A stretch of DNA of 14,579 bases from a virus. Lineage: Duplodnaviria; Heunggongvirae; Uroviricota; Caudoviricetes. Positions 1 to 14,579 of this stretch are shown one piece after another. The stretch lies in the IMG/VR virus record IMGVR_UViG_2529293240_000014; one strand, written 5' to 3'. The position numbers were made by a program, and so were the translations under genes. Positions within the stretch are counted from its first letter, which is position 1. Each line of letters starts with the position of its first letter. The notes below the pieces were generated by a model that saw only the letters and a program-made list of their open reading frames with translations, did not search any database and was not told where the DNA came from.

Positions 1-480
1 GTGGCGGACCTGACGTATGTTGCCACACAGGAGGGATGGTTGTACCTCGCTGGCATCAAAGATGTTTATACGTGCGAAATTGTCGGCTACGCCATGGGAG
101 AGCGCATGACAAAAGAGCTGACAGGTAAAGCCCTGTTTATGGCGCTCAGGAGCCAGCGCCCACCTGCCGGGCTAATCCACCACTCTGATCGAGGTTCACA
201 GTACTGCGCATACGATTACCGGGTCATACAGGAGCAGTTTGGTCTGAAAACATCAATGTCGCGTAAAGGTAACTGTTACGACAACGCTTCGATGGAAAGC
301 TTCTGGGGAACGCTGAAAAATGAGAGCCTGAGCCACTATCGTTTTAATAACCGGGATGAAGCCATCTCAGTAATACGGGAATACATTGAGATTTTCTACA
401 ATCGTCAGCGTCGTCACTCTCGTCTGGGGAATATCTCCCCGGCAGCCTTCAGGGAAAAATATCATCAGATGGCTGCTTAA
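1..480 (+). CDS. IS3-family transposase OrfB, C-terminal fragment (5' end outside window)
   Basis: Translation carries integrase-core motifs typical of IS3-group OrfB (HHSDRGSQY, SMSRKGNCYDNA, YNRQRRHSRLG). Stop at 478-480. Confidence 0.85.
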   Translation: MADLTYVATQEGWLYLAGIKDVYTCEIVGYAMGERMTKELTGKALFMALRSQRPPAGLIHHSDRGSQYCAYDYRVIQEQFGLKTSMSRKGNCYDNASMESFWGTLKNESLSHYRFNNRDEAISVIREYIEIFYNRQRRHSRLGNISPAAFREKYHQMAA

Positions 481-522
481 AAAAAGAACAAATGGTAGTG
501 TCCGCTATTGCCTGTACACCTC
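1..522 (+). mobile_element. IS3-family insertion sequence, 3' portion only (IS600-like); the window begins inside the element
   Basis: ORF 1..480 encodes the C-terminal DDE transposase core (HHSDRGSQY...MSRKGNCYDNA...). The adjacent minus-strand endolysin frame diverges from endolysin-like sequence at about 520-523, which places the IS end there. Exact end not resolved. Confidence 0.65.
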
Positions 523-600
523 AGTGATTAACACAGATGCTATAGCAACAGCCCCGCCACCAATAGCAACTGCAACAGCCTTGCGTAATGATGGCGACAT
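523..600 (-). pseudogene. SAR endolysin (phage 21 R-like lysozyme), N-terminal ~26 codons only, truncated by the IS insertion
   Basis: Minus-strand ATG at 600-598 overlaps the holin stop (TAATG). Translation [26 protein letters not shown] is a signal-anchor-release N-terminus; the frame then reads into IS-derived sequence and stops. Confidence 0.6.
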
Positions 601-815
601 TATTCACCTCTCGCAGCCTTACGCTTGTCTTCTCTTATTTTGAAATACAGATTCGTCAGATAAGTCAGAAGCCCCAGAAGCAGACTTCCCAGCACACCAA
701 TCGCAGCCCACTGTGACGGACTGACCTGATCAAGCCACTGTAAAAGCCAGTAGCCGGCACTGCCGGCGGAGGTGCCGTAGGCAATGCCCGTTGACATTTT
801 GTCCATAGATTTCAT
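600..815 (-). CDS. Class II holin / pinholin (phage 21 S-like, EssD-like), 71 aa
   Basis: Start ATG at 815 preceded by GGAGGTGAGG. Translation [71 protein letters not shown] with dual-start motif (M1/M4) and two TM segments. The ORF-track extension to 902 has no RBS and spans a terminator hairpin. Confidence 0.85.
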
Positions 816-875
816 AACCTCACCTCCGCAAATAACGGATGGCGTAGCTTTACACTGAGAGACGAAAAGGATTTG

Positions 876-898
876 AAAAAAAGCCCGCAAAAGCGGGC
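876..898 (-). terminator. Intrinsic terminator just upstream of the holin gene
   Basis: Plus-strand aaaaaaa-GCCCGC-aaaa-GCGGGC; on the minus strand this is a GC-rich 6-bp hairpin followed by a 7-U tract. Confidence 0.5.
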
Positions 899-1106
899 GC
901 AACGGAATCTACAGTAAGGAAAGCACTCTATCCAACAAAACACCCACAGTTAATCGGAATAAAAGCAGAGTGCTTATGAATGATCGCCTGCCCGAAGGTT
1001 GGTATTTCTGCACAGCAATTTTGCAAAAAAGACGAGCATTCAAAACGCAAACGTCTTTCAGTCACTCCGTGCTTTCCCATCATCGCAGACTGAAAGACTT
1101 TAACTT

Positions 1107-1178
<72 letters not shown>

Positions 1179-1181
1179 ATA

Positions 1182-1257
<76 letters not shown>

Positions 1258-1259
1258 GC

Positions 1260-1336
1260 TGGCCCACCACCGAGAACTCGAACCTCGCACCGTCAACTTA
1301 GAAGGTTGATGCTCTATCCGGATGAGCTAGCGGTGG
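1260..1336 (-). tRNA. tRNA-Arg (anticodon UCU, reads AGA), phage argN/argO-type
   Basis: Reverse complement folds as a cloverleaf: acceptor CCACCGC/GTGGTGG (one G-U), D-arm GCTC/GAGC, anticodon stem TCAAC/GTTGA with loop CTTCTAA, T-loop TTCGAGT, encoded CCA. Confidence 0.75.
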
Positions 1337-1337
1337 T

Positions 1338-1414
1338 TGGTGGCCCTTGCTGGACTTGAACCAGCGACCTGGCGATTATGAGTCGCTCGCTCTGACCAAC
1401 TGAGCTAAAGGGCC
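1338..1414 (-). tRNA. tRNA with CAU anticodon, ileX/ileZ-like (tRNA-Ile2, lysidine type, reads AUA); Met cannot be excluded
   Basis: Reverse complement GGCCCTTTAGCTCAGTTGGTCAGAGCGAGCGACTCATAATCGCCAGGTCGCTGGTTCAAGTCCAGCAAGGGCCACCA. Perfect acceptor stem, loop CTCATAA, T-arm GCTGG-TTCAAGT-CCAGC; close to E. coli ileX as recalled. Confidence 0.8.
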
Positions 1415-1502
1415 GGAGGCAGAATAATAACCATATGTCATCACATCTGCAAACTCATCTGACCACCAGCACGTTTAACGTCCTGTGCCGTTTTTCAGGT
1501 AT

Positions 1503-1527
1503 AAAAAAACCCGCATAAAGCGGGCTC
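1503..1527 (-). terminator. Intrinsic terminator downstream of Q (tR'-like)
   Basis: Plus-strand aaaaaaa-CCCGC-ataaa-GCGGG; on the minus strand a hairpin followed by a 7-U tract, about 80 nt downstream of the Q stop. Confidence 0.55.
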
Positions 1528-1603
1528 TTTCAAATGTCCATGTCTGCTATTCGCCTCGCGGTACAGCTTTGCGAAGCGTACAAGAATTGAAGCAGTTTTT
1601 ACG

Positions 1604-2158
1604 TCAAAAAGCAATAACTTTTTTCTCTATACCAAAAGCCATAACCATTGGTTTGTACAAAATAAATTCTGCCACCTTTAGCCAATGCTCAATGCGTCTT
1701 TCACAGGTTCTTAAACTCCATTTCGGGTGTGCATCATTCAGCAGTTCAGCCATTTTGCGTTTGGTCATCCCCCGCCCCTCATACCGTTGCCGAAGGACGC
1801 TAATCAATCCTGGATGCTCTGCCAGCACCTCACTTATGACCCGATCAATACATAACGCCTCTGCATCAGTACAATGCGCCAGCCAGCTCTTTTGCTTACC
1901 GTTAATCATATCCCGCAAAAAAGCCTCAAGTTCAGACTTGTTCAGACCTGCTTTTTTCATCCTCCGGAGCGCCTCGTTAATTGCCGTTTTTGTCAGCTTT
2001 TTAGAGGTCAACATCAGGTTAAACATATTCCCCGTCTTACCGCCACCAATATACGACCAGCGCCCCCACATACGTAGTTTTCCCTGAATCCAGACACTTT
2101 CCAGCGTGGTGAGACGAAGGTGTTCTCCGCTTTTTCCTGTATTCGTTGGGTAAATCAT
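1604..2158 (-). CDS. Late-gene antitermination protein Q (lambdoid Q-like), 184 aa
   Basis: ATG at 2158 preceded by AAGGAGGG and overlapping the upstream stop (ATGA). Lies directly upstream of the terminator, tRNA cluster and holin; family assignment is from recalled similarity and synteny. Confidence 0.7.
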   Translation of the reverse strand: MIYPTNTGKSGEHLRLTTLESVWIQGKLRMWGRWSYIGGGKTGNMFNLMLTSKKLTKTAINEALRRMKKAGLNKSELEAFLRDMINGKQKSWLAHCTDAEALCIDRVISEVLAEHPGLISVLRQRYEGRGMTKRKMAELLNDAHPKWSLRTCERRIEHWLKVAEFILYKPMVMAFGIEKKVIAF

Positions 2159-2445
2159 AAATATCCCTCCTTTCTCCAGATTTCTTGTGTGCGAAAAACA
2201 CCTTCTGCATGCATCAGGCGTAATTCTTCTTTGGTGTAATCGCTGGTTTTTACCCGCCCGTCGATTAAATCGTGGCACGAGCTACAGGCAATCGCTGCCT
2301 GCATATCGTGTGGCTTTATCGCTGTTCCGCACGTTCCCGCCAGTCGGTAATGCGCCAGCACAGACGTTTCCGGATCGTGATTGCAGTAGCCAGGAATTCT
2401 GACGGTGCACATCTGCCCCCGCGCCGCTTTAAGTAAATCCACCAT
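2155..2445 (-). CDS. YbcO-like protein (DUF1364; putative phage nuclease), 96 aa
   Basis: Translation MVDLLKAARGQMCTVRIPGYCNHDPETSVLAHYRLAGTCGTAIKPHD...ACSSCHD resembles DLP12 YbcO with conserved Cys/His. Start overlaps the upstream stop (TAATG). Confidence 0.8.
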   Translation of the reverse strand: MVDLLKAARGQMCTVRIPGYCNHDPETSVLAHYRLAGTCGTAIKPHDMQAAIACSSCHDLIDGRVKTSDYTKEELRLMHAEGVFRTQEIWRKEGYL

Positions 2446-2613
2446 TACGCAAACTCCAGCAGCTGCGCGGCCACATTTTCGACTTGTTCCGGAGAGGAAA
2501 ATTTACGGAACAGAATCCAGTTCCACAGCACATTCAGTACAGATTTATAAACCTGCTGAAACTCGGTTTCGTCCATATTCGCAAACGCGATAGATTTCGC
2601 CCGACACCCACGG
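2445..2613 (-). pseudogene. YbcN-like (DUF1367) gene, 3' fragment separated from its 5' part by IS911
   Basis: In-frame minus-strand translation ...RAKSIAFANMDETEFQQVYKSVLNVLWNWILFRKFSSPEQVENVAAQLLEFA ends at TAA overlapping the ybcO-like ATG. It joins the 5' fragment (3863..4296) in frame once IS911 and one CGG copy are removed (600 nt total). Confidence 0.7.
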
Positions 2614-2621
2614 TGAAGTGG

Positions 2622-3790
<1,169 letters not shown>

Positions 3791-3862
3791 TGGAGCACCT
3801 GTGTTGTTCTGAGGTGAGCATATCACCTCTGTTCAGGTGGCCAAATTCAGTGTGCCACTTCA

Positions 3863-4296
3863 CGGCTACCGTCCGGATAAAAATGCTCGGTGTAAAATCC
3901 GGCCTGAATGGCTACCCACTCGCGGAAAGCCTCAAACGACTTTAGCAAAGCCGTATCACGGGTTCTGCGTGTCGCAACTGTATTCAGATATTGCTCTGCG
4001 GCTTCGCTCAGAGCTGGCGTATGTTCCCGGCCTACTGATTCACACAGGTAATCAACGAAACCGGACACCAGTTTTCGTTCGCGAGGCGTGATCGCCCCAC
4101 CGACCGGAGTCCAGTAATCGAAACCCAGTTGCAGGAGTTTGAAAAAACGCTTGTGGAATGCGTAGTTACGCACACGCTTAAAGTCTGCGTGTATCCACTC
4201 ACCTATTTTGATTTGATGCAGAAAATCGCAACTCTCCGGCGTCGCCGGGAGAAGTAATCCGGAAGAGGTTTGTTTGACCAGTTGTATATGTGCCAT
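3863..4296 (-). pseudogene. YbcN-like (DUF1367) gene, 5' fragment interrupted by IS911
   Basis: ATG at 4296 preceded by GGAGAAAG. Translation MAHIQLVKQTSSGLLLPATPESCDFLHQIKIGEWIHADFKRVRNYAFHKRFFKLLQLGFDYWTP... resembles DLP12 YbcN; the frame runs into the IS911 end at 3862. Confidence 0.75.
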
Positions 4297-4334
4297 CGGC
4301 TTTCTCCGGTGGCACGGTGTTACACAGCAGGAGT

Positions 4335-4622
4335 TCAATCCTGCTCAAGATTGTAGATGAGTTTATTCTTCAGCAAAAGCAGAAAACCAGCCTTAAAACC
4401 AATCTCTTTCAAAACCCGTAATGATGTGACAAATTCGTCCTCACGCAAAATAAAACCGTCCGTCAGAAGTCCATTACAAAAATAAAATAACACAGCACCG
4501 CTCTTCCTTTGTTGAGATTGCAAACATCTAATGCGGCAATGGCTGACAATCGCTCCATTCTCAACGCGCACAGCATAGAGGCTATTTTCACTAAAAATTT
4601 CACGCAATTCTTCGATTTTCAT
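4335..4622 (-). CDS. Hypothetical protein, 95 aa, unknown function
   Basis: ORF with start at 4622 preceded by GGAAGGA. No family recognised by eye. Sits between the hok locus and the ybcN-like gene. Confidence 0.5.
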   Translation of the reverse strand: MKIEELREIFSENSLYAVRVENGAIVSHCRIRCLQSQQRKSGAVLFYFCNGLLTDGFILREDEFVTSLRVLKEIGFKAGFLLLLKNKLIYNLEQD

Positions 4623-4751
4623 CTTCAGAATCCTTCCAGATAAATAGCTCTCCCCTGTTCGGGGTCCATCCCTCTTCTCCCTGCGCGCTACTTAAGTGAG
4701 TCGATTCTATCTGCGAAGGTGCGCGAATCAAATTCACCGGAAATAAACAAC

Positions 4752-4796
4752 AAAAAACCCGCCGAAACGCTGAGAGATCACAGCGATGGGCGGGTT
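4752..4796 (-). terminator. Terminator / 3' fold-back structure of the hok transcript
   Basis: Plus-strand aaaaaa-CCCGCC-(25 nt)-GGCGGG; on the minus strand a long hairpin followed by a U-tract, about 80 nt past the hok stop. Confidence 0.45.
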
Positions 4797-4871
4797 AAGT
4801 GCGGGTGCGTTGAGGATGCCTGACACATCAGAGGTGGGCGGGGATGGGATCAGCTCCCCACCCGGTCACTC

Positions 4872-5027
4872 TTACTTCCTGGATTCGTAGTCTACGAAGA
4901 CAGCGACCTCCGTCTGGCCGGTTCGGATTCGTACCTCACAGAGGTCTTTCCTCGTTACCAGCGCCGTCACTATGACGGTTAAACAGATGACGATCAGGGC
5001 GATTAACATCGCCTTTTGCTGCTTCAT
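4872..5027 (-). CDS. hok: Hok/Gef-family type I toxin (HokD/RelF-like), 51 aa
   Basis: Translation MKQQKAMLIALIVICLTVIVTALVTRKDLCEVRIRTGQTEVAVFVDYESRK: single TM helix plus conserved C-terminal Hok motif. ATG at 5027 preceded by AAGGAG. In-frame upstream ATGs at 5054 and 5084 give a mok-like overlapping frame. Confidence 0.85.
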   Translation of the reverse strand: MKQQKAMLIALIVICLTVIVTALVTRKDLCEVRIRTGQTEVAVFVDYESRK

Positions 5028-5034
5028 AGCCTGC

Positions 5035-5105
5035 TTCTCCTTGCCTTTCGGCATGTAAGAGGCTAACCTACATGTGCAAAGCATGAAATTGGCCTCAGAT
5101 TAATG
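5035..5105 (+). ncRNA. Putative Sok-like antisense RNA opposite the hok/mok translation-initiation region (inferred, boundaries approximate)
   Basis: Inferred from hok/sok architecture: the antisense regulator lies opposite the mok start (5054-5084). A possible plus-strand promoter is TTGCCT (5041-5046), 17 nt, TAACCT. Not directly demonstrable. Confidence 0.25.
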
Positions 5106-5254
5106 TTAAGCGTCTTGCCGGACGCGTAATGTTAACTGGGGCTTTTCTCTATCTGCCTTTTGGTGTTCATGCCTGAAGCAGATAGCCTCAAGCACCCGCA
5201 GTCATTCTACTTACCTCGCCAATATGAAATCAATCAGAAAGGTGCCCCATAAAA

Positions 5255-5941
5255 TCACTCCTTCTCTTCTTTACCGTAGTGGAGTTGACCAATTTTGATA
5301 AGAGGGCGTCCCTGAGATTTGCGGTGTAGATTGGTATCGCGCAGAGAATACACACAGCCACAATATTCCTGCTGATAGAATTTTTCGCGCTTGCTGATTT
5401 CAATCATACGGGACGAGCCGCCCTGCTTGCGCCAGTTATAATCCCAGTACACCATGCCCGGATAATGCGCGACGGCTCGCCGCCCACAGTCGTTAACCTG
5501 CTGCATATTTTTCCAGCGAGAAATGCCCAGTGAACTGCTGATCACACTGAAACCATTTTCAGCGGCGTACAGCGCTGTCCGCTCAAAACGCATGTCAAAA
5601 CACATGGTGCAACGGATCCCTCGTTCGGGCTCCCATTCCATTCCTTTGGCTCGTTCAAACCAGTTGTCTGTGTCGTAATCAGCATCAATAAACGGCACGC
5701 CGTGTTGTTCAGCAAAGCGAATATTCTCATCCTTACGAATTAAATACTCTTTCTGAGGATGAATGTTCGGGTTGTAGAAAAAGATGGTGTAGTCGATTCC
5801 CGAGGCCTGAAGCGCCTCCATCACCTCACCGGAACATGGAGCACAGCAAGAGTGCAGTAGTAGTTTGTTTGCCCCGTTTGGGAGCTCCAATTTGGGCCGT
5901 TTGAAATCAGCAACTGTCATAAATATGTTTATTGGGGTCAT
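5255..5941 (-). CDS. queH: QueH-like epoxyqueuosine reductase (DUF208 family), 228 aa
   Basis: Translation has the DUF208 hallmarks: [11 protein letters not shown] near the N-terminus, [23 protein letters not shown], and C-terminal QEYCGCVYS. No obvious SD before either candidate start (5941 or 5920). Confidence 0.8.
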
Positions 5942-6088
5942 AAAAATATCAAAGAGTGTAGCATTAGAACGGGGCTATCGGAAACAGATGTGTGACTGCT
6001 CCCCGCCCTTTCGGGCGGTCTCCTGATGATTTGAGGGTGCAGAAATCCCTCCGGTTAAGGATTAAATTTTTAACAGTGCTAAATTTAA

Positions 6089-6445
6089 TTATTCAGTTCT
6101 GGATTTTGTCGCCCTGCGTATCCGCGCTTTCGCGTTACGCTCAATCTGTATCAGCTTTTCTATATTTCTCCGCCTTTCCTGTTCCTCCTGGCGCAATAGC
6201 CTTACATCATCTGCCAGTCTGGTTTCTCTTTTTGCCACAGAGAGCATCCAGTCAAACGGCTCCACAACCGCACCGCAGATTTTACAGCGGACCTGACGCT
6301 CTTTTTCGTCAACCCGTACAGAGGCGTGATGGCAATATGGTCTTTCCGATGGCTCATAAAGAAAATTAACCTGATTACGAGGGTCATCCTCTTTTATCGG
6401 AAATAAAACGATATTGCTTAACTCATCTTCTGGTTTTATTTCCAT
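6089..6445 (-). CDS. Hypothetical protein, 118 aa, putative zinc-ribbon plus basic coiled-coil tail
   Basis: ATG at 6445 preceded by AGGAGAGGAG. Translation MEIKPEDELSNIVLF...PYCHH...CKICG...; C-terminus rich in R/E/K/Q. Sits in the lambda ninB position; no family recognised. Confidence 0.55.
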   Translation of the reverse strand: MEIKPEDELSNIVLFPIKEDDPRNQVNFLYEPSERPYCHHASVRVDEKERQVRCKICGAVVEPFDWMLSVAKRETRLADDVRLLRQEEQERRRNIEKLIQIERNAKARIRRATKSRTE

Positions 6446-6502
6446 GCTCCTCTCCTTTGATGCGAATGCCAGCGGTAATTGAAGCCTGATAGCTAATTTC
6501 AT

Positions 6503-6925
6503 TCACAGTATCGCCTCCTGAAAATTACCCTGATAGAAAGCCAGTACACGCTGCATAGCTTCGCTCTTCCGGCACTCGCGACAGATTATATTCAGGCGCC
6601 TGTCGTAGCGGCGTATTTCTCCGTCAGGTAATGACCAGATAAGGTCCGGATCAACAACAACCGGTTTCCTCACCTTTACTCTCGAGAGTTTTTTGCGGGC
6701 GCTTTGCCAGTCCTTGCGAGCCTGTTCAGACGGGAATAAGCCGTAGCCAGAATTATATACATCACCACTTGCGACCAGTTCTATGCATAAGCGACCGACA
6801 GACGCACGACTGATACCTGTTTCATCGGACAACTGCCGAATCGTGACCCGACCGTCCTGATGCACGAGTTCCACAATTCGCGTCTTCAGTTCTTCCCGCT
6901 GTTCGGGAGTAAAAGGTTTCGCCAT
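6503..6925 (-). CDS. Ren-like protein (lambda Ren family, extended), 140 aa
   Basis: ATG at 6925 preceded by AGGAGG. HTH-like segment TIRQLSDETGISRASVGRLCIELVASGDV and C-terminal motif CRECRKSEAMQRVLAFY resembling lambda Ren (KECRQSAAMKRVLAVY). Position immediately after the DnaC/P-like gene. Confidence 0.6.
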   Translation of the reverse strand: MAKPFTPEQREELKTRIVELVHQDGRVTIRQLSDETGISRASVGRLCIELVASGDVYNSGYGLFPSEQARKDWQSARKKLSRVKVRKPVVVDPDLIWSLPDGEIRRYDRRLNIICRECRKSEAMQRVLAFYQGNFQEAIL

Positions 6926-6939
6926 AAATCCTCCTGAAA

Positions 6940-7686
6940 CTACTTAACAACCCTCGAATGGCTAACATTCGGACGCCAGCTCTCCCAGTTAAAATTCACC
7001 CAGCGCCCGCCGTTCATGACCATGCGATCCATCACCCGCTCGCCGAGCAATGTTTTCATCACCTCATAGTTCAGGTTTGTCAGCATCCCCACGCTGCGCA
7101 TCGACGCTGTCCGGCGATCAACAATCTGGTGCAGCACCACCTGCTCGTTTTTCGTCTCGCGCTGAATGCCAATTTCATCAAGAACCAGCAGATCCACTTC
7201 GCACAGCTCCCGCAAAAATTTTTCGCCTGACTGCCCGTCGTCATAGCTGGCGTGCAGGGCGCTCATAACATCAGCCACGGTAACCACAATCACTGTCTGA
7301 CCGTCTTTCAGCAGGCGATTCCCGATAGCTGCCGCTAAGTGATTCTTCCCGGTACCAGGTTTTCCGCTGAACGCAAAATTTGTACACCCGGTCATCAGTT
7401 CATCGGCGATGGATTTCGCCTGGCTTAACGCGTATCGCTGGCCGTCGTTCTGCACCTGGTAATTCGCAAACGAGCATTTACGGTGCAACGGCTGGATGCC
7501 TGAGCGATTCAGAATTTTTTCCACCCGCAACTGGCGATTCAGGCGGTTGATCTCCTCGCTACGTTTCTGGCCTTCAGCAAGTTGCCACTCGCGCCACTCC
7601 GCTACCGTTCTGAATGGGGCGGTTACATGTGGCGGGGTCAGTCGGCGGATGCGTTCCAAAACGCCGCCTGTCGCAATATTTTTCAT
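6940..7686 (-). CDS. DnaC-like replicative helicase loader (IstB-like AAA+ ATPase), 248 aa
   Basis: Walker A FSGKPGTGKNHLAAAIGNRL and Walker B DLLVLDEIG; overall DnaC-like. Start lies 4 nt after the upstream gene's stop. Confidence 0.9.
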   Translation of the reverse strand: MKNIATGGVLERIRRLTPPHVTAPFRTVAEWREWQLAEGQKRSEEINRLNRQLRVEKILNRSGIQPLHRKCSFANYQVQNDGQRYALSQAKSIADELMTGCTNFAFSGKPGTGKNHLAAAIGNRLLKDGQTVIVVTVADVMSALHASYDDGQSGEKFLRELCEVDLLVLDEIGIQRETKNEQVVLHQIVDRRTASMRSVGMLTNLNYEVMKTLLGERVMDRMVMNGGRWVNFNWESWRPNVSHSRVVK

Positions 7687-7692
7687 GGTCCG

Positions 7693-8475
7693 TTACCCCC
7701 TGAAGCCTGGCGGGATCGCACTGTCCGGCAACGAGACGGTGTTAACCTGTCGGAGCAACGTCTCAGGCCGAACACCTTTCGGCGCGAACAGGCCCTGGTA
7801 TTCATTGGCGATGCTGTGTCGAATCACCTGCTCAGGTGTAAAACCCTGCTGACGGAATTTTTCCAGTTCCCGTATCGCCCCGTTAGCGCCCTGCTCCGTT
7901 CGAATCGGTTTTCGCAATGCCTGTCTGAACCGGACCCACTCATGCCAGAGTGTTTCCGGCAACCAATCGGGCAGCTCAATAGCCTCCGGCTCGAATTTTT
8001 TAGACGCTCGTTTTTGGCGAGGGGGATTTAGGGGGAGATCAGTATTTAGATCTTCCTCTTCCTCTGGTAACGCTTTTTGATCCGTTTGTGTAACGCTGGC
8101 AGCGTTACCTTTTCGTTTCAGTTCGCGTATTTTTGTTACTCGCTCGTTTGTAACCGCCCGTTTTTTAGAGCTTTTTCCGTTATGACGTTCAAAGTTAGGT
8201 AGAGAAAGCCCACCGTCATTTTCGACCAGCCATCCAACCTGAATTAACGCATCAGCAAAACCAGACATAAAAGTGATGCGATCTATTGCACTTTTTGTAA
8301 CGCCGCGAGCGTTACAATCTGCATTACCGTCTATCATTTGTTGATCCGCCCATGCCCAGAAGCGAATAACCTTCCCTAATGCGGCATCTGGATCAATATT
8401 CAGAATCTCAGCAAGCCTGAATATTTCCGGCTTATCCGGCGTAATAACCTCGAGCTTTATCCAGTTTGAAGCCAT
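7693..8475 (-). CDS. Phage replication initiation protein (YdaU-like, DUF1376; lambda O position), 260 aa
   Basis: ATG at 8475 preceded by AAGGTGA. Lies between the YdaT-like and DnaC-like genes; carries internal palindromic iteron-like repeats. Confidence 0.7.
   Translation of the reverse strand: MASNWIKLEVITPDKPEIFRLAEILNIDPDAALGKVIRFWAWADQQMIDGNADCNARGVTKSAIDRITFMSGFADALIQVGWLVENDGGLSLPNFERHNGKSSKKRAVTNERVTKIRELKRKGNAASVTQTDQKALPEEEEDLNTDLPLNPPRQKRASKKFEPEAIELPDWLPETLWHEWVRFRQALRKPIRTEQGANGAIRELEKFRQQGFTPEQVIRHSIANEYQGLFAPKGVRPETLLRQVNTVSLPDSAIPPGFRG
8089..8108. repeat. Palindromic iteron-like site TGTAACGC-N5-GCGTTAC, copy 1, inside the replication gene
   Basis: tgtaacgctggcagcgttac is a perfect 19-bp dyad. 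Flanked by half-sites (gtaacgc at 8067-8073, tgtaaccgc at 8149-8157) and an AT-rich stretch at 8110-8170. Confidence 0.5.
8296..8316. repeat. Palindromic iteron-like site TGTAACGC-N5-GCGTTACA, copy 2
   Basis: tgtaacgccgcgagcgttaca; 8-bp arms exact reverse complements. Confidence 0.5.
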
Positions 8476-8487
8476 TTGTTTTCACCT

Positions 8488-8508
8488 TGTAACGCTCGCA
8501 GCGTTACA
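8488..8508. repeat. Palindromic iteron-like site TGTAACGC-N5-GCGTTACA, copy 3, just upstream of the replication gene start
   Basis: tgtaacgctcgcagcgttaca, 13 bp upstream of the ATG at 8475 and overlapping its RBS region. Confidence 0.5.
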
Positions 8509-8552
8509 TTTAACTGATACCGAACAAAACAATCCGGCACGATTAATTTCAA

Positions 8553-8975
8553 TCAATGCACTACGACAGAATCGCCGGGCGACCCACCACCGCTGAAATG
8601 TGCTTTCCGGTAAACGGCCTGGACAGCATCATCATGCGCATCAATTGCCGTACTCAACGCTTCCTGCGCCGCCAGTAATGCACGGCGTTCCAGGGTATCG
8701 AAGATACAGAGTCGGTGACGCAGCTCACGCGGAAGAATTGCCAGAACCGCAGGGATCAGTTTCTGAATTTTTTCCCTTTGCGCTTTCGTTTCACCTTTCA
8801 ACCAACGGTGATAGATATTCTGCTGATTGTTCCAGTCCTTGCCTGGTACCAGAGACAATTCGCCGCCCCCCTGCCGCAGATATTCTTCAGTAATTGCGTT
8901 AGCGACCCACGCCTGCCCTTTTTCGGCTGCCAGGGCTAACAGCACTGATTCGATGTGCTCATGCCTGATTTTCAT
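8553..8975 (-). CDS. YdaT-like protein (Rac prophage family; lambda cII position), 140 aa
   Basis: ATG at 8975 preceded by AAGGTG. Translation MKIRHEHIESVLLALAAEKGQAWVANAITEEYLRQGGGELSLVPGKDWNNQQNIYHRW... matches my recollection of Rac YdaT. The 5' end overlaps the upstream cro-like gene by 17 nt. Confidence 0.6.
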   Translation of the reverse strand: MKIRHEHIESVLLALAAEKGQAWVANAITEEYLRQGGGELSLVPGKDWNNQQNIYHRWLKGETKAQREKIQKLIPAVLAILPRELRHRLCIFDTLERRALLAAQEALSTAIDAHDDAVQAVYRKAHFSGGGSPGDSVVVH

Positions 8976-9186
8976 GAATCACCTTCCCAGGTCGTTTTGC
9001 CTTACGATATTCGTCATAAACTTTGGGGTCGTACTGAAGTTCCCCGCCAGATGCCTCTTGCAGGCGCATCGCGCGACCTTCAGGAACCAGTTCCCCCCAT
9101 GCAGCAATGCTTGCCAGCCTAACTCCTGCGGCATTGGCAAGCTTTGTTTTGCTGCCAAAAAACGCTATAGCATCAATTTTCAACAT
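8959..9186 (-). CDS. Cro/YdaS-like small HTH regulator, 75 aa
   Basis: ATG at 9186 preceded by AAGGAG. HTH-like segment KTKLANAAGVRLASIAAWGE. Transcribed divergently from the repressor gene. Confidence 0.7.
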   Translation of the reverse strand: MLKIDAIAFFGSKTKLANAAGVRLASIAAWGELVPEGRAMRLQEASGGELQYDPKVYDEYRKAKRPGKVIHENQA

Positions 9187-9262
9187 ATCGAGCTCCTTAG
9201 ATTTTCCTAAGGAAACTAGACCGTAGAGAAACCTAAGTCTAAAAAAATTAGAATTCCCTAAT
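9187..9262. promoter_or_regulatory. Divergent immunity-region control region (OR-like) with operator-like sites
   Basis: 76-bp intergenic region. Palindrome TCCTTAG-attttc-CTAAGGA at 9194-9213 and a 15-bp site gtagagaaacctaag at 9223-9237 that recurs inverted at 9743-9757. Confidence 0.5.
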
Positions 9263-9670
9263 ATGAAAAACGAAACCTTCGGTGCTCGCCTCTTACATAG
9301 GCGTAAAAAATTAAAACTGTCTCAGGCCGCATTAGGTAAGCTGGTCAAAGTGGCTCACGTAACAATTTCTCAATGGGAAAGAGATGAAACACAGCCGGCG
9401 GGGAAAAGATTATTCGCACTGAGCCAAGCGCTTCAGTGCTCACCGACTTGGCTTCTTTTTGGGGATGAAGATAAACAACCAGGCGAACCGATCCCGGATA
9501 ATCAGCCAGCCATTCTGACAGAAGATCAAAAAGAGTTACTTCAACTGTTCGACGCACTGCCTGAGTCAGAGCAAAAGGCCCTGTTGTCAGAGATGCGTGC
9601 TCGAGTTGAAAATTTCAACAAACTTTTTGAAGAACTACTCAAAGCTCGCAAAAGAAGCGCAAACAAATAA
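9263..9670 (+). CDS. CI/RacR-like prophage repressor (XRE-family HTH, no peptidase domain), 135 aa
   Basis: N-terminal HTH LKLSQAALGKLVKVAHVTISQWERDETQP. Divergent from the cro-like gene. No SD, so possibly a leaderless or weakly initiated message as for lambda cI from PRM. Confidence 0.8.
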   Translation: MKNETFGARLLHRRKKLKLSQAALGKLVKVAHVTISQWERDETQPAGKRLFALSQALQCSPTWLLFGDEDKQPGEPIPDNQPAILTEDQKELLQLFDALPESEQKALLSEMRARVENFNKLFEELLKARKRSANK

Positions 9671-9703
9671 TCCCCTTTTTTCTCCACACCCTGTAATAAA
9701 AAG

Positions 9704-9731
9704 CACAAACTTTCAAACACTTGTGTTTTTT
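9704..9731 (+). terminator. Weak intrinsic terminator after the repressor gene
   Basis: CACAA-(12 nt)-TTGTG followed by TTTTTT; short stem, so low confidence. Confidence 0.35.
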
Positions 9732-9742
9732 ACATCAAAAAA

Positions 9743-9792
9743 CTTAGGTTTTTCTACACAAAAATCTTGACCGCCCTCCTTAGGTTATTCTA
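9743..9792 (+). promoter_or_regulatory. OL-like operator repeats downstream of the repressor gene
   Basis: cttaggtttttctac (9743-9757) is the inverted near-copy (1 mismatch) of the site at 9223-9237. A second related copy cttaggttattctaa lies at 9778-9792, overlapping a candidate -35 TTGACC at 9769-9774. Confidence 0.45.
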
Positions 9793-9872
9793 AATTTCAT
9801 TCATCAAGACACCGCACGGTGTTCTCAGCAAACAGTTCCGCTACCCCGGCGTTAAGGGGAAATGGGGTCAAC

Positions 9873-10028
9873 ATGAATACTATCGATCTTGGCAACAACG
9901 AATCTCTGGTGTACGGCGTGTTCCCCAACCAGGACGGCACATTCACCGCCATGACGTATACCAAAAGCAAAACGTTTAAAACCGAAGCTGGCGCACGTCG
10001 TTGGTTGGGAAGACATTCAGGTGAGTAA
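9873..10028 (+). CDS. Small phage protein (YdaG-like), 51 aa
   Basis: ATG at 9873 with G-rich upstream sequence. Translation MNTIDLGNNESLVYGVFPNQDGTFTAMTYTKSKTFKTEAGARRWLGRHSGE. The track's longer ORF from 9819 has no RBS. Confidence 0.55.
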   Translation: MNTIDLGNNESLVYGVFPNQDGTFTAMTYTKSKTFKTEAGARRWLGRHSGE

Positions 10029-10029
10029 A

Positions 10030-10233
10030 ATGAACGAGACAGAATTAAAACACGTTATCGCTCTACTCCTAGAAGATGCAAAACGCCTCCAGCAACTGGA
10101 GCCAAATGCAGGCACTGGGGCACGCATCTGGCTGGCTAAAGAAGCGCTGGAATCTGGCGATTATGATAGCGAAGAAGCCTTCTACAAAGCAGAAGGCCGT
10201 GCAGGATATTCACCGGGTCTTGGCGGGGTATAA
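10030..10233 (+). CDS. Small acidic phage protein (YdaF-like), 67 aa
   Basis: ATG at 10030 one nt after the upstream stop (translationally coupled), preceded by GGTGAG. Translation MNETELKHVIALLLEDAKRLQQLEPNAGTGARIWLAKEALESGDYDSEEAFYKAEGRAGY... Confidence 0.5.
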   Translation: MNETELKHVIALLLEDAKRLQQLEPNAGTGARIWLAKEALESGDYDSEEAFYKAEGRAGYSPGLGGV

Positions 10234-10463
10234 ATACCATGCGCATTGACTGAATTCGCAAACAAAAACAGACGCGCGATACCCGGATAGTCGGTCTGCA
10301 TAGTCAGATATCTGGCTGCGAATTTGATAAATATCACCGCCCTTTTCGGAAACATAAGTTCCGTCCGGGAGTTGATTATACGAACCATCTCCATGGGGGA
10401 TCGTTCTCCTGAATCCTAGTGAGAGCATATATTTATGAAGCCCTTCGTAATCCTCTGGCTCAG
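10210..10463 (-). pseudogene. Unknown gene disrupted by IS2, 3' portion
   Basis: Minus-strand frame ...EPEDYEGLHKYMLSLGFRRTIPHGDGSYNQLPDGTYVSEKGGDIYQIRSQISDYADRLSGYRASVFVCEFSQCAWYLYPAKTR continues from the 5' portion at 11795-11836 once IS2 and one CTCAG copy are removed. Confidence 0.55.
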
Positions 10464-10474
10464 TGGATTTGCCC

Positions 10475-11380
10475 CTATATTTCCAGACATCTGTTATCAC
10501 TTAACCCATTACAAGCCCGCTGCCGCAGATATTCCCGTGGCGAGCGATAACCCAGCGCACTATGCGGATGCCATTCGTTATAATACTCGAACGCCTCTGC
10601 AAGGTTCTTTGCTGCCGTTAACCCGTCTGGTTTGGGCATGATACTGATGTAGTCACGCTTTATCGTTTTCACGAAGCTCTCTGCTATTCCGTTACTCTCC
10701 GGACTCCGCACCGCCGTGTTCTTCGGTTCAAGTCCCAACATCCGGGCGAACTGGCGTGTTTCATTAGCCCGGTAGCATGAACCATTATCCGTCAGCCACT
10801 CCACTGGAGACGACGGAAGATCGTTGCCGAAGCGGCGTTCCACCGCTCCCAGCATGACGTCCTGTACTGTTTCACTGTTGAAGCCGCCGGTAGTCACCGC
10901 CCAGTGCAGTGCCTCACGATCACAGCAGTCCAGCGCGAACGTGACACGCAGTCTCTCTCCGTTATCACAGCAGAACTCGAACCCGTCAGAGCACCATCGC
11001 TGATTGCTTTCTTTCACGGCCACTCTGCCTGTATGTGCCCGTTTCGATGGCGGTACAGCAGGTTTTCGCTCAAGCAACAGCGCATTCTGGCGCATGATCC
11101 GGTAAACACGTTTGGCATTGATCGCAGGCATACCATCAAGTTCTGCCTGTCTGCGAAGCAGCGCCCATACCCGACGATAACCATACGTGGGCAGCTCTCC
11201 GATAACATGGTGTATACGGAGAAGCACATCCGTATCATCAGTGTGACGACTGCGGCGGCCATCCATCCAGTCATCGGTTCGTCTGAGAATGACGTGCAAC
11301 TGCGCACGCGACACCCGGAGACAACGGCTGACTAAGCTTACTCCCCATCCCCGGGCAATAAGGGCGCGTGCGCTATCCAC
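10475..11380 (-). CDS. insD: IS2 transposase InsD (OrfB), 301 aa
   Basis: Translation [59 protein letters not shown]... is IS2 InsD; overlaps insC as expected for frameshift-fused OrfAB. Confidence 0.92.
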
Positions 11381-11703
11381 TTTTTTGCCCGTCCATATTC
11401 AACGGCTTCTTTGAGGAGTTCATTTTCCATCGTTTTCTTGCCGAGCAGGCGCTGGAGTTCTTTAATCTGCTTCATGGCGGCAGCAAGTTCAGAGGCAGGA
11501 ACAACCTGTTCTCCGGCGGCCACAGCAGTAAGACTTCCTTCCTGGTATTGCTTACGCCAGAGAAATAACTGGCTGGCTGCTACACCATGTTGCCGGGCAA
11601 CGAGGGAGACCGTCATCCCCGGTTCAAAGCTCTGCTGAACAATTGCGATCTTTTCCTGTGTGGTACGCCGTCTGCGTTTCTCCGGCCCTAAGACATCAAT
11701 CAT
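11338..11703 (-). CDS. insC: IS2 InsC (OrfA, HTH transposase subunit), 121 aa
   Basis: Start at the [56 protein letters not shown]... Met (11703); the track's upstream extension lacks an RBS. Confidence 0.9.
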
Positions 11704-11794
11704 CTGTTCTCCAATGACTAGTCTAAAAACTAGTATTAAGACTATCACTTAAATAAGTGATACTGGTTGTCTGGAGATTCAGGGGGCCAGTCTA

Positions 11795-11836
11795 CTCAGC
11801 ATTATATAGTTCTACTCTGGCGAGATACGTTGGCAT
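11795..11836 (-). pseudogene. Unknown gene disrupted by IS2, 5' portion (start codon and first ~14 codons)
   Basis: ATG at 11836 preceded by AAGGAA; translation MPTYLARVELYNAE then the IS2 junction. Joins 10210..10463 in frame. Confidence 0.5.
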
Positions 11837-12354
11837 ATTCATTTCCTTACTGGTTGTGTGAGAACTTCAGTAAAGATACCACCAAAGCCCGGAGGTGGTG
11901 AAATAAAACCGGGCACAACACGAAGGCGCATTTCCGGTATCCATAAAGAGTCGGTCTTGTCTGTGAAATTTAAATGGTGGGAGTGCGCTTCCGGTTGTAA
12001 ATAACGACATTGCTGTGTGAAGTACCAGTTGGCGGCATCGGTTTAATTGCTGGCTGATGTCCGCCCTTTTTAAAGTGAATTTTGTGATGCGGTGAATGCG
12101 GCTATGCGCACGCGGCACAGTTAAAAGTCATGTTAGTCCTTATTGGTTTGGGTGGGAAAGCCAACTGTAATTGTTAACTGGTTAACGTCACCTGGAGGCA
12201 CCAGGCACCGCATCAACAAAGTTCACTTCGGTGATGAAAGGAAAGAGAAAATGTTGAATGTAGCTATTGAAAACCAGAACGGGTGGAATTATAGTGCACC
12301 TGCACCTCATAAAACGGGTGCCGGGATTGCTACCCCGACGATGACTACTGCGCA

Positions 12355-12378
12355 TAACCGCGCTCAGGCGGTTTTTTT
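12355..12378 (+). terminator. Terminator-like hairpin plus T-tract inside the Rha upstream extension (possible attenuator)
   Basis: AACCGC-gctcag-GCGGTT followed by TTTTT. Lies between the strong upstream RBS/ATG (12251) and the Rha-domain start (12545). Confidence 0.3.
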
Positions 12379-12544
12379 ATGCGTCAAGCACAGCCACATT
12401 CAGATTATGGTGGGGCGTGCAGGGCAGCCGCAAGGCTGGCCGGTTTCGGTAGTCACCGGTTGTAGCAACCCTGTGCGTCTCACCACCCATGAGATTGCTA
12501 CCTCTGGTGGTGAGTTATTTAAACTGACTATCGAGGCTGCCATC

Positions 12545-13099
12545 ATGGCTACTATCCTTACCCTTTCTCACCCTGACGTAACCATCGAAAATGGTCGCGC
12601 TGTCACTACGTCTGTTGCGGTTGCGGAGTTCTTCCGGAAAATGCACAAAAACGTTATTCAGAAGATCGAAACTCTCGAATGCTCGCCGGAGTTTAACCGG
12701 CTTAATTTTAAGCCCGTCACCTATACCGACGCCAAAGGCGAAAAACGCCCAATGTACCAAATCACCAAAAACGGCTTCGTTTTCCTGGTGATGGGCTTCA
12801 CTGGCAAAAAAGCCGCCGCATTCAAGGAAGCCTACATTGCTGAGTTCGACCGCATGGAGGCCGAACTGCGCCAGAATAACACCCCACCTGCTGACAAGAT
12901 GATTCCGGGTGATGGTCGCACTCTGGTTGTTCACTTCGACAAATTCGGCAATGTCGAATTCACCGAAACCGTTCCTGATGGCGCACTGGTCTGTACCCTG
13001 GAGACTTTCCGGTTTTATCTGGAAAAACAGGGATGGACTCTTGTTAACCGGGGCGCAATTAAAAATATGACTGTGGAACAATTACTTTCTTTAAAATAA
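12545..13099 (+). CDS. Rha-family phage regulatory protein; start ambiguous (12545, or 12251 with a 98-aa N-terminal extension)
   Basis: Rha-domain motifs AVTTSVAVAEFFRKMHKNVIQKIETL...KRPMYQITKNGFVFLVMGFTGKKAAAFKEAYIAEFDRME. ATG at 12545 preceded by GAGG; the in-frame ATG at 12251 has a stronger AAGGAAAGAG site. Confidence 0.7.
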   Translation: MATILTLSHPDVTIENGRAVTTSVAVAEFFRKMHKNVIQKIETLECSPEFNRLNFKPVTYTDAKGEKRPMYQITKNGFVFLVMGFTGKKAAAFKEAYIAEFDRMEAELRQNNTPPADKMIPGDGRTLVVHFDKFGNVEFTETVPDGALVCTLETFRFYLEKQGWTLVNRGAIKNMTVEQLLSLK

Positions 13100-13115
13100 A
13101 AATGGAGCTACGGAT

Positions 13116-13397
13116 ATGAACCCTATGCTTGATTATTGTTTTACCTCTGCACCTCAGCAGACCATAACACACACCGGAATCAAAAATTTGTTATGGATAA
13201 TCAAAAAAACCCTCCAGCAGAAAGGTGATCCCGATTTAATTCCCTGTGCTTATGGCCTGTGTGACAGACAAGTAAGCCCTGATAAGGCTTACACTGCTGA
13301 ACTTATTTACATGCACGGAACCATGATGAGGAAAAAGAAACGCAAATATTGTAGTGAAATCTGCGCCGAAAAAGACCAGATGGCACACGAACTTTAA
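13116..13397 (+). CDS. Hypothetical protein, 93 aa, Cys-rich, unknown function
   Basis: ATG at 13116 preceded by GGAG. Translation contains CAYGLCDRQ and YCSEICAEK pairs, possibly metal-binding. No family recognised. Confidence 0.5.
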   Translation: MNPMLDYCFTSAPQQTITHTGIKNLLWIIKKTLQQKGDPDLIPCAYGLCDRQVSPDKAYTAELIYMHGTMMRKKKRKYCSEICAEKDQMAHEL

Positions 13398-13503
13398 TTA
13401 ACTGACTATTCGAAACTGAATTTATGCCAGCAATGGCAGGGATTCGCTCAACCTTAATTAAGGAGAAAAACATGAACACCAATTATGAGGTAATGACTCC
13501 AAC

Positions 13504-14007
13504 TTACTGATAGTGTTTTATGTTCAGATAATGCCCGATGACCTTGTCATGCAGCTCCACCGATTTTGAGAACGACAGTGACTTCCGTCCCAGCCTTGCC
13601 AGATGTTGTCTCAGATTCAGATTATGTCGCTCAATGCGCTGAGTGTAACGCTTGCTGATAACGTGCAGCTTTCCCTTCAGGCGTGATTCATACAGCGGCC
13701 AGCCATCCGTCATCCATACCACGACCTCAAAGGCCGACAGCAGGCTCAGAAGACGCTCCAGTGTGGCCAGAGTGCGTTCACCGAAGACGTGCGCCACAAC
13801 CGTCCTCCGTATCCTGTCATACGCGTAAAACAGCCAGCGCTGACGTGATTTAGCACCGACGTAGCCCCAATGTTCGTCCATTTCAGCGCAGACAATCACA
13901 TCACTGCCCGGTTGTATGCGCGAGGTTACCGACTGCGGCCTGAGTTTTTTAAGTGACGTAAAACCGTGTTGAGGCCAACGCCCATAATGCGTGCACTGGC
14001 GCGACAT
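13504..14007 (-). CDS. insB: IS1 InsB reading frame (normally expressed as the InsAB' frameshift fusion)
   Basis: ORF translation ...[54 protein letters not shown]... is IS1 InsB. Confidence 0.9.
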
Positions 14008-14201
14008 CCGACGCCATTCATGGCCATATCAATGATTTTCTGGTGCGTACCGGGCTGAGAGGCGGTGTAAGTGAACTGTAGTTGCCATGTTTTACGGCAA
14101 TGAGAGCAGAGATAGCGCTGATGTCCGGCAGTGCTTTTGCCGTTACGCACCACGCCTTCAGTAGCGGAGCAGGAAGGACATCTGATGGAAATGGAAGCCA
14201 C
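13926..14201 (-). CDS. insA: IS1 InsA, 91 aa (GTG start)
   Basis: Translation (V/M)[42 protein letters not shown]... with GTG start 56 nt from the IS end. Confidence 0.92.
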
Positions 14202-14256
14202 GCAAGCACCTTAAAATCACCATCATACACTAAATCAGTAAGTTGGCAGCATTACC

Positions 14257-14579
14257 GTCTTGCCGAAGAAGATCCAGCTTCTGCAACCAGGCCATTCAGA
14301 ACTGAAGTGAAGCGCAGTCGACTGTTAATTGACGAGTATCTGTTAATCAGGAAAATAGCAGACGTCCAGAACGAATGGTTCGGCCTTTGCATGGATCTTG
14401 CACTGGTAACAGGACAGCGCGAAGGAGATCTGGCGGCTATGAGATGGGAGGATATAAGAGATGGCAGGCTATACGTGGAACAACAAAAAACAGGGGCAAA
14501 AATTCGCATTTCTCTCCCCACCACGATTTCCAGATTGAATTTAACACTTGCCGATGTACTGGATAACTTGAAAAAATAA
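14257..14579 (+). pseudogene. Lambda-Int-like tyrosine integrase, internal fragment truncated 5' by IS1
   Basis: Translation ...ATRPFRTEVKRSRLLIDEYLLIRKIADVQNEWFGLCMDLALVTGQREGDLAAMRWEDIRDGRLYVEQQKTGAKIRISLPT... aligns with the central part of lambda Int. In-frame TAA at 14577-14579, upstream of where the catalytic residues would be. Confidence 0.8.

Follow-up and report, generated by a model that had tools for sequence, protein, structure and literature searches.

What does it mean when a prophage keeps an apparently intact, potentially lethal holin gene beside an endolysin gene that has been cut away: is the holin retained for some function, or is the locus a passing stage of decay? This question is raised by one end of the DNA analyzed here (the window, 14,579 nt), which is identical to contig AFOW01000008.1 of the assembly GCA_000217895.2. 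Beyond the left end of the window, the contig continues for 351 bp and terminates within IS600. The strain, J1713, is taken here to be Shigella flexneri, an assumption based partly on its name. In a table of Shigella spp. strains, the accession GCA_000217895.2 is assigned to J1713 (PMC6397287). The locus very probably marks where the late genes begin in a cryptic prophage of S. flexneri J1713, lambdoid (DLP12/Qin-like) and in decay, in which IS600 cut the endolysin gene R and left the holin gene S untouched, as part of an IS-driven erosion.

The sequences show how the locus is built, what each part is, where precisely IS600 joins R, and that this junction is also present in other strains. Read along the minus strand, Q is followed by a tR'-like terminator, the cluster of four tRNA genes, another terminator, S, the remnant of R (R'), and IS600. 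The features are as follows.

1-523, plus strand: IS600 (IS3 family), right-hand 523 bp; 98.5-99.6% identity to annotated and other IS600 copies, with rve domains.
524-600, minus strand: 5' end of the SAR-endolysin gene R/rrrD, of which 25 codons plus 2 nt remain; 26/26 residues match an E. coli lysozyme and 23/26 match phage 21 R.
600-815, minus strand: S21-type class II holin (pinholin) with a dual start, 71 aa; PF04971, E = 2.6e-35.
823-827, minus strand: GGAGG ribosome-binding site, 7 nt before the first holin ATG; aligns with the annotated ribosome-binding site of phage 21 S.
876-898, minus strand: intrinsic terminator, GCCCGC-TTTT-GCGGGC followed by T7; terminator scan, fold of -13.7 kcal/mol, z = -2.55.
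1107-1414, minus strand: four tRNA genes, Met/Ile(cat), Arg(tct), Thr(tgt), and Val(tac); ARAGORN, Rfam, and annotation in relatives.
1502-1532, minus strand: tR'-like terminator, GAGCCCGC-TTTAT-GCGGGTTTTTTT; fold of -18.7 kcal/mol, z = -4.9.
1604-2158, minus strand: intact Q-type late antiterminator (DUF1133/Phage_antitermQ), 184 aa; PF06576, E = 2e-107.
2614-3862, minus strand: IS911 in a DUF1367 gene, with a 3-bp CGG direct repeat; 99.8% identity to annotated IS911.

The holin gene encodes a 71-aa antiholin from the ATG at 813-815 and a 68-aa holin from the ATG at 804-806, and its stop codon TAA at 600-602 overlaps the start of R (TAATG). Against the Pfam model PF04971 (Phage_holin_2_1, "Bacteriophage P21 holin S"), for which the cut-off is 26 bits, the protein scored 120.6 bits, and the match covers positions 1-63 of the 64 in the profile. 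Its identity to S of phage 21 is 93%. The five differences (I7M, F24L, V46L, F49L, and R64K) are conservative, and three of them, F24L, V46L, and F49L, exchange one hydrophobic residue for another. Holins of this family have two transmembrane segments. The small residues G40, G43, S44, and G48 are important in the second one (TMD2) of S21, and all four are invariant in the comparison with S21. The MKSMDK start is that of phage 21, for which both products are annotated, and Met1-Lys2-Ser3-Met4 is kept. By every criterion that can be applied to its sequence, this is an S21-type class II holin. The substitution I7M creates a third in-frame ATG (MKSMDKM) at holin codon 7 (795-797, minus strand), which is also present in the holins of intact cassettes.

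In each of the 10 genome contexts listed, the gene for this 71-aa protein has a lysozyme gene (165 aa) and spanin genes as its neighbors. At the DNA level, the holin region is 100% identical over 522-921 to two relatives with an intact cassette (L002 and L007). One of these, CP125938 (L007), shows 98-100% identity to the window in each 100-bp bin up to position 1921, including both terminators, the tRNA genes, and most of Q. The co-occurrence of this allele with intact cassettes suggests that it is functional, and the insertion of IS600 looks recent. The first-pass annotation, which was made from the sequence alone, had described a holin with its ribosome-binding site, dual start, and full reading frame, and had named inactivating changes relative to functional homologs as the observation that would speak against it. 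The PF04971 match and the alignment with phage 21 confirm the description, and no inactivating change is visible in comparison with the alleles of intact cassettes, to which this allele is identical.

The remnant of R retains 26 residues when the first base of the IS is counted. They are followed by the IS-derived residues EVYRQ and a stop codon, and the result is a chimeric ORF of 31 aa at 505-600. The 26 residues are all identical to those of the intact 165-aa "lysozyme RrrD" of E. coli CFSAN029787, and 23 of the 26 are shared with the SAR endolysin of phage 21. The Gly/Ala-rich N-terminal signal-anchor-release segment is present in the remnant (residues 1-26). The structures 3HDE and 3HDF serve as the yardstick for what has been lost. 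All catalytic sequence is gone from the window, because the soluble active form of R21 (PDB 3HDF) spans residues 27-165, which are all absent, and only residues 1-26 are kept. The remnant ORF showed no Pfam match, and it lacks the muramidase domain (GH24, PF00959) by which a member would be recognized. The R fragment is therefore best classed as a pseudogene remnant and not as a member enzyme.

Most of what the first-pass annotation had claimed for this gene is borne out. All the features that it named in the cassette lie at its coordinates or a few bases away, and the matches that identify them greatly exceed chance expectation. It placed the cut by an IS after about 26 codons, in agreement with the two alignments and with the junction at 523/524. 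The alignment with phage 21 R that it had proposed as a check establishes the identity of the SAR domain through the 23/26 match. The TAATG that it gave at 598-602 is correct, with the same geometry as in phage 21. A complete endolysin frame, which it had considered as a possible result of re-annotation, is not found in the 14,579-nt window. Its statement that the prophage has no endolysin can be upheld for this locus alone, as the contig ends within IS600. The image of a "decapitated" cassette is wrong; the promoter-proximal gene survives and it is the distal part that is cut.

The IS3-family element to which the cut had been attributed is IS600, and the alignment of the IS end fixed the junction at 523. 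The best E. coli match of 1-523 showed 98.5% identity over 523 bp and carries the RefSeq label "IS3-like element IS600 family transposase". The 3' end of orfB occupies 1-480 on the plus strand (stop at 478-480), and the corresponding 159-aa ORF contains the integrase-core domains rve, rve_3, and rve_2. The right terminal repeat finishes with ...ACACCTCA at 523 (longer end sequence: ...GTACACCTCA). This right end reads ...CCTCA, and the complete IS600 copy in E. coli FDAARGOS_943 (NZ_CP065615; L001) opens with TGAGG and is flanked by a CAC duplication; the left end of the copy in the window lies beyond the contig. The junction was fixed by alignment with both intact and independently disrupted relatives, and the end of IS600 falls after the second base of R codon 26. 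The alignment of the intact relatives starts at 522, and therefore the terminal CA is common to IS600 and the target. The lysis feature that had been drawn from position 481 is present, but this start takes in 43 bp of IS600. Since orfB is convergent with the lysis genes, it may be speculated that its transcription could run antisense to R' and S.

The source assembly is a draft and the contig stops inside IS600, and thus a mis-join at a repeat could be suspected as the origin of the junction. Such an assembly artefact is extremely improbable and can be set aside, because the junction recurs in other assemblies. A look-up of the chimeric 31-aa ORF revealed the identical junction on five contigs, two of which are from GCA_902502115.1 and GCA_902504875.1, and the same junction is present in one IMG/VR contig (L026). 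These contigs share both the 31-aa ORF and a SNP in the IS end, T at 513. The contigs from the look-up are short and all end in the IS. A search for the exact IS600/R' junction in one-genome-per-species contigs gave no match. Two of the other assemblies (L003 and L004) and L026 show 99-100% identity to the window over 399-1499 and 57-75% over 1500-2000, where they carry a different Q allele. The same junction together with a different Q allele would be read most simply as one insertion followed by recombination between prophages.

Whether IS600 merely interrupts R, so that the remaining 3' portion of this gene, then Rz/Rz1 and the morphogenetic genes, follow on its far side, or marks an IS-mediated deletion or rearrangement, is a matter on which the relatives point in both directions. 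FDAARGOS_943 has exactly the architecture of a simple insertion, at an independent IS600 event in the same gene, and the IS911 of the window is itself a clean insertion with a 3-bp duplication. Against this stands L026, the only assembly in which the far side can be read. There, the first 75 bp of IS600 are missing, and the element adjoins pieces of other IS transposase genes. Positions 1-1021 of L026 contain fragments of HTH_23-type and HTH_Tnp_1-type transposases and then a partial ORF with a weak DUF4376 match, and no remainder of R is found within 1 kb past IS600. The far side in L026 is a nest of IS elements, not the rest of the lysis cassette. Furthermore, viral contigs gave no match to the left junction that a simple insertion should have produced (R, any 5 bases, and the IS600 left end), and in L020, one of the S. 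flexneri relatives, unrelated genes lie beyond the IS600 copy inserted in S. A simple insertion in J1713 is possible but rather doubtful.

Upstream of S, the layout is that of a lambdoid late operon: Q, the tR'-like hairpin, and the lysis genes follow one another on one strand. Q matches PF06576 over 176/176 model positions, with PF06530 as a further match at E = 8e-7, and the DNA of the Q region is 100% identical to CP125938 over 1522-1921. The tR'-like hairpin lies 72 bp downstream of Q and is followed by a T-run. None of 200 shuffled sequences folded as stably, and its position agrees with the annotated pR'-tR' layout of phage 21. The late promoter is assumed from synteny and from the 100% identity with the intact relative, because a sigma-70 consensus scan for pR' in the interval between tR' and Q (1532-1604) gave no match; this interval is 100% identical to that of the intact relative.

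A sigma-70-like site (TTTGCA-18 nt-TATTAT) is located at 1453-1424 on the minus strand, just upstream of the tRNA cluster. The four tRNA genes may constitute a transcription unit of their own, nested in the Q-dependent late operon. No feature could be assigned to the stretch of about 210 bp (899-1106) that separates the last tRNA gene from the second hairpin. The second hairpin (883-898) sits downstream of the tRNA cluster and 5' of the holin gene, is followed by the T7 run, and belongs to a terminator (876-898) that is identical in CP125938 and has no homology to phage 21. Because of the sigma-70-like site, this terminator probably ends the tRNA transcripts, and it would insulate S unless a Q-modified polymerase reads through.

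As the terminator of the lysis cassette, the hairpin 883-898 was rejected owing to its position 5' of S on the transcribed strand. The first-pass annotation had counted a terminator as part of the cassette; the hairpin is real, but it is a read-through terminator upstream of S and not the cassette's own end.

Further upstream, IS911 lies 456 bp before the start of Q. It is bounded by CGG repeats at 2611-2613 and 3863-3865, and its flanks are contiguous in relatives. IS911 is a second lesion, on the path that transcription would take to reach Q.

Elsewhere, the window contains an early lambdoid region with Rem, hok/sok, a QueH-like gene, DUF977, a DnaC-like gene, YdaT, Cro, and a cI-like repressor, together with another IS3-family element, IS1, and an integrase fragment. 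The hok/sok type I toxin-antitoxin system occupies 4872-5197 on the minus strand, with a sok RNA at 5022-5197 (117 bits) and a 51-aa HOK_GEF ORF at 4872-5027. The QueH-family gene (5255-5920, minus strand; 221 aa; PF02677) in the early region encodes an epoxyqueuosine reductase-like protein. On the plus strand, isrK (12302-12378) and a C4 antisense RNA (12403-12490), both at the Rfam gathering level, lie inside the 5' part of a Phage_ASH/pRha antirepressor-like ORF (12251-13099). This arrangement resembles the c4/ant immunity module of the P1 type, and the start of the ORF is probably over-called.

The behavior of a pinholin without its endolysin can be projected from phage 21. S21-68 forms heptameric pinholes of about 2 nm, which collapse the proton motive force, and S21-71, produced from the dual start, is the antiholin; SAR endolysins are freed and activated by the depolarization that S21 causes (PMC9636201). 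When S21-68 is expressed alone, cell integrity is kept (bioRxiv 10.1101/2021.04.20.440580). With IS600 in R, only the membrane signal-anchor segment is encoded and the muramidase domain is missing from the transcription unit, and the cassette would be unable to lyse the cell. During normal growth S is probably silent, as it lies behind two intrinsic terminators and would require a Q-modified RNA polymerase. Q itself is situated downstream of both IS911 and an apparently intact cI/Cro immunity region, which would make expression still less likely. If Q were expressed, the pinholin would be expected, by analogy with S21, to depolarize the inner membrane and to arrest growth or kill the cell without lysing it. 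On the same analogy, Q-dependent expression may plausibly be toxic, and with pinholin and Q both intact, artificial or superinfection-driven expression of Q could arrest cells without lysis. The present state would be one moment in the erosion of the prophage by IS elements, neutral or mildly advantageous, and no "holin-only" module that has evolved as such.

Prophage genes in Shigella are commonly disrupted by IS elements, and the relatives of this prophage are no exception. S. flexneri relatives, including AE014073, which is presumably strain 2457T, show 99.3-99.5% identity to the window over the early region and carry IS600 in the DUF1367 gene and IS911 in Q. Each lineage has broken the same prophage differently, since in the window it is IS911 that lies in DUF1367. 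Two S. flexneri relatives (L020 and L023) contain at 13400-13500 a second S21-like allele (MYQMEKISTG...), which is cut by IS600 after codon 30, with the IS in the same orientation as in the window, and unrelated genes follow the IS600-cut S. Three independent IS600 junctions in S or R are thus seen in this comparison: at R codon 26 (the window, L003, and L026), 32 bp further into R in FDAARGOS_943, and at codon 30 of S.

Three independent IS600 events in S and R could reflect selection rather than neutral decay. According to Leuzzi et al. 2017, as reported in PMC7918800, S. flexneri with restored DLP12 SRRz/Rz1 releases more peptidoglycan and its virulence is mitigated. On this model, the insertion in R would be an adaptive knockout, as a working S-R-Rz raises peptidoglycan release and over-stimulates host innate immunity in Shigella or EIEC. 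The published effect, the independent insertions, and the presence of the same junction on two different Q backgrounds all fit such a pathoadaptive loss. The published work, however, concerns the DLP12 cassette, which belongs to a different prophage, and Shigella genomes are full of IS copies. FDAARGOS_943, the only record of the E. coli collection with a comparable IS600-disrupted R, was matched at 35 places by the query 1-1500, of which the IS600 end is a part, whereas the median genome was matched at 3. The same prophage is also struck by IS elements in Q, in DUF1367, and elsewhere, as drift predicts. An adaptive knockout is accordingly judged unlikely; the three events are anecdotal cases in line with the published proposal that lambdoid lysis functions are being lost from Shigella.

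A function of the orphan pinholin for the host is a much weaker candidate. S might serve without an endolysin as a Q-triggered non-lytic suicide or abortive-infection switch, or as a modulator of vesiculation. S, its ribosome-binding site, the dual start, both terminators, and Q are indeed intact and identical to those of functional-looking relatives. In addition, vesiculation was about 2.4-fold higher in a K-12 DLP12 mutant that had the holin but neither endolysin nor spanin (PMC7918800). The 100% DNA identity with intact cassettes, however, fits a recent insertion and carries no signal of selection, and IS911 lies between the early promoters and Q. Sister strains have lost S, which IS600 interrupts after codon 30, and Q, into which IS911 is inserted, and because of these losses the orphan holin looks like a snapshot of decay and not like a retained function. 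For the same reason, the importance that the first-pass annotation had attached to a holin kept without an endolysin was overstated. Such a domesticated pinholin is therefore considered highly improbable. An equally slim chance is given to the combined proposal that the recurrent IS600 insertions in S-R, in Shigella and in an IS600-rich E. coli, reflect selection against the SAR endolysin during intracellular adaptation, with the pinholin of J1713 kept as a Q-dependent, depolarizing, non-lytic suicide or abortive-infection switch. IS-driven decay is the preferred reading of the locus. Its value is mostly one of annotation: it records how the cryptic prophage of J1713 lost its lytic capacity, and it supplies clean coordinates for the IS600 junction.

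Among characterized systems, S21-R21-Rz/Rz1 of phage 21 (GenBank OL657228) shares with the window the gene order, the one-base overlap TAATG, the Met1/Met4 dual start, and the GGAGG ribosome-binding site. In both, tRNA genes are located between pR'/tR' and S, but the window has four of them whereas phage 21 has two, of a different set. The window differs from phage 21 further in the truncation of R after codon 26 by IS600, in the extra terminator just upstream of S, and in the type of Q, which is DUF1133 in the window and Q21 in the phage.

The intact E. coli cassettes of CFSAN029787 (CP011416) and CP125938 are closer. Their holin is 100% identical to that of the window, their DNA agrees at 99.6-100% between the junction and the far end of the tRNA cluster, and in CP125938 the identity reaches through most of Q. 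Downstream, both continue with genes for the 165-aa lysozyme, the spanin, the terminase, and the portal protein, where the window has IS600. FDAARGOS_943 shares with the window the element, its orientation, and the gene that was hit, and the flanking prophage is 96-98% identical. Unlike in the window, its IS600 lies 32 bp further into R and is flanked by the 3-bp CAC duplication, and a spanin gene and the remaining 3' portion of R are found beside the IS; both halves of R are labeled as pseudogene fragments by PGAP/RefSeq. That the junctions of the window and FDAARGOS_943 represent one event was considered and rejected on the 32-bp distance.

The cassette essD-ybcS(rrrD)-rzpD/rzoD of DLP12 in E. 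coli K-12 is likewise of the S21 type, controlled by Q, and carried by a defective lambdoid prophage. DLP12 is a different prophage at a different chromosomal site, and its module is intact and transcribed, whereas the window keeps only the holin. The loss of DLP12 lysis function in Shigella has been treated as pathoadaptive (PMC7918800). All components of the locus, namely the S21 pinholin, the R21/RrrD SAR endolysin, IS600, IS911, and the Q-dependent late operon, belong to well-described families.

Follow-up and report, generated by a model that had tools for sequence, protein, structure and literature searches.

An inverted repeat behind a prophage tRNA array belongs to a conserved structured RNA

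Introduction

In lambdoid prophages, the stretch between the antiterminator gene Q and the lysis genes houses toxins and other cargo, and is known to give rise to abundant small RNAs, STnc100 and PasD, with effects on host regulation (Zhu et al. 2026, bioRxiv 10.64898/2026.05.13.724894; Pearl Mizrahi et al. 2021, PMC8550237). These RNAs are ~200 nt long, structured and terminator-ended, and are encoded on the late strand past Q, immediately ahead of the holin gene. In phage 933W the corresponding order is Q, pR', pT, ileZ-argN-argO, terminator, stxAB, S (annotation of Plunkett et al. 1999). There, the promoter is annotated as “pT, putative tRNA promoter,” and the terminator lies 14 nt after argO and is followed by stx.

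RNAs linked to tRNA genes are known from other settings as well. The 3'ETS-leuZ of E. coli, the 3' external transcribed spacer of a tRNA operon, reportedly acts as a sponge for small RNAs; it lies between the last tRNA and an intrinsic terminator, would be released by tRNA processing, and carries a terminator hairpin and U-tail after a single-stranded stretch. Among phages, the T4 tRNA cluster includes the stable “species 1 and 2” RNAs, and the large GOLLD and ROOL RNAs adjoin prophage tRNAs; these too are structured, encoded by phages and physically linked to phage tRNA genes, and have no known function.

Here we analyze a 14,579-nt stretch of DNA from a virus of the Caudoviricetes (IMG/VR record IMGVR_UViG_2529293240_000014; hereafter “the window”), in which a tRNA array is followed by an inverted repeat. 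The repeat forms the outer stem of a helix, P1, and we are highly confident that this helix opens a conserved, structured RNA of ~225 nt, which is non-coding and is read from the minus strand between ~1103 and 875. This element shares its slot and general build with STnc100 and PasD, but has no sequence or model similarity to them, and they are not tRNA-linked. With 933W it shares a homologous promoter (TTGCAG-17-TATTAT-CCTGCGCCC), a homologous first tRNA and a terminator before the cargo or lysis genes, but 933W has neither P1 nor the core of the RNA (domains P2 and P3), and the structured RNA fills a space that is 14 nt there. The likeness to 3'ETS-leuZ is one of layout: the leuZ spacer is ~50 nt long and lacks an elaborate fold, whereas the element has ~225 nt, three covarying domains and a kink-turn-type helix, and is prophage-borne. 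To T4 species 1 and 2, GOLLD and ROOL there is no detectable sequence or model relationship, and sizes and hosts differ.

Results and Discussion

The tRNA operon and its neighborhood

The late strand of the window is the minus strand, and the region around the tRNA array is organized as follows:

2158-1607, minus strand: Q-type antiterminator gene (DUF1133/Phage_antitermQ)
~1530-1503, minus strand: terminator-like hairpin, the expected tR', not flagged by the terminator scan
1424-1452, minus strand: sigma-70 promoter, homologue of “pT,” with -35 TTGCAG (1452-1447), a 17-nt spacer and -10 TATTAT (1429-1424), from the promoter scan
1107-1414, minus strand: array of four tRNA genes, namely CAT (Met/Ile2), Arg-TCT, Thr-TGT and a decayed Gly(UCC) reading “Val-TAC” (ARAGORN and Rfam)
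600-815, minus strand: holin S, phage-21-type class II (Pfam PF04971, E = 2.6e-35), the first gene downstream of the RNA
1-480, plus strand: 3' part of an IS3-family transposase (rve domains), adjoining the holin S side with ~480-600 in between

Between promoter and array, a GC-rich 9-nt discriminator (TCTGCCTCC) runs up to the tRNA 5' end at 1414. Of 39 distinct upstream sequences, 37 share the whole pattern, TTGCNN-17 nt-TATTAT/TATCAT-9 nt GC-rich-GGCCC, with identity falling to only 35% over the 22 nt beyond the promoter, and the same promoter motif is the one annotated as pT in 933W. Because this conserved homologue of pT precedes the array, we consider the promoter, the four tRNAs, P1-P2-P3 and the terminator as one unit. 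Its RNA fills the interval from the last tRNA to the operon terminator, which is the position of a tRNA 3'ETS, and from this layout we infer that tRNAs and trailer RNA are co-transcribed from the tRNA promoter. The element is thus tied to the phage tRNA operon physically, and probably transcriptionally.

The layout is shared by the closest chromosomal relatives, in which nothing is annotated from the last tRNA to the holin. At the last array position, relatives carry an intact tRNA-Gly(UCC), which we take to be near-identical to host glyT. In the host chromosome thrT follows glyT; the idea that P1 might be a relict of thrT was considered and rejected, as a comparison by eye showed no similarity. 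In the window itself, the IS3-family fragment comes immediately after holin S, so that the endolysin gene starting at 600 is truncated and the prophage lysis-defective.

Two further features of this neighborhood were observed. From the end of Q to the terminator-like hairpin (1503-1588, minus strand) there is a short transcript-like unit, presumably the pR'/tR' “6S-like” RNA, with weak, sub-threshold Rfam matches to isrK and Trp_leader. In the second tRNA (1260-1336, minus strand; loci L002-L151) the body, CCGCCACTAGCTCATC...GGTGGCGGACCA, is constant and the anticodon loop hypervariable: it reads Lys-TTT, Arg-TCT, Phe-AAA/GAA, Leu-TAA or “stop” TTA across relatives, and in some copies the loop is 5-6 nt long and defies assignment by ARAGORN. 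The second tRNA might serve as a decoy for anticodon nucleases, or as an escape from them.

The inverted repeat as an RNA hairpin

The first-pass annotation had reported 1053-1063 (GTCTTTCAGTC) and 1088-1098 (GACTGAAAGAC) as exact reverse complements around a 24-nt loop; the 11-bp match and the 24-nt spacing are confirmed, and the repeat can be extended to 14 nt at 93% (1050-1063 with 1088-1101). Dinucleotide shuffles of the window contain on average 0.15 perfect inverted repeats of at least 11 bp with a loop of 3-40 nt, and 12% of shuffles contain at least one, so that the repeat by itself is only mildly unexpected. The window has two such perfect 11-bp repeats. The other one (6399-6409 and 6433-6443, GGAAATAAAAC and GTTTTATTTCC, 23-nt loop) lies near the start of a minus-strand ORF.

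As minus-strand RNA, the 56-nt hairpin has a predicted folding energy of -19.4 kcal/mol (z = -4.2), which none of 200 shuffles equaled. The stem begins 8 nt after the last tRNA, which ARAGORN ends at 1107, and a U6 run (1031-1026) follows 22-27 nt beyond the stem, so that the stable hairpin behind the last tRNA-like gene and the U-rich run some 20 nt further on both stand as first described. The two functions proposed for it, processing and termination, fared differently. A role of P1 in processing at the candidate tRNA-trailer junction is plausible. The reading as an intrinsic terminator was rejected: the stem is A/U-rich (4 of 11 pairs are G-C), the loop is large, the stem is directly followed on its 3' side by GUUUGCG rather than an abutting U-tract, the U run pairs within the P2a hairpin described below, and the terminator scan finds only 898-883.

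A broader version of this idea is that the structures help to halt pT transcription before the holin, and so insulate lysogens from lysis. A constitutive-looking promoter does stand 600 nt upstream of S with only the terminator at 898-875 in between, and the same logic applies to 933W, where the terminator comes right after argO. Yet 933W copes with a bare terminator 14 nt after its last tRNA and no P1, P1 has no terminator features, and intrinsic termination does not require covarying helices 150 nt ahead of a canonical terminator; this function is quite improbable.

A larger conserved fold

Alignment of relatives yielded 60 distinct 247-nt variants that fall into two main clades, and RNAalifold on 30 representatives gave a consensus of P1, P2 enclosing P2a, a two-part P3, and a terminator. 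The parts of the element map to the window as follows:

1099-1106, minus strand: A/U-rich single-stranded spacer AGUUAAAG from the tRNA 3' end to P1 (from sequence), a candidate RNase E entry site
1053-1098, minus strand: P1, with an 11-bp outer stem (1098-1088 with 1063-1053) enclosing the noted “24-nt loop” (inverted repeat, folding and covariation)
974-1045, minus strand: P2/P2a region, with the long-range helix P2 (1045-1031 with 989-974; RNAalifold and pair counts) and, within it, the hairpin P2a (1029-1022 with 1012-1005), which has the conserved loop AAAUUGCUG
923-973, minus strand: P3, with a helix 973-966 with 930-923 and an inner helix 958-948 with 941-931
875-898, minus strand: intrinsic terminator, GCCCGC-UUUU-GCGGGC then U7 (terminator scan, 898-883), ~60 nt upstream of the holin S start

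Overall, 97.9% of cells in the 66 consensus pairs of the 30 variants are paired, vs. 38-47% when partners are slid by 1-3 columns. Both sides have changed in 14 of the 66 pairs (1-9 in the slid controls), the covariation score is 0.245 (at most 0.092 when slid), and none of 500 column shuffles attained the observed pairing or covariation score. The individual domains agree: double changes occur in 5 of 15 pairs of P2 (97.7% of cells paired) and in three pairs of P3 (99.6%), P2a is paired in 99.2% of cells and uses the U run past P1 as its 5' strand, and the terminator stem covaries by clade (GCCCGC/GCGGGC vs. CCUCGC/GCGAGG). Most double changes separate just the two clades, so the number of independent compensatory events is small. 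Single-stranded motifs of the RNA are invariant, and P3 contains a near-invariant GU-rich motif, GGGUGGUUUGUUGG.

The fold belongs to the minus-strand transcript and not to its complement, since 260 cells hold G-U against 11 with A-C; pairing amounts to 97.9% on the minus and 84.7% on the plus strand. P1 follows the same pattern, with compensatory and G-U changes in relatives: all 11 outer pairs are kept in the 30 variants, two of them with double changes (UA/CG and CG/UA) and one alternating between A-U and G-U. A covariance model built for P1 alone gives 74.1 bits for the minus strand against 21.3 for the plus strand. P1 occurs once per locus: neither the window nor any of 26 related or comparison loci contains an extra copy, and 933W yielded none.

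These observations bear on whether the repeat acts at the DNA level instead, as a protein operator, a recombination site or the scar of moron exchange. It is perfect in DNA, it occupies the slot in which 933W carries stxAB, between the tRNA-operon terminator and S (a positional match that the first-pass annotation had pointed out), and mosaic junctions lie at or within P1 in relatives (the Fels-1 moron, L140 and L008). However, the changes are strand-specific, with A-U replaced by G-U in 13 of 30 variants, which on the other strand would be A-C; the asymmetric internal loop is invariant, where a palindromic site would be symmetric; the covariance model strongly favors the minus strand; and a single copy is present per locus. 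We regard a DNA-level function as very improbable. As to the suggested scar of cargo exchange, the compensatory changes and the invariant internal loop show that P1 is no scar, though the mosaic junctions of relatives give the idea of cargo exchange some substance.

A coding function is easier still to set aside. A 51-codon ORF (ATG 1083 to stop 928, minus strand) is open in the window, but only in 3 of 60 variants, the rest having a stop at codon 6 or 15; 1-nt indels are common among variants of the RNA, and the ORF has no Shine-Dalgarno sequence upstream and no Pfam match. The probability that a small protein explains the conservation seems to us practically negligible.

A kink-turn-type core within P1

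What had been called a 24-nt loop keeps its spacing but is not an open loop. By its sequence signature, it corresponds to a kink-turn-type internal loop, followed by a 4-bp helix and a variable loop:

1064-1087, minus strand: kink-turn-type core of P1 (from the alignment column-to-coordinate map)

The 11-bp stem is followed by a bulged U1087, the pairs G1086.U1064 and C1085-G1065, a 3-nt bulge GAU (1084-1082), and tandem G1081.A1066 and A1080.G1067. Beyond these come an inner 4-bp helix UGGG/CNCG (1079-1076 with 1071-1068; consensus UGGG/CCCG) and an apical loop (1075-1072) of 2 to 4 nt that is freely variable (AAAG, AAAU, GUC, UUC, UUA, UUG, CUC and others). The core columns (bulge, GA/GA and flanking pairs; 21-29 and 39-42) are invariant in 30 of 31 distinct variants, whereas the outer stem varies. 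Kink-turns, such as Kt-7 of 23S rRNA or the box C/D motif, consist of a canonical stem, a 3-nt bulge, tandem G.A/A.G pairs and a second stem, and the order found here, GC-GAU-GA-UGGG ... CCCG-GA-GU, agrees with that pattern. P1 resembles these structures in its stem, 3-nt bulge, tandem sheared G.A/A.G and non-canonical stem. The Fels-1-type P1 departs from the consensus, with 2n G changed to U and a mismatch atop the C-stem.

P1 also contains AUGAUGG/CGGA, which resembles box C (RUGAUGA) and box D (CUGA), a match at the sequence level only. This kink-turn or box C/D-like signature therefore accounts for the sub-threshold Rfam matches of the P1 region to C/D-box families, which are weak and far below threshold. 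Identity as a C/D guide RNA was accordingly rejected (Rfam sR43, 17.0 bits vs. a threshold of 45; ceN44, 16.0 bits vs. 70). We know of no L7Ae-type kink-turn-binding protein in E. coli, nor of any protein partner for a kink-turn-type helix in enterobacteria. Were P1 a genuine kink-turn with a recruited protein from host or phage, the RNA and the tRNA array, with its hypervariable second anticodon loop, could form a decoy or counter-measure against host tRNA-targeting defenses rather than an ordinary base-pairing small RNA; we attach little probability to this variant.

The window's own copy of operon and RNA looks decayed. In its tRNA-Gly (1107-1178, minus strand), the anticodon loop CUUCCAA has become CUUACAG, 1 nt is deleted from the 3' acceptor strand, and CCA reads CAA. 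Within the RNA, C1070 is changed to A, with the loss of one inner-helix pair of P1, and G940 to T in the near-invariant motif of P3.

Distribution and modularity among relatives

Of 5426 complete E. coli genomes, 536 contain the 240 nt from tRNA to terminator, in most cases with 90-95% identity. The stretch also occurs in phages PhiR47_1, phi467, vB_EcoS-689R5 and vB_EcoM-606R7, and in HK639 at 74% identity; Salmonella phage Fels-1 carries part of the element, as a disrupted copy. Motif scans of IMG/VR matched more than 120 contigs each. With one genome per species, the exact P1 motif was confined to E. coli and Shigella flexneri, apart from two chance matches inside coding sequence. The repeat is widely present in related prophages, where its absence had been named beforehand as counting against it. 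In every case a Q-type gene precedes the element and a holin gene follows it, with variation in the type of both.

To avoid circularity, loci were sampled through the P2a loop motif rather than through P1, which gave 133 places. The exact P1 motif is present in 110 of them; four more have a P1 with point changes and the core kept, and two have a Fels-1-type P1. In five loci tRNA-Gly is joined straight to P2, with P1 cleanly absent, and in eleven a small hydrophobic membrane-protein ORF replaces the tRNAs and P1 ahead of the P2-P3 core. The latter (L134, L137, L139, L143, L144, L147-L149, L152, L154 and L156) share a 38-codon ORF, MGVWMIALILIASLIAGVVIYIDVISDFIIDANFLHLP, for which a Pfam search gave no match. 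Other arrangements include P1 and core but no tRNA (L022), and a near-consensus P1 (70 bits) ahead of a core that has diverged strongly yet retains a long-range helix (L034). P1 is therefore an optional module, and because it is dispensable in some lineages its role is not essential to the core.

Several junctions fall at or within P1. The breakpoint of L140 lies inside it, and L008 has lost the 5' arm by a deletion from GATGATG of the tRNA-Gly variable region to GATGATG of the P1 core. The P1 apex resembles the tRNA-Gly T-arm (GAUGAUG-GGG...CCC), and the L008 deletion joins exactly these repeats. In Fels-1 (L133 2008-2063, 2251-2613 and 2629-2704), the moron ORF STM0906.1n separates P1 from P2, and the 5' strand of P2 is partly duplicated on the side of the moron that faces P1; cargo can therefore enter at that junction. 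STnc100 was seen in tandem directly after the element in HK639 (L003 1206-1411, minus strand), and three times around the disrupted element in Fels-1 (L133 1402-1615, 1816-1938 and 2939-3157, plus strand). As STnc100 copies sit beside the element in both phages, the Q-to-lysis leader looks like a string of terminator-ended RNA modules.

The same survey allows a role in cis to be weighed, in which RNase P and RNase E would excise the tRNAs from the Q-antiterminated pR' transcript and leave P1-P3 at the 5' end of the late lysis message, shielding S-R-Rz from 5'-end-dependent decay. Consistent with such a leader, the element always follows the tRNAs and precedes the first lysis gene in the same orientation, and in almost all variants P1 starts no more than 8 nt past the tRNA 3' end. 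On the other hand, it always has its own terminator, followed by unrelated sequence (STnc100 in HK639, several holin types), the core occurs without any upstream tRNA at some loci, and a simple stabilizer needs neither invariant single-stranded motifs nor a kink-turn core. We consider this leader role unlikely, if the least unlikely of the alternatives to the mechanism proposed below.

Relation to described RNA families

A search of Rfam 15, including a permissive search on 251 nt, returned only tRNAs and sub-threshold noise. STnc100 (RF02076) gave no match up to E = 10 in 860-1110 and was rejected as an identity, while the same model detects copies of 138, 83 and 59 bits in Fels-1 and one of 53 bits, adjoining the element, in HK639. 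For the PasA-D and EcOnc08 type, nhmmer with the element profile found nothing significant in the PasD1, PasD2/PasA and EcOnc08-type loci (L131, L132 and L004); the published fragments and E2348/69 loci of AgvB/AsxR/EcOnc and PasA-D are unrelated in sequence, and PasA and EcOnc08 lie on the strand opposite to that of the element. The conserved motifs, used as strings, retrieved nothing relevant in the literature searched, the literature on STnc100 and on prophage external-transcribed-spacer RNAs does not describe the element, and none of the public records examined annotates it.

A possible route from tRNA operon to regulatory RNA

We lean, if only modestly, toward a pT-driven tRNA-trailer RNA that is released, stable and acts in trans as a regulator or sponge; the trans role is the part of which we are much less confident. 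In this scheme, pT would transcribe the operon in lysogens, and RNase P and RNase E would free the tRNAs, with the RNase E cut placed in the A/U-rich 8-nt spacer. RNase E prefers A/U-rich RNA and AGUUAAAG resembles one of its sites; in relatives the spacer reads GUUAAAG, GUUAGAG or GUUUAAG. Such processing would leave a stable trailer RNA whose 5' end is P1. The latter may act as a protective module for the new 5' end, as a module for protein or tertiary contacts via the kink-turn, or as both.

The core, made of P2, P3, a single-stranded stretch and the terminator with its U-tail, would then be a small regulatory or sponge RNA, like leuZ 3'ETS. A single-stranded stretch leading into a terminator hairpin with a U-tail is what one would expect in a small RNA of the Hfq type. 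Complements of two conserved single-stranded motifs occur in the window at chance level only, giving no target in cis. The terminator would, in addition, keep pT transcription out of the lysis genes in lysogens, with Q-modified polymerase reading through it in lytic growth.

Implications

The element is a further RNA family in the Q-to-lysis stretch, absent from Rfam 15 and from the searched literature. Its kind is already known, from structured small RNAs in the Q-to-lysis leader and from tRNA-trailer-derived small RNAs; the tRNA linkage and the kink-turn-type helix distinguish it within that kind. Carriers comprise about a tenth of complete E. coli genomes as well as Shigella, with a disrupted copy in Fels-1. 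For annotation, this means that non-Stx prophages do have something in the seemingly “empty” stx slot. If release and stability of the RNA hold, prophages would have their own counterpart of the tRNA-trailer sponges, and with it a handle on how tRNA processing yields regulators.

Follow-up and report, generated by a model that had tools for sequence, protein, structure and literature searches.

Does the short toxin gene that follows queH in a lambdoid prophage belong to a complete hok/mok/sok module, or is it what is left of one? This question is raised by positions 5233-4752 on the minus strand of the window, by which we mean the whole stretch of 14,579 nucleotides that was analysed (IMG/VR virus record IMGVR_UViG_2529293240_000014, Caudoviricetes). 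A preliminary description made from the sequence alone had proposed a hok/sok-type locus embedded in the prophage, and this is borne out by Pfam, PHROG, Rfam, promoter and fold evidence. The segment is very probably a complete and apparently intact hok/mok/sok type I toxin-antitoxin locus of the hokW/hokD type (Table 1). Every sequence-level hallmark of hok/sok that we checked is present, and none looks decayed; the promoters on both strands, the overlapping reading frames and the complementary boxes can be seen directly in the sequence. Our high confidence covers a locus that is structurally intact, and its activity in the host is a prediction. The locus is an already known kind of element, in that its protein is named in RefSeq and its sister locus, hokW-sokW, has been studied by experiment. 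One aspect alone is mildly new, namely that variation is concentrated in the recognition tail of Sok.

Table 1. Features of the locus and its two neighbours, in window coordinates
Feature	Position	Strand	Basis
queH	5941..5255	-	Pfam QueH, E=1.9e-65
hok promoter (-35 TTGATT 5233-5228, 18-nt spacer, -10 TAGAAT 5209-5204)	5233..5204	-	consensus scan, 9/12
full-length hok (mok-hok) mRNA, ~446 nt, GGGUGCUUGAGG to terminator U-run	5197..4752	-	predicted ends
hok mRNA 5′ leader, Rfam RF01794 ('sok')	5197..5022	-	covariance match
tac element (mRNA 5′ end, partner of fbi)	5197..5186	-	minimum-free-energy fold
ucb / anti-SD AGCCCCA	5144-5138	-	folds: with mok SD region (closed), with tac (open)
mok Shine-Dalgarno (SD) GAGG	5096-5093	-	8 nt ahead of mok ATG, sequence reading
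mok reading frame, 70 aa, in frame with hok	5084..4872	-	ORF list
hok toxin gene, 51 aa, MKQQKAMLIALIVICLTVIVTALVTRKDLCEVRIRTGQTEVAVFVDYESRK	5027..4872	-	Pfam HOK_GEF
CUACGAA around Tyr47 (TAC 4889-4887)	4890-4884	-	TadA A-to-I editing motif
GC-rich hairpin just past hok stop codon	4864-4836	-	fold
fbi element CCUCAACGCACCC (3′ UTR, partner of tac)	4815..4803	-	minimum-free-energy fold
hok terminator, branched hairpin + T6	4795..4752	-	fold
Sok promoter (-35 TTGCCT 5041-5046, 17-nt spacer, -10 TAACCT 5064-5069)	5041..5069	+	sokW homology
predicted Sok antisense RNA, 71 nt	~5076-5146	+	coordinates transferred from annotated sokW of 933W
95-aa ORF	4622..4335	-	PHROG 340, function unknown

The toxin frame and its messenger RNA

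The assignment of the 51-aa product to the Hok/Gef family of toxins holds. Pfam PF01848 (HOK_GEF) matches it over profile positions 1-42 of 42 with E=4.3e-23 (81 bits, with a cut-off of 22), and the 70-aa mok frame falls into PHROG 251, 'MokW-like host killing', with E=3e-32. RefSeq gives the name HokD (WP_014532198.1) to the toxin of a locus that is 99.6% identical to the present one, and this protein is identical to the present Hok. Compared with HokW, 50 of the 51 residues are the same, and the sole amino-acid change is E50R in the variable C-terminal tail. The ribosome binding site that had been judged good for hok can be read in the sequence as GGAG at 5040-5037, 9 nt ahead of the ATG. 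Likewise, the in-frame upstream starts at 5084 and 5054 do provide a mok-like leader frame. The frame from 5084, with the ATG at 5054 inside it, has the 70-aa length and the position of the annotated mokW of phage 933W and shares 67 of 70 residues with it (3 differ). In our phage comparison set (72 phage loci, 51 of them unique), the mok GAGG is retained in 70 loci and the mok ATG in 69, the former next to variable bases and the latter despite variable flanks.

The coding region may also be a site of RNA editing. The CUACGAA around Tyr47 matches the anticodon loop of tRNA-Arg2, and its TACGAA is invariant in 32/32 aligned loci, third codon positions included. A4888 is a candidate for Tyr-to-Cys recoding through A-to-I editing by TadA; the TadA motif and its editing have been described in hokB/C/D/E (bioRxiv 10.1101/2025.08.07.668861).

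The 5′ end of the hok mRNA was predicted from the start of the Rfam model together with the promoter spacing, and the 3′ end from the terminator hairpin and its T6. The hok promoter, whose -10 TAGAAT is conserved in 933W, HannyBb and FDAARGOS_943, ends 7 nt upstream of the start of the Rfam leader match at 5197. A covariance-model search, which the preliminary description had suggested for hok mRNA and Sok RNA, returned an untruncated match to RF01794 over model positions 1-157 of 157, at 117 bits (gathering score 59) and E=1.3e-26, well past what chance would give; however, the matched strand is that of the hok leader, not of the Sok antisense RNA. The match thus lies on the hok coding strand, begins at GGGUGCUUGAGG, and closes with a consensus AUG that falls on the hok start codon (5027-5025).

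At the other end of the mRNA, the 3′ hairpin and U-tract claimed from the sequence reappear in the fold as a branched terminator, with an outer stem of 4795-4788 with 4764-4757, an inner stem of 4784-4780 with 4771-4767, and T6 at 4757-4752. Its loop carries a 23-nt insertion as compared to the simple terminator of HannyBb and of the genomic locus L007. A simple terminator scan called no terminator at the locus, because this loop is longer than the 8 nt that the scan allows. The position just past the hok stop codon also holds a hairpin, of other sequence, in 933W, HannyBb and other loci. By analogy to data on R1 (PMC9841398), the post-stop hairpin is a candidate protector of the 3′ end of the processed mRNA.

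Predicted fold-back pairing and the putative antisense RNA

A long 3′ element had been considered consistent with the fold-back of hok mRNAs, and this view gains from the minimum-free-energy fold of 5197-4752, in which tac (mRNA nt 1-12) pairs with fbi over 12 bp with one bulge, as well as from compensatory changes across genera. The tac sequence GGGTGCTTGAGGCT was found in 68 of the 72 phage loci. The tac-fbi duplex has a predicted energy of -21.5 kcal/mol vs -15.7 ± 2.3 kcal/mol for a shuffled 3′ UTR, with 35 of 2000 shuffles equal or better, such that the end pairing by itself appears only modestly better than shuffles. For comparison, 47 genomic loci were fetched (Escherichia, Shigella, Kluyvera, Photorhabdus, Pantoea, Citrobacter, Erwinia), and 32 full regions were aligned. 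At alignment columns 48/470, which belong to tac and fbi, the pair is UA in 16 loci, CG in 12 and UG in 2, and it is unpaired in none, the change from U-A to C-G occurring in Photorhabdus and Pantoea. Further matched changes are GGGCGCUUGAGA with UCUCAAGCGCCC in Photorhabdus and GAAG with CUUC in Citrobacter, and the tac-fbi covariation thus spans Escherichia, Photorhabdus, Pantoea and Citrobacter loci. When the window fold was mapped on the 32 loci (at least six genera), 80.9% of cells were paired vs 37-43% with the partners slid by 1-3 columns, a measure that is inflated because the mapped fold came from the window sequence, itself one member of the alignment. In the same alignment, 46 pairs were altered on both sides vs 34 ± 3 in shuffles.

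In the predicted closed fold, the mok GAGG is tied up by ucb, its three G (5096, 5094 and 5093) being paired to the three C at 5141-5139, and the ucb/mok-SD helix contains 7 pairs with changes on both sides. When the open fold was forced, mRNA nt 1-3 and 5-8 paired with 5144-5138, and the mok GAGG was left unpaired. According to the predicted thermodynamics, the full-length RNA pays 12.4 kcal/mol to adopt this open tac/ucb fold, but an RNA that lacks fbi pays only 1.9 kcal/mol. The unconstrained minimum-free-energy fold of the 3′-truncated RNA did not contain the textbook open tac/ucb fold, which was obtained by forcing; it contained a 5′ hairpin that matches the described metastable structure, which in R1 hok mRNA exists during transcription (PMC9841398). 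A switch of the mRNA from closed to open is thus plausible, rather than demonstrated. It would agree with the R1 mechanism, in which a closed full-length RNA is slowly shortened by 3′ exonucleolytic processing into a truncated mRNA that can be translated, a tac/ucb stem forms, the mok SD becomes free, Sok binds, and RNase III decay follows (PMC9841398).

For the antisense RNA, both hexamers of the putative Sok promoter agree fully with those of sokW, with a single base changed in the spacer. The -10 is TAACCT in 57/72 phage loci and TAATCT in 7. A check for a plus-strand promoter, which had been put forward earlier, gave a divided result: a generic sigma-70 scan called no plus-strand promoter at the locus, where the -10 TAACCT matches the consensus at 3/6 positions, while the arrangement TTGCCT-17-TAACCT has the hexamers of the tested sokW promoter. 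We rejected the silence of the scan as a sign that Sok is absent, since the sokW promoter, which is validated, shares this weak -10 and would go uncalled as well. Furthermore, the primers for the sokW promoter mutant alter exactly the -10 TAACCT, and this mutation released HokW toxicity (PMC8621323).

The predicted Sok has a free 15-nt 5′ tail (5076-5090), a hairpin (5091-5143) and a UUUU end, folds with -28.6 kcal/mol, and is complementary to the mok SD and start codon. The preliminary description had expected Sok on the plus strand at around 5035-5105. The strand was right, but the interval is shifted by about 40 nt and holds only the promoter at 5041-5069 and the first 30 nt of the RNA. The Sok hairpin, which in the hok mRNA is the ucb/SD helix, shows 333 Watson-Crick cells vs 1 G-U across 29 loci, while the other helices have 7-19% G-U among their paired cells. 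Such near-exclusive Watson-Crick pairing is what one would expect where the two strands both have to fold.

Taken from the work on R1 and hokW, the following steps can be proposed for the present locus. A weak constitutive promoter would give rise to a stable mRNA of about 446 nt, in which tac at 5197-5186 is clamped to fbi at 4815-4803. In this closed form, the mok GAGG would be paired to the upstream CCC of ucb, such that neither ribosomes nor Sok could engage. Slow trimming from the 3′ end would take off fbi, whereupon the 5′ end would switch to ucb and the mok start region would be freed. Translation of mok, in frame with hok, would open the hok start site, and the 51-aa Hok peptide would insert into the inner membrane and kill or lyse the cell. 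The unstable 71-nt Sok from the opposite strand would recognise the mok start region with its free 5′ tail, and the Sok-hok duplex would block mok translation and then be degraded by RNase III. Toxin would thus be made only when the supply of Sok ends, be it by loss of the DNA, by a transcription block, or by prophage induction.

Setting, relatives and alternative readings

The locus lies in the early-right operon of a lambdoid element on the minus strand. This operon starts with YdaT and a replication pair that includes a DnaC/IstB-like ATPase, followed by DUF977, a zinc-ribbon protein, QueH and hok/sok, and it continues after hok/sok with PHROG 340, a DUF1367/NinB-like gene, YbcO, a DUF1133 Q-like antiterminator and four tRNA genes. 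The neighbours named in the preliminary description were correct, in that QueH is recognised by Pfam, and the 95-aa ORF at 4622..4335 has no Pfam match and gives only PHROG 340 in PHROGs. The claim of an accessory position was also right, since the nin-like region that houses the locus has the replication genes on one side and the Q-like antiterminator on the other. The DUF1367/NinB-like gene is cut short by an IS3-family element (2622-3826), and another transposase is encoded at 10475-11380; the host element is an IS-damaged lambdoid prophage that carries hok/sok in its nin-like accessory region. The hok gene is co-oriented with the early-right operon, the queH stop is separated by 21 bp from the hok -35, and a simple terminator scan detected no terminator between the two.

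Sequences related to the locus are widespread, with megablast matches in 4713 of 5426 complete E. coli genomes at a median of 2 places and up to 9. Two records are 99.6% identical to the locus; their toxin, HokD, is encoded by a lambdoid prophage, with QueH on one side and a hypothetical gene on the other. Around the locus, the window shares 99.65% identity over 2.6 kb with E. coli ECMA0423 and Shigella flexneri SFBU1023. The adjacency of queH and hok is seen in all of the best 25 E. coli records, but only in 3 of 80 viral and 3 of 47 genome loci. A fixed pairing of the two genes was therefore rejected; it is one of several contexts.

The best annotated phage relative is hokW-mokW-sokW of the Stx2 phages 933W and Sp5 (VT2-Sakai), which is 91.6% identical in DNA over the 425 nt that reach from the leader to fbi. 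The in-frame mok of 70 codons, the Sok promoter hexamers, the Sok hairpin with its U-tail, and the tac and fbi sequences are identical in the two loci, which differ in the sequence upstream of the hok -10, in the post-stop hairpin and in the terminator. Furthermore, the 933W copy is situated near the right end of the prophage by late or accessory genes, whereas the present copy follows queH in a nin-like region. Experimentally, hokW-sokW is a working type I toxin-antitoxin system, since HokW is toxic and sokW neutralises this toxicity when expressed from its native promoter, but not when the -10 is mutated; RNase III and Hfq contribute to this action (PMC8621323). Upon addition of mitomycin C, sokW RNA vanishes and HokW arrives at the inner membrane; in the absence of the locus, phage release drops to half (PMC8621323).

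Prophage-borne copies are also known for hokD (relF), including the K-12 Qin prophage copy, and hokD-type proteins (ending in ...AVFTAYEPEE) are 90% identical to the present Hok. In the hokD copies of E. coli ECDA1023 (L009) and of Kluyvera (L037), unrelated sequence stands in place of the leader ahead of the hok SD; this is the relBE-hokD arrangement of K-12. These copies lack tac, ucb, the mok start and the Sok target, whereas the window copy retains the full leader. The chromosomal hokC (gef)/mokC/sokC loci of Escherichia have 78-80% protein identity, the same leader elements and the same fbi logic with G-U variants, but their Sok/ucb-SD hairpin is 18 nt shorter, their sok -10 region is a different one, and they are not carried by a prophage.

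The hok/mok/sok locus of plasmid R1 has the same parts in the same order, i.e., promoter, tac, ucb, mok SD, a 70-codon mok overlapping hok, Sok, post-stop hairpin, fbi and terminator, and its Sok is antisense to the mok start region, as predicted here (PMC9841398). However, the R1 Hok is only about 44% identical to HokW, and hence to the present Hok (PMC8621323). Also, 58 nt separate the mok ATG (116-118) from the hok ATG (174-176) in R1, which puts the two out of frame (PMC9841398), while the two ATGs of the present locus are 57 nt apart and in frame, such that Mok would here be an N-terminally extended Hok. Finally, R1 hok/mok/sok is plasmid-borne with proven post-segregational killing, and the present locus resides in a prophage.

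The question of which RNA is the antitoxin could be answered differently if the name of the Rfam family were taken at its word. The family 'sok antitoxin (CssrC)' is listed at 5197-5022 on the minus strand, and Sok would then be this 176-nt stretch on hok's own strand. We give this reading virtually no chance: the model extends from the 5′ end motif of the hok mRNA to the hok start codon, for which reason the RF01794 match was rejected as a minus-strand Sok; it has 157 positions compared to the 71 nt of the annotated sokW; and sokW is annotated on the strand opposite hokW, to which its promoter mutant maps as well. Moreover, a sense RNA would be unable to base-pair with the mok start region. 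The Rfam 'sok' model RF01794 describes the hok mRNA leader, not Sok, and the true antisense RNA is complementary to its middle; a literal reading of the family name would place the antitoxin on the wrong strand.

With Sok thus placed on the plus strand, it can be asked whether the locus might be a silent relic, which no longer kills or is regulated, like several chromosomal loci of E. coli K-12, and which hitch-hikes in a defective prophage. The prophage is indeed damaged by the IS3-family element and the second transposase, and decayed kin occur in the same genomes, namely L008, whose 5′ end is mutated, and L009, L037 and L042, whose leader is replaced. In addition, a recent survey cites the chromosomal hokA, hokB and hokC as reportedly unable to mediate post-segregational killing, but found 42 of 45 diverse Hok homologues to be toxic when tested (bioRxiv 10.1101/2025.08.07.668861). 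Against a relic speaks that no element of the present locus is disrupted, since the sequence has the hexamers of both promoters, the pairing boxes tac, ucb and fbi, a start codon and SD for mok, an SD and ORF for hok, and a terminator, and that E50R is the only amino-acid change as compared to the tested HokW. The preliminary description had considered that a decayed locus would be suggested by the lack of both a Sok promoter and a conserved fold-back structure; what we find is a sokW-type promoter and a covarying tac-fbi pairing. A silent relic is thus very unlikely in our judgement. Somewhat different is the idea that the module is functional, but that its main role is anti-phage defence rather than retention or help with lysis, by abortive infection, with Sok decaying once an invader has stopped host transcription. 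The R1 hok/sok system excludes phage T4, and an unstable antitoxin paired with a stable toxin mRNA would suit any shut-off of transcription. Prophages, in which hok genes are enriched about four times, are a common home of defence genes, but in that survey hok showed no enrichment in the neighbourhood of defence systems (bioRxiv 10.1101/2025.08.07.668861). The sole direct data for the hokW-sokW subfamily show help with lysis after induction (PMC8621323), and we regard defence as the main role as unlikely.

For the structurally intact hok/mok/sok locus that we favour, the most likely role, by analogy, would be that of hokW-sokW, where Sok is lost and Hok helps lysis after induction, and/or the retention of the prophage segment. 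Yet an intact-looking locus need not be active, and a role in lysis timing may be irrelevant in a prophage that carries IS elements.

Variation in the Sok tail

The value of these findings lies mostly in a correct annotation. Automated annotation of a near-identical locus gives the toxin (HokD) only and omits mok, Sok and the control elements of the mRNA, and marking these would also stop the 5′ leader from being misread as the antitoxin owing to the Rfam family name.

Beyond annotation, the comparison with sokW points to one part of the antisense RNA. The predicted Sok differs from sokW by 7 substitutions, all of which lie in the first 16 nt, while the remaining 55/55 nt are identical. Within the transcript, the entropy per position among the phage loci peaks at 5071-5090 with 0.71-0.99 bit vs 0.17-0.20 bit in the flanking 10-nt bins. 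This segment occurs in 21 variants among the 72 phage loci, with the mok GAGG, the mok ATG and the sok -10 retained; the variant of the window is found in 8 of them and that of 933W in 20. A recognition tail shared with SokW would be the basis for an expected cross-neutralisation, but with 7 of the first 16 nt of Sok being different, the tail is not shared.

A YUNR U-turn motif just past the mok AUG reads UUUG in the window and CUGA in 933W and is not clear in all variants. We make no claim for this motif as a meaningful feature, as by chance it is expected once per 16 nt.

It is conceivable, though in our estimate rather doubtful, that 5071-5090 acts as a fast-evolving 'address label' of Sok and that read-through from queH collides with the Sok promoter. 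The locus is a natural Sok-tail variant of the tested hokW-sokW, and the two could be used as a pair to study antisense specificity and cross-talk among the toxin-antitoxin modules of co-resident prophages. If the tentative proposal were true, diversification of the tail would, in genomes that have up to 9 places matching the locus, keep the hok/sok copies of co-resident prophages from neutralising each other, and each prophage would possess a private addiction or lysis switch. Furthermore, read-through from queH on induction, running against the convergent Sok promoter, would then offer a mechanism for the RecA-dependent disappearance of sokW RNA, which has so far been unexplained.

Predicted transcription into and out of hok

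Only 21 bp separate the stop codon of queH (5255) from the hok -35 hexamer, and no terminator was detected in this junction (5198-5260, minus strand). Because the gap is this short and lacks a detected terminator, transcripts of the early-right operon should read through into hok, where they would run head-on toward the promoter of the Sok antisense RNA. In the 25 best E. coli genome matches, queH adjoins hok in every case; in the wider sets of fetched loci the arrangement is rare (3/80 viral loci and 3/47 genome loci).

At the other end of the gene, the hok terminator (4752-4795, minus strand) carries a 23-nt insertion in its loop, CCATCGCTGTGATCTCTCAGCGT, which forms a small hairpin of its own. 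In contrast, HannyBb and two of the homologous loci (L007 and L009) have a simple terminator, ACCCGC-TTCG-GCGGGT. The second promoter-like site (see table) lies directly past the terminator and upstream of the gene for a 95-aa PHROG 340 protein (4622-4335).

Features in and around the hok locus, by window position
Feature	Position	Strand	Remarks
Four tandem tRNA genes	1107-1414	-	Downstream of Q-like antiterminator
IS3-family element	2622-3826	-	HTH_Tnp_1 orfA 3488-3826, rve orfB 2622-3461
DUF1367/NinB-like gene	3847-4338	-	Adjoins IS3-family element
Second promoter-like site	4704-4731	-	TTGATT-16-TAGAAT; hexamers as in hok promoter
CUACGAA around Hok Tyr47	4884-4890	-	Candidate TadA editing motif, holds TACG
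Second transposase	10475-11380		
isrK	12302-12378	+	Rfam, 61.5 bits
C4 antisense RNA	12403-12490	+	Rfam, 75.7 bits

The prophage surrounding the locus

ARAGORN assigns the tRNA genes to Val(TAC), Thr(TGT), Arg(TCT) and Met(CAT), the last of which probably encodes a lysidine-modified tRNA-Ile. A RefSeq record with a near-identical hok locus has a tRNA cluster of its own that, in a comparison by annotation only, differs in being listed as Ile, Arg, Thr and Gly. The DUF1367/NinB-like gene appears truncated, since its match covers only positions 1-146 of the 198 in the profile, and the prophage as such looks defective. In the related loci of E. coli ECMA0423 and Shigella flexneri SFBU1023, the equivalents of window positions 3927 and 523 are directly joined, such that approximately 3.4 kb (524-3926) are absent there, and with them the IS, YbcO, the Q-like gene and the tRNA cluster. 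This difference is a deletion or rearrangement polymorphism.

The isrK and C4 RNAs stand in tandem, either inside the 5′ part of a Rha/anti-repressor-like ORF (12143-13099, PHROG 995) or immediately before it. The arrangement is similar to immunity control of the C4/ant type in P1/P7 and Gifsy-type prophages.

A conserved motif, the antitoxin strand and a variable segment

The heptamer around Hok Tyr47 is the same as the anticodon loop of tRNA-Arg2. Its TACGAA part is unchanged in all 32 aligned loci, which come from several genera, even at third codon positions. In hok genes, TadA is reported to carry out A-to-I editing at TACG, which changes Tyr to Cys (bioRxiv 10.1101/2025.08.07.668861).

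The match to the Rfam model RF01794, "sok antitoxin (CssrC)", lies on the hok-sense strand (5022-5197, minus strand), and the model has its 3′ limit at the hok AUG. By its sequence, the model is one of the hok mRNA leader and not of an antisense RNA. Automated annotation based on it would thus assign the antitoxin to the wrong strand and overstate its length, at 157 nt versus about 71 nt.

Among 72 phage copies from the viral set of fetched loci (L051-L130), the transcribed locus varies most at 5071-5090, which is the mok start region or the Sok 5′ tail, depending on the strand. This segment occurs in 21 variants, with SD, ATG and sok -10 all retained, and all seven differences between the window's predicted Sok and sokW, its counterpart in phage 933W/Sp5, fall inside it. 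Where several copies are co-resident, variation in this segment may determine the specificity of their antisense RNAs.

What the first reader, a model, noticed from the sequence alone, without database searches (positions are those of the whole stretch)
5255..5941. QueH-type epoxyqueuosine reductase inside a prophage, next to a phage tRNA cluster
The 228-aa product has the DUF208/QueH signature ([11 protein letters not shown] ... [10 protein letters not shown] ... QEYCGCVYS). QueH is an established non-orthologous replacement for QueG in the last step of queuosine tRNA modification, so a copy in a prophage nin-type region is not normal lambdoid content. It sits about 4 kb from phage tRNA genes, one of which has a GUA-containing anticodon loop. 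I infer, without proof, that it could act on host or phage tRNA or on 7-deazaguanine-type nucleic acid modification. The gene has no recognisable SD, so expression may be unusual.
Basis: partly seen in the sequence, partly recalled or inferred. Interest (0 to 1): 0.7.

Follow-up and report, generated by a model that had tools for sequence, protein, structure and literature searches.

The report
Prophage-carried QueH tRNA-queuosine enzyme
A defective lambda-like prophage carries an intact, strongly conserved copy of QueH, the vitamin-B12-independent enzyme for the last step of queuosine tRNA modification; the host already has the B12-dependent version, and the link to the nearby phage tRNA genes is not real.

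Summary
The ORF is real, on the minus strand (5255-5941), and is a clear QueH: Pfam PF02677 E=2e-65 over the full profile, all seven family cysteines, and a predicted fold matching T. maritima QueH. The true start is probably the second ATG (5920, 221 aa). It is accessory cargo of Rac/Qin-type lambdoid prophages, present in 995 of 5426 complete E. coli genomes, all of which also carry queG. It always lies directly upstream of a hok/sok locus. It is 79-90% identical to chromosomal QueH of other Enterobacterales and appears to have kept that gene's promoter-like TGnTAnAnT element and SD-less leader. Prophage alleles are under strong purifying selection (dN/dS about 0.02), and the gene survives in IS-eroded Shigella-like remnants. 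A second prophage lineage carries queH antisense to the phage operons, next to an abortive-infection gene. The most likely role is a self-expressed accessory gene that completes oQ to Q on host tRNAs without cobalamin; this is inferred, not shown. The tRNA link fails: the anticodons are UAC, UGU, UCU and CAU, and the "GUA" was read off the wrong strand. No 7-deazaguanine DNA-modification genes are present. RefSeq already names the gene QueH, but I found no paper on its prophage location. Moderate interest.

The parts
5255..5920 (-). queH coding sequence from the probable true start (221 aa plus stop).
   Evidence: ORF. Pfam QueH E=1.9e-65. PDB 7lc5 E=5e-22. Family N-termini align to M8. RefSeq annotates 221 aa. 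AF2 model and Foldseek.
5955..5963 (-). TGCTACACT, an extended -10-like promoter element lying 34 nt before the 5920 ATG (inferred promoter).
   Evidence: Invariant in both upstream contexts of prophage copies. Identical in the Erwinia chromosomal queH at 31 nt from its ATG. TGCTACAAT, TGCTAAAAT and TGCTACTAT occur in other relatives. Coordinates verified. The simple promoter scan did not call it.
5978..5983 (-). TTCCGA, a weak -35-like hexamer 17 nt upstream of the -10 (inferred). It lies at the upstream edge of the sequence shared by all prophage copies.
   Evidence: It matches TTGACA at only 3 of 6 positions.
5921..5949 (-). Predicted short A/U-rich 5' leader with no SD. It contains the non-conserved in-frame ATG at 5939-5941.
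   Evidence: The leader diverges faster than the coding region ([21 protein letters not shown] variants).
6003..6018 (-). GC hairpin CCGCCC-GAAA-GGGCGG after the upstream ORF, with no U tract. It lies outside the shared cassette. It is the IS insertion point in some Shigella-like remnants.
5022..5197 (-). hok/sok regulatory region, starting 57 nt after the queH stop codon. It is the constant downstream partner of queH.
   Evidence: Rfam RF01794 sok, 117 bits, E=1e-26. The downstream flank is homologous in all 82 related loci.
4872..5084 (-). mok/hokD toxin reading frames (HokD is 4872-5027).
   Evidence: Pfam HOK_GEF E=1e-22. Annotated as hokD in relatives.
6089..9186 (-). Upstream prophage early-right genes on the same strand: cro-like, ydaT, replication protein, ydaV (DnaC-like), DUF977 and a small Zn-ribbon-like ORF.
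1604..4622 (-). Downstream prophage genes: rem-like, DUF1367 (interrupted by an IS at 2614-3862), YbcO and the DUF1133/Q-like antiterminator.
1107..1414 (-). Phage tRNA cluster (Ile2/Met-CAU, Arg-UCU, Thr-UGU, and a mutated Gly-UCC now reading UAC). It is not a QueH substrate set.

Best explanation
The gene encodes a genuine cobalamin-independent, iron-sulfur QueH epoxyqueuosine reductase.

Origin (inferred from homology). A lambdoid phage lineage captured it from an Enterobacterales chromosome together with its own short promoter and SD-less leader. It now travels as an accessory gene (a 'moron') fixed just upstream of a hok/sok module, between the replication genes and the Q-type antiterminator of Rac/Qin-like prophages.

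Function (inferred, not shown). It reduces epoxyqueuosine (oQ34) to queuosine (Q34) on the host's Asp, Asn, His and Tyr tRNAs. Every E. coli already has QueG for this step. QueG needs cobalamin, which E. coli cannot make de novo (established knowledge; Frey et al. 1988, as cited in PMC5175355). The prophage copy would therefore make completion of Q independent of B12 supply.

Expression (inferred). Transcription is most likely from the gene's own extended -10 promoter, so it can be made in the lysogen. In this window it can also be read through from the phage early-right operon.

Shown here: family membership, ligand conservation, fold, distribution, genomic context, purifying selection, and conservation of the upstream element.

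Inferred: enzymatic activity in E. coli, promoter activity, expression in the lysogen, and any fitness benefit.
For: Identity:
- Pfam QueH at E=1.9e-65 over the full profile.
- T. maritima QueH structures at E=5e-22.
- AF2 model with pLDDT 78 and pTM 0.80. The top five Foldseek PDB hits are all QueH, with target-normalised TM-scores of 0.78-0.83.
- All seven family cysteines are present (C25, C26, C29, C104, C107, C187, C189 in 221-aa numbering). H[ST]CCAPCS is the norm in distant members too; Asp13 of the Thermotoga enzyme is the exception.

Origin:
- 79-90% identity to chromosomal QueH of Erwinia, Providencia, Photorhabdus, Ewingella and others, all in non-phage contexts.
- TGCTACACT and ATAAAC[A/G]TATTT upstream are shared with the Erwinia chromosomal gene. 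Related -10 elements sit at 31-35 nt in other relatives.

Maintained function:
- Among 19 distinct prophage alleles, 30 polymorphic codons are synonymous-only and 2 carry conservative changes. dN/dS is about 0.02 at dS up to 0.18.
- 985 of 995 carrier genomes have at least 80% of the gene.
- The identical protein survives in IS-eroded remnants where only queH-hok-rem is left.

Accessory status and autonomy:
- 995 of 5426 genomes carry it.
- K-12 Qin has relBE at the same slot.
- Two different upstream contexts share only about 66 nt before the start codon.
- In a second prophage lineage, queH lies antisense to the phage operons beside an AIPR abortive-infection gene.

Redundancy with a B12-dependent enzyme:
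- queG is present in 5426 of 5426 genomes.
- QueG is a cobalamin/[4Fe-4S] enzyme (PMC5175355).
- E. coli lists QueG among its cobamide-dependent enzymes (PMC11841063).
Against: - No experimental evidence of activity, transcription or phenotype for this prophage copy was found.
- The simple sigma-70 scan did not call the proposed promoter. The -35 is weak, so the call rests on conservation.
- No terminator separates queH from the flanking genes.
- G+C content is not atypical.
- No physiological difference between oQ-tRNA and Q-tRNA is established, so the benefit is conjecture.
- Tight linkage to hok/sok could help retention regardless of benefit.
- NCBIfam has no model that hits it.
Confidence: 0.6

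Rival explanations
1. It is a lytic-cycle helper. queH is expressed mainly from the phage early-right operon after induction, so that Q-family tRNAs are fully matured while phage genes are translated. It has no role in the lysogen.
For: In this window and in most E. coli copies the gene is co-oriented with cro, the replication genes and the Q-like antiterminator. No terminator lies upstream.
Against: - The intact gene is retained under strong purifying selection in prophage remnants that can no longer grow lytically.
- In the second lineage it is antisense to the phage operons.
- A native-type promoter element is conserved.
- A few minutes of enzyme action on a stable tRNA pool seems a weak lever (inference).
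Confidence: 0.2
2. It is a passenger with no benefit. queH was captured by chance and persists because it is welded to the hok/sok addiction module, which makes deletions of the region costly.
For: queH is immediately followed by hok/sok in all 82 related loci. The minimal remnants keep queH-hok-rem together.
Against: - Linkage can prevent deletion but not point-mutational decay. Yet dN/dS is about 0.02, with only V/I and D/E changes, and 985 of 995 copies are near full length.
- A second lineage carries queH next to an AIPR gene rather than in this arrangement.
Confidence: 0.15
3. It acts on nucleic acid other than host tRNA: either on the phage-encoded tRNAs nearby, or on 7-deazaguanine bases in phage DNA.
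For: Only proximity to the tRNA cluster. Phages are known to use preQ0/G+ derivatives in DNA (PMC6884629).
Against: - The phage tRNA anticodons are UAC, UGU, UCU and CAU, none of them GUN.
- Carriers exist with no phage tRNAs or with different ones.
- No DpdA/TGT-like, FolE, QueC, QueD or QueE genes occur in the window or in annotated intact relatives.
- No dQ was found in any phage DNA tested by Hutinet et al..
- oQ is made only by QueA on preQ1-tRNA (established pathway knowledge).
Confidence: 0.03

Closest known systems
QueH (DUF208, PF02677/IPR003828) epoxyqueuosine reductase. Validated genetically by Zallot et al. 2017; structure of T. maritima QueH in PDB 7LC5.
   Same: Full-length profile match, the same cysteine set, the same predicted fold, and 79-90% identity to chromosomal enterobacterial QueH.
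   Different: It sits in a prophage rather than on the chromosome proper. It co-occurs with QueG in every carrier genome, whereas the Zallot 2017 abstract (recalled from memory; the paper is not held) describes organisms with both enzymes as few. It has Cys where the crystallised Thermotoga enzyme has Asp13, but Cys is the family norm.
QueG, the cobalamin-dependent epoxyqueuosine reductase of E. coli
   Same: Same predicted reaction and the same substrate tRNAs.
   Different: Not homologous. QueG needs cobalamin plus two [4Fe-4S] clusters (PMC5175355, PMC4646009) and is core in E. coli (5426 of 5426 genomes). The prophage QueH is accessory (18%).
Lambdoid-phage 'morons' and lysogenic-conversion cargo in the nin/Q region (for example relBE-hokD in K-12 Qin)
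   Same: Same slot directly upstream of hokD-rem. Variable presence among related prophages. A promoter-like element of its own. In one lineage it is antisense to the phage operons beside a defence gene.
   Different: No own terminator and no atypical G+C. The cargo is a housekeeping-type tRNA-modification enzyme rather than a toxin, defence or virulence factor.
Phage-encoded 7-deazaguanine pathways (FolE/QueD/QueE/QueC plus DpdA; Hutinet et al. 2019)
   Same: Both involve enzymes of the queuosine/7-deazaguanine family carried by phages.
   Different: Those systems modify phage DNA and stop at preQ0, preQ1 or G+. That survey reported no QueA, QueG or QueH in any virus analysed. This gene belongs to the tRNA-specific end of the pathway and has no DpdA partner.

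Membership tests
QueH (PF02677 / DUF208) | Significant full-length match to the family profile | tested here: met
   E=1.9e-65, 220.6 bits against a cut-off of 23.5, profile positions 1-174 of 175.
QueH (PF02677 / DUF208) | Conserved metal-ligand cysteines (CCAPC ... RCxxC ... CGC) | tested here: met
   C25, C26, C29, C104, C107, C187 and C189 align with Tm C9, C10, D13, C87, C90, C169 and C171. All 120 close homologues have CCAPC, as do distant Firmicutes-type members. PDB mutants C9S and D13N mark these as positions of mechanistic interest.
QueH (PF02677 / DUF208) | QueH fold | tested here: met
   AF2 pLDDT 78, pTM 0.80. Foldseek top five hits are 7lc7, 7lc5, 9dco, 9d86 and 9deu, with target-normalised TM 0.78-0.83 and E about 1e-10.
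QueH (PF02677 / DUF208) | Converts oQ-tRNA to Q-tRNA without cobalamin | not testable with these tools
   Needs queG-mutant complementation with LC-MS of tRNA nucleosides.
QueH (PF02677 / DUF208) | Host supplies the substrate pathway (tgt, queA) | not tested
   E. coli has the full Q pathway (established knowledge; PMC9508795). Only queG was counted here.
Lambdoid-phage moron (autonomous accessory gene) | Present in some and absent from other closely related prophages at the same slot | tested here: met
   995 of 5426 genomes. K-12 Qin has relBE upstream of hokD-rem.
Lambdoid-phage moron (autonomous accessory gene) | Own promoter | tested here: inconclusive
   A conserved TGnTAnAnT lies 31-35 nt before the start in phage and chromosomal copies, and one lineage has queH in antisense orientation. 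The consensus scan did not call it, and no transcript data exist.
Lambdoid-phage moron (autonomous accessory gene) | Own terminator and atypical base composition | tested here: not met
   No terminator-like site flanks the gene. G+C is 0.49, like its neighbours.
Phage 7-deazaguanine DNA-modification system (DpdA type) | DpdA/TGT-like transglycosylase plus preQ0-synthesis genes in the same phage | tested here: not met
   None among the window ORFs or in annotated intact relatives within 8-12 kb on either side.
Phage tRNA plus cognate modification enzyme pair | Phage tRNA with a GUN anticodon (Asp, Asn, His or Tyr) | tested here: not met
   Anticodons are UAC, UGU, UCU and CAU. Relatives have UCC, UGU, UCU and CAU, or no tRNAs at all.

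The most novel reading that the evidence does not exclude
Prophage queH is a lysogenic-conversion gene that frees queuosine-tRNA maturation from vitamin B12. About one in five E. coli strains (including O157:H7, O104:H4, ST131, APEC and E. coli B) and Shigella-like genomes would then finish Q where other strains stall at epoxyqueuosine, with effects on translation or fitness in B12-poor niches. It would also be the first documented phage-borne enzyme of the tRNA-specific branch of the Q pathway, which a 2019 survey reported as absent from viruses.
Probability: 0.35. Interest if true: 0.6.

Novelty: new member of a known kind. Interest (0 to 1): 0.4.

Why it matters
Whether epoxyqueuosine and queuosine differ functionally in bacteria is an old open point. 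E. coli grown without B12 carries oQ, yet no phenotype is known. A natural polymorphism could make that question testable with existing strains. About 18% of E. coli carry a B12-independent reductase under strong purifying selection, on a mobile element, alongside the universal B12-dependent one.

There are also practical consequences. queG knock-outs in carrier strains, including the E. coli B lineage, may not give the expected oQ phenotype. Phage annotation resources (PHROG 3217, phage HannyBb) list the gene as unknown, from a start codon that removes the first cysteine motif.

Tried and rejected
- Primary QueH papers: Zallot 2017 and Li 2021, plus Miles 2011 and Frey 1988, are not held. Ligand roles therefore rest on alignment and on the PDB mutant titles, not on the papers.
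- Literature searches: QueH or DUF208 with prophage, phage or E. coli found nothing on this gene. One apparent hit was the author name 'Quehenberger'.
- NCBIfam gave no hit.
- Promoter and terminator scan: it did not call the proposed promoter and found no terminator around queH.
- Riboswitch idea: a preQ1-type or other RNA element in the leader was rejected. Rfam finds only sok in 4600-6150.
- Host of the second prophage lineage (L106-L111): no megablast match in E. coli genomes. Two exact-pattern scans of species-representative genomes found nothing. The phage collection only shows lambdoid lysis genes at 80-92% identity.
- Other 'phage' records with QueH: the 'Bacteriophage sp.', 'Staphylococcus/Listeria phage' and 'Acinetobacter phage MD-2021a' records are unverified fragments. 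The one inspected in detail has a chromosomal context with soxR, cynX and tadA. I did not count them as phage occurrences.
- G+C content as a sign of foreign origin showed no signal.

Full report
**The observation.** The window holds an ORF at 5255-5941, but on the minus strand. It matches Pfam PF02677 (QueH) at E=1.9e-65 across the whole profile. It matches the crystallised Thermotoga maritima QueH at E=5e-22. An AlphaFold2 model built on 46 homologues (pLDDT 78, pTM 0.80) finds the five T. maritima QueH entries as its top PDB matches, with target-normalised TM-scores of 0.78-0.83. NCBIfam has no model for it. PHROGs places it in phrog_3217, 'unknown function', whose profile starts only at residue 41.

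**Ligands.** Seven cysteines (C32, C33, C36, C111, C114, C194, C196 in 228-aa numbering) align with T. maritima C9, C10, D13, C87, C90, C169 and C171. The PDB holds C9S and D13N mutants of the Thermotoga enzyme, so these positions are of mechanistic interest. The Cys-for-Asp difference is not a defect. All 120 closest homologues have CCAPC, and so do distant Firmicutes-type members; Thermotoga is the exception.

**Start codon and translation signals.**
- Family N-termini align to the second methionine, and RefSeq annotates 221 aa.
- The seven codons before it vary freely among alleles ([28 protein letters not shown]). The remaining 221 codons show only two conservative changes.
- Homology with the Erwinia chromosomal gene continues upstream of the 5920 ATG, but the 5941 ATG has no counterpart there. 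The probable CDS is therefore 5255-5920.
- Neither ATG has an SD. The closest chromosomal relatives lack one too, so this is a trait of the gene lineage, not of the phage copy.

**Context.**
- The window is a Rac/Qin-type lambdoid prophage riddled with insertion sequences (IS at 1-524, 2614-3862, 10464-11794 and 13489-14256).
- The gene order on the minus strand is: cro-like, ydaT, replication protein, ydaV, DUF977, small ORF, queH, hok/sok, rem-like, DUF1367 (IS-split), YbcO, DUF1133/Q-like, four tRNAs, holin.
- An intact version at 99.9% identity is in E. coli FDAARGOS_944.
- Exactly the same 221-aa protein is on record in thousands of assemblies. These include IS-rich 4.5-4.7 Mb genomes of Shigella type, where in two cases almost the whole prophage is gone but queH-hok-rem remains. 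In those cases an IS abuts the hairpin about 75 nt upstream of the ORF's first ATG.

**Frequency.**
- Megablast finds the gene in 995 of 5426 complete E. coli genomes (18%), 985 of them at 80% or more of its length. It is mostly single-copy, almost always chromosomal, and RefSeq names it 'epoxyqueuosine reductase QueH'.
- Carriers include O157:H7, O104:H4, ST131, APEC strains, strain 042 and an E. coli B derivative.
- queG is present in all 5426 genomes, so every carrier has both reductases.
- Among 50,697 phage records only Escherichia phage HannyBb carries it, labelled hypothetical. Other protein-level hits are unverified fragments or bacterial DNA filed as phage.
- IMG/VR has 161 viral contigs with close relatives.
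- At the same slot, directly upstream of hokD-rem, K-12 Qin carries relB-relE instead. The gene is thus swappable cargo, not prophage core.

**Origin and promoter.**
- The nearest non-phage relatives (79-90% identity) are chromosomal QueH proteins of Erwinia, Gibbsiella, Photorhabdus, Providencia, Proteus, Ewingella, Pantoea and others. Their housekeeping contexts are varied, for example between purL and glrK in Erwinia.
- Prophage copies occur in two different upstream contexts. These become alignable only about 66 nt before the 5920 ATG.
- That shared stretch contains TGCTACACT (5963-5955), an extended -10-type motif, with a weak -35 (TTCCGA) 17 nt upstream.
- The same TGCTACACT lies 31 nt before the Erwinia gene's ATG, followed by the same ATAAAC[A/G]TATTT. 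TGCTACAAT, TGCTAAAAT and TGCTACTAT occupy the equivalent place in other relatives.
- I infer that the gene was captured with its native promoter and a roughly 28-nt SD-less leader. The consensus scan did not flag this promoter, and there are no transcript data, so this is inference from conservation.
- Rfam finds no riboswitch there.

**Selection.** Nineteen distinct prophage alleles differ at 30 codons synonymously and at 2 codons by V/I and D/E. Pairwise dN/dS is about 0.02 at dS up to 0.18. This argues for a maintained protein function inside prophages, including defective ones. Linkage to hok/sok alone would not explain it.

**A second lineage.** Six IMG/VR contigs (L106-L111) carry a QueH 87-89% identical to this one, in a different lambdoid prophage that is absent from E. 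coli genomes. There the order is:
- repressor on the plus strand;
- cro-like, cII-like, O-like, DnaC-like and DUF1627 genes on the minus strand;
- an AIPR abortive-infection gene, queH and five unknown ORFs on the plus strand;
- holin and lysozyme on the minus strand.

queH is therefore antisense to the phage operons, inside an accessory island beside a defence gene, and must use its own promoter. I could not identify the host.

**The tRNA idea.**
- The four tRNAs read CAU, UCU, UGU and UAC. Queuosine occurs only in GUN-anticodon tRNAs (PMC9508795).
- The 'GUA' is the plus-strand complement of UAC.
- That tRNA is itself a damaged copy of the phage tRNA-Gly(UCC) found in relatives. Its anticodon has changed from TCC to TAC, a loop base has changed, and one base is deleted in the 3' acceptor strand.
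- HannyBb has queH and no tRNAs, and strain 042's prophage has only Gly and Thr. The proximity is coincidental, since tRNAs commonly sit downstream of Q in lambdoid phages (established knowledge).
- No DpdA or preQ0-synthesis genes are present, so a DNA-modification role has no support.

**Most likely function.** QueG is a cobalamin/[4Fe-4S] enzyme (PMC5175355) and one of E. coli's few cobamide-dependent enzymes (PMC11841063). E. coli does not make B12 de novo, and cobamide was shown long ago to be required for oQ-to-Q conversion (Frey et al. 1988, as cited; content recalled from memory). QueH needs no cobalamin (Zallot 2017 abstract, from memory; paper not held). The best-supported reading is that the prophage supplies a self-expressed, B12-independent finish to queuosine on host tRNAs. 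Activity, expression in lysogens and benefit are all inferred.

**Known or new.**
- The protein family, its reaction and its RefSeq name are known.
- I found no paper noting that E. coli/Shigella prophages carry QueH.
- The 2019 survey of 7-deazaguanine genes in viruses states that no QueA, QueG or QueH homologue was found (PMC6884629).
- I therefore rate this a new member of a known kind, in an unreported setting, of moderate interest. Its value is that it makes the oQ-versus-Q question and the B12 link testable with existing strains.

Noticed in passing
window 1107-1178 (-): The tRNA that ARAGORN calls Val(UAC) is a mutated copy of the phage tRNA-Gly(UCC) present at the same place in FDAARGOS_944 and strain 042. 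The anticodon has changed from TCC to TAC, a loop A has become G, and one base is deleted in the 3' acceptor strand. It is probably a pseudo-tRNA; if charged with Gly it would be a missense suppressor.
   Followed up: partly
window 1-524, 2614-3862, 10464-11794, 13489-14256: There are four insertion sequences in 14.6 kb. By size and ORFs, from memory, they are IS600-like, IS911-like (splitting the DUF1367 gene), IS2 and IS1. An integrase fragment follows the IS1. This pattern is typical of Shigella genomes, and the closest intact prophage is in E. coli FDAARGOS_944.
   Followed up: partly
window 12302-12378 and 12403-12490 (+): Rfam finds isrK (61.5 bits) and a C4 antisense RNA (75.7 bits) just upstream of, and inside the 5' part of, the long Ash/Rha ORF (12143-13099). 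This resembles a P1/P7-type antisense immunity element in a lambdoid prophage.
   Followed up: no
window 5255-5941; PHROG phrog_3217; phage HannyBb L003 8001-8687: Phage resources treat this gene as unknown. The phrog_3217 profile begins at residue 41, so its members were called from an internal Met that removes the CCAPC motif. HannyBb labels the gene hypothetical. A bacterial contig filed as 'Acinetobacter phage MD-2021a' calls its chromosomal QueH a 'putative prophage protein'.
   Followed up: partly
L106-L111, about 5980-8557: A second lambdoid prophage lineage, with unidentified host and absent from E. coli complete genomes, carries queH next to an AIPR abortive-infection gene. Both are antisense to the phage operons, within a roughly 7-kb island of otherwise unknown plus-strand ORFs.
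   Followed up: partly
L096 and L097, about 8832-9000 (equivalent to window 6016): In two IS-rich, Shigella-like chromosomes the prophage upstream of queH has been replaced by an IS. The IS abuts the GC hairpin about 75 nt upstream of the queH ORF's first ATG (about 95 nt before the probable start at 5920). The promoter-like region and the queH-hok-rem block are left intact.
   Followed up: partly
L104 (E. coli B-ZidR) 6990-7655: A derivative of E. coli B carries queH in its Qin-like prophage (DicC/DicB side). Widely used B-lineage laboratory strains may therefore have a second, B12-independent epoxyqueuosine reductase.
   Followed up: no
window 6089-6502 (-): The small ORF just upstream of queH (137 aa as the longest ORF; relatives are annotated at 118 aa as hypothetical) has a sub-threshold zinc-ribbon match (TFIIB type, E=2e-4). 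Its function is unknown.
   Followed up: no

Follow-up and report, generated by a model that had tools for sequence, protein, structure and literature searches.

The window, by which we mean the whole 14,579-nt stretch of DNA that was analyzed, is an IS-riddled, defective prophage that carries an intact accessory gene and is otherwise ordinary. On its minus strand, at 6089–6445 (stop included), lies an open reading frame (ORF) of 357 nt, which translates into 118 amino acids followed by a stop codon and would code for an uncharacterized early phage protein with a zinc ribbon and a basic helix, similar to WP_001343130.1 and placed in PHROG 1621. A prophage of 99.8% identity has this 357-nt CDS in its RefSeq annotation, where WP_001343130.1 is a "hypothetical protein." As read from the letters, a Shine-Dalgarno (SD) element, AGGAGAGGAG, stands at 6447–6456 on the same strand, and in the minus-strand sequence around the start, AAAGGAGAGGAGCATG, the first AGGAG lies 6 nt 5′ of the ATG at 6445. 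An earlier sequence-only reading of this DNA had called a 118-aa ORF with a strong ribosome-binding site, and the translation and the SD element bear out both parts of that call. Behind the ORF comes a spacer (5942–6088) and behind the spacer queH (5255–5941, minus strand), which codes for epoxyqueuosine reductase (PF02677, Pfam E = 1.9e-65) and which we treat as an independent neighboring module.

A shuffled early gene and its relatives

Judged by sequence comparison, the ORF is a genuine, strongly conserved prophage gene, because its dN/dS is 0.06 over 50 alleles and because homologs occur across the Enterobacterales. A homolog search found 148 of them, and those in Klebsiella, Kluyvera, Serratia, Erwinia, Yersinia, Salmonella, and Pluralibacter are 45–72% identical, with C38, H40, C54, and C57 invariant. 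Conservation in related prophages was the test that the sequence-only reading had set for the ORF, and the ORF is kept there.

In Rac/lambdoid-type prophages, the ORF is an early gene that is shuffled autonomously. Of 5,426 complete E. coli genomes, 1,498 contain the ORF region, and Stx2a-converting phages and ArgO145 carry the ORF as well; a locus search with alignment A1 returned near-identical loci only. Neighbors vary on both sides, with DUF977, Ead/Ea22 genes in the exo-xis region, or NinG upstream and DUF7167, a 70-aa ORF, HNH-region genes, YlcG, or queH downstream, and distant members of the family, which have small early genes of unrelated phages around them, show no constant partner. 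In the window, the gene next to the ORF had been taken for a Ren-like gene; the adjacency stands, and the gene itself is identified as DUF977. The further idea that the ORF replaces ninB is contradicted by its varied positions in other phages and by a NinB-like DUF1367 gene (PHROG 319), interrupted by an IS, at 3847–4338. Because the window keeps this gene of its own downstream, the ORF is not a ninB substitute, and the NinB/DUF1367 models give no match for the ORF itself. What the ORF shares with lambda NinB/DUF1367 and lambda Ren is the general neighborhood downstream of the replication genes, without any sequence relation.

PHROG 1621, whose annotated function is unknown and to which PHROGs 8538 and 4865 are related, matches residues 1–117 of the protein over profile positions 1–120 of 134 (E = 6.4e-56, 188.6 bits). 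Among representative clusters at 50% identity, at least 1,593 match at E ≤ 1e-3 and share the signature of the superfamily. These sequence matches make the ORF a member of PHROG 1621 and, beyond it, of a far larger family of small early phage proteins that has no name. The sole Pfam hit is Zn_Ribbon_TF (PF08271), which stays below threshold (21.5 bits against a cut-off of 29, E = 1.6e-4), and 8 of 53 relatives give comparable sub-threshold matches. Apart from such zinc-ribbon and coiled-coil noise, no Pfam, NCBIfam, or PADLOC family was found for the ORF or the 53 relatives, and PADLOC-DB held zero families at E ≤ 0.1 for the ORF. Searches of PDB sequences with the single sequence and with a profile gave nothing below E = 0.03 and coiled-coil noise only, and a Foldseek search with the AF2 model was uninformative, its best match being the TFIIB N-terminal ribbon at E = 0.34. 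The earlier statement that the protein falls in no recognized family therefore survives the Pfam, NCBIfam, PADLOC, PDB, and fold searches, none of which gave anything useful. A profile built from the distant members alone led to unnamed proteins only, and weak DUF6118 hits in two distant members were uninformative. Longer homologs are fused solely to Ead/Ea22 or DUF977, which are the upstream neighbors, and these fusions probably reflect overlapping genes or frameshifts. We found no paper on the protein in the literature, and the Ea22 and exo-xis modeling papers do not cover it.

Architecture of the protein and its candidate ligands

The 118-aa protein is made up of an acidic N-terminal tail, a CxH...CxxC zinc ribbon, and a 55-residue helix. 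Structure prediction had been proposed as a check by the sequence-only reading, and the AF2 monomer model (mean pLDDT 74.7, pTM 0.39 as a whole) has both the zinc-ribbon strands and the long helix. The tail (residues 1–35) is acidic with a net charge of −5 and is modeled at low confidence, with block-mean pLDDT of 50–70 over residues 1–40. Within it, alignment A1 and the AF2 model delimit a motif, E-L-x-N-V-V-x-F-P, at codons 8–16 (6398–6424, minus strand), in which, over A1, F15 and P16 do not vary and conservation reaches at least 90% at E8, L9, and N11; F15 is retained in 66% of the distant family members.

The ribbon, placed by the alignments and AF2 at codons 36–62 (6260–6340, minus strand), has the CHCC ligands C38, H40, C54, and C57 and is followed by D/E-P-F-D. 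Across the 53 distant members in alignment A2, C38, C54, and C57 are each conserved in 100% and H40 in 98%. The cluster that had been noticed as C-H-H...C-x2-C is thus present as C38-H39-H40 and C54-x2-C57, with its ligands invariant or nearly so; H39, unlike these four, is not conserved among homologs. Strands at 43–46 and 51–54 in the AF2 model give the generic zinc ribbon fold, with four conserved ligands in two knuckles flanking a β-hairpin, and metal binding is predicted from the sequence and the model. An HNH nuclease was ruled out, since H39 is not conserved and no HNH hit was obtained.

Codons 63–118 (6092–6259, minus strand) form a single long helix, as delimited by AF2, conservation, and charge. 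The model has one helix over residues 63–117, with mean pLDDT of 90–94 at residues 81–110, and residues 63–118 contain 16 K+R and 10 D+E, which upholds the highly charged C-terminal helix of the earlier description. In the superfamily alignment, the helix end, L98-x-[KR]-x-E-[KR]-N-x-K-A-R-x-[KR]-x-A, is basic and nearly invariant, as are the last ~20 helix residues (ERNAKARIRR) of the ORF protein, and "NIEKLIQIERNAKARIRR" in this helix is almost invariant across the Enterobacterales; the segment at codons 63–118 has a charge of +6 and a pI of 11.1. A bZIP basic region was considered and rejected, as its N-x2-AA-x2-[CS]R spacing does not fit N104-A-K-A-R108. Residues 77–112 show a moderate heptad pattern, and in the best register of the helix 10 of 16 a/d positions are hydrophobic. 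Because E74, E88, R91, and E102 occupy core positions, oligomerization through these heptads is only plausible.

If these parts work together, zinc would hold the small ribbon in shape, the helix would form a dimer or higher oligomer through its heptad-patterned part, and the invariant basic helix end, possibly with the ribbon, would clamp a ligand that is identical in all hosts. Across genera, conservation covers every face of the helix end, with variation in the tail and ribbon loops, a pattern that fits a ligand common to all hosts and not phage-specific operators. We rate nucleic acid, whether DNA or RNA, as the most likely ligand, at odds somewhat short of even. A conserved host protein machine, such as RNA polymerase, the replisome, the ribosome, or the divisome, is rated next and would be a tentative choice; were such a machine bound, the phage would be making, early in lytic growth, a factor for host takeover or modulation.

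Among small early phage proteins, many have host proteins and not nucleic acid as their ligands. A stricter form of the host-directed explanation would have the NVVxFP motif, the invariant helix, or both inhibit a conserved host protein (RNA polymerase, a replisome component, FtsZ/divisome, RecBCD, or a defense protein), with no nucleic-acid binding at all, so that the protein would serve in host takeover or anti-defense. The ORF does occupy variable early regions (after the replication genes, exo-xis, and nin) where accessory genes cluster, it has no fixed phage partner gene, its low-confidence tail carries a short conserved linear motif, and the conservation of the helix on all faces extends across hosts. 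Yet no PADLOC model or named family was matched, and conservation is strongest at N, K, and R within a segment of pI 11, which is more typical of nucleic-acid contacts. We consider this form rather unlikely.

A broader and still less probable proposal takes the at least 1,593 clusters at 50% identity that share the CxH...CxxC ribbon, DPFD, and a helix ending in L-x-[KR]-x-E-[KR]-N-x-K-A-R as one very large, unannotated pan-phage superfamily, represented in E. coli by the ORF. This superfamily would be a new class of early effector that reprograms the cell, an oligomer of zinc-ribbon, "reverse bZIP-like" type with a grip on nucleic acid or on a host machine that is conserved universally. As a weaker addition to this proposal, the protein could also act on the GNRA hairpin cassette that often comes after it. 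The gene is present in about a quarter of sequenced E. coli genomes, Shiga-toxin (Stx2a) prophages among its carriers, and the wider family occurs in many unrelated phages. For a gene for which we found no name, domain model, structure, or literature, finding the ligand of the invariant basic helix would annotate thousands of "hypothetical" phage genes and could reveal a further means of host manipulation that temperate phages use soon after induction.

The spacer, its portable cassette, and queH

The spacer measures 147 bp if queH starts at the ATG at 5941, an alternative to the start that RefSeq places at 5920. Most of it is a portable intergenic cassette (6003–6088, minus strand) that is common to many lambdoid prophages, with or without the ORF upstream, and the segment 6003–6108 recurs by itself behind other genes in E. 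coli prophages. Its first part (6033–6052, minus strand), delimited from variant sequences and folding, combines an SD sequence (SD1, GGAGG, 6048–6052) with a weak hairpin (hairpin 1, GAGGG/CCCTC, 6033–6051) whose folding energy, −7.2 kcal/mol (z = −1.3), does not by itself set it apart from chance. In other phages, as seen in variant sequences and the annotation of L004 and L005, a 70-aa ORF (MLNTQK...) has its ATG 7 nt after SD1. The second part (6003–6024, minus strand), delimited by folding and conservation, is another SD sequence (SD2, AGGAGA, 6019–6024) followed by hairpin 2 (CCGCCC-GAAA-GGGCGG in gene sense, 6003–6018), a 6-bp GC stem with a GAAA loop whose RNA folds at −14 kcal/mol (z = −3.5 against shuffles); the fold of the whole spacer is not unusual (z = −1.6).

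Hairpin 2 is retained in all 91 non-redundant phage contexts that make up our cassette set, with a loop of GAAA or GGCA. Across these contexts, 95.1% of stem cells are paired, and most changes in the stem turn C into U, leaving a G-U pair in the sense-strand RNA (14 cells versus 7 unpaired). The sequences compared are closely related, and they contain one-sided wobbles only, with no compensatory double substitutions in the stem; since no covariation is seen, the structure of hairpin 2 rests on conservation and energy.

The sequence-only reading had described a 147-bp spacer with two hairpins that lack U-tracts and had considered them unlikely to be terminators, and both points hold. A terminator scan called no terminator-like site in 5942–6088 on either strand, and the tails after the hairpin, GGAGCAGUCAC in gene sense and UCUCCUGAUGAUUU on the opposite strand, lack the U-tract of an intrinsic terminator, so this identity was rejected for a hairpin that is otherwise suitably GC-rich. 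A lambda-type nut site was rejected as well, because no boxA-like CGCUCUU(U)A is found 5′ of the hairpin in the window or the variants, and an SD sequence takes the place that boxA would occupy. Rfam gave no match in 5942–6445 even at E ≤ 1; its hits elsewhere in the window are sok, C4, isrK, and tRNAs.

What the cassette contexts have in common is their geometry. AGGAG(G/A), a 16-nt hairpin, 6–9 nt, and an ATG follow one another in constant order; a start codon lies 2–11 nt (mode 7) 3′ of hairpin 2 in 80 of the 91 contexts, at least 8 unrelated genes are served, and the cassette variants have no further SD between stem and ATG. In the usual setting, SD2 and the GNRA-loop hairpin stand just 5′ of the start codon of the next gene, where hairpin 2 would cut an SD-AUG distance of ~23 nt to ~7 nt, by analogy with phage T4 genes 38 and 25. 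In the window, SD2 directly abuts hairpin 2, but the next start codon, the queH ATG at 5941, is 61 nt away. As far as sequence and fold can tell, SD2 and hairpin 2 are here a split ribosome-binding site without a start codon, with a putative translational role.

A different account of hairpin 2 would give it a main role in transcript processing or stability, or would make it a factor-dependent terminator comparable to lambda tR2 behind ren, or a conserved recombination "linker" with no function in RNA. Three features would suit such an element: the stable, GNRA-capped GC stem stands at module boundaries, the 3′ end of hairpin 2 is exactly where mosaic junctions fall, and no compensatory covariation was seen. 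The missing U-tract, the constant SD-hairpin-ATG geometry in front of at least 8 unrelated genes with no other SD to serve them, and a substitution bias that favors pairing in the sense RNA speak against it, and we consider it improbable.

Another account would join the cassette to the protein, with the ORF product as an RNA-binding translational regulator of the adjacent GNRA hairpin, the two together forming one protein-RNA module that controls whatever gene comes next. The cassette does follow the ORF in ~53 of the 91 contexts, and an arginine-rich helix end beside a GAAA or GGCA loop on a GC stem is superficially like N-boxB pairs. However, at least 6 other upstream genes precede the cassette in the remaining ~38, the cassette occurs without the ORF nearby in L006 and L007, a Klebsiella phage homolog and metagenomic distant homologs directly abut their next gene with no cassette-sized gap, and there is no boxA-like element 5′ of the hairpin. 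This leaves direct recognition of the hairpin by the ORF protein very improbable.

Returning to the split ribosome-binding site, its orphaned state in the window is understandable from what follows it. A by-eye alignment of the window with the queH modules L218 and L219 delimits a 50-nt queH leader (5942–5991, minus strand) that is conserved with queH modules behind other upstream genes, and comparison with the same modules and with the cassette variants leaves an 11-nt junction, GGAGCAGTCAC in gene sense, at 5992–6002 (minus strand) between cassette and queH module. The leader contains an 8-codon mini-ORF (5938–5964) whose stop overlaps the queH ATG (ATGA). No promoter or terminator was called in it, and a queH promoter was rejected, the spacing of the −35-like and −10-like hexamers also differing between variants. 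The queH module, with its own leader, has been joined right behind hairpin 2, and because it stands in place of the cassette's gene, the SD-hairpin is left an orphan. The spacer is a mosaic joint and not a queH regulator; of the earlier suggestion that the hairpins are regulatory, the part concerning queH falls, and what remains is reinterpreted as a portable cassette that normally supplies the ribosome-binding site of another downstream gene.

The sequence-only reading had gone further and considered that the ORF, in the place of ninB, could make up a single accessory module with queH; spelled out in full, this explanation would include the structured spacer and would give its hairpins control of queH. 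In its favor, all three parts lie side by side on one strand, both in the window and in two near-identical E. coli genomes, and no terminator separates them. The genomic-context comparison that the sequence-only reading had called for finds ORF and queH separately elsewhere: the DUF977-ORF-queH arrangement occurs in 2 of the 5,426 complete genomes, against 1,498 with the ORF region alone, and queH modules without the ORF occur in many prophages. Because the adjacency is this rare, ORF and queH are not one module. In addition, the cassette precedes other genes in 88% of contexts, queH carries its own conserved leader, and the NinB-like DUF1367 gene is present downstream. The distribution has already largely refuted the single-module explanation, to which we attach next to no probability.

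Our best overall explanation, to which we assign a probability of roughly 0.4, is that the locus combines an autonomous early protein with a zinc ribbon and basic helix and a portable cassette orphaned by the arrival of queH. If this explanation holds, the spacer can serve as a testable case in which a ribosome-binding cassette of SD, hairpin, and AUG, itself portable, sits at the gene-swap joints of lambdoid phages and links translation control with mosaic genome evolution.

Comparison with known systems

The closest similarities of the protein in Pfam, PDB, and Foldseek are to TFIIB/TFB N-terminal and ribosomal S27e-type ribbons (PF08271, PF01667), with which it shares a four-ligand ribbon and a CxxCG knuckle after a β-hairpin, and all of them lie below curated thresholds (21.5 versus 29 bits; Foldseek E = 0.34). 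Those ribbons have C4 ligands, whereas the ORF has C-x-H / C-x2-C, and its ribbon sits between an acidic tail and a single 55-residue basic helix without cyclin-fold or ribosomal contexts. TraR, lambda Orf73, and DksA, zinc-finger proteins of small size from lambdoid early regions, bind RNA polymerase (PMC8614690). Like the ORF product, they are small early proteins that combine an acidic N-terminus with a zinc site of four ligands and a helix at the C-terminus, and the exo-xis region is sometimes common to both. However, TraR and DksA are C4 proteins with a DxxDxA tip, and the order and length of their helices differ from those of the ORF protein; with CHCC ligands, no DxxDxA, and no PF01258 hit in the ORF or the 53 relatives, a TraR/DksA identity was rejected. 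Ea22 C-termini finish in K/RGE, unlike the ORF protein. As for PHROG 1621, the gene is already catalogued in RefSeq as a hypothetical protein, and no Pfam, NCBIfam, or PADLOC model or solved structure was matched to the family.

For the cassette, the nearest parallel is the split initiation regions of phage T4, in which a hairpin reduces the SD-AUG distance from 22 to 5 nt for gene 38 and from 27 to 11 nt for gene 25, according to the account in PMC3014915 of Nivinskas et al. (1999), cited there. The likeness is that of an SD and an AUG that stand too far apart (~23 nt here) until a stable hairpin draws them together, which in the cassette would give an effective ~7 nt. The difference is that the SD-hairpin described here is portable and serves many unrelated genes at lambdoid mosaic junctions, in what by analogy would be the same putative role, and that the window copy lacks a start codon and is hence an orphan.

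Lambdoid phages also have "linker" sequences at mosaic boundaries, known from the comparative literature of the HK620/HK97 era. Like these, the cassette is a short conserved intergenic sequence between unrelated modules with recombination joints at its edges; to this it adds an RNA-level architecture of SD, GNRA hairpin, and AUG.

An uncharacterized gene in a defective prophage

The 118-aa ORF (357 nt, 6089-6445 on the minus strand, with AAAGGAGAGGAGCATG upstream of its start) is a widespread, uncharacterized phage accessory gene, present here as an intact copy inside a defective, IS-ridden prophage. RefSeq lists the same CDS as WP_001343130.1, a "hypothetical protein." Judged from its sequence it is a real gene, with a median dN/dS of 0.06 at a dS of 0.14 among 50 distinct intact alleles from the fetched loci. 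Its region is present in 1,498 of 5,426 complete E. coli genomes (at least 80% coverage), mostly at ~95% identity, and also in phage ArgO145 and Stx2a-converting phages. Full-length homologs with 45-72% identity occur in Klebsiella, Kluyvera, Yokenella, Salmonella, Serratia, Erwinia, Pluralibacter, and Yersinia, and when 1.8 billion cluster representatives were searched with a profile, 1,593 clusters scored E ≤ 1e-3. None of the proteins retrieved by homology searches has a name, and the sole family membership found is PHROG 1621 (function unknown, E = 6e-56). Pfam has no family for the ORF, Zn_Ribbon_TF alone matching at 21.5 bits, below its cut-off of 29; no NCBIfam or PADLOC model matches, solved structures include no relative, fold searches gave no informative match, and no paper about the protein was found in the literature. 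The sequence-only reading was right to recognize no family, and its sequence statements (the ORF, C-H-H...C-x2-C, the spacer hairpins, and their absent U-tracts) were all correct on re-reading. A family without a function will not surprise phage specialists, given that PHROGs of unknown function are the majority; this one merits a DUF entry.

The genes near the ORF all lie on the minus strand, in the early-right region of a Rac/lambdoid-type prophage. From a plus-strand repressor-like gene (9263-9670) the minus strand runs through a Cro-like gene (8959-9186) and a YdaT/CII-like gene (8553-8975), all three assigned by PHROGs, to a replication initiator (7693-8475, PHROG 2509), a DnaC/YdaV-like loader (6940-7686), DUF977 (6503-6925, "Ren-like" in PHROGs), the ORF, a 147-bp spacer (5942-6088), queH (5255-5941; PF02677, E = 2e-65), sok/hokD (4872-5197), a PHROG 340 ORF (4335-4622), an IS-cut, NinB-like DUF1367 gene (3847-4338), and a Q-like antiterminator (1604-2278). 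Downstream of the latter are 4 tandem tRNA genes (1108-1414), annotated as Ile, Arg, Thr, and Gly in a near-identical RefSeq prophage. The locus directly downstream of queH is a complete hok/sok type I toxin-antitoxin locus (sok RNA, 117 bits; Hok/Gef, E = 1e-22, with a mok-like extension).

In the parts they share, the window and a prophage of E. coli FDAARGOS_944 are 99.5-99.8% identical; that prophage is without 2 IS insertions present here (2614-3860 and 10464-11794), whose flanks share 5 bp in this reference, consistent with target duplications. The first, an IS3-family element of ~1.25 kb (orfA 3488-3826, orfB 2622-3461), splits the DUF1367/NinB-like gene, and the second, also of the IS3 family (1,331 bp, IS2-sized), lies left of the repressor gene; the 2 insertions indicate that the prophage is defective. 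A transposase ORF (PHROG 720, 167 aa) with adjoining small ORFs close to the window's right end (13504-14230, minus strand) is probably a third IS copy, suggesting a host rich in IS elements, for instance Shigella or a comparable E. coli lineage. At 12302-12490 on the plus strand, isrK (61.5 bits) and C4 antisense RNA (75.7 bits) both score above the Rfam threshold side by side, overlapping or leading a Rha/anti-repressor-like gene (12143-13099); the arrangement resembles an antisense-controlled anti-repressor module of the P1/P7 immI type (or the Gifsy IsrK-AntQ type). DicF-like (12016-12066) and STnc100-like matches just upstream are weak and sub-threshold.

Architecture and possible ligands of the protein

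The protein contains C38-H39-H40 and C54-x2-C57. An AlphaFold2 model with 26 homologs as input (mean pLDDT 74.7) has a low-confidence tail at residues 1-40 (block-mean pLDDT 50-70), short strands at 43-46 and 51-54, and a single helix at 63-117, with a mean pLDDT of 90-94 across 81-110. Net charge is −5 in the tail and +6 in the helix (pI 11.1), whose heptad pattern is moderate (a/d hydrophobic at 10 of 16 positions). Residues F15, P16, C38, H40, C54, C57, and F64 are kept in the genera with full-length homologs, as is the near-invariant stretch LRxEExxRRxNIEKLIQIERNAKARIRR, while 53 distant members (23-51% identity) have the signature C-x-H...R...C-x2-C-G...D-P-F-D...L...L-x-[KR]-x-E-[KR]-N-x-K-A-R-x-[KR]-x-A. 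A putative four-ligand zinc site is conserved, and all faces of the basic helix end are conserved across genera and beyond.

If the protein works as this architecture suggests, zinc would stabilize the ribbon, the helix would oligomerize, and the invariant end, rich in N, K, and R, would bind a ligand shared by all hosts, either alone or together with the ribbon. DNA operators specific to a phage should differ from one phage to another, so the conserved helix end points to another kind of ligand. The reading we favor, at a probability of roughly 0.4, is nucleic acid, whether bound generically or as DNA or RNA of a specific structure; a universally conserved host machine is an only slightly less likely candidate. 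For the N-terminal NVVxFP motif, a docking peptide is one possible role and completion of the ribbon as a strand is another.

Position of the ORF and its relation to queH

In E. coli the ORF comes after DUF977. Elsewhere the end of an Ead/Ea22-like gene runs into it, either behind the replication genes or within the exo-xis region; in many phages (for example, loci L003, L005, and L092) this 3' overlap is 23 nt. In a Klebsiella phage it sits between ninG and ylcG/Q, and in Serratia, Enterobacter, Cronobacter, and metagenomic phages amid unrelated small early genes, with downstream neighbors that differ too. Fusions of the protein involve only its upstream neighbors Ead/Ea22 and DUF977. Database entries of 254-264 aa (P0121, P0257, and P0263) that join an Ead_Ea22 domain to it may reflect real gene fusions, frameshifting, or errors in sequencing.

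Since its neighbors vary, a "ninB position" is not a property of this gene, and the earlier proposal that it replaces ninB is not supported, the window having its own NinB-like DUF1367 gene. The proposed accessory module of ORF and queH fares no better: DUF977-ORF-queH is the order in 2 of 5,426 genomes, and queH lies directly behind DUF977 or a methyltransferase remnant in many others, which argues that ORF and queH are independent mosaic modules. Prophage-borne queH (epoxyqueuosine reductase; also at loci L218 and L219) is very common among E. coli prophages, the searched 1.75-kb region matching 3,916 of 5,426 genomes, a figure that takes in DUF977 and ydaV matches. The queH slot elsewhere holds a methyltransferase remnant, and at L218 a gene annotated as Kiwa KwaB-like comes after queH; this slot could be a hot spot for accessory or defense genes.

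The spacer cassette and known systems

Downstream regions from 85 ORF-carrying loci, together with the conserved segment itself in 91 non-redundant contexts (loci L002-L177), show 6003-6088 to be a portable cassette, found where lambdoid prophages have mosaic gene junctions. In gene sense it starts TTAAATTTAGCACTG...AATCCTTAACCGGAGG, with a first Shine-Dalgarno sequence (SD1) at the end of this stretch. One variant set has the ATG of a 70-aa ORF 7 nt after SD1; in the window GATTTCTGCACCCTC comes after SD1 and pairs with it as the weak hairpin 1 (6033-6051; −7.2 kcal/mol, z = −1.3). Next come SD2, CATCAGGAG(G/A), and hairpin 2 (6003-6018), CCGCCC-GAAA-GGGCGG, which folds at −14 kcal/mol (z = −3.5) into a GC stem of 6 bp, free of mismatches, that closes a GAAA loop in gene sense; SD2 and hairpin 2 together span 6003-6024. 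Across contexts AGGAG(G/A) abuts a 6-7-bp GC stem, and in 80 of 91 a start codon 2-11 nt past it (mode 7) opens one of at least 8 unrelated genes. The stem-to-ATG interval holds no other SD, and the SD2-ATG distance is ~23 nt unfolded and ~7 nt with the stem formed. Among 24 hairpin haplotypes 95.1% of stem cells are paired, with 14 one-sided G-U wobbles against 7 unpaired; the wobbles are mostly C-to-U, which on the opposite strand would give A-C mismatches, and loops are GAAA or GGCA, seldom UAAA. These haplotypes include no compensatory double changes, so the structure is backed by conservation, energy, geometry, and strand bias rather than covariation.

The gene upstream of the cassette is the ORF in ~53 of the 91 contexts and another gene in ~38, and at loci such as L006 and L007 no ORF is nearby. 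The ORF protein might be an RNA-binding regulator of the GNRA hairpin that adjoins its gene, but gene and cassette occur independently, which makes this role unlikely.

In the window the cassette stops exactly at the 3' side of the stem, and 11 nt of junction (5992-6002, minus strand) separate it from the queH leader (5942-5991, minus strand), which is conserved in queH modules behind other genes and a different hairpin. The window's hairpins would thus be relics of another gene's ribosome-binding region, and the SD-hairpin here reads as orphaned, a relic and not a queH regulator. They had been taken for regulatory elements rather than terminators: the second part is borne out, with no U-tract at either hairpin and no terminator-like site called in the spacer, whereas a regulatory role toward queH is disfavored by a cassette that serves other genes and a queH with its own leader. 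No SD is recognizable at either candidate queH start (5941 or 5920). An 8-codon mini-ORF in the leader, MLHSLIFL* (5938-5964, minus strand), stays in frame, with amino-acid changes, in 2 diverged leaders (L218 and L219); its stop overlaps the queH ATG (ATGA), which could be translational coupling or chance.

Among known families, the ORF is not NinB, the NinB-like gene here (DUF1367, 3847-4338) lying elsewhere, and TraR/DksA, HNH, and known defense proteins were each rejected; as a TFIIB-type zinc ribbon it misses the curated threshold. For the cassette the comparison is with T4 genes 38 and 25, where an SD-hairpin-AUG arrangement has been shown experimentally (PMC3014915). The window's copy lacks the defining trait of that split initiation region, a start codon close by, but in relatives the cassette spacer appears to have the same layout.

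Follow-up and report, generated by a model that had tools for sequence, protein, structure and literature searches.

The locus examined here raises the question of what reads a set of long palindromes that lie about 200 bp apart in and just before a phage replication initiator gene, and what such sites do there. The window (the whole stretch of DNA that was analysed, 14,579 nucleotides, from the Caudoviricetes record IMGVR_UViG_2529293240_000014) carries the initiator gene on the minus strand in a leftward series, with a YdaT/CII-like gene before it and a DnaC-like gene after it:

6503-6925, minus strand: DUF977 gene.
6940-7686, minus strand: DnaC/IstB-like ATPase YdaV (PF01695, E 1e-19).
7693-8475, minus strand: initiator gene, 260 aa (phrog_2509 'replication initiation protein', E 2e-87; without a Pfam match).
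8101-8475, minus strand: N-domain coding sequence of the initiator (aa 1-125), the proposed reader of the palindromes.
8553-8975, minus strand: YdaT/CII-like gene, upstream of the initiator gene.
8959-9186, minus strand: DicC/P22-Cro-like gene.
9263-9670, plus strand: DicA-like repressor gene.

An earlier annotation made from the letters of this DNA (the sequence-only reading) had called the gene at 7693-8475 a replication initiator, and the phrog_2509 match shows this to be right in outline. YdaV is presumed to be a helicase loader recruited by the initiator.

A pattern search with TGTAACGC-N5-GCGTTACA, allowing up to three mismatches, returned three matches in the window, where 0.04 would be expected by chance and none of 200 shuffles yielded three; a fourth match needed four mismatches and lay 3 kb away. 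The dyads start 207 and 192 bp from one another. Three palindromic sites about 200 bp apart, as reported from the letters, are thus confirmed, although exact 8-bp arms in all copies are not, since the copy at 8089-8109 (TGTAACGCTGGCAGCGTTACC) has one mismatch in its right arm, which leaves 7-bp exact arms in a dyad that ends at 8109 and not at 8108; the other two dyads are exact. Relative to the ATG, and written on the gene (minus) strand, the sites and their accompanying elements are:

8296-8316: site A, exact dyad TGTAACGC-TCGCG-GCGTTACA, +160 to +180, codons 54-60 (CNARGVT), within the coding sequence of the initiator's own N-domain.
8089-8109: site B, dyad GGTAACGC-TGCCA-GCGTTACA, +367 to +387, codons 123-129 (GNAASVT), in the linker that follows the N-domain.
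8488-8508: site C, exact dyad in the intergenic DNA between ydaT and the initiator gene (-33 to -13 relative to the ATG), with the Shine-Dalgarno sequence AAGGTGA immediately 3' of it.
8066-8074: extra half-site AGCGTTACC, exact, 16 bp after site B and abutting the polypurine tract; with site B it takes up +367 to +410.
8321-8327: degenerate forward half-site GTAATGC, 12 bp before site A.
8051-8065: polypurine tract AGAGGAAGAGGAAGA, 15 nt, encoding EEEED.

The additional half-sites that had been proposed around site B fared unequally. The one at 8066-8074 (GGTAACGCT) is exact and belongs to a +36 offset class shared by 14 of 78 relatives, whereas those at 8136-8144 and 8149-8157 are degenerate (GTTAC and GTAACCGC) and their offsets do not recur in relatives. 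The 'AT-rich stretch' described in the same place is only modestly so (GC 0.42-0.47), and the conserved feature there is instead the polypurine tract at 8051-8065. The degenerate half-site at 8321-8327 had been overlooked; it is part of a clade-specific 12-bp insertion (GNAD-CNARGVT), is an exact GTAACGC at the same place in phage vB_EcoS-673R7, and has an offset from site A (-12) found at 8 of 78 loci. Three GATC sequences occur within 46 bp near site B and are absent from the consensus of close relatives.

Searching one genome per species with an N-domain profile gave 80 loci of 43-100% identity from Enterobacterales, Pseudomonas, Burkholderiales, Xanthomonadales, Planctomycetota (isolate genomes included), Verrucomicrobiota/Akkermansia and others, with 43-70% protein identity for the relatives that represent the breadth of these groups. 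Nearly all of these loci, together with five phages, have one dyad at +149, +152 or +161 and a second at +338 to +392, the latter (the equivalent of site B) being present in 78 of the 85 relatives scanned. The family dyad has the core GTAACGC-N5-GCGTTAC and the consensus GTAACGC(T)-N3-(A)GCGTTAC/G. In the E. coli phages TL-2011b and ZX5 and in a related prophage, the N-terminal half of the initiator is only 66% identical, the C-terminal half is of another kind and ydaT is missing; each nevertheless has two copies of GTAACGC-N5-GCGTTAC at equivalent gene positions, 209 bp from one another. Pseudomonas, Xanthomonas and Ralstonia phages of 34-47% identity also carry both dyads. Site C is restricted to the Enterobacterales clade and is missing from most of the family, which comprises 6800 clusters (50% identity) at E<=1e-3 and 4298 at E<=1e-10. 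No Pfam model matched any of the 11 members compared (the window protein and 10 relatives). Searches of the literature on YdaU and the origin, oriJ, the motif and initiator modules found no description of the element, nor any experimental paper on binding or origin activity for a family member.

The distance between sites A and B is 189-238 bp across the family, and 189-231 bp with a mode of 207 among the loci from the profile search. The wide spacing that the sequence-only reading had remarked upon is therefore real, but it is a conserved family trait and not an anomaly. A search for helical phasing in the A-to-B spacing gave no signal (R 0.24, unique spacings), and the interval of ∼200 bp may simply reflect the positions of the sites in conserved coding sequence; for both reasons we make no claim of looping from geometry.

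Linkage of the dyads to the gene family was judged from a reverse scan in which viral contigs were searched for the exact 14-base-specified dyad, independent of any protein, and which returned 80 loci. In 80 arbitrary viral contigs, 106 of 119 exact dyads lay in, or at most 150 bp from, an open reading frame matching the N-domain profile; two more belong to family genes cut by contig ends (108 of 119 in total), and the other 11 stand alone, without a second site in the neighbourhood. Motif copies spread densely through the genome, or relatives whose initiators lack the repeats, had been put forward as evidence against an origin, and neither was found. The neighbourhood of the dyads is variable: among 86 site-keeping loci, 7 have a YdaT homologue within 1.5 kb, 13 a YdaV/DnaC-like loader and 7 the same C-domain, and the upstream neighbour may be a KilAC antirepressor, a cytosine methylase, Roi or none. 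The sole constant partner of the dyads is the winged-helix-like N-domain of the initiator, with site A in its coding sequence. As this domain alone is co-inherited with the palindromes, we propose that it is their reader.

The same counts bear on whether another regulator binds the sites, be it the YdaT/CII-like protein, Cro/DicC, DicA, the DUF977 protein or a host factor. The window sites do lie just downstream of the ydaT and cro-like genes, and binding by YdaT or another protein had been entertained earlier. However, YdaT is absent from 79 of the 86 site-keeping loci, neighbouring genes differ widely, and the YdaT of CP-933P binds a different sequence, TTGATT-N6-AATCAA, located where the cro-like gene ends (PMC9986795); a look-alike of that site (CTGATTTTCATGAATCAC, 8965-8982) is found at the equivalent place in the window. 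We thus rejected the dyads as YdaT operators. A host factor is an unlikely reader as well, since the same specificity extends from Planctomycetota to Enterobacterales and yet switches in clades in step with initiator residues. Binding by some other regulator is, on the whole, very improbable.

The pattern of variation shows that selection acts on the dyad DNA itself. At site A, GTT serves as the Val codon in 77 of 80 loci (background 0.32), GGT as the Gly codon in 68 of 70 (background 0.25) and AAC as the Asn codon in 79 of 79 (background 0.65), and this fixation is unchanged when only loci with GC >=0.55 are considered. In 16 of 78 loci site B is read in another frame; its product in TL-2011b is VTPTAL, not GNAxxVT, and in the class with GTCAC arms (see below) it uses a third frame. 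Site C is kept at -31 to -43 in Escherichia, Mixta, Erwinia, Winslowiella, Yersinia, Serratia and Pantoea, in intergenic DNA whose flanks are otherwise unrelated among these genera, and is absent where an upstream open reading frame abuts the ATG. Among 63 distinct close E. coli sequences, variable columns number 3 of 42 in the arms, 10 of 15 in the spacers and 140 of 569 elsewhere. Conserved arms about a free spacer are the pattern expected of a dimeric DNA-binding protein.

These observations leave very little room for the idea that the palindromes arise incidentally from the coding of a repeated peptide (GNAxxVT), or act solely as a recombination joint between exchangeable gene halves, which we regard as the most improbable of the explanations considered. 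Its appeal is that sites A and B of the window are in one frame and encode similar peptides (CNARGVT and GNAASVT), and that homology with the YdaU protein of the Rac prophage breaks off directly after site B, at the purine tract. But a peptide would explain neither the fixed synonymous codons, nor site B in other frames, nor the non-coding site C, and the peptide encoded by site A (residues 47-58 in the AlphaFold2 model) is a low-confidence loop; a joint, for its part, leaves site A, the phased half-sites and the concerted arm switches described below unexplained.

Conserved arms with variable loops would also be expected of RNA hairpins in the early mRNA, or of DNA cruciforms, acting as signals for processing, stability or translation. 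Each dyad folds as a 7-9 bp stem, a stable hairpin is formed at site C in the predicted 5' leader, and nested half-sites in the order forward-forward-reverse-reverse could make an extended stem. Yet structure needs neither identical stems at two or three sites across phyla nor concerted changes between them; at site A, GCGTTAG in 33 of 78 loci breaks the outer pair; the hairpin at site C keeps the Shine-Dalgarno sequence free; and a third half-site with no pairing partner is common in the family. A structural role in RNA or as a cruciform is accordingly improbable in our judgment.

In the initiator protein, residues 1-125 form the N-domain, 127-172 a disordered linker and 138-260 the C-domain. 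In the AlphaFold2 model the N-domain has helices at 16-25, 29-46, 61-68 and 73-80, a hairpin at 84-91 and a basic helix at 100-124, of which helices 61-68 and 73-80 with the hairpin make up a winged-helix-like core. Structure searches with this model returned mostly winged-helix DNA binders, as weak matches. By BLASTP the C-domain is 82% identical to the YdaU of the K-12 Rac prophage, and in PHROG only residues 82-234 match an O-like family (phrog_678).

Beyond the GTAAC arms of the window, other arm classes occur in the family:

GTCACGC-N5-GCGTGAC: 27 viral loci, 20 of them with both sites, spacing 202-238 bp.
GTCAC-N9-GTGAC: a Vibrio phage.
GTTGCGC: L137.
CTAACGC: L171.
GTCCGC, in the site B cluster only: SPN1S and L300.

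The change of arms is concerted, in that both sites of a gene are alike and no locus has mixed classes. When the GTAAC and GTCAC classes were compared, with residues encoded by the sites themselves set aside, the positions that best separated them were 109, 113 and 116, which have an i, i+4, i+7 spacing along the long basic helix. In the window protein these are T109, V113 and I116, on one helix face; position 116 is His in most relatives. Val occupies position 113 in 82 of the 89 representatives of the GTAAC class, and Lys or Gln in all 22 of the GTCAC class, a correlation possibly inflated by shared ancestry, which was not fully controlled for. Mapped on a tree, specificity switched 17 times, although the tree is a short, poorly resolved neighbour-joining one and this number is suggestive only. 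The covariation suggests that the basic helix may read the DNA.

What, then, would binding accomplish? The surroundings of site B have an origin-like organization. Half-sites recur around it as a forward copy at -12 (32 of 78 loci) and reverse copies at +24 (45 of 78) and +36 (14 of 78), and offsets of -12, +24 and +36 amount to phasing by about one helical turn (11-12 bp). Site B is followed, at a distance of 10-30 bp in most of 179 distinct genes, by the start of a purine run (median length 20 nt, typically AGAGAAGAGAAGAGAAGAGAAGA). The longest purine run averages 18.3 nt, as compared to 10.6 after codon shuffling (60 genes), and in 98 genes from loci with GC >=0.55 Arg is encoded by AGR and CGN in a ratio of 188 to 23 over the first 20 codons past site B, versus 206 to 1388 elsewhere in the same genes. 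The longer-than-shuffled runs and the AGR bias indicate that the purine tract is itself under selection. By analogy with lambda, we propose site B as the core initiator-binding site of the origin, and the tract at 8051-8065 as what would be the first region to unwind, a counterpart of the purine run within the AT-rich portion of the lambda ori; the window tract is purine-rich and not strongly AT-rich (GC ∼0.45). No DnaA boxes were found near the initiator gene.

In lambda, the four dyad iterons of the origin span +349 to +433 of gene O (PMC7466680), and an 18-nt purine run (AAAAGAAAAAAGAAAAGA) begins 20 bp after them. Two iterons with the AT-rich region are described as enough for unwinding in vitro in work cited in PMC7466680. 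Beside its tract the window has one full dyad and one half-site, fewer than lambda's four iterons. Both systems place the origin, putative in the present family, in the central, linker-coding part of the initiator gene (site B being at +338 to +392 in the family), have ∼19-bp dyads as sites and show a purine run 10-30 bp beyond; both initiators combine a type-specific N-domain with an exchangeable C-domain, and a helicase-loader gene comes next to the initiator gene. They differ in that the family has one or two dyads with half-sites and not four contiguous iterons, that the N-domain coding sequence contains, ∼200 bp upstream, a second conserved dyad, and that enterobacterial members have a third dyad upstream of the gene. 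Furthermore, the arm sequence is nearly constant across phyla here, whereas lambdoid iterons differ between close relatives. No homology was detected between the N-domain and lambda O (Phage_rep_O; hhalign probability 0.2). The suggestion in the sequence-only reading that this may be a lambda-type origin inside the initiator gene is strongly supported by the comparative evidence (conservation, phased half-sites and the purine tract). A lambda-like embedded origin, belonging to an initiator family that is unrelated to lambda O and outside Pfam, is well supported by these comparisons. What would set it apart is that its sites are split, one of them lying within the coding sequence of the DNA-binding domain, and that its recognition sequence is near constant across phyla.

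Inverted repeats bound by an initiator need not mark an origin. In plasmids pSC101, F and R6K, inverted repeats that overlap the rep promoter are usually operators, and the origin uses direct repeats; by this precedent, the sites could be autoregulatory operators at which an initiator dimer would keep its gene from being transcribed or translated, with the true origin elsewhere. All of the sites are indeed inverted repeats, as befits initiator dimers, and site C, 13-33 bp before the ATG and beside the Shine-Dalgarno sequence, is near the gene start. However, sites A and B are 150-390 bp inside the open reading frame in every member, most relatives have an initiator gene that abuts the upstream gene with no promoter region, and site C is missing in most of the family. 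A simple consensus scan of 7600-9400 detected no sigma-70-like promoter, and its only terminator-like match was site B on the antisense strand. Unlike the plasmids, the locus has no direct-repeat array that we could find; its selected polypurine tract and phased half-sites match the lambda ori. A Rep-type operator, in which the repeat lies over the promoter, was thus rejected for A and B as intragenic sites and for C as a site adjoining the Shine-Dalgarno sequence, and we consider it unlikely that the dyads as a set are operators with the origin elsewhere. Autoregulation through the RBS-adjacent copy, site C, is possible, and this site may be either a third origin site or an autoregulatory roadblock.

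The Rac prophage of K-12, whose oriJ had been suggested for comparison, shares with the window the order repressor, cro-like gene, ydaT, initiator, ydaV and ydaW, and its YdaU is alike in the C-terminal 123 residues. The N-domain of YdaU is an unrelated DUF1376 domain, and its gene has no GTAACGC dyads; in their place the linker of ydaU has its own GTTCAAAC/GTTTGAAC repeats. The comparison is consequently not applicable, as oriJ cannot inform the window element. Membership of the window protein in the DUF1376 initiators was likewise rejected, as only residues 138-260 align and K-12 ydaU lacks the dyads. In phage P4 (ori and crr) and in the gamma origin of plasmid R6K one initiator motif is found at separate places, which presumably communicate through looping (mediated by pi in R6K). 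The repetition of one initiator-binding motif at separate sites is common to these split origins and the present family, in which the distance is ∼200 bp and not kilobases, all sites are in or beside the initiator gene, and looping is only hypothetical.

Taking these findings together, we consider it probable that the palindromes are binding sites of the initiator N-domain and that, with the polypurine tract, they constitute an origin inside the initiator gene. Under this reading, N-domain dimers (winged-helix-like core plus basic helix) would bind each 19-21 bp dyad, whose half-site centres, being 12 bp apart, place both on one helix face. The half-sites that flank site B with a phase of 11-12 bp would then take up further subunits. 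About 200 bp away, the complexes proposed for site A, and in enterobacterial phages for site C as well, may loop to B or serve as auxiliary or regulatory sites; A and C could thus contribute to complex assembly by looping, act as roadblocks limiting initiator expression, or both. Strain from the assembly would open the low-stability polypurine tract beside site B, and the C-terminal YdaU-type domain would bring in the DnaC-like loader (YdaV) with host DnaB.

A more far-reaching version, which we offer only tentatively, is that the origin is 'self-referential', with a binding site in the codons of its own DNA-binding domain that is frozen save for rare concerted switches, with another copy located after that domain, and with firing through communication between A and B. 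Any change in such a site would alter the protein too, and the recognition sequence would thereby be nearly frozen from Enterobacterales to Planctomycetota and Verrucomicrobiota. Were this so, the change from GTAAC to GTCAC with V113 to K/Q would be a readable recognition code, and firing would need looping or wrapping between sites ∼200 bp apart and not contiguous iterons.

An origin of the kind proposed would account for the exchange of modules in this family, with the N- and C-terminal halves of the initiator swapped at site B and the purine tract, and would give a role to an N-terminal domain for which Pfam has no model. The natural arm classes and the candidate residues 109, 113 and 116 would offer a way to study the co-evolution of initiator and site, in the unusual case where a binding site overlaps the codons of the binding domain. 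If the reading is true, the 19-bp signature and the purine tract would predict the origin at base-pair resolution in thousands of phages and prophages, across 4298 protein clusters (E<=1e-10) that include the Shiga-toxin phage TL-2011b, the epsilon15-like phage vB_EcoP_ZX5 and prophages of Pseudomonas, Xanthomonas, Ralstonia and Akkermansia.

By sequence comparison, the window initiator (window 7693-8475, minus strand, 260 aa) is a chimera of two parts, window 7693-8064 and 8065-8475: residues 138-260 share 82% identity with YdaU of the E. coli K-12 Rac prophage, and residues 1-137 are unrelated to it. The linker of K-12 Rac ydaU carries two copies of GTTCAAAC, at +394 and +427, and a single copy of the inverse word, GTTTGAAC, at +450.

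L091 (NC_000913.3) 4013-4076, genome 1421512-1421575: linker repeats, inside K-12 Rac ydaU

Neither word was found elsewhere in the 6-kb region of this locus, and the repeats are candidate oriJ iterons for the DUF1376-type N-domain.

The most divergent members of the initiator family (28% identity) are those of Salmonella phage SPN1S (L090) and a further comparison locus, L300. The GTAACGC word is absent from both, and no obvious site A (the palindrome at window 8296-8316) was seen in either. At the position of site B, the palindrome at window 8089-8109, both carry two copies of GTCCGC followed by two of GCGGAC in 11-bp steps, with the same purine tract, GAGAAGAGAAG, coming next.

about +333 to +375 of the initiator gene, L090 (Salmonella phage SPN1S): GTCCGC/GCGGAC cluster

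Three GATC sites lie within the 46 bp adjoining site B (window 8037-8082), one of which is not retained in the close-relative consensus; the initiator gene holds seven in total, as compared with 40 across the whole 14.6-kb window. Read antisense, site B with CTTTTCGTTT after it (window 8090-8118, plus strand) scores as an intrinsic-terminator-like hairpin, a result that probably arises incidentally from the A-richness of the coding strand. A 12-bp insertion at site A sets the E. coli clade apart (window 8305-8327, codons 50-57; GNAD-CNARGVT versus GNAxxVT in relatives); it duplicates a half-site, exactly in phage vB_EcoS-673R7 and with one mismatch in the window.

At the junction of the cro-like gene and ydaT, CTGATTTTCATGAATCAC (window 8965-8982) resembles the published YdaT operator, TTGATT-N6-AATCAA, and occupies the published position. 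A weaker look-alike, ACGATTAATTTCAATCAA (window 8539-8556), overlaps the stop codon of ydaT and lies ∼30 bp away from site C, the palindrome upstream of the initiator gene. The number of such look-alikes is statistically unremarkable, as four matches were reached in 6 of 200 shuffles.

Two further genes were noted, the first in the prophage early operon, downstream of the replication genes, and the second after the DUF977 gene in the replication operon.

5255-5941, minus strand: homologue of QueH (epoxyqueuosine reductase; PF02677, E 2e-65)
6089-6502, minus strand: 137-aa protein, weak zinc-ribbon match (phrog_1621, function unknown)

The former could be connected with queuosine or 7-deazaguanine metabolism.

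The break in homology between the initiator and YdaU falls at the polypurine tract beside site B, and the proposed origin would thus double as a module-exchange point.

Follow-up and report, generated by a model that had tools for sequence, protein, structure and literature searches.

In the window, by which we mean the whole stretch of 14,579 nucleotides analyzed here, a P22_Cro-family gene lies divergent from a gene for an HTH_3 repressor, followed by YdaT and ydfA/DUF1391 genes (Pfam). The cro-like gene (positions 8959 to 9186, minus strand) encodes a 75-residue homologue of DicC (P22_Cro, E value of 3e-13; 75% identity to K-12 DicC), and the repressor gene (9263 to 9670, plus strand) encodes a 135-residue homologue of DicA (HTH_3, E value of 8e-14; 62% identity to K-12 DicA). 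The N-terminal domain of the repressor aligned with P22 c2 over residues 2 to 69 (E value of 1e-21; 41 of 68 residues identical, 60%). Matches to solved structures (PDB) covered only the N-terminal ∼69 residues, and Pfam matched HTH families alone, with no S24 peptidase or LexA-like domain detected in the protein. Downstream of the ydfA/ydfB-like genes lies an IS3-family transposase pair (10475 to 11748). No Rfam match to the DicF small RNA was detected in the window, nor was dicB found there; the IS3-family element may interrupt the operon, with dicF and dicB lost or displaced. Positions 12143 to 13099 hold an Ant/Rha-like gene, accompanied by C4 and isrK RNAs. Near-identical DNA, with dicA and dicC annotated, is found in the O157 PPompW prophages, and this allele of the cassette was detected in ∼229 of 5,426 complete Escherichia coli genomes (matches spanning 80% or more of the 1.2-kb query).

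The predicted promoter of the cro-like operon (9213 to 9241, minus strand) comprises a −35 hexamer TAGACT (9241 to 9236), a 17-nt spacer, and a −10 hexamer TAGTTT (9218 to 9213); in more distant relatives, TTGACT stands in place of this −35. The Shine-Dalgarno (SD) sequence of the cro-like gene, AAGGAG, reads CTCCTT on the plus strand (9193 to 9198), and the start codon lies at 9186 to 9184 on the minus strand. For the repressor gene, a −10 element (TAGAAT) is predicted at 9249 to 9254 on the plus strand; in the different HTH classes, TTAGAAT is conserved 8 nt ahead of the ATG. Because no SD precedes the ATG at 9263, the repressor mRNA is predicted to be leaderless. Beyond the repressor gene, a terminator-like hairpin (inverted repeat AAAAAGCACAA...TTGTGTTTTTT; 9697 to 9732, plus strand) folded at −9.6 kcal/mol (z score of −4.2), and none of 200 shuffles folded as well. 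It is followed by a dicBp-type promoter (9767 to 9796, plus strand; TTGACC at 9767 to 9772, an 18-nt spacer, and TAAATT at 9791 to 9796), which is predicted to drive ydfA (9873 to 10028) and the genes downstream. Promoter prediction, suggested in an earlier note on this DNA, returned the dicBp-type promoter but missed that of the cro-like operon, a poor match to consensus (TAGACT/TAGTTT).

The earlier note had described operator-like 15-bp repeats in inverted orientation on both sides of the repressor gene, together with a separate palindrome. As read from the sequence, the 15-mers gtagagaaacctaag (9223 to 9237) and cttaggtttttctac (9743 to 9757) are indeed reverse complements with one mismatch. 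A third copy (cttaggttattctaa, 2 mismatches) is present as claimed, but its true register is 9779 to 9793, one position off the 9778 to 9792 originally given. The palindrome TCCTTAG-ATTTTC-CTAAGGA at 9194 to 9213 does overlap the SD of the cro-like gene; rather than a separate element, it is the best, consensus copy of the same motif, in the position of K-12 operator Oc. Repeats and palindrome are thus one dyad family and not two kinds of element, with the core TTAG-N6-CTAA and the full form TCCTTAG-N6-CTAAGGA (or, alternatively, CCTTAGR-N4-YCTAAGG, which fits the 18-bp geometry of P22 sites). We rejected a directional 15-mer repeat because every copy proved to be a dyad built like K-12 Oc in its geometry. 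The unit of the site is the dyad, 14 bp in its core and 18 to 20 bp overall. Names of K-12 operators are taken from PMC3441716 and PMC10448788.

Five copies of the dyad were found: three occupy the 76 bp that separate the cro-like gene from the repressor gene, and two lie around the −35 of the first promoter beyond the latter. O1 (9194 to 9213), a perfect dyad and exact match to the motif, begins on the final base of the predicted cro-like −10 and spans the predicted transcription start and the SD; K-12 Oc and P22 OR1 are its positional equivalents. O2 (9220 to 9239; accGTAG-agaaac-CTAAGtc) is imperfect, holds the first 15-mer, and sits inside the cro-like promoter, between its −35 and −10, with the right half overlapping the −35. 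O3 (9245 to 9264; aaaTTAG-aattcc-CTAAtat) has an exact core and was missing from the earlier list, which was therefore incomplete on the OR side. This site overlaps the repressor −10 (TAGAAT), the start of the predicted leaderless mRNA, and the repressor start codon, and it corresponds in position to P22 OR3. Past the far end of the repressor gene, OL-distal (9741 to 9760; aaCTTAG-gttttt-CTACaca) holds the second 15-mer; the −35 of the leftward-operon promoter follows directly downstream, as at P22 OL2. OL-proximal (9777 to 9796; tCCTTAG-gttatt-CTAAatt), which has an exact core and holds the third copy, fills the promoter spacer and overlaps the −10, like P22 OL1. No third OL site was found between 9671 and 9872 when up to 2 mismatches were allowed. 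One half is degenerate (GTAG) in both O2 and OL-distal, and the two sites have 14 of 15 bases in common, spacer included; a repeat search of the window returned them as an inverted pair of 16 nt with 94% complementarity. Four exact site strings had no occurrence in the searchable literature.

The dyads are concentrated in the two regulatory regions, well beyond what chance would give. All three exact matches to TTAG-N6-CTAA in a scan of the window fell inside these regions, as did five of the eight matches with at most one mismatch. When the regulatory regions were shuffled locally, the mean number of motif matches was 0.22, and 0 of 20,000 shuffles reached five. Of 2,000 dinucleotide shuffles, 3 contained a 15-mer in one intergenic region that matched, with at most one mismatch, the reverse complement of a 15-mer in the other. 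GC content of the intergenic regions was 34% and 41%, versus 49% for the window.

We compared 65 related loci with distinct regulatory variants. Site centers lay at −59.5, −33.5, and −8.5 from the repressor ATG, with an additional pair 35 to 36 bp apart around TTGAC. In all alleles compared, the O1 center was at −59.5 and that of O3 at −8.5 or −9.5. Half-sites were kept while spacers drifted: in the window's own class, variable columns numbered 1 of 24 in the cores and 26 of 52 elsewhere (Fisher P = 6e-5). The GTAG..CTAAG form of O2 was retained in relatives of the same HTH class (class W, with SQAA in helix 2) whose proteins are only 79 to 85% identical, and O2 was degenerate in other HTH classes. 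Among the downstream variants listed, the CTTAG..CTAC form of OL-distal was invariant in 30 of 32; one listed exception has a TTTAG left half and a CTAA right half, and in one further variant of the 65-locus comparison the distal site was undetectable. The TTAG/CTAA halves of OL-proximal were kept in 32 of 32 listed variants, with the 5 to 7 bp between the −35 and the site varying freely, and the two OL sites were 35 to 36 bp apart in all HTH classes. In viral contigs, scanned to test the specificity of the perfect palindrome, it lay exactly 60 bp upstream of a DicA homologue in 31 of the 80 matches listed, and this spacing held at every one of the 31 listed loci where the palindrome adjoins such a gene. 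The other 49 listed matches lay in unrelated contigs, mostly of low GC content (for example, as a repeated terminator hairpin), as expected when a pattern that specifies 14 bases is run against a collection of very large size.

The flanks of the half-sites covaried with the recognition domain of the repressor. Helix 2 with SQAA was paired with CCTTAG..CTAAGG in 42 variants, and TQR[S/E/A] was paired with TGTTAG..CTAACA in 23. The base just outside TTAG is C in the window allele and G in K-12 and the four other HTH classes, a half-site change that accompanies an Arg-to-Ala change at the third residue of helix 2 (TQR.. to SQA..). Since the flank covaries with helix 2, the window appears to hold a family member with a different allele or specificity, although the covariation may rest on a single evolutionary event (one CC clade). 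It is the flanks of O1 and the OL sites that covary with the DicA HTH, and not with DicC. O3 and the DicC HTH are common to two classes that differ in DicA HTH and O1 flanks, which suggests that O3 tracks DicC. The overlapping −10 (TAGAAT) and −35 (TTGACT/TAGACT) elements, and not protein binding, could account for why O3 and the right half of O2 are conserved.

The homologous K-12 locus provides experimental precedent. DicA at Oc represses dicC and activates dicA, and single-base mutations in Oc abolish DicA binding in vivo (PMC3441716). Operators at both dicCp and dicBp are described for K-12 in PMC10448788, which cites Bejar 1988. K-12 Oc (TTGTTAG-N6-CTAACAA, TTGTTAGTCATAACTAACAA) has the same geometry and position as the window palindrome; the operator of K-12 specificity, TTGTTAG..CTAACAA, is absent from the window, which has TCCTTAG..CTAAGGA instead. 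The start of dicC transcription was mapped by 5′RACE (PMC3441716), and the dicA mRNA has been documented as leaderless (PMC4681348, Fig. 2A). In vivo, binding of K-12 DicA was detected at Oc only and not at Om or Oa, the equivalents of O2 and O3 (PMC3441716). O2 and O3 may therefore be weak sites, sites filled only through cooperativity, or sites that DicA does not use.

Taken together, these data lead us to assign a probability of roughly 0.85 to the reading in which this locus serves a lambdoid prophage as its immunity (lysis/lysogeny) switch, one of the Qin/Kim dicA-dicC kind with five operators for the DicA-like repressor. The OR/OL-like reading of the earlier note is supported in part: operator-type sites flank a CI-like repressor gene and are mirrored as in the OR and OL of lambda and P22, an arrangement backed by homology to K-12, by conserved positions, and by covariation across the 65 loci. 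In the switch that we propose, dimers of the 135-residue DicA-like repressor would bind the five dyads via a P22 c2-like helix-turn-helix. Occupancy of O1 and O2 would turn off the minus-strand operon (dicC-like, ydaT-like, and replication genes) and free or activate the weak, overlapping repressor promoter. O3, on the repressor −10 and start, would be the likely turn-off site, bound by Cro-like DicC, by excess repressor, or by both. On the OL side, occupancy would block ydfA and the genes downstream. The mirror orientation of the sites follows from the two promoters firing away from the repressor gene. Since the repressor has no LexA-like domain, induction is expected to proceed by an antirepressor and not by RecA cleavage; in K-12, DicA has no site for RecA cleavage, and the antirepressor Rem controls it (PMC10448788).

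Lambda-style looping, also raised in the earlier note, is an unlikely addition to this switch, and we found no evidence for it. Under this scheme, the repressor bound at O2 and OL-distal, near-identical mirror copies 521 bp apart, would bridge the two regions and enclose its own gene in a loop, giving tighter repression and autoregulation. Operator sets flanking the repressor gene are a prerequisite for looping in lambda, and the window has them; moreover, the likeness of O2 and OL-distal extends through the spacer and is retained in relatives 79 to 85% identical. Against looping, the repressor, at 135 residues and with structure matches that stop at residue 69, lacks the LexA-like C-terminal domain that mediates formation of lambda CI tetramers and octamers. 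O1 and OL-proximal are 532 to 673 bp apart, with 16 distinct distances, among which close relatives differ by single base pairs (582 to 589). No 10.5-bp phasing was detected (R = 0.17; P of about 0.6), phasing being a weak test at ∼550 bp. Finally, the other HTH classes combine a degenerate left half of O2 with a perfect-dyad OL-distal; the likeness of these two sites is therefore not a family feature but confined to the allele class of the window.

It is less probable still, to the point of being very doubtful, that Cro-like DicC or CII-like YdaT, and not the DicA-like repressor, is the main protein to bind these sites. Cro and repressor bind the same operators in lambdoid switches. In O157:H7, overexpressed DicC represses dicA (Pan 2019, cited in PMC10448788); the O157 dicA/dicC copy studied is not specified (PMC6915034). 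The sharing of O3 and the DicC HTH between classes that differ in repressor HTH and O1 flanks, and the lack of in vivo DicA binding at Oa and Om in K-12, also favor DicC. Against this, the O1 and OL flanks covary with DicA, and K-12 Oc is a genetically demonstrated DicA site. The recognition sequence of YdaT is different (TTGATT-N6-AATCAA; PMC11879457), and a copy of it lies elsewhere in the window, at 8965 to 8982. For these reasons, binding by DicC is better regarded as a partial complement, through shared operators, than as a replacement. That the repeats bind no protein and only reflect the AT-richness of promoter sequence, or are what an old duplication or inversion of the promoter region left behind, is scarcely credible: the intergenic regions are AT-rich, and several half-sites overlap −10 or −35 hexamers that would be conserved anyway, but none of the composition-matched local shuffles reached five sites, the dyad halves are kept while their spacers drift, the flanks covary with the repressor HTH, and the homologous K-12 site loses function by single-base changes.

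Returning to the immunity switch of the dicA-dicC type, the window allele would recognize CTTAG half-sites and K-12 DicA GTTAG half-sites, a difference that probably confers separate immunity specificity (heteroimmunity). A composite reading is possible, but we hold it tentatively and lean against it as a whole: the allele would have a specificity of its own among DicA-family repressors, with O1 and the OL sites tracking the repressor and O3 tracking DicC, and the GTAG-half pair of O2 and OL-distal would perhaps be bridged by a repressor tetramer. If true, several DicA-type prophages could coexist in one E. coli genome without cross-repression, with cross talk through DicC still shared. The OR/OL reading is right and is already published for K-12 dicA-dicC, so its value as a discovery is small: the layout has been known since 1986 to 1988, and Oc is the "gold standard" DicA site (for the K-12 dicC-dicA-dicBp locus, see Bejar 1986 and 1988, Yun 2012, and Ragunathan and Vanderpool 2023). 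The modest gain is a practical one: the operators and probable promoters of a DicA allele that is common yet undescribed, and a simple candidate specificity rule that pairs CTTAG or GTTAG half-sites with A or R, respectively, in helix 2.

Among known systems, the Rac racR-ydaS-ydaT region, named as a comparator in the earlier note, shares with the window a general CI/Cro/CII-like layout. We rejected racR-ydaS as a homologous region: RacR and YdaS gave no significant alignment with the window repressor and cro-like protein, TTAG-N6-CTAA is absent from the racR-ydaS intergenic region, and the Pfam YdaS_toxin match in the window fell below cutoff (20.4 versus 30 bits). Only ydaT is Rac-like, its product being 94% identical to Rac YdaT, and a YdaT-box-like dyad (GTGATT-CATGAA-AATCAG; 8965 to 8982, minus strand) lies over the ydaT start codon where the Rac box reads ATGATT-CATGAA-AATCAA. 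With lambda, the window shares a divergent repressor/cro pair, a tripartite OR, a mirrored second operator set beyond the repressor gene, and a leaderless repressor mRNA (predicted in the window); the OR-OL distance is ∼0.55 kb in the window versus 2.4 kb in lambda, and the operators have no sequence similarity, as the earlier note had anticipated. The Gifsy-type repressors GfoR and GfhR (Lemire 2011, cited in PMC10448788) are short and controlled by antirepressors; the window repressor is likewise short and non-cleavable, and its induction is expected to run through an antirepressor.

P22 is closer, and the Qin/Kim dicA-dicC switch is itself a P22 immC-type module. P22 and the window have an identical QAALGK in helix 2, a Cro of the P22_Cro family, three dyads in the c2-cro gap, and an OR3 whose center precedes the repressor ATG by ∼9 bp (by 9.5 bp for c2 in a P22-type phage). 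PL of a P22-type phage reads TTGACC-N5-operator-TAAATTT, with a second operator 34 to 36 bp upstream, a layout found again in the dicBp-type promoter, and the P22 strings TAGTCAAG and AACTATG are common to DicA-family loci. Unlike those of the window, P22 half-sites read A(T/C)T(T/A)AAG around 4 central bp in 18-bp sites. P22 has three OL sites, whereas two are detectable in the window. P22 c2, at 216 residues, carries at its C terminus a cleavable, LexA-like domain responsible for both cooperativity and RecA induction, in place of which the window repressor has an unrelated ∼50-residue tail.

The closest likeness is to K-12 Qin/Kim. The cassette DNAs are too diverged for megablast, and the half-site flanks (CCTTAG/CTAAGG in the window versus TGTTAG/CTAACA in K-12), inner base (purine versus pyrimidine), and HTH helix 2 (SQAALGKLV versus TQRSLAKAL) all differ. 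In the window, dicC is followed by a full-length ydaT of the Rac type, and in K-12 by the truncated ydfX, and dicF and dicB, part of the K-12 operon, were not found in the window. Gene order (ydaT/ydfX-like, dicC, dicA, ydfA), repressor length (135 residues), and the TTAG-N6-CTAA core are the same, with site centers at −59.5, −34.5, and −9.5 in K-12 and −59.5, −33.5, and −8.5 in the window. The dicA mRNA is leaderless in K-12, and the window repressor gene lacks an SD. The layout of K-12 dicCp (TTGACT-17-TATCTT) recurs in the predicted cro-like promoter, and that of dicBp (TTGACC-17-TAATCT) recurs in the dicBp-type promoter with its 18-nt spacer; in both loci the proximal OL site lies between TTGACC and the −10. 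The window thus has the features of a DicA-DicC module: a divergent ∼135-residue HTH_3 repressor without a peptidase domain, a P22_Cro gene, dyads at the Oc, Om, and Oa positions, and a second operator set at the ydfA-operon promoter. Judged by its sequence, the window locus is an allele, probably of different specificity, of the dicC-dicA-ydfA immunity region of the E. coli Qin/Kim prophage.

The minus-strand cro-like gene (8959-9186; 75 aa, P22_Cro family) and the plus-strand repressor gene (9263-9670; 135 aa, HTH_3) are followed on one side by a YdaT-family gene and then replication genes (one O-like, one DnaC-like) and on the other by ydfA (DUF1391). Nucleotide identity is 94.6% with PPompW prophages of E. 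coli O157, whose copies are annotated as dicA and dicC, and rises to 99.4% with a prophage in strain FDAARGOS_943; about 229 of 5,426 complete E. coli genomes have 80% or more of the 1.2-kb query. In the Qin prophage of E. coli K-12, DicA (also 135 aa) is 62% identical to the repressor and DicC 75% identical to the cro-like protein, but the cassette DNA is too diverged for megablast, and similarity returns only from about 9802, just past the downstream promoter's -10 hexamer. The N-terminal domain of P22 c2 matches the first 69 residues of the repressor (E 1e-21, 41/68 identical, with an identical helix 2, QAALGK). A Pfam search of the repressor for an S24 peptidase domain found none, and nothing was detectable past the N-terminal domain.

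An earlier note had described two 15-mers, gtagagaaacctaag (9223-9237) and cttaggtttttctac (9743-9757), as reverse complements with one mismatch; both were found there, and a repeat search extended the inverted pair to 16 nt (94%). A third copy, which the note placed at 9778-9792, exists with two mismatches, its true register being one base to the right (9779-9793). The palindrome at 9194-9213 does overlap the ribosome-binding site (AAGGAG) of the cro-like gene, which starts at 9186 on the minus strand, as had been claimed, but is not a separate element: the single dyad TTAG-N6-CTAA accommodates everything listed, making the palindrome the consensus copy of the same family, and the 15-mers are dyad copies with one degenerate half (GTAG). 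Three dyads lie between the cro-like and repressor genes, O1 (9194-9213, TCCTTAG-attttc-CTAAGGA), O2 (9220-9239, accGTAG-agaaac-CTAAGtc), and O3 (9245-9264, aaaTTAG-aattcc-CTAAtat), the last absent from the earlier list. Two more lie downstream of the repressor gene at the ydfA promoter, OL-distal (9741-9760, aaCTTAG-gttttt-CTACaca) and OL-proximal (9777-9796, tCCTTAG-gttatt-CTAAatt). Of 2,000 dinucleotide shuffles, 3 produced an inverted pair of 15-mers between the two intergenic regions with one mismatch or none. With at most one mismatch allowed, the dyad occurs eight times in the 14.6-kb window, five times within the two short regulatory regions, which also hold all three exact matches; shuffles of these regions at their own AT-rich composition gave a mean of 0.22 matches, and five were reached in 0 of 20,000.

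Homology and position suggest how these sites would work as a switch. The predicted cro-like promoter on the minus strand, TAGACT (9241-9236)-17-TAGTTT (9218-9213), aligns base for base with TTGACT-17-TATCTT of K-12. O1 shares one base, the last, with the -10 and extends over the predicted start (about 9206) and the Shine-Dalgarno (SD) sequence of the cro-like gene, and O2 fills the promoter spacer and touches the -35; given this overlap, repressor at O1 (and O2) would be expected to block the cro-like/ydaT/replication operon. The predicted -35 (9236-9241, minus strand) is TAGACT in the window versus TTGACT in more distant relatives of the same class and in other classes, possibly a down-mutation stabilizing the repressed state of the prophage. 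The repressor gene has no SD, its ATG is preceded at 8 nt by a conserved TAGAAT (9249-9254), and its -35 (GAGAAA) is poor, so its transcript is probably leaderless and its promoter weak. This predicted promoter and that of the cro-like gene overlap back to back, and repressor synthesis would be raised by shut-off of the cro-like promoter or by direct contact from O1-bound repressor; such a rise is reported in K-12. The hairpin at 9697-9732 (-9.6 kcal/mol, z -4.2) probably ends the repressor transcript. Beyond it, at the ydfA promoter, OL-distal comes immediately before the -35 and OL-proximal covers the spacer and -10, so placed that occupied sites would silence the ydfA operon. The copies on the two sides are in mirror orientation because the two promoters point away from the repressor gene, as they do in lambda and P22. 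The 5' leader of the ydfA operon (9803-9865), highly conserved across immunity classes, holds two short hairpin-forming strings, CACCGCACGGTG and CCCCGGCGTTAAGGGG, a possible nut-like site or RNA processing/stability element.

O3 sits on the -10 and start of the predicted repressor promoter and would be the obvious off-switch of the repressor gene. Two classes that differ in DicA HTH and O1 flanks have the DicC HTH and O3 sequence in common: in the E. albertii/ruysiae-type class (e.g., comparison loci L004 and L094-L101), the DicC HTH is almost that of the window class and O3 is the same, whereas the DicA HTH and the O1/OL flanks (TGTTAG) differ. Simple linkage is unlikely to account for this sharing because the order is dicC-O1-O2-O3-dicA, and the pattern suggests that O3 co-evolves with DicC and O1 with DicA. 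In K-12, Om and Oa, which correspond to O2 and O3, showed no DicA binding in the in vivo assay (PMC3441716). The portion of PMC10448788 that cites Pan 2019 reports repression of dicA by DicC overexpression in O157. Taken together, the shared HTH and O3, the unbound Oa, and the O157 effect point, speculatively, to DicC as the likelier main occupant of O3, paralleling Cro at lambda OR3.

Scanning with aligned DicA sequences yielded 19 genomic and 80 viral loci, and across the 65 with distinct regulatory regions, site offsets were unchanged in all HTH classes. The two bases flanking TTAG on the outside vary in step with the repressor's helix 2: SQAA repressors (the window class, including relatives only 69-85% identical) accompany CCTTAG..CTAAGG (42 variants), and TQRS, TQRE, and TQRA repressors (K-12, E. 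albertii/ruysiae, Citrobacter, Symbiopectobacterium, and Rahnella) accompany TGTTAG..CTAACA (23 variants). Because this covariation is probably a single evolutionary event, it supports but does not prove a specificity difference between the classes. Among 19 distinct intergenic sequences of the window class, 1 of 24 core columns varied versus 26 of 52 elsewhere (Fisher p 6e-5), and the spacers of the sites drift. Downstream, the 5-7 bp from TTGACC to the proximal site vary freely; CTTAGG..CTAAAT and CTTAGGTTTTTCTAC are nearly fixed. Taken as a whole, the pattern is the footprint expected of operators. Generality of the motif, which the earlier note had held would count against its proposal, was not borne out for phage DNA: of the 80 loci listed with the perfect palindrome in viral contigs, 31 have a DicA homologue, at a distance of exactly 60 bp in every case, and the remaining 49 lie in unrelated contigs, mostly of low GC, a result compatible with chance or other hairpins such as terminators. 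In one of these viral contigs, L175 (27% GC), AAAAAATCCTTAGATTTCTCTAAGGATTTT occurs twice in identical form (6162-6181 and 6697-6716), 535 bp apart on either side of a small gene; the copies look like terminator hairpins and fit the O1 pattern by coincidence, with no DicA homologue nearby.

The proposal of OR/OL-type operators flanking the repressor gene thus appears right in essence, with details corrected. Its extension to lambda-style looping between the two sides by the repressor is very unlikely and drew backing from none of the tests run (C-terminal domain, spacing, and site likeness). The repressor has no CI/LexA-type C-terminal domain; OR-OL spacing runs from 532 to 673 bp, changes by single base pairs among close relatives, and shows no 10.5-bp periodicity (R 0.17), phasing being a weak test at such a distance. 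The near-identity of O2 and OL-distal is confined to the window class; in other classes, the left half of O2 is degenerate and OL-distal is a perfect dyad.

The suggested comparison with the Rac racR-ydaS region led elsewhere: RacR and YdaS of K-12 Rac gave no alignment with the window repressor and cro, and TTAG-N6-CTAA is absent from the racR-ydaS gap, but the window YdaT is 94% identical to that of Rac. By sequence comparison, the window is thus a mosaic, with a Qin/P22-type immunity cassette (about 8990-9800) between a Rac-type right arm and a Qin-type ydfA arm. The joints fall at ~8975-9000 and ~9800; the arm from ydaT onward is Rac-like at the protein level, the arm from about 9802, right after the ydfA promoter -10, is Qin-like (about 90-92% DNA identity), and for the intervening cassette (dicC-like, operators, dicA-like) megablast gives no match in K-12. 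A YdaT-box-like dyad, GTGATT-CATGAA-AATCAG (8965-8982, minus strand), has the ydaT-like start codon in its spacer. YdaT binds the near-identical Rac box, ATGATT-CATGAA-AATCAA, with activation of a reverse CII/PRE-like promoter that sits inside the cro analogue and drives the repressor gene (PMC11879457). Given the YdaT identity, the DicA-like gene of the window may be fed by this circuit as well.

Shortly past the ydfA/ydfB-like genes, an IS3-family element with two overlapping transposase ORFs (10475-11748, minus strand) interrupts the operon, whose K-12 counterpart runs on to dicF and dicB; Rfam found no DicF in the window. A Rha/Ant-like regulator ORF (12143-13099, plus strand; phrog_995; real start probably near 12251) is overlapped by Rfam matches to isrK (12302-12378, 61.5 bits) and C4 antisense RNA (12403-12490, 75.7 bits). 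By analogy, the arrangement suggests an RNA-controlled antirepressor module of the P1/Gifsy style, a candidate inducer for the non-cleavable DicA-like repressor; DicA itself has no site for RecA cleavage, and the antirepressor Rem lifts its repression (PMC10448788). The minus strand also carries a cluster of four prophage tRNA genes (1107-1414; Val-TAC, Thr-TGT, Arg-TCT, and Met-CAT) and a sok antitoxin RNA (5022-5197, 117 bits), presumably beside a hok-type toxin; hokD is annotated in L002, the 99.4%-identical locus.

The site strings of the window had no match in the searchable literature, and the operator set of this common DicA allele may therefore be undescribed. Its architecture is not new: a textbook layout, in what looks like a heteroimmune allele of a system already studied in depth. 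The K-12 dicA-dicC gap and dicA-dicBp region have three operator-like sequences each, likened to lambda OR/OL in the portion of PMC10448788 citing Bejar 1988. DicA binds in vivo to the 20-bp inverted repeat Oc, TTGTTAGTCATAACTAACAA, which corresponds to O1, and one A-to-C change abolishes binding (Yun et al., PMC3441716). Oc overlaps the -10 of the dicC promoter mapped by 5'RACE; DicA at this site represses dicC and is required for dicA to be expressed (PMC3441716). The K-12 dicA mRNA has been documented to be leaderless (PMC4681348, Fig. 2A). Oc is itself TTAG-N6-CTAA, and the centers of Oc, Om, and Oa lie at -59.5, -34.5, and -9.5 from the dicA ATG, compared with -59.5, -33.5, and -8.5 from the repressor ATG in the window. 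The dicBp side of K-12 has TTGACC, a 17-nt spacer holding a TTAG-N6-CTAA site, and TAATCT, with a degenerate second site 35 bp upstream; the downstream window sites, 36 bp apart, bracket TTGACC (9767-9772)-18-TAAATT (9791-9796), the sole promoter-like match outside coding sequences in this region in a promoter scan. The one P22-type phage compared follows the same plan, with three 18-bp dyads, the OR3 center 9.5 bp before the c2 ATG, and a PL of TTGACC-N5-operator-TAAATTT with a second operator 34 bp upstream; it has TAGTCAAG (the PR -35 read on the opposite strand) and AACTATG in common with DicA-family loci. If the inner purine/pyrimidine is counted in the half-site, the window operator can be written CCTTAGR-N4-YCTAAGG, which is the 7+4+7 geometry of P22.

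Follow-up and report, generated by a model that had tools for sequence, protein, structure and literature searches.

Layout of the region upstream of Rha

The window analysed here, the whole stretch of 14,579 nucleotides of viral DNA (IMG/VR record IMGVR_UViG_2529293240_000014), carries on its plus strand a frame that is free of stop codons from 12143 to 13099, as given in the ORF list of the window. Within this frame, nested protein starts, a predicted promoter and matches to RNA families precede the body of a gene of the Rha family, and further RNA and regulatory genes lie upstream. The features are as follows.

12251–13099, plus strand: long nested open reading frame of 282 codons and a stop, named 'Rha family phage regulatory protein' in RefSeq
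12545–13099, plus strand: short form (184 aa) of the Rha-family (Bro-network) regulatory protein; Pfam PF09669, NCBIfam TIGR02681
12267–12295, plus strand: predicted sigma-70-like promoter for IsrK (TTGAAA, 17 nt, TATAGT) from the promoter scan
12302–12378, plus strand: IsrK-like sRNA, homologue of the P4 seqA leader, with two 5′ hairpins; Rfam RF01394
12323–12333 and 12342–12348: target-mimic sites a1 and b1, respectively, in IsrK
12403–12490, plus strand: C4/CI-type antisense RNA with the b′ loop at 12444–12455 and the a′ segment at 12462–12471; Rfam RF01695
12407–12409, plus strand: ATG four bases into C4, in the Rha frame and 46 stop-free codons ahead of the Rha start
12491–12536, plus strand: downstream antisense target sites a2 (12491–12501) and b2 (12525–12536), complementary to a′ and b′
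12016–12071, plus strand: diverged DicF-family sRNA, a sub-threshold match to Rfam RF00039, with a terminator hairpin at about 12031–12065 and T5
8959–9186 and 9263–9670: DicC and DicA, respectively

The Pfam model PF09669 (Phage_pRha; E = 7.6e-31, 107 bits against a cut-off of 29.9) begins at residue 119 of the long frame and the NCBIfam model TIGR02681 (phage_pRha; 115.1 bits against 45.95) at residue 108, and GAGG at 12533–12536 stands just 5′ of the ATG at 12545–12547. The earlier note on this DNA had placed the start of the Rha domain at about 12545 with a GAGG site of its own, which is borne out. It was likewise right that the frame stays open back to an ATG at 12251 with a Shine-Dalgarno sequence: AAGGA (12238–12242) lies just 5′ of this codon (12251–12253), and exactly 98 codons in the same frame separate it from the Rha ATG. 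In phage phi191 it is the short form of Rha that is annotated as CDS, and the 282-aa form is the one annotated by PGAP in genomes that are 83–100% identical. A contig search with the Rha protein returned 8 loci only.

The promoter at 12267–12295 matches 10 of 12 consensus positions in the promoter scan. In 13 divergent loci, P4 among them, the −35 and −10 hexamers keep a constant spacing to the 5′ end of isrK. The match to Rfam isrK (RF01394) scores 61.5 bits, above the curated cut-off of 50 bits, and covers positions 1–77 of the 77-position model at 12302–12378. Its 3′ end coincides with the terminator found by the terminator scan, a stem at 12356–12373 and a T7 run at 12372–12378. The hairpin and T-run described earlier inside the extension are present, and they very probably constitute an intrinsic terminator within the open frame. 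The following RNA matches Rfam C4 (RF01695) with 75.7 bits over the full model (curated cut-off 45 bits) and folds with a minimum free energy of −48.3 kcal/mol (z = −5.1). The tandem of isrK and C4 is kept in a constant 101-nt register in 11 related loci; in P4 the register is 185 nt. The ATG four bases into C4 is found in at least 11 of the 13 loci examined, and no obvious Shine-Dalgarno sequence was seen at ATG 12407 itself. There are no stop codons between 12407 and 12545, both starts being in one frame, and 12407 corresponds to position +106 from the 5′ end of the Rfam isrK match, or to +107 if transcription starts at 12301. The two RNAs, the internal promoter and the antisense sites on the Rha ribosome-binding site had been missed in the earlier note.

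A second hairpin with a T-run had been described upstream of the extension and taken for a terminator without a gene. The structure is present at about 12031–12071, where the terminator scan reports a stem at 12034–12061 followed by CGCCCTTTTT, including T5; the absence of a gene is not borne out, as a DicF-family sRNA ends there. The match to Rfam DicF (RF00039) spans the full model (1–52) with 28.6 bits and E = 0.001, under the cut-off of 48, and the RNA folds with −20.3 kcal/mol (z = −2.9). Moreover, in a related locus (L002) a canonical DicF of 76.7 bits precedes isrK at the same distance (235 nt), and alignment of the two reveals that the 3′ stem ends and the T-run are identical and that the 60-nt flank is conserved. 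DicA and DicC control the operon in which the RNA lies, as expected of a DicF. Judged from these sequence features, the upstream hairpin is the predicted terminator of a diverged DicF sRNA. Since each of the two hairpins forms the 3′ end of an RNA-family match, both represent more than chance structures. An IS2 insertion at 10464–11794 interrupts the upstream operon, and the promoter that would feed the long ORF may therefore be disconnected in this strain.

Antisense sites co-varying as matched sets

The a′ and b′ elements of C4 are complementary both to a1 and b1 within IsrK and to a2 and b2 downstream, where b2 overlaps the GAGG Shine-Dalgarno sequence (12533–12536) of the Rha start. Among the relatives, in which we distinguish 13 specificity types of b′ and 7 of a′, the pairs a1/b1, a′/b′ and a2/b2 co-vary as matched sets. 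Correspondingly, across 12–16 specificity types cognate duplexes are about 6–9 kcal/mol more stable than non-cognate ones. For the cognate and non-cognate combinations, respectively, the mean duplex energies are −13.6 and −6.6 kcal/mol for b′–b1, −15.1 and −6.4 kcal/mol for b′–b2, −16.8 and −10.0 kcal/mol for a′–a1, and −13.0 and −7.2 kcal/mol for a′–a2. In the crossed controls, b′–a1 and a′–b2, cognate and non-cognate duplex energies did not differ.

The folds of the RNAs themselves are conserved by covariation as well. Compensatory changes occur in 14 of the 28 pairs of helices 4–6, which are the three C4 helices. For isrK and C4 together, the structure comprises 44 base pairs, with 95.5% of the cells paired and double changes in 20 pairs; when the partners were slid by 1–3 columns as a control, 37–47% were paired and double changes were confined to 3–6 pairs. 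An assignment of the a1/b1 sites to the Rfam family c4-a1b1 (RF03163) was considered and rejected, as the score of 18.9 bits falls short of the cut-off (46.7).

Stop avoidance and amino-acid constraint in the extension

Of 40 distinct extension sequences, 35 retain an open Rha frame; 4–13 stops occur in each of the other two frames. None of the 225 distinct variant triplets in the Rha frame is a stop codon, compared with 24 of 442 off-frame (Fisher p = 4e-5), and stop avoidance is significant separately in each half of the extension (p = 0.003 and 0.015). In addition, most extensions are 291, 294 or 297 nt long and thus differ by multiples of three, and in Citrobacter (L086) an ATG at codon −98/−99 with an AAGG-type Shine-Dalgarno sequence is kept despite diverged flanks. 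The ORFs that contain the RNA pair in Stx phages and ST64B are 340–385 aa long, with the pair about 120 codons inside, and they overlap or closely adjoin the stop of an upstream gene. On these patterns of variation, we take the extension frame to be selectively kept open.

At the same time, the amino acids that the extension would encode appear nearly unconstrained. The column entropy at the three codon positions is 0.41/0.47/0.49 in the extension versus 0.32/0.27/0.70 in the N-terminal domain of Rha. Whereas the neighbouring Rha body has strong codon periodicity and a dN/dS of 0.11–0.47, the extension is devoid of codon periodicity and of an excess of variation at third positions, and its dN/dS is 0.31–0.92. 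This latter ratio is somewhat lower than in the off-frame controls (about 0.6 versus about 0.95), and a protein-level role of the extension, weak at most, may for this reason exist.

The lack of codon periodicity would be expected if the extension consisted solely of a promoter and non-coding RNA, with the frame left open as a by-product of chance and of strong constraints on the RNA sequence and with no translation upstream of ATG 12545. In line with such a reading, much of the region is nearly invariant, and the openness is therefore partly inherited from one ancestor. Moreover, the frame is broken in five of the 40 distinct relatives, two of which have T8 in place of T7. It is not extended upstream of isrK in the distant loci L094, L097, L098 and L089, which implies that a continuity like that of the P4 eta ORF is dispensable, and the small ORF upstream of anrP in Gifsy-1 is a separate one. 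However, the avoidance of stops in both halves of the extension, the lengths varying in threes, the start and Shine-Dalgarno sequence retained in Citrobacter and the position of the RNA pair far inside the long ORFs of Stx phages and ST64B all argue against a frame that is never translated, as does P4, for which PMC10111431 reports translation of eta to be functional. We consider it improbable that the extension is exclusively non-coding.

The opposite reading holds that the extension is a genuine folded N-terminal 'Ash' domain fused to Rha and that the RNA-family matches are incidental. Residues 14–108 match Pfam Phage_ASH (PF10554) with 75.8 bits against a gathering cut-off of 26, relatives are publicly named 'ash family protein', and PGAP annotates the 282-aa form; the open frame with its avoided stops and mostly in-frame indels and the in-frame dN/dS slightly below the off-frame value would fit a protein domain too. 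Thus, the fused N-terminal domain of unknown function that had been offered as an option does have a match, Pfam Ash, though one without constraint at the amino-acid level. The earlier note would have been contradicted by homologues in which the extension is a conserved structured domain of full-length Rha proteins: such a domain is nominally there (Ash), but what is conserved is the RNA. The hypervariable patches of the putative domain are the RNA pairing sites, which change as complementary RNA sets, its conserved 'residues' sit on covarying RNA helices, and the entropy and dN/dS values given above lack the third-position excess of variation seen in the Rha body, so that purifying selection of the kind expected of a foldable protein domain was not found.

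PF10554 also matches the obsolete P4 ORF 'cI gene product (AA 1-137)' exactly over the CI RNA. That P4 CI acts as an RNA has been established experimentally. The account of CI in PMC10111431 agrees with this. Furthermore, the leader formed by residues 1–98 is joined to unrelated downstream proteins, namely Rha, P4 Kil and others. When these residues were searched alone, as had been proposed, 49 proteins were obtained, mostly fragments named 'ash family' or 'Rha', which added little beyond the Pfam match. A sequence search of the PDB with the long ORF revealed no relative, the only hit being a chance match to leghemoglobin (E = 0.11). AlphaFold2 with a 28-row alignment gave a poor model as a whole (mean pLDDT 38), and the nearly complete absence of secondary structure in residues 1–110, where block means of pLDDT are 27–39, is accordingly weak evidence. 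The Pfam Ash match is the translation of the isrK and C4 RNA locus, and a folded Ash domain is, in our judgement, very unlikely. As for the origin of the family name, P4 epsilon, for which PF10554 is used in PMC8628076, was rejected as the source of the Ash family; epsilon matches PF25738.

Proposed control of Rha and relation to known systems

Taken together, these results indicate that 12251–12545 is very probably an immunity-type RNA control cassette placed before a Rha (Bro-network, antirepressor-like) gene and homologous to those of P4, P1 and Gifsy-1. By analogy with these systems, most transcripts from the internal promoter would stop at the IsrK terminator, and those reading through would be processed to free C4 RNA. 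Free C4 could then pair with a2 and b2, which would block translation of Rha and probably provoke termination downstream; an involvement of Rho in termination would be expected by homology. Free IsrK, through its decoys a1 and b1, might titrate C4 or remodel the leader and thereby switch on translation of Rha, as in Gifsy-1. Ribosomes on the long ORF, in turn, would open up both the IsrK terminator and the folded C4 before continuing into Rha, such that translation of the long ORF would render Rha expression insensitive to the RNA repressor, as for P4 eta. Because ATG 12251 lies 5′ of the internal promoter, it would be translatable only on transcripts of the upstream, DicA-controlled early operon, and the transit of ribosomes through the cassette would keep the ORF open without conservation of amino acids.

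Part of the former suggestion of a leader peptide with attenuator is preserved in this cassette, as translation through the terminator may counteract termination in analogy to P4 eta; the frame, however, never closes. A classical attenuator, with a short ORF, alternative hairpins and no trans-acting RNA, would account for a terminator inside a translated-looking leader with a good Shine-Dalgarno sequence, but it is hardly tenable given that the ORF does not end by the terminator and runs 282 codons into Rha, that a promoter separates the ATG from the terminator, that the latter is part of a free-standing sRNA family and that the three-way covariation is that of antisense sites of the intermolecular type.

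The RNA cassette leaves some room for a product of the long frame. We regard it as rather unlikely that transcripts from the upstream early promoter yield a genuine protein of 282 aa, an Ash-Rha isoform that differs in its properties from the 184-aa form. If so, the same 294 nt would encode part of a protein and at the same time serve as promoter and as two regulatory RNAs, and the diversification of the RNA specificity patches, with at least 13 b types, would extend to the N-terminus of the protein.

Of 5426 complete E. coli genomes, 949 show a megablast match. The stretch before Rha is annotated solely as protein in hundreds of E. coli and Shigella genomes, either as the long form of 'Rha family' or as 'ash family protein', and the IsrK-like and C4-like RNAs are left unannotated, even though they most probably decide whether the antirepressor-like Rha is made. 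That Pfam Ash coincides with an RNA cassette affects the reading of 'Ash domain' proteins in surveys of Stx phages and satellites. The many co-varying specificity types, moreover, suggest a heteroimmunity code among co-resident prophages.

One of the closest known parallels is the immunity region of the phage-plasmid P4, which comprises PLE, the seqA leader, the CI RNA (seqB) and seqC together with the nested genes eta and kil. As in P4, matches to Rfam isrK and C4 stand in tandem behind a promoter of constitutive type (PLE in P4), and the antisense loop has complementary sites on both sides, one upstream and one downstream. The P4 eta ORF, whose starts give 197–199 aa, begins 5′ of the promoter and spans both RNAs; likewise, ATG 12251 lies 5′ of the promoter at 12267–12295, and the frame remains open into the first downstream gene, to 13099. 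The start region of that gene is shared as well, GAGGCTGCCATCATGGCTAC at the Rha start being common to P4 kil and all related loci. The kil and Rha starts are homologous, reading TCGAGGCTGCCATCATGGCTACTATCC in the window and CAGGAGGCTGCCATCATGGCTACAACC in P4 (BLAST match at P4 8334–8377). The biology of P4 eta, kil, CI and seqA is summarised in PMC10111431, as is the detection of seqA and CI with the Rfam models isrK and C4. Unlike in P4, a Rha-family regulator of 184 aa is encoded downstream instead of the 65-aa Kil, the spacing of isrK and C4 is 101 nt instead of 185 nt, and the long ORF, which starts only 17 codons before the 5′ end of IsrK, has no translational coupling to an upstream gene. 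The host element differs too, being a lambdoid prophage of the DicA/DicC (Qin/Rac-like) kind and not a satellite.

The promoter at 12267–12295 is the counterpart not only of P4 PLE but also of PisrK of Gifsy-1, where the mechanism of isrK-orf45-anrP has been described (Hershko-Shalev et al. 2016, PMC4825925). The order of parts is shared: an IsrK sRNA with a terminator, leaky in Gifsy-1 and predicted to be so here, precedes the C4 region, which in Gifsy-1 gives a processed RNA (STnc1160), and an antirepressor-like gene lies downstream, its leader being complementary to IsrK. In Gifsy-1, orf45 has its first AUG at +107 of IsrK (PMC4825925), and ATG 12407, at about +107, is its equivalent. An equivalence of ATG 12407 with the P4 kil start was considered and rejected by alignment, which pairs kil with the Rha start (12545); the counterpart of 12407 is orf45. 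In Gifsy-1, the orf45 stop overlaps the anrP start (AUGA), which provides for translational coupling. In contrast, the AUG at 12407 is in the Rha frame with no stop between, and the frame is also open upstream through IsrK and its promoter.

In P1 and P7, differing specificity types underlie heteroimmunity. Their immI RNA belongs to Rfam C4, and the sites a1 b1, a′ b′ and a2 b2 control icd-ant; antisense regulation of P1 ant is cited in PMC7313666. The cassette of the window shares with immI a pair of antisense elements whose targets each occur once upstream and once downstream, a downstream copy that covers the ribosome-binding site, and specificity types that differ between relatives. It departs from P1 in that there is no separate icd ORF, b2 adjoining the Shine-Dalgarno sequence of Rha itself, and in that the a1/b1 copies reside within a terminated sRNA, IsrK, where RF03163 reaches only 18.9 bits. 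The cassette is thus an instance of the paradigms of P4, P1 and Gifsy-1 and entails no new mechanism.

Extension of the Rha frame and the RNAs within it

An ORF scan of the window indicated that the plus-strand frame containing Rha is open from 12143 to a stop at 13099. Its first ATG, at 12251, is preceded by AAGGA (12238-12242) and lies exactly 98 codons (294 nt) before ATG 12545, which has GAGG (12533-12536) ahead of it and is the annotated start in phage phi191. Within this long ORF the Rha domain begins at residue 119 (Pfam Phage_pRha) or 108 (NCBIfam phage_pRha). A terminator scan placed a hairpin at 12356-12373 with a T7 run at 12372-12378 inside the extension, and a second hairpin at 12034-12061, followed by CGCCCTTTTT, upstream of it. 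The open extension, its Shine-Dalgarno sites and both hairpins were therefore found where the earlier note had placed them. An Rfam search of the window at curated thresholds revealed two full-length non-coding RNA families within the 294 nt, and a promoter scan added a third element:

12267-12295, plus strand: sigma-70-like promoter (TTGAAA, 17 nt, TATAGT), directly 5′ of isrK
12302-12378, plus strand: isrK (RF01394), 61.5 bits, cut-off 50
12403-12490, plus strand: C4 antisense RNA (RF01695), 75.7 bits, cut-off 45

The internal terminator-like hairpin is the last hairpin and U-tail of the isrK match. The C4 fold energy is -48.3 kcal/mol (z=-5.1). Eleven related loci, including Stx phages, ST64B, a Klebsiella phage, a Yersinia phage, and Citrobacter and Arsenophonus genomes, carry the tandem in an unvarying 101-nt register, and phage P4 carries it at a wider spacing (185 nt). 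In 13 of 13 loci, including the expected place of P4 PLE, the spacing between the -35/-10 hexamers and the isrK 5′-end is constant. In an alignment of 21 sequences, 44 base pairs were proposed; 95.5% of their cells were paired and 20 pairs had compensatory double changes, as compared to 37-47% and 3-6 pairs when partners were shifted by 1-3 columns. By megablast, a match was present in 949 genomes out of 5426 complete E. coli genomes.

Another RNA, sRNA-Xcc1 (RF02221, 62-80 bits), was observed 5′ of the Rha or antirepressor gene in the related loci L030 (1367-1456), L094 (2223-2306) and L089 (1059-1145). It stands alongside isrK-C4 in L094 and L089 and replaces it in L030, and probably in L040. 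This distribution suggests that RNA leader cassettes are interchangeable for Bro-network genes.

Protein family or translated RNA genes

At first, a protein-coding extension seemed to contradict the RNA picture, as the 282-aa long form is present in RefSeq as 'Rha family phage regulatory protein' (genomes 83-100% identical) and its residues 14-108 match the Pfam 'Ash protein family' (PF10554, 75.8 bits). However, the Ash model likewise matches the obsolete P4 'cI gene product (AA 1-137)' ORF (8168-8584 of NC_001609), exactly over the Rfam C4 match that represents the P4 CI RNA. The equation of Ash with P4 epsilon, made in one survey, is rejected here, as epsilon (7888-8175) matches a different family, PF25738. 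Because PF10554 matches the cI ORF over the CI RNA and not epsilon, the Ash profile is a translation of isrK and C4 DNA, and the P4-satellite survey employing PF10554 as its epsilon profile (PMC8628076) was probably detecting the CI/seqA RNA region. That an annotated 'protein family' coincides with two RNA genes is a useful by-product of this analysis.

Moreover, among relatives the three codon positions of the extension vary about equally (entropy 0.41/0.47/0.49), whereas the Rha body shows the usual third-position excess (N-terminal domain 0.32/0.27/0.70; C-terminal part 0.29/0.15/0.65). For Rha, dN/dS was 0.11-0.47; the extension gave 0.31-0.92 in the Rha frame and 0.6-1.45 when its DNA was read in the two other frames. 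The leader is also fused to various downstream proteins in various elements, including P4 Kil. A PDB search with the long ORF returned nothing relevant, and the AlphaFold2 model was poor overall (mean pLDDT 38), with almost no secondary structure predicted in residues 1-110.

Nevertheless, the frame is kept open. Most extensions measure 291, 294 or 297 nt, an ATG is found repeatedly at -98/-99 and at -46/-47, and 35 of 40 distinct extension sequences lack stops in the Rha frame, while the other frames contain 4-13 each. With each distinct variant triplet counted once, stops made up 0/225 in the Rha frame versus 24/442 in the others (Fisher p=4e-5), and their avoidance is significant both upstream (p=0.003) and downstream (p=0.015) of 12407. 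Therefore, selection appears to act on translatability and not on the peptide sequence. The interpretation given in the earlier note was partly right.

The frame is broken in a minority of relatives, two of them (L044 and L051) with T8 in place of T7 in the IsrK terminator tail; in loci L094, L097, L098 and L089 it stops short of the region upstream of isrK. T8 puts the long ORF out of frame upstream of the tail, and the T-run may therefore act as a natural switch turning the eta-like ORF on or off. A 28-codon ORF in another frame (12379-12465, plus strand) runs from an ATG right after the IsrK T7 (TTTTTTTATGCGT, shared by most relatives) into C4, where it closes.

The upstream operon and other features of the window

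The upstream hairpin had been noted as a terminator with no obvious gene to terminate. A sub-threshold Rfam match to DicF covers 12016-12066 at full model length (28.6 bits versus 48, E=0.001). In the related locus L002, 235 nt separate a canonical DicF (76.7 bits) from the isrK downstream of it, the equivalent distance in the window being 236 nt; in the alignment of the two loci, the 3′ stem ends, T-run and downstream flank are identical and the 5′ seed and loop differ. Given the full-length match, the position in L002 and the aligned 3′-end, the hairpin appears to end a diverged sRNA of the DicF family that belongs to a DicA/DicC-controlled operon; PMC10448788 describes the biology of this operon. 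The operon is interrupted by an insertion:

8959-9186: DicC, gene of the upstream operon
9263-9670: DicA, gene of the upstream operon
10464-11794, minus strand: complete IS2, interrupting the early operon under DicA control, 5′ of the DicF-like RNA
10475-11380, minus strand: IS2 TnpB ORF
11338-11748, minus strand: IS2 TnpA ORF

In the near-identical strain FDAARGOS_943, which lacks IS2, homology to the window starts at 11795. Since IS2 splits the operon, the promoter that would drive the long ORF may be cut off from it in this strain.

Between the DicF-like RNA and ATG 12251, a sub-threshold Rfam STnc100 match was observed (12078-12220, plus strand; 29.9 bits versus 47, E=3e-4). The stretch 12029-12225, comprising the DicF 3′ part and the STnc100-like region, has unannotated matches of ~80% identity in other E. 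coli genomes. An IS1 element (~13489-14256, minus strand), located downstream of the YdaE-like gene (13116-13397), begins immediately behind codon 6 of an ORF that opens at ATG 13472, and neighbor annotation in other genomes suggests this to be the place of a kilR-like gene. A full-length sok antitoxin RNA (RF01794, 5022-5197, minus strand, 117 bits) implies a putative hok/sok-type toxin-antitoxin locus in the prophage. Four tRNA genes are clustered at 1108-1414 (minus strand); such clusters are a common feature of the region 3′ of Q in lambdoid or Stx-type prophages.

Antisense sites and comparison with P4, P1 and Gifsy-1

A comparison of 60 distinct related loci, with Rha proteins 69-100% identical, showed the variable positions to be concentrated in the following short patches:

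12323-12333, plus strand: a1, in IsrK
12342-12348, plus strand: b1, in IsrK
12444-12455, plus strand: b′ loop, in C4
12462-12471, plus strand: a′, in C4
12491-12501, plus strand: a2, downstream of C4
12525-12536, plus strand: b2, downstream of C4, running into the GAGG of the 12545 start

Sites a1 and a2, like b1 and b2, are near-identical copies, and a′ and b′ are their complements. All copies change jointly per variant: the b′ types CGGTAGTCA, CGTTAGTGA and CTCTAGTGA each occur with their own b1 and b2. Mean duplex energies for cognate versus non-cognate pairs (kcal/mol) were -13.6 versus -6.6 for b′-b1, -15.1 versus -6.4 for b′-b2, -16.8 versus -10.0 for a′-a1 and -13.0 versus -7.2 for a′-a2, whereas no difference was seen when b′ was paired with a1, or a′ with b2, as crossed controls. 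This clear three-way covariation defines many specificity types, a further useful by-product. This arrangement of sites is also that of the P1/P7 c4 system (a1 b1, a′ b′, a2 b2) and of P4 immunity (seqA, seqB in CI, and seqC). We conclude that the C4-like RNA would repress translation of Rha through its pairing with a2/b2, and that decoy copies of these target sites are present in IsrK. In Gifsy-1, IsrK activates in trans, via the leader, translation of the downstream antirepressor-like gene anrP (PMC4825925).

According to PMC10111431, citing Forti et al. 1999, read-through allows P4 Kil to be translated, translation of full-length Eta takes place only from an upstream promoter, and Eta translation prevents termination. 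In our own reading of the P4 sequence, the eta ORF, with start codons yielding 197-199 aa, begins 5′ of the promoter equivalent to PLE and covers both the isrK-like leader and CI; the ST64B record labels its homologue 'similar to P4 ORF199'. Likewise, in Stx2a_1447, Stx1_14040 and ST64B the isrK-C4 pair lies ~120 codons inside antirepressor ORFs of 340-385 aa, which overlap the stop of the preceding gene in Stx2a_1447 and ST64B and start 3 nt after it in Stx1_14040, a layout resembling P4 eta. Homology also links the start of P4 kil, CAGGAGGCTGCCATCATGGCTACAACC, to the Rha start of the window, TCGAGGCTGCCATCATGGCTACTATCC.

Mapped by homology, ATG 12251 would be an eta-type start, 12267-12295 the counterpart of PLE/PisrK, ATG 12407 that of the Gifsy-1 orf45 start, and ATG 12545 a kil-type, RNA-controlled Rha start. 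ATG 12407 lies four bases into C4 and is present in at least 11 of 13 loci; in contrast to Gifsy-1 orf45, which ends in AUGA, it is in frame with Rha. We infer all expression steps at the window locus from these parallels. Taken together, the element is an RNA cassette of the already-known P4 CI, P1 c4 and Gifsy-1 IsrK type, which probably controls a Bro-network gene and carries an eta-like nested ORF.
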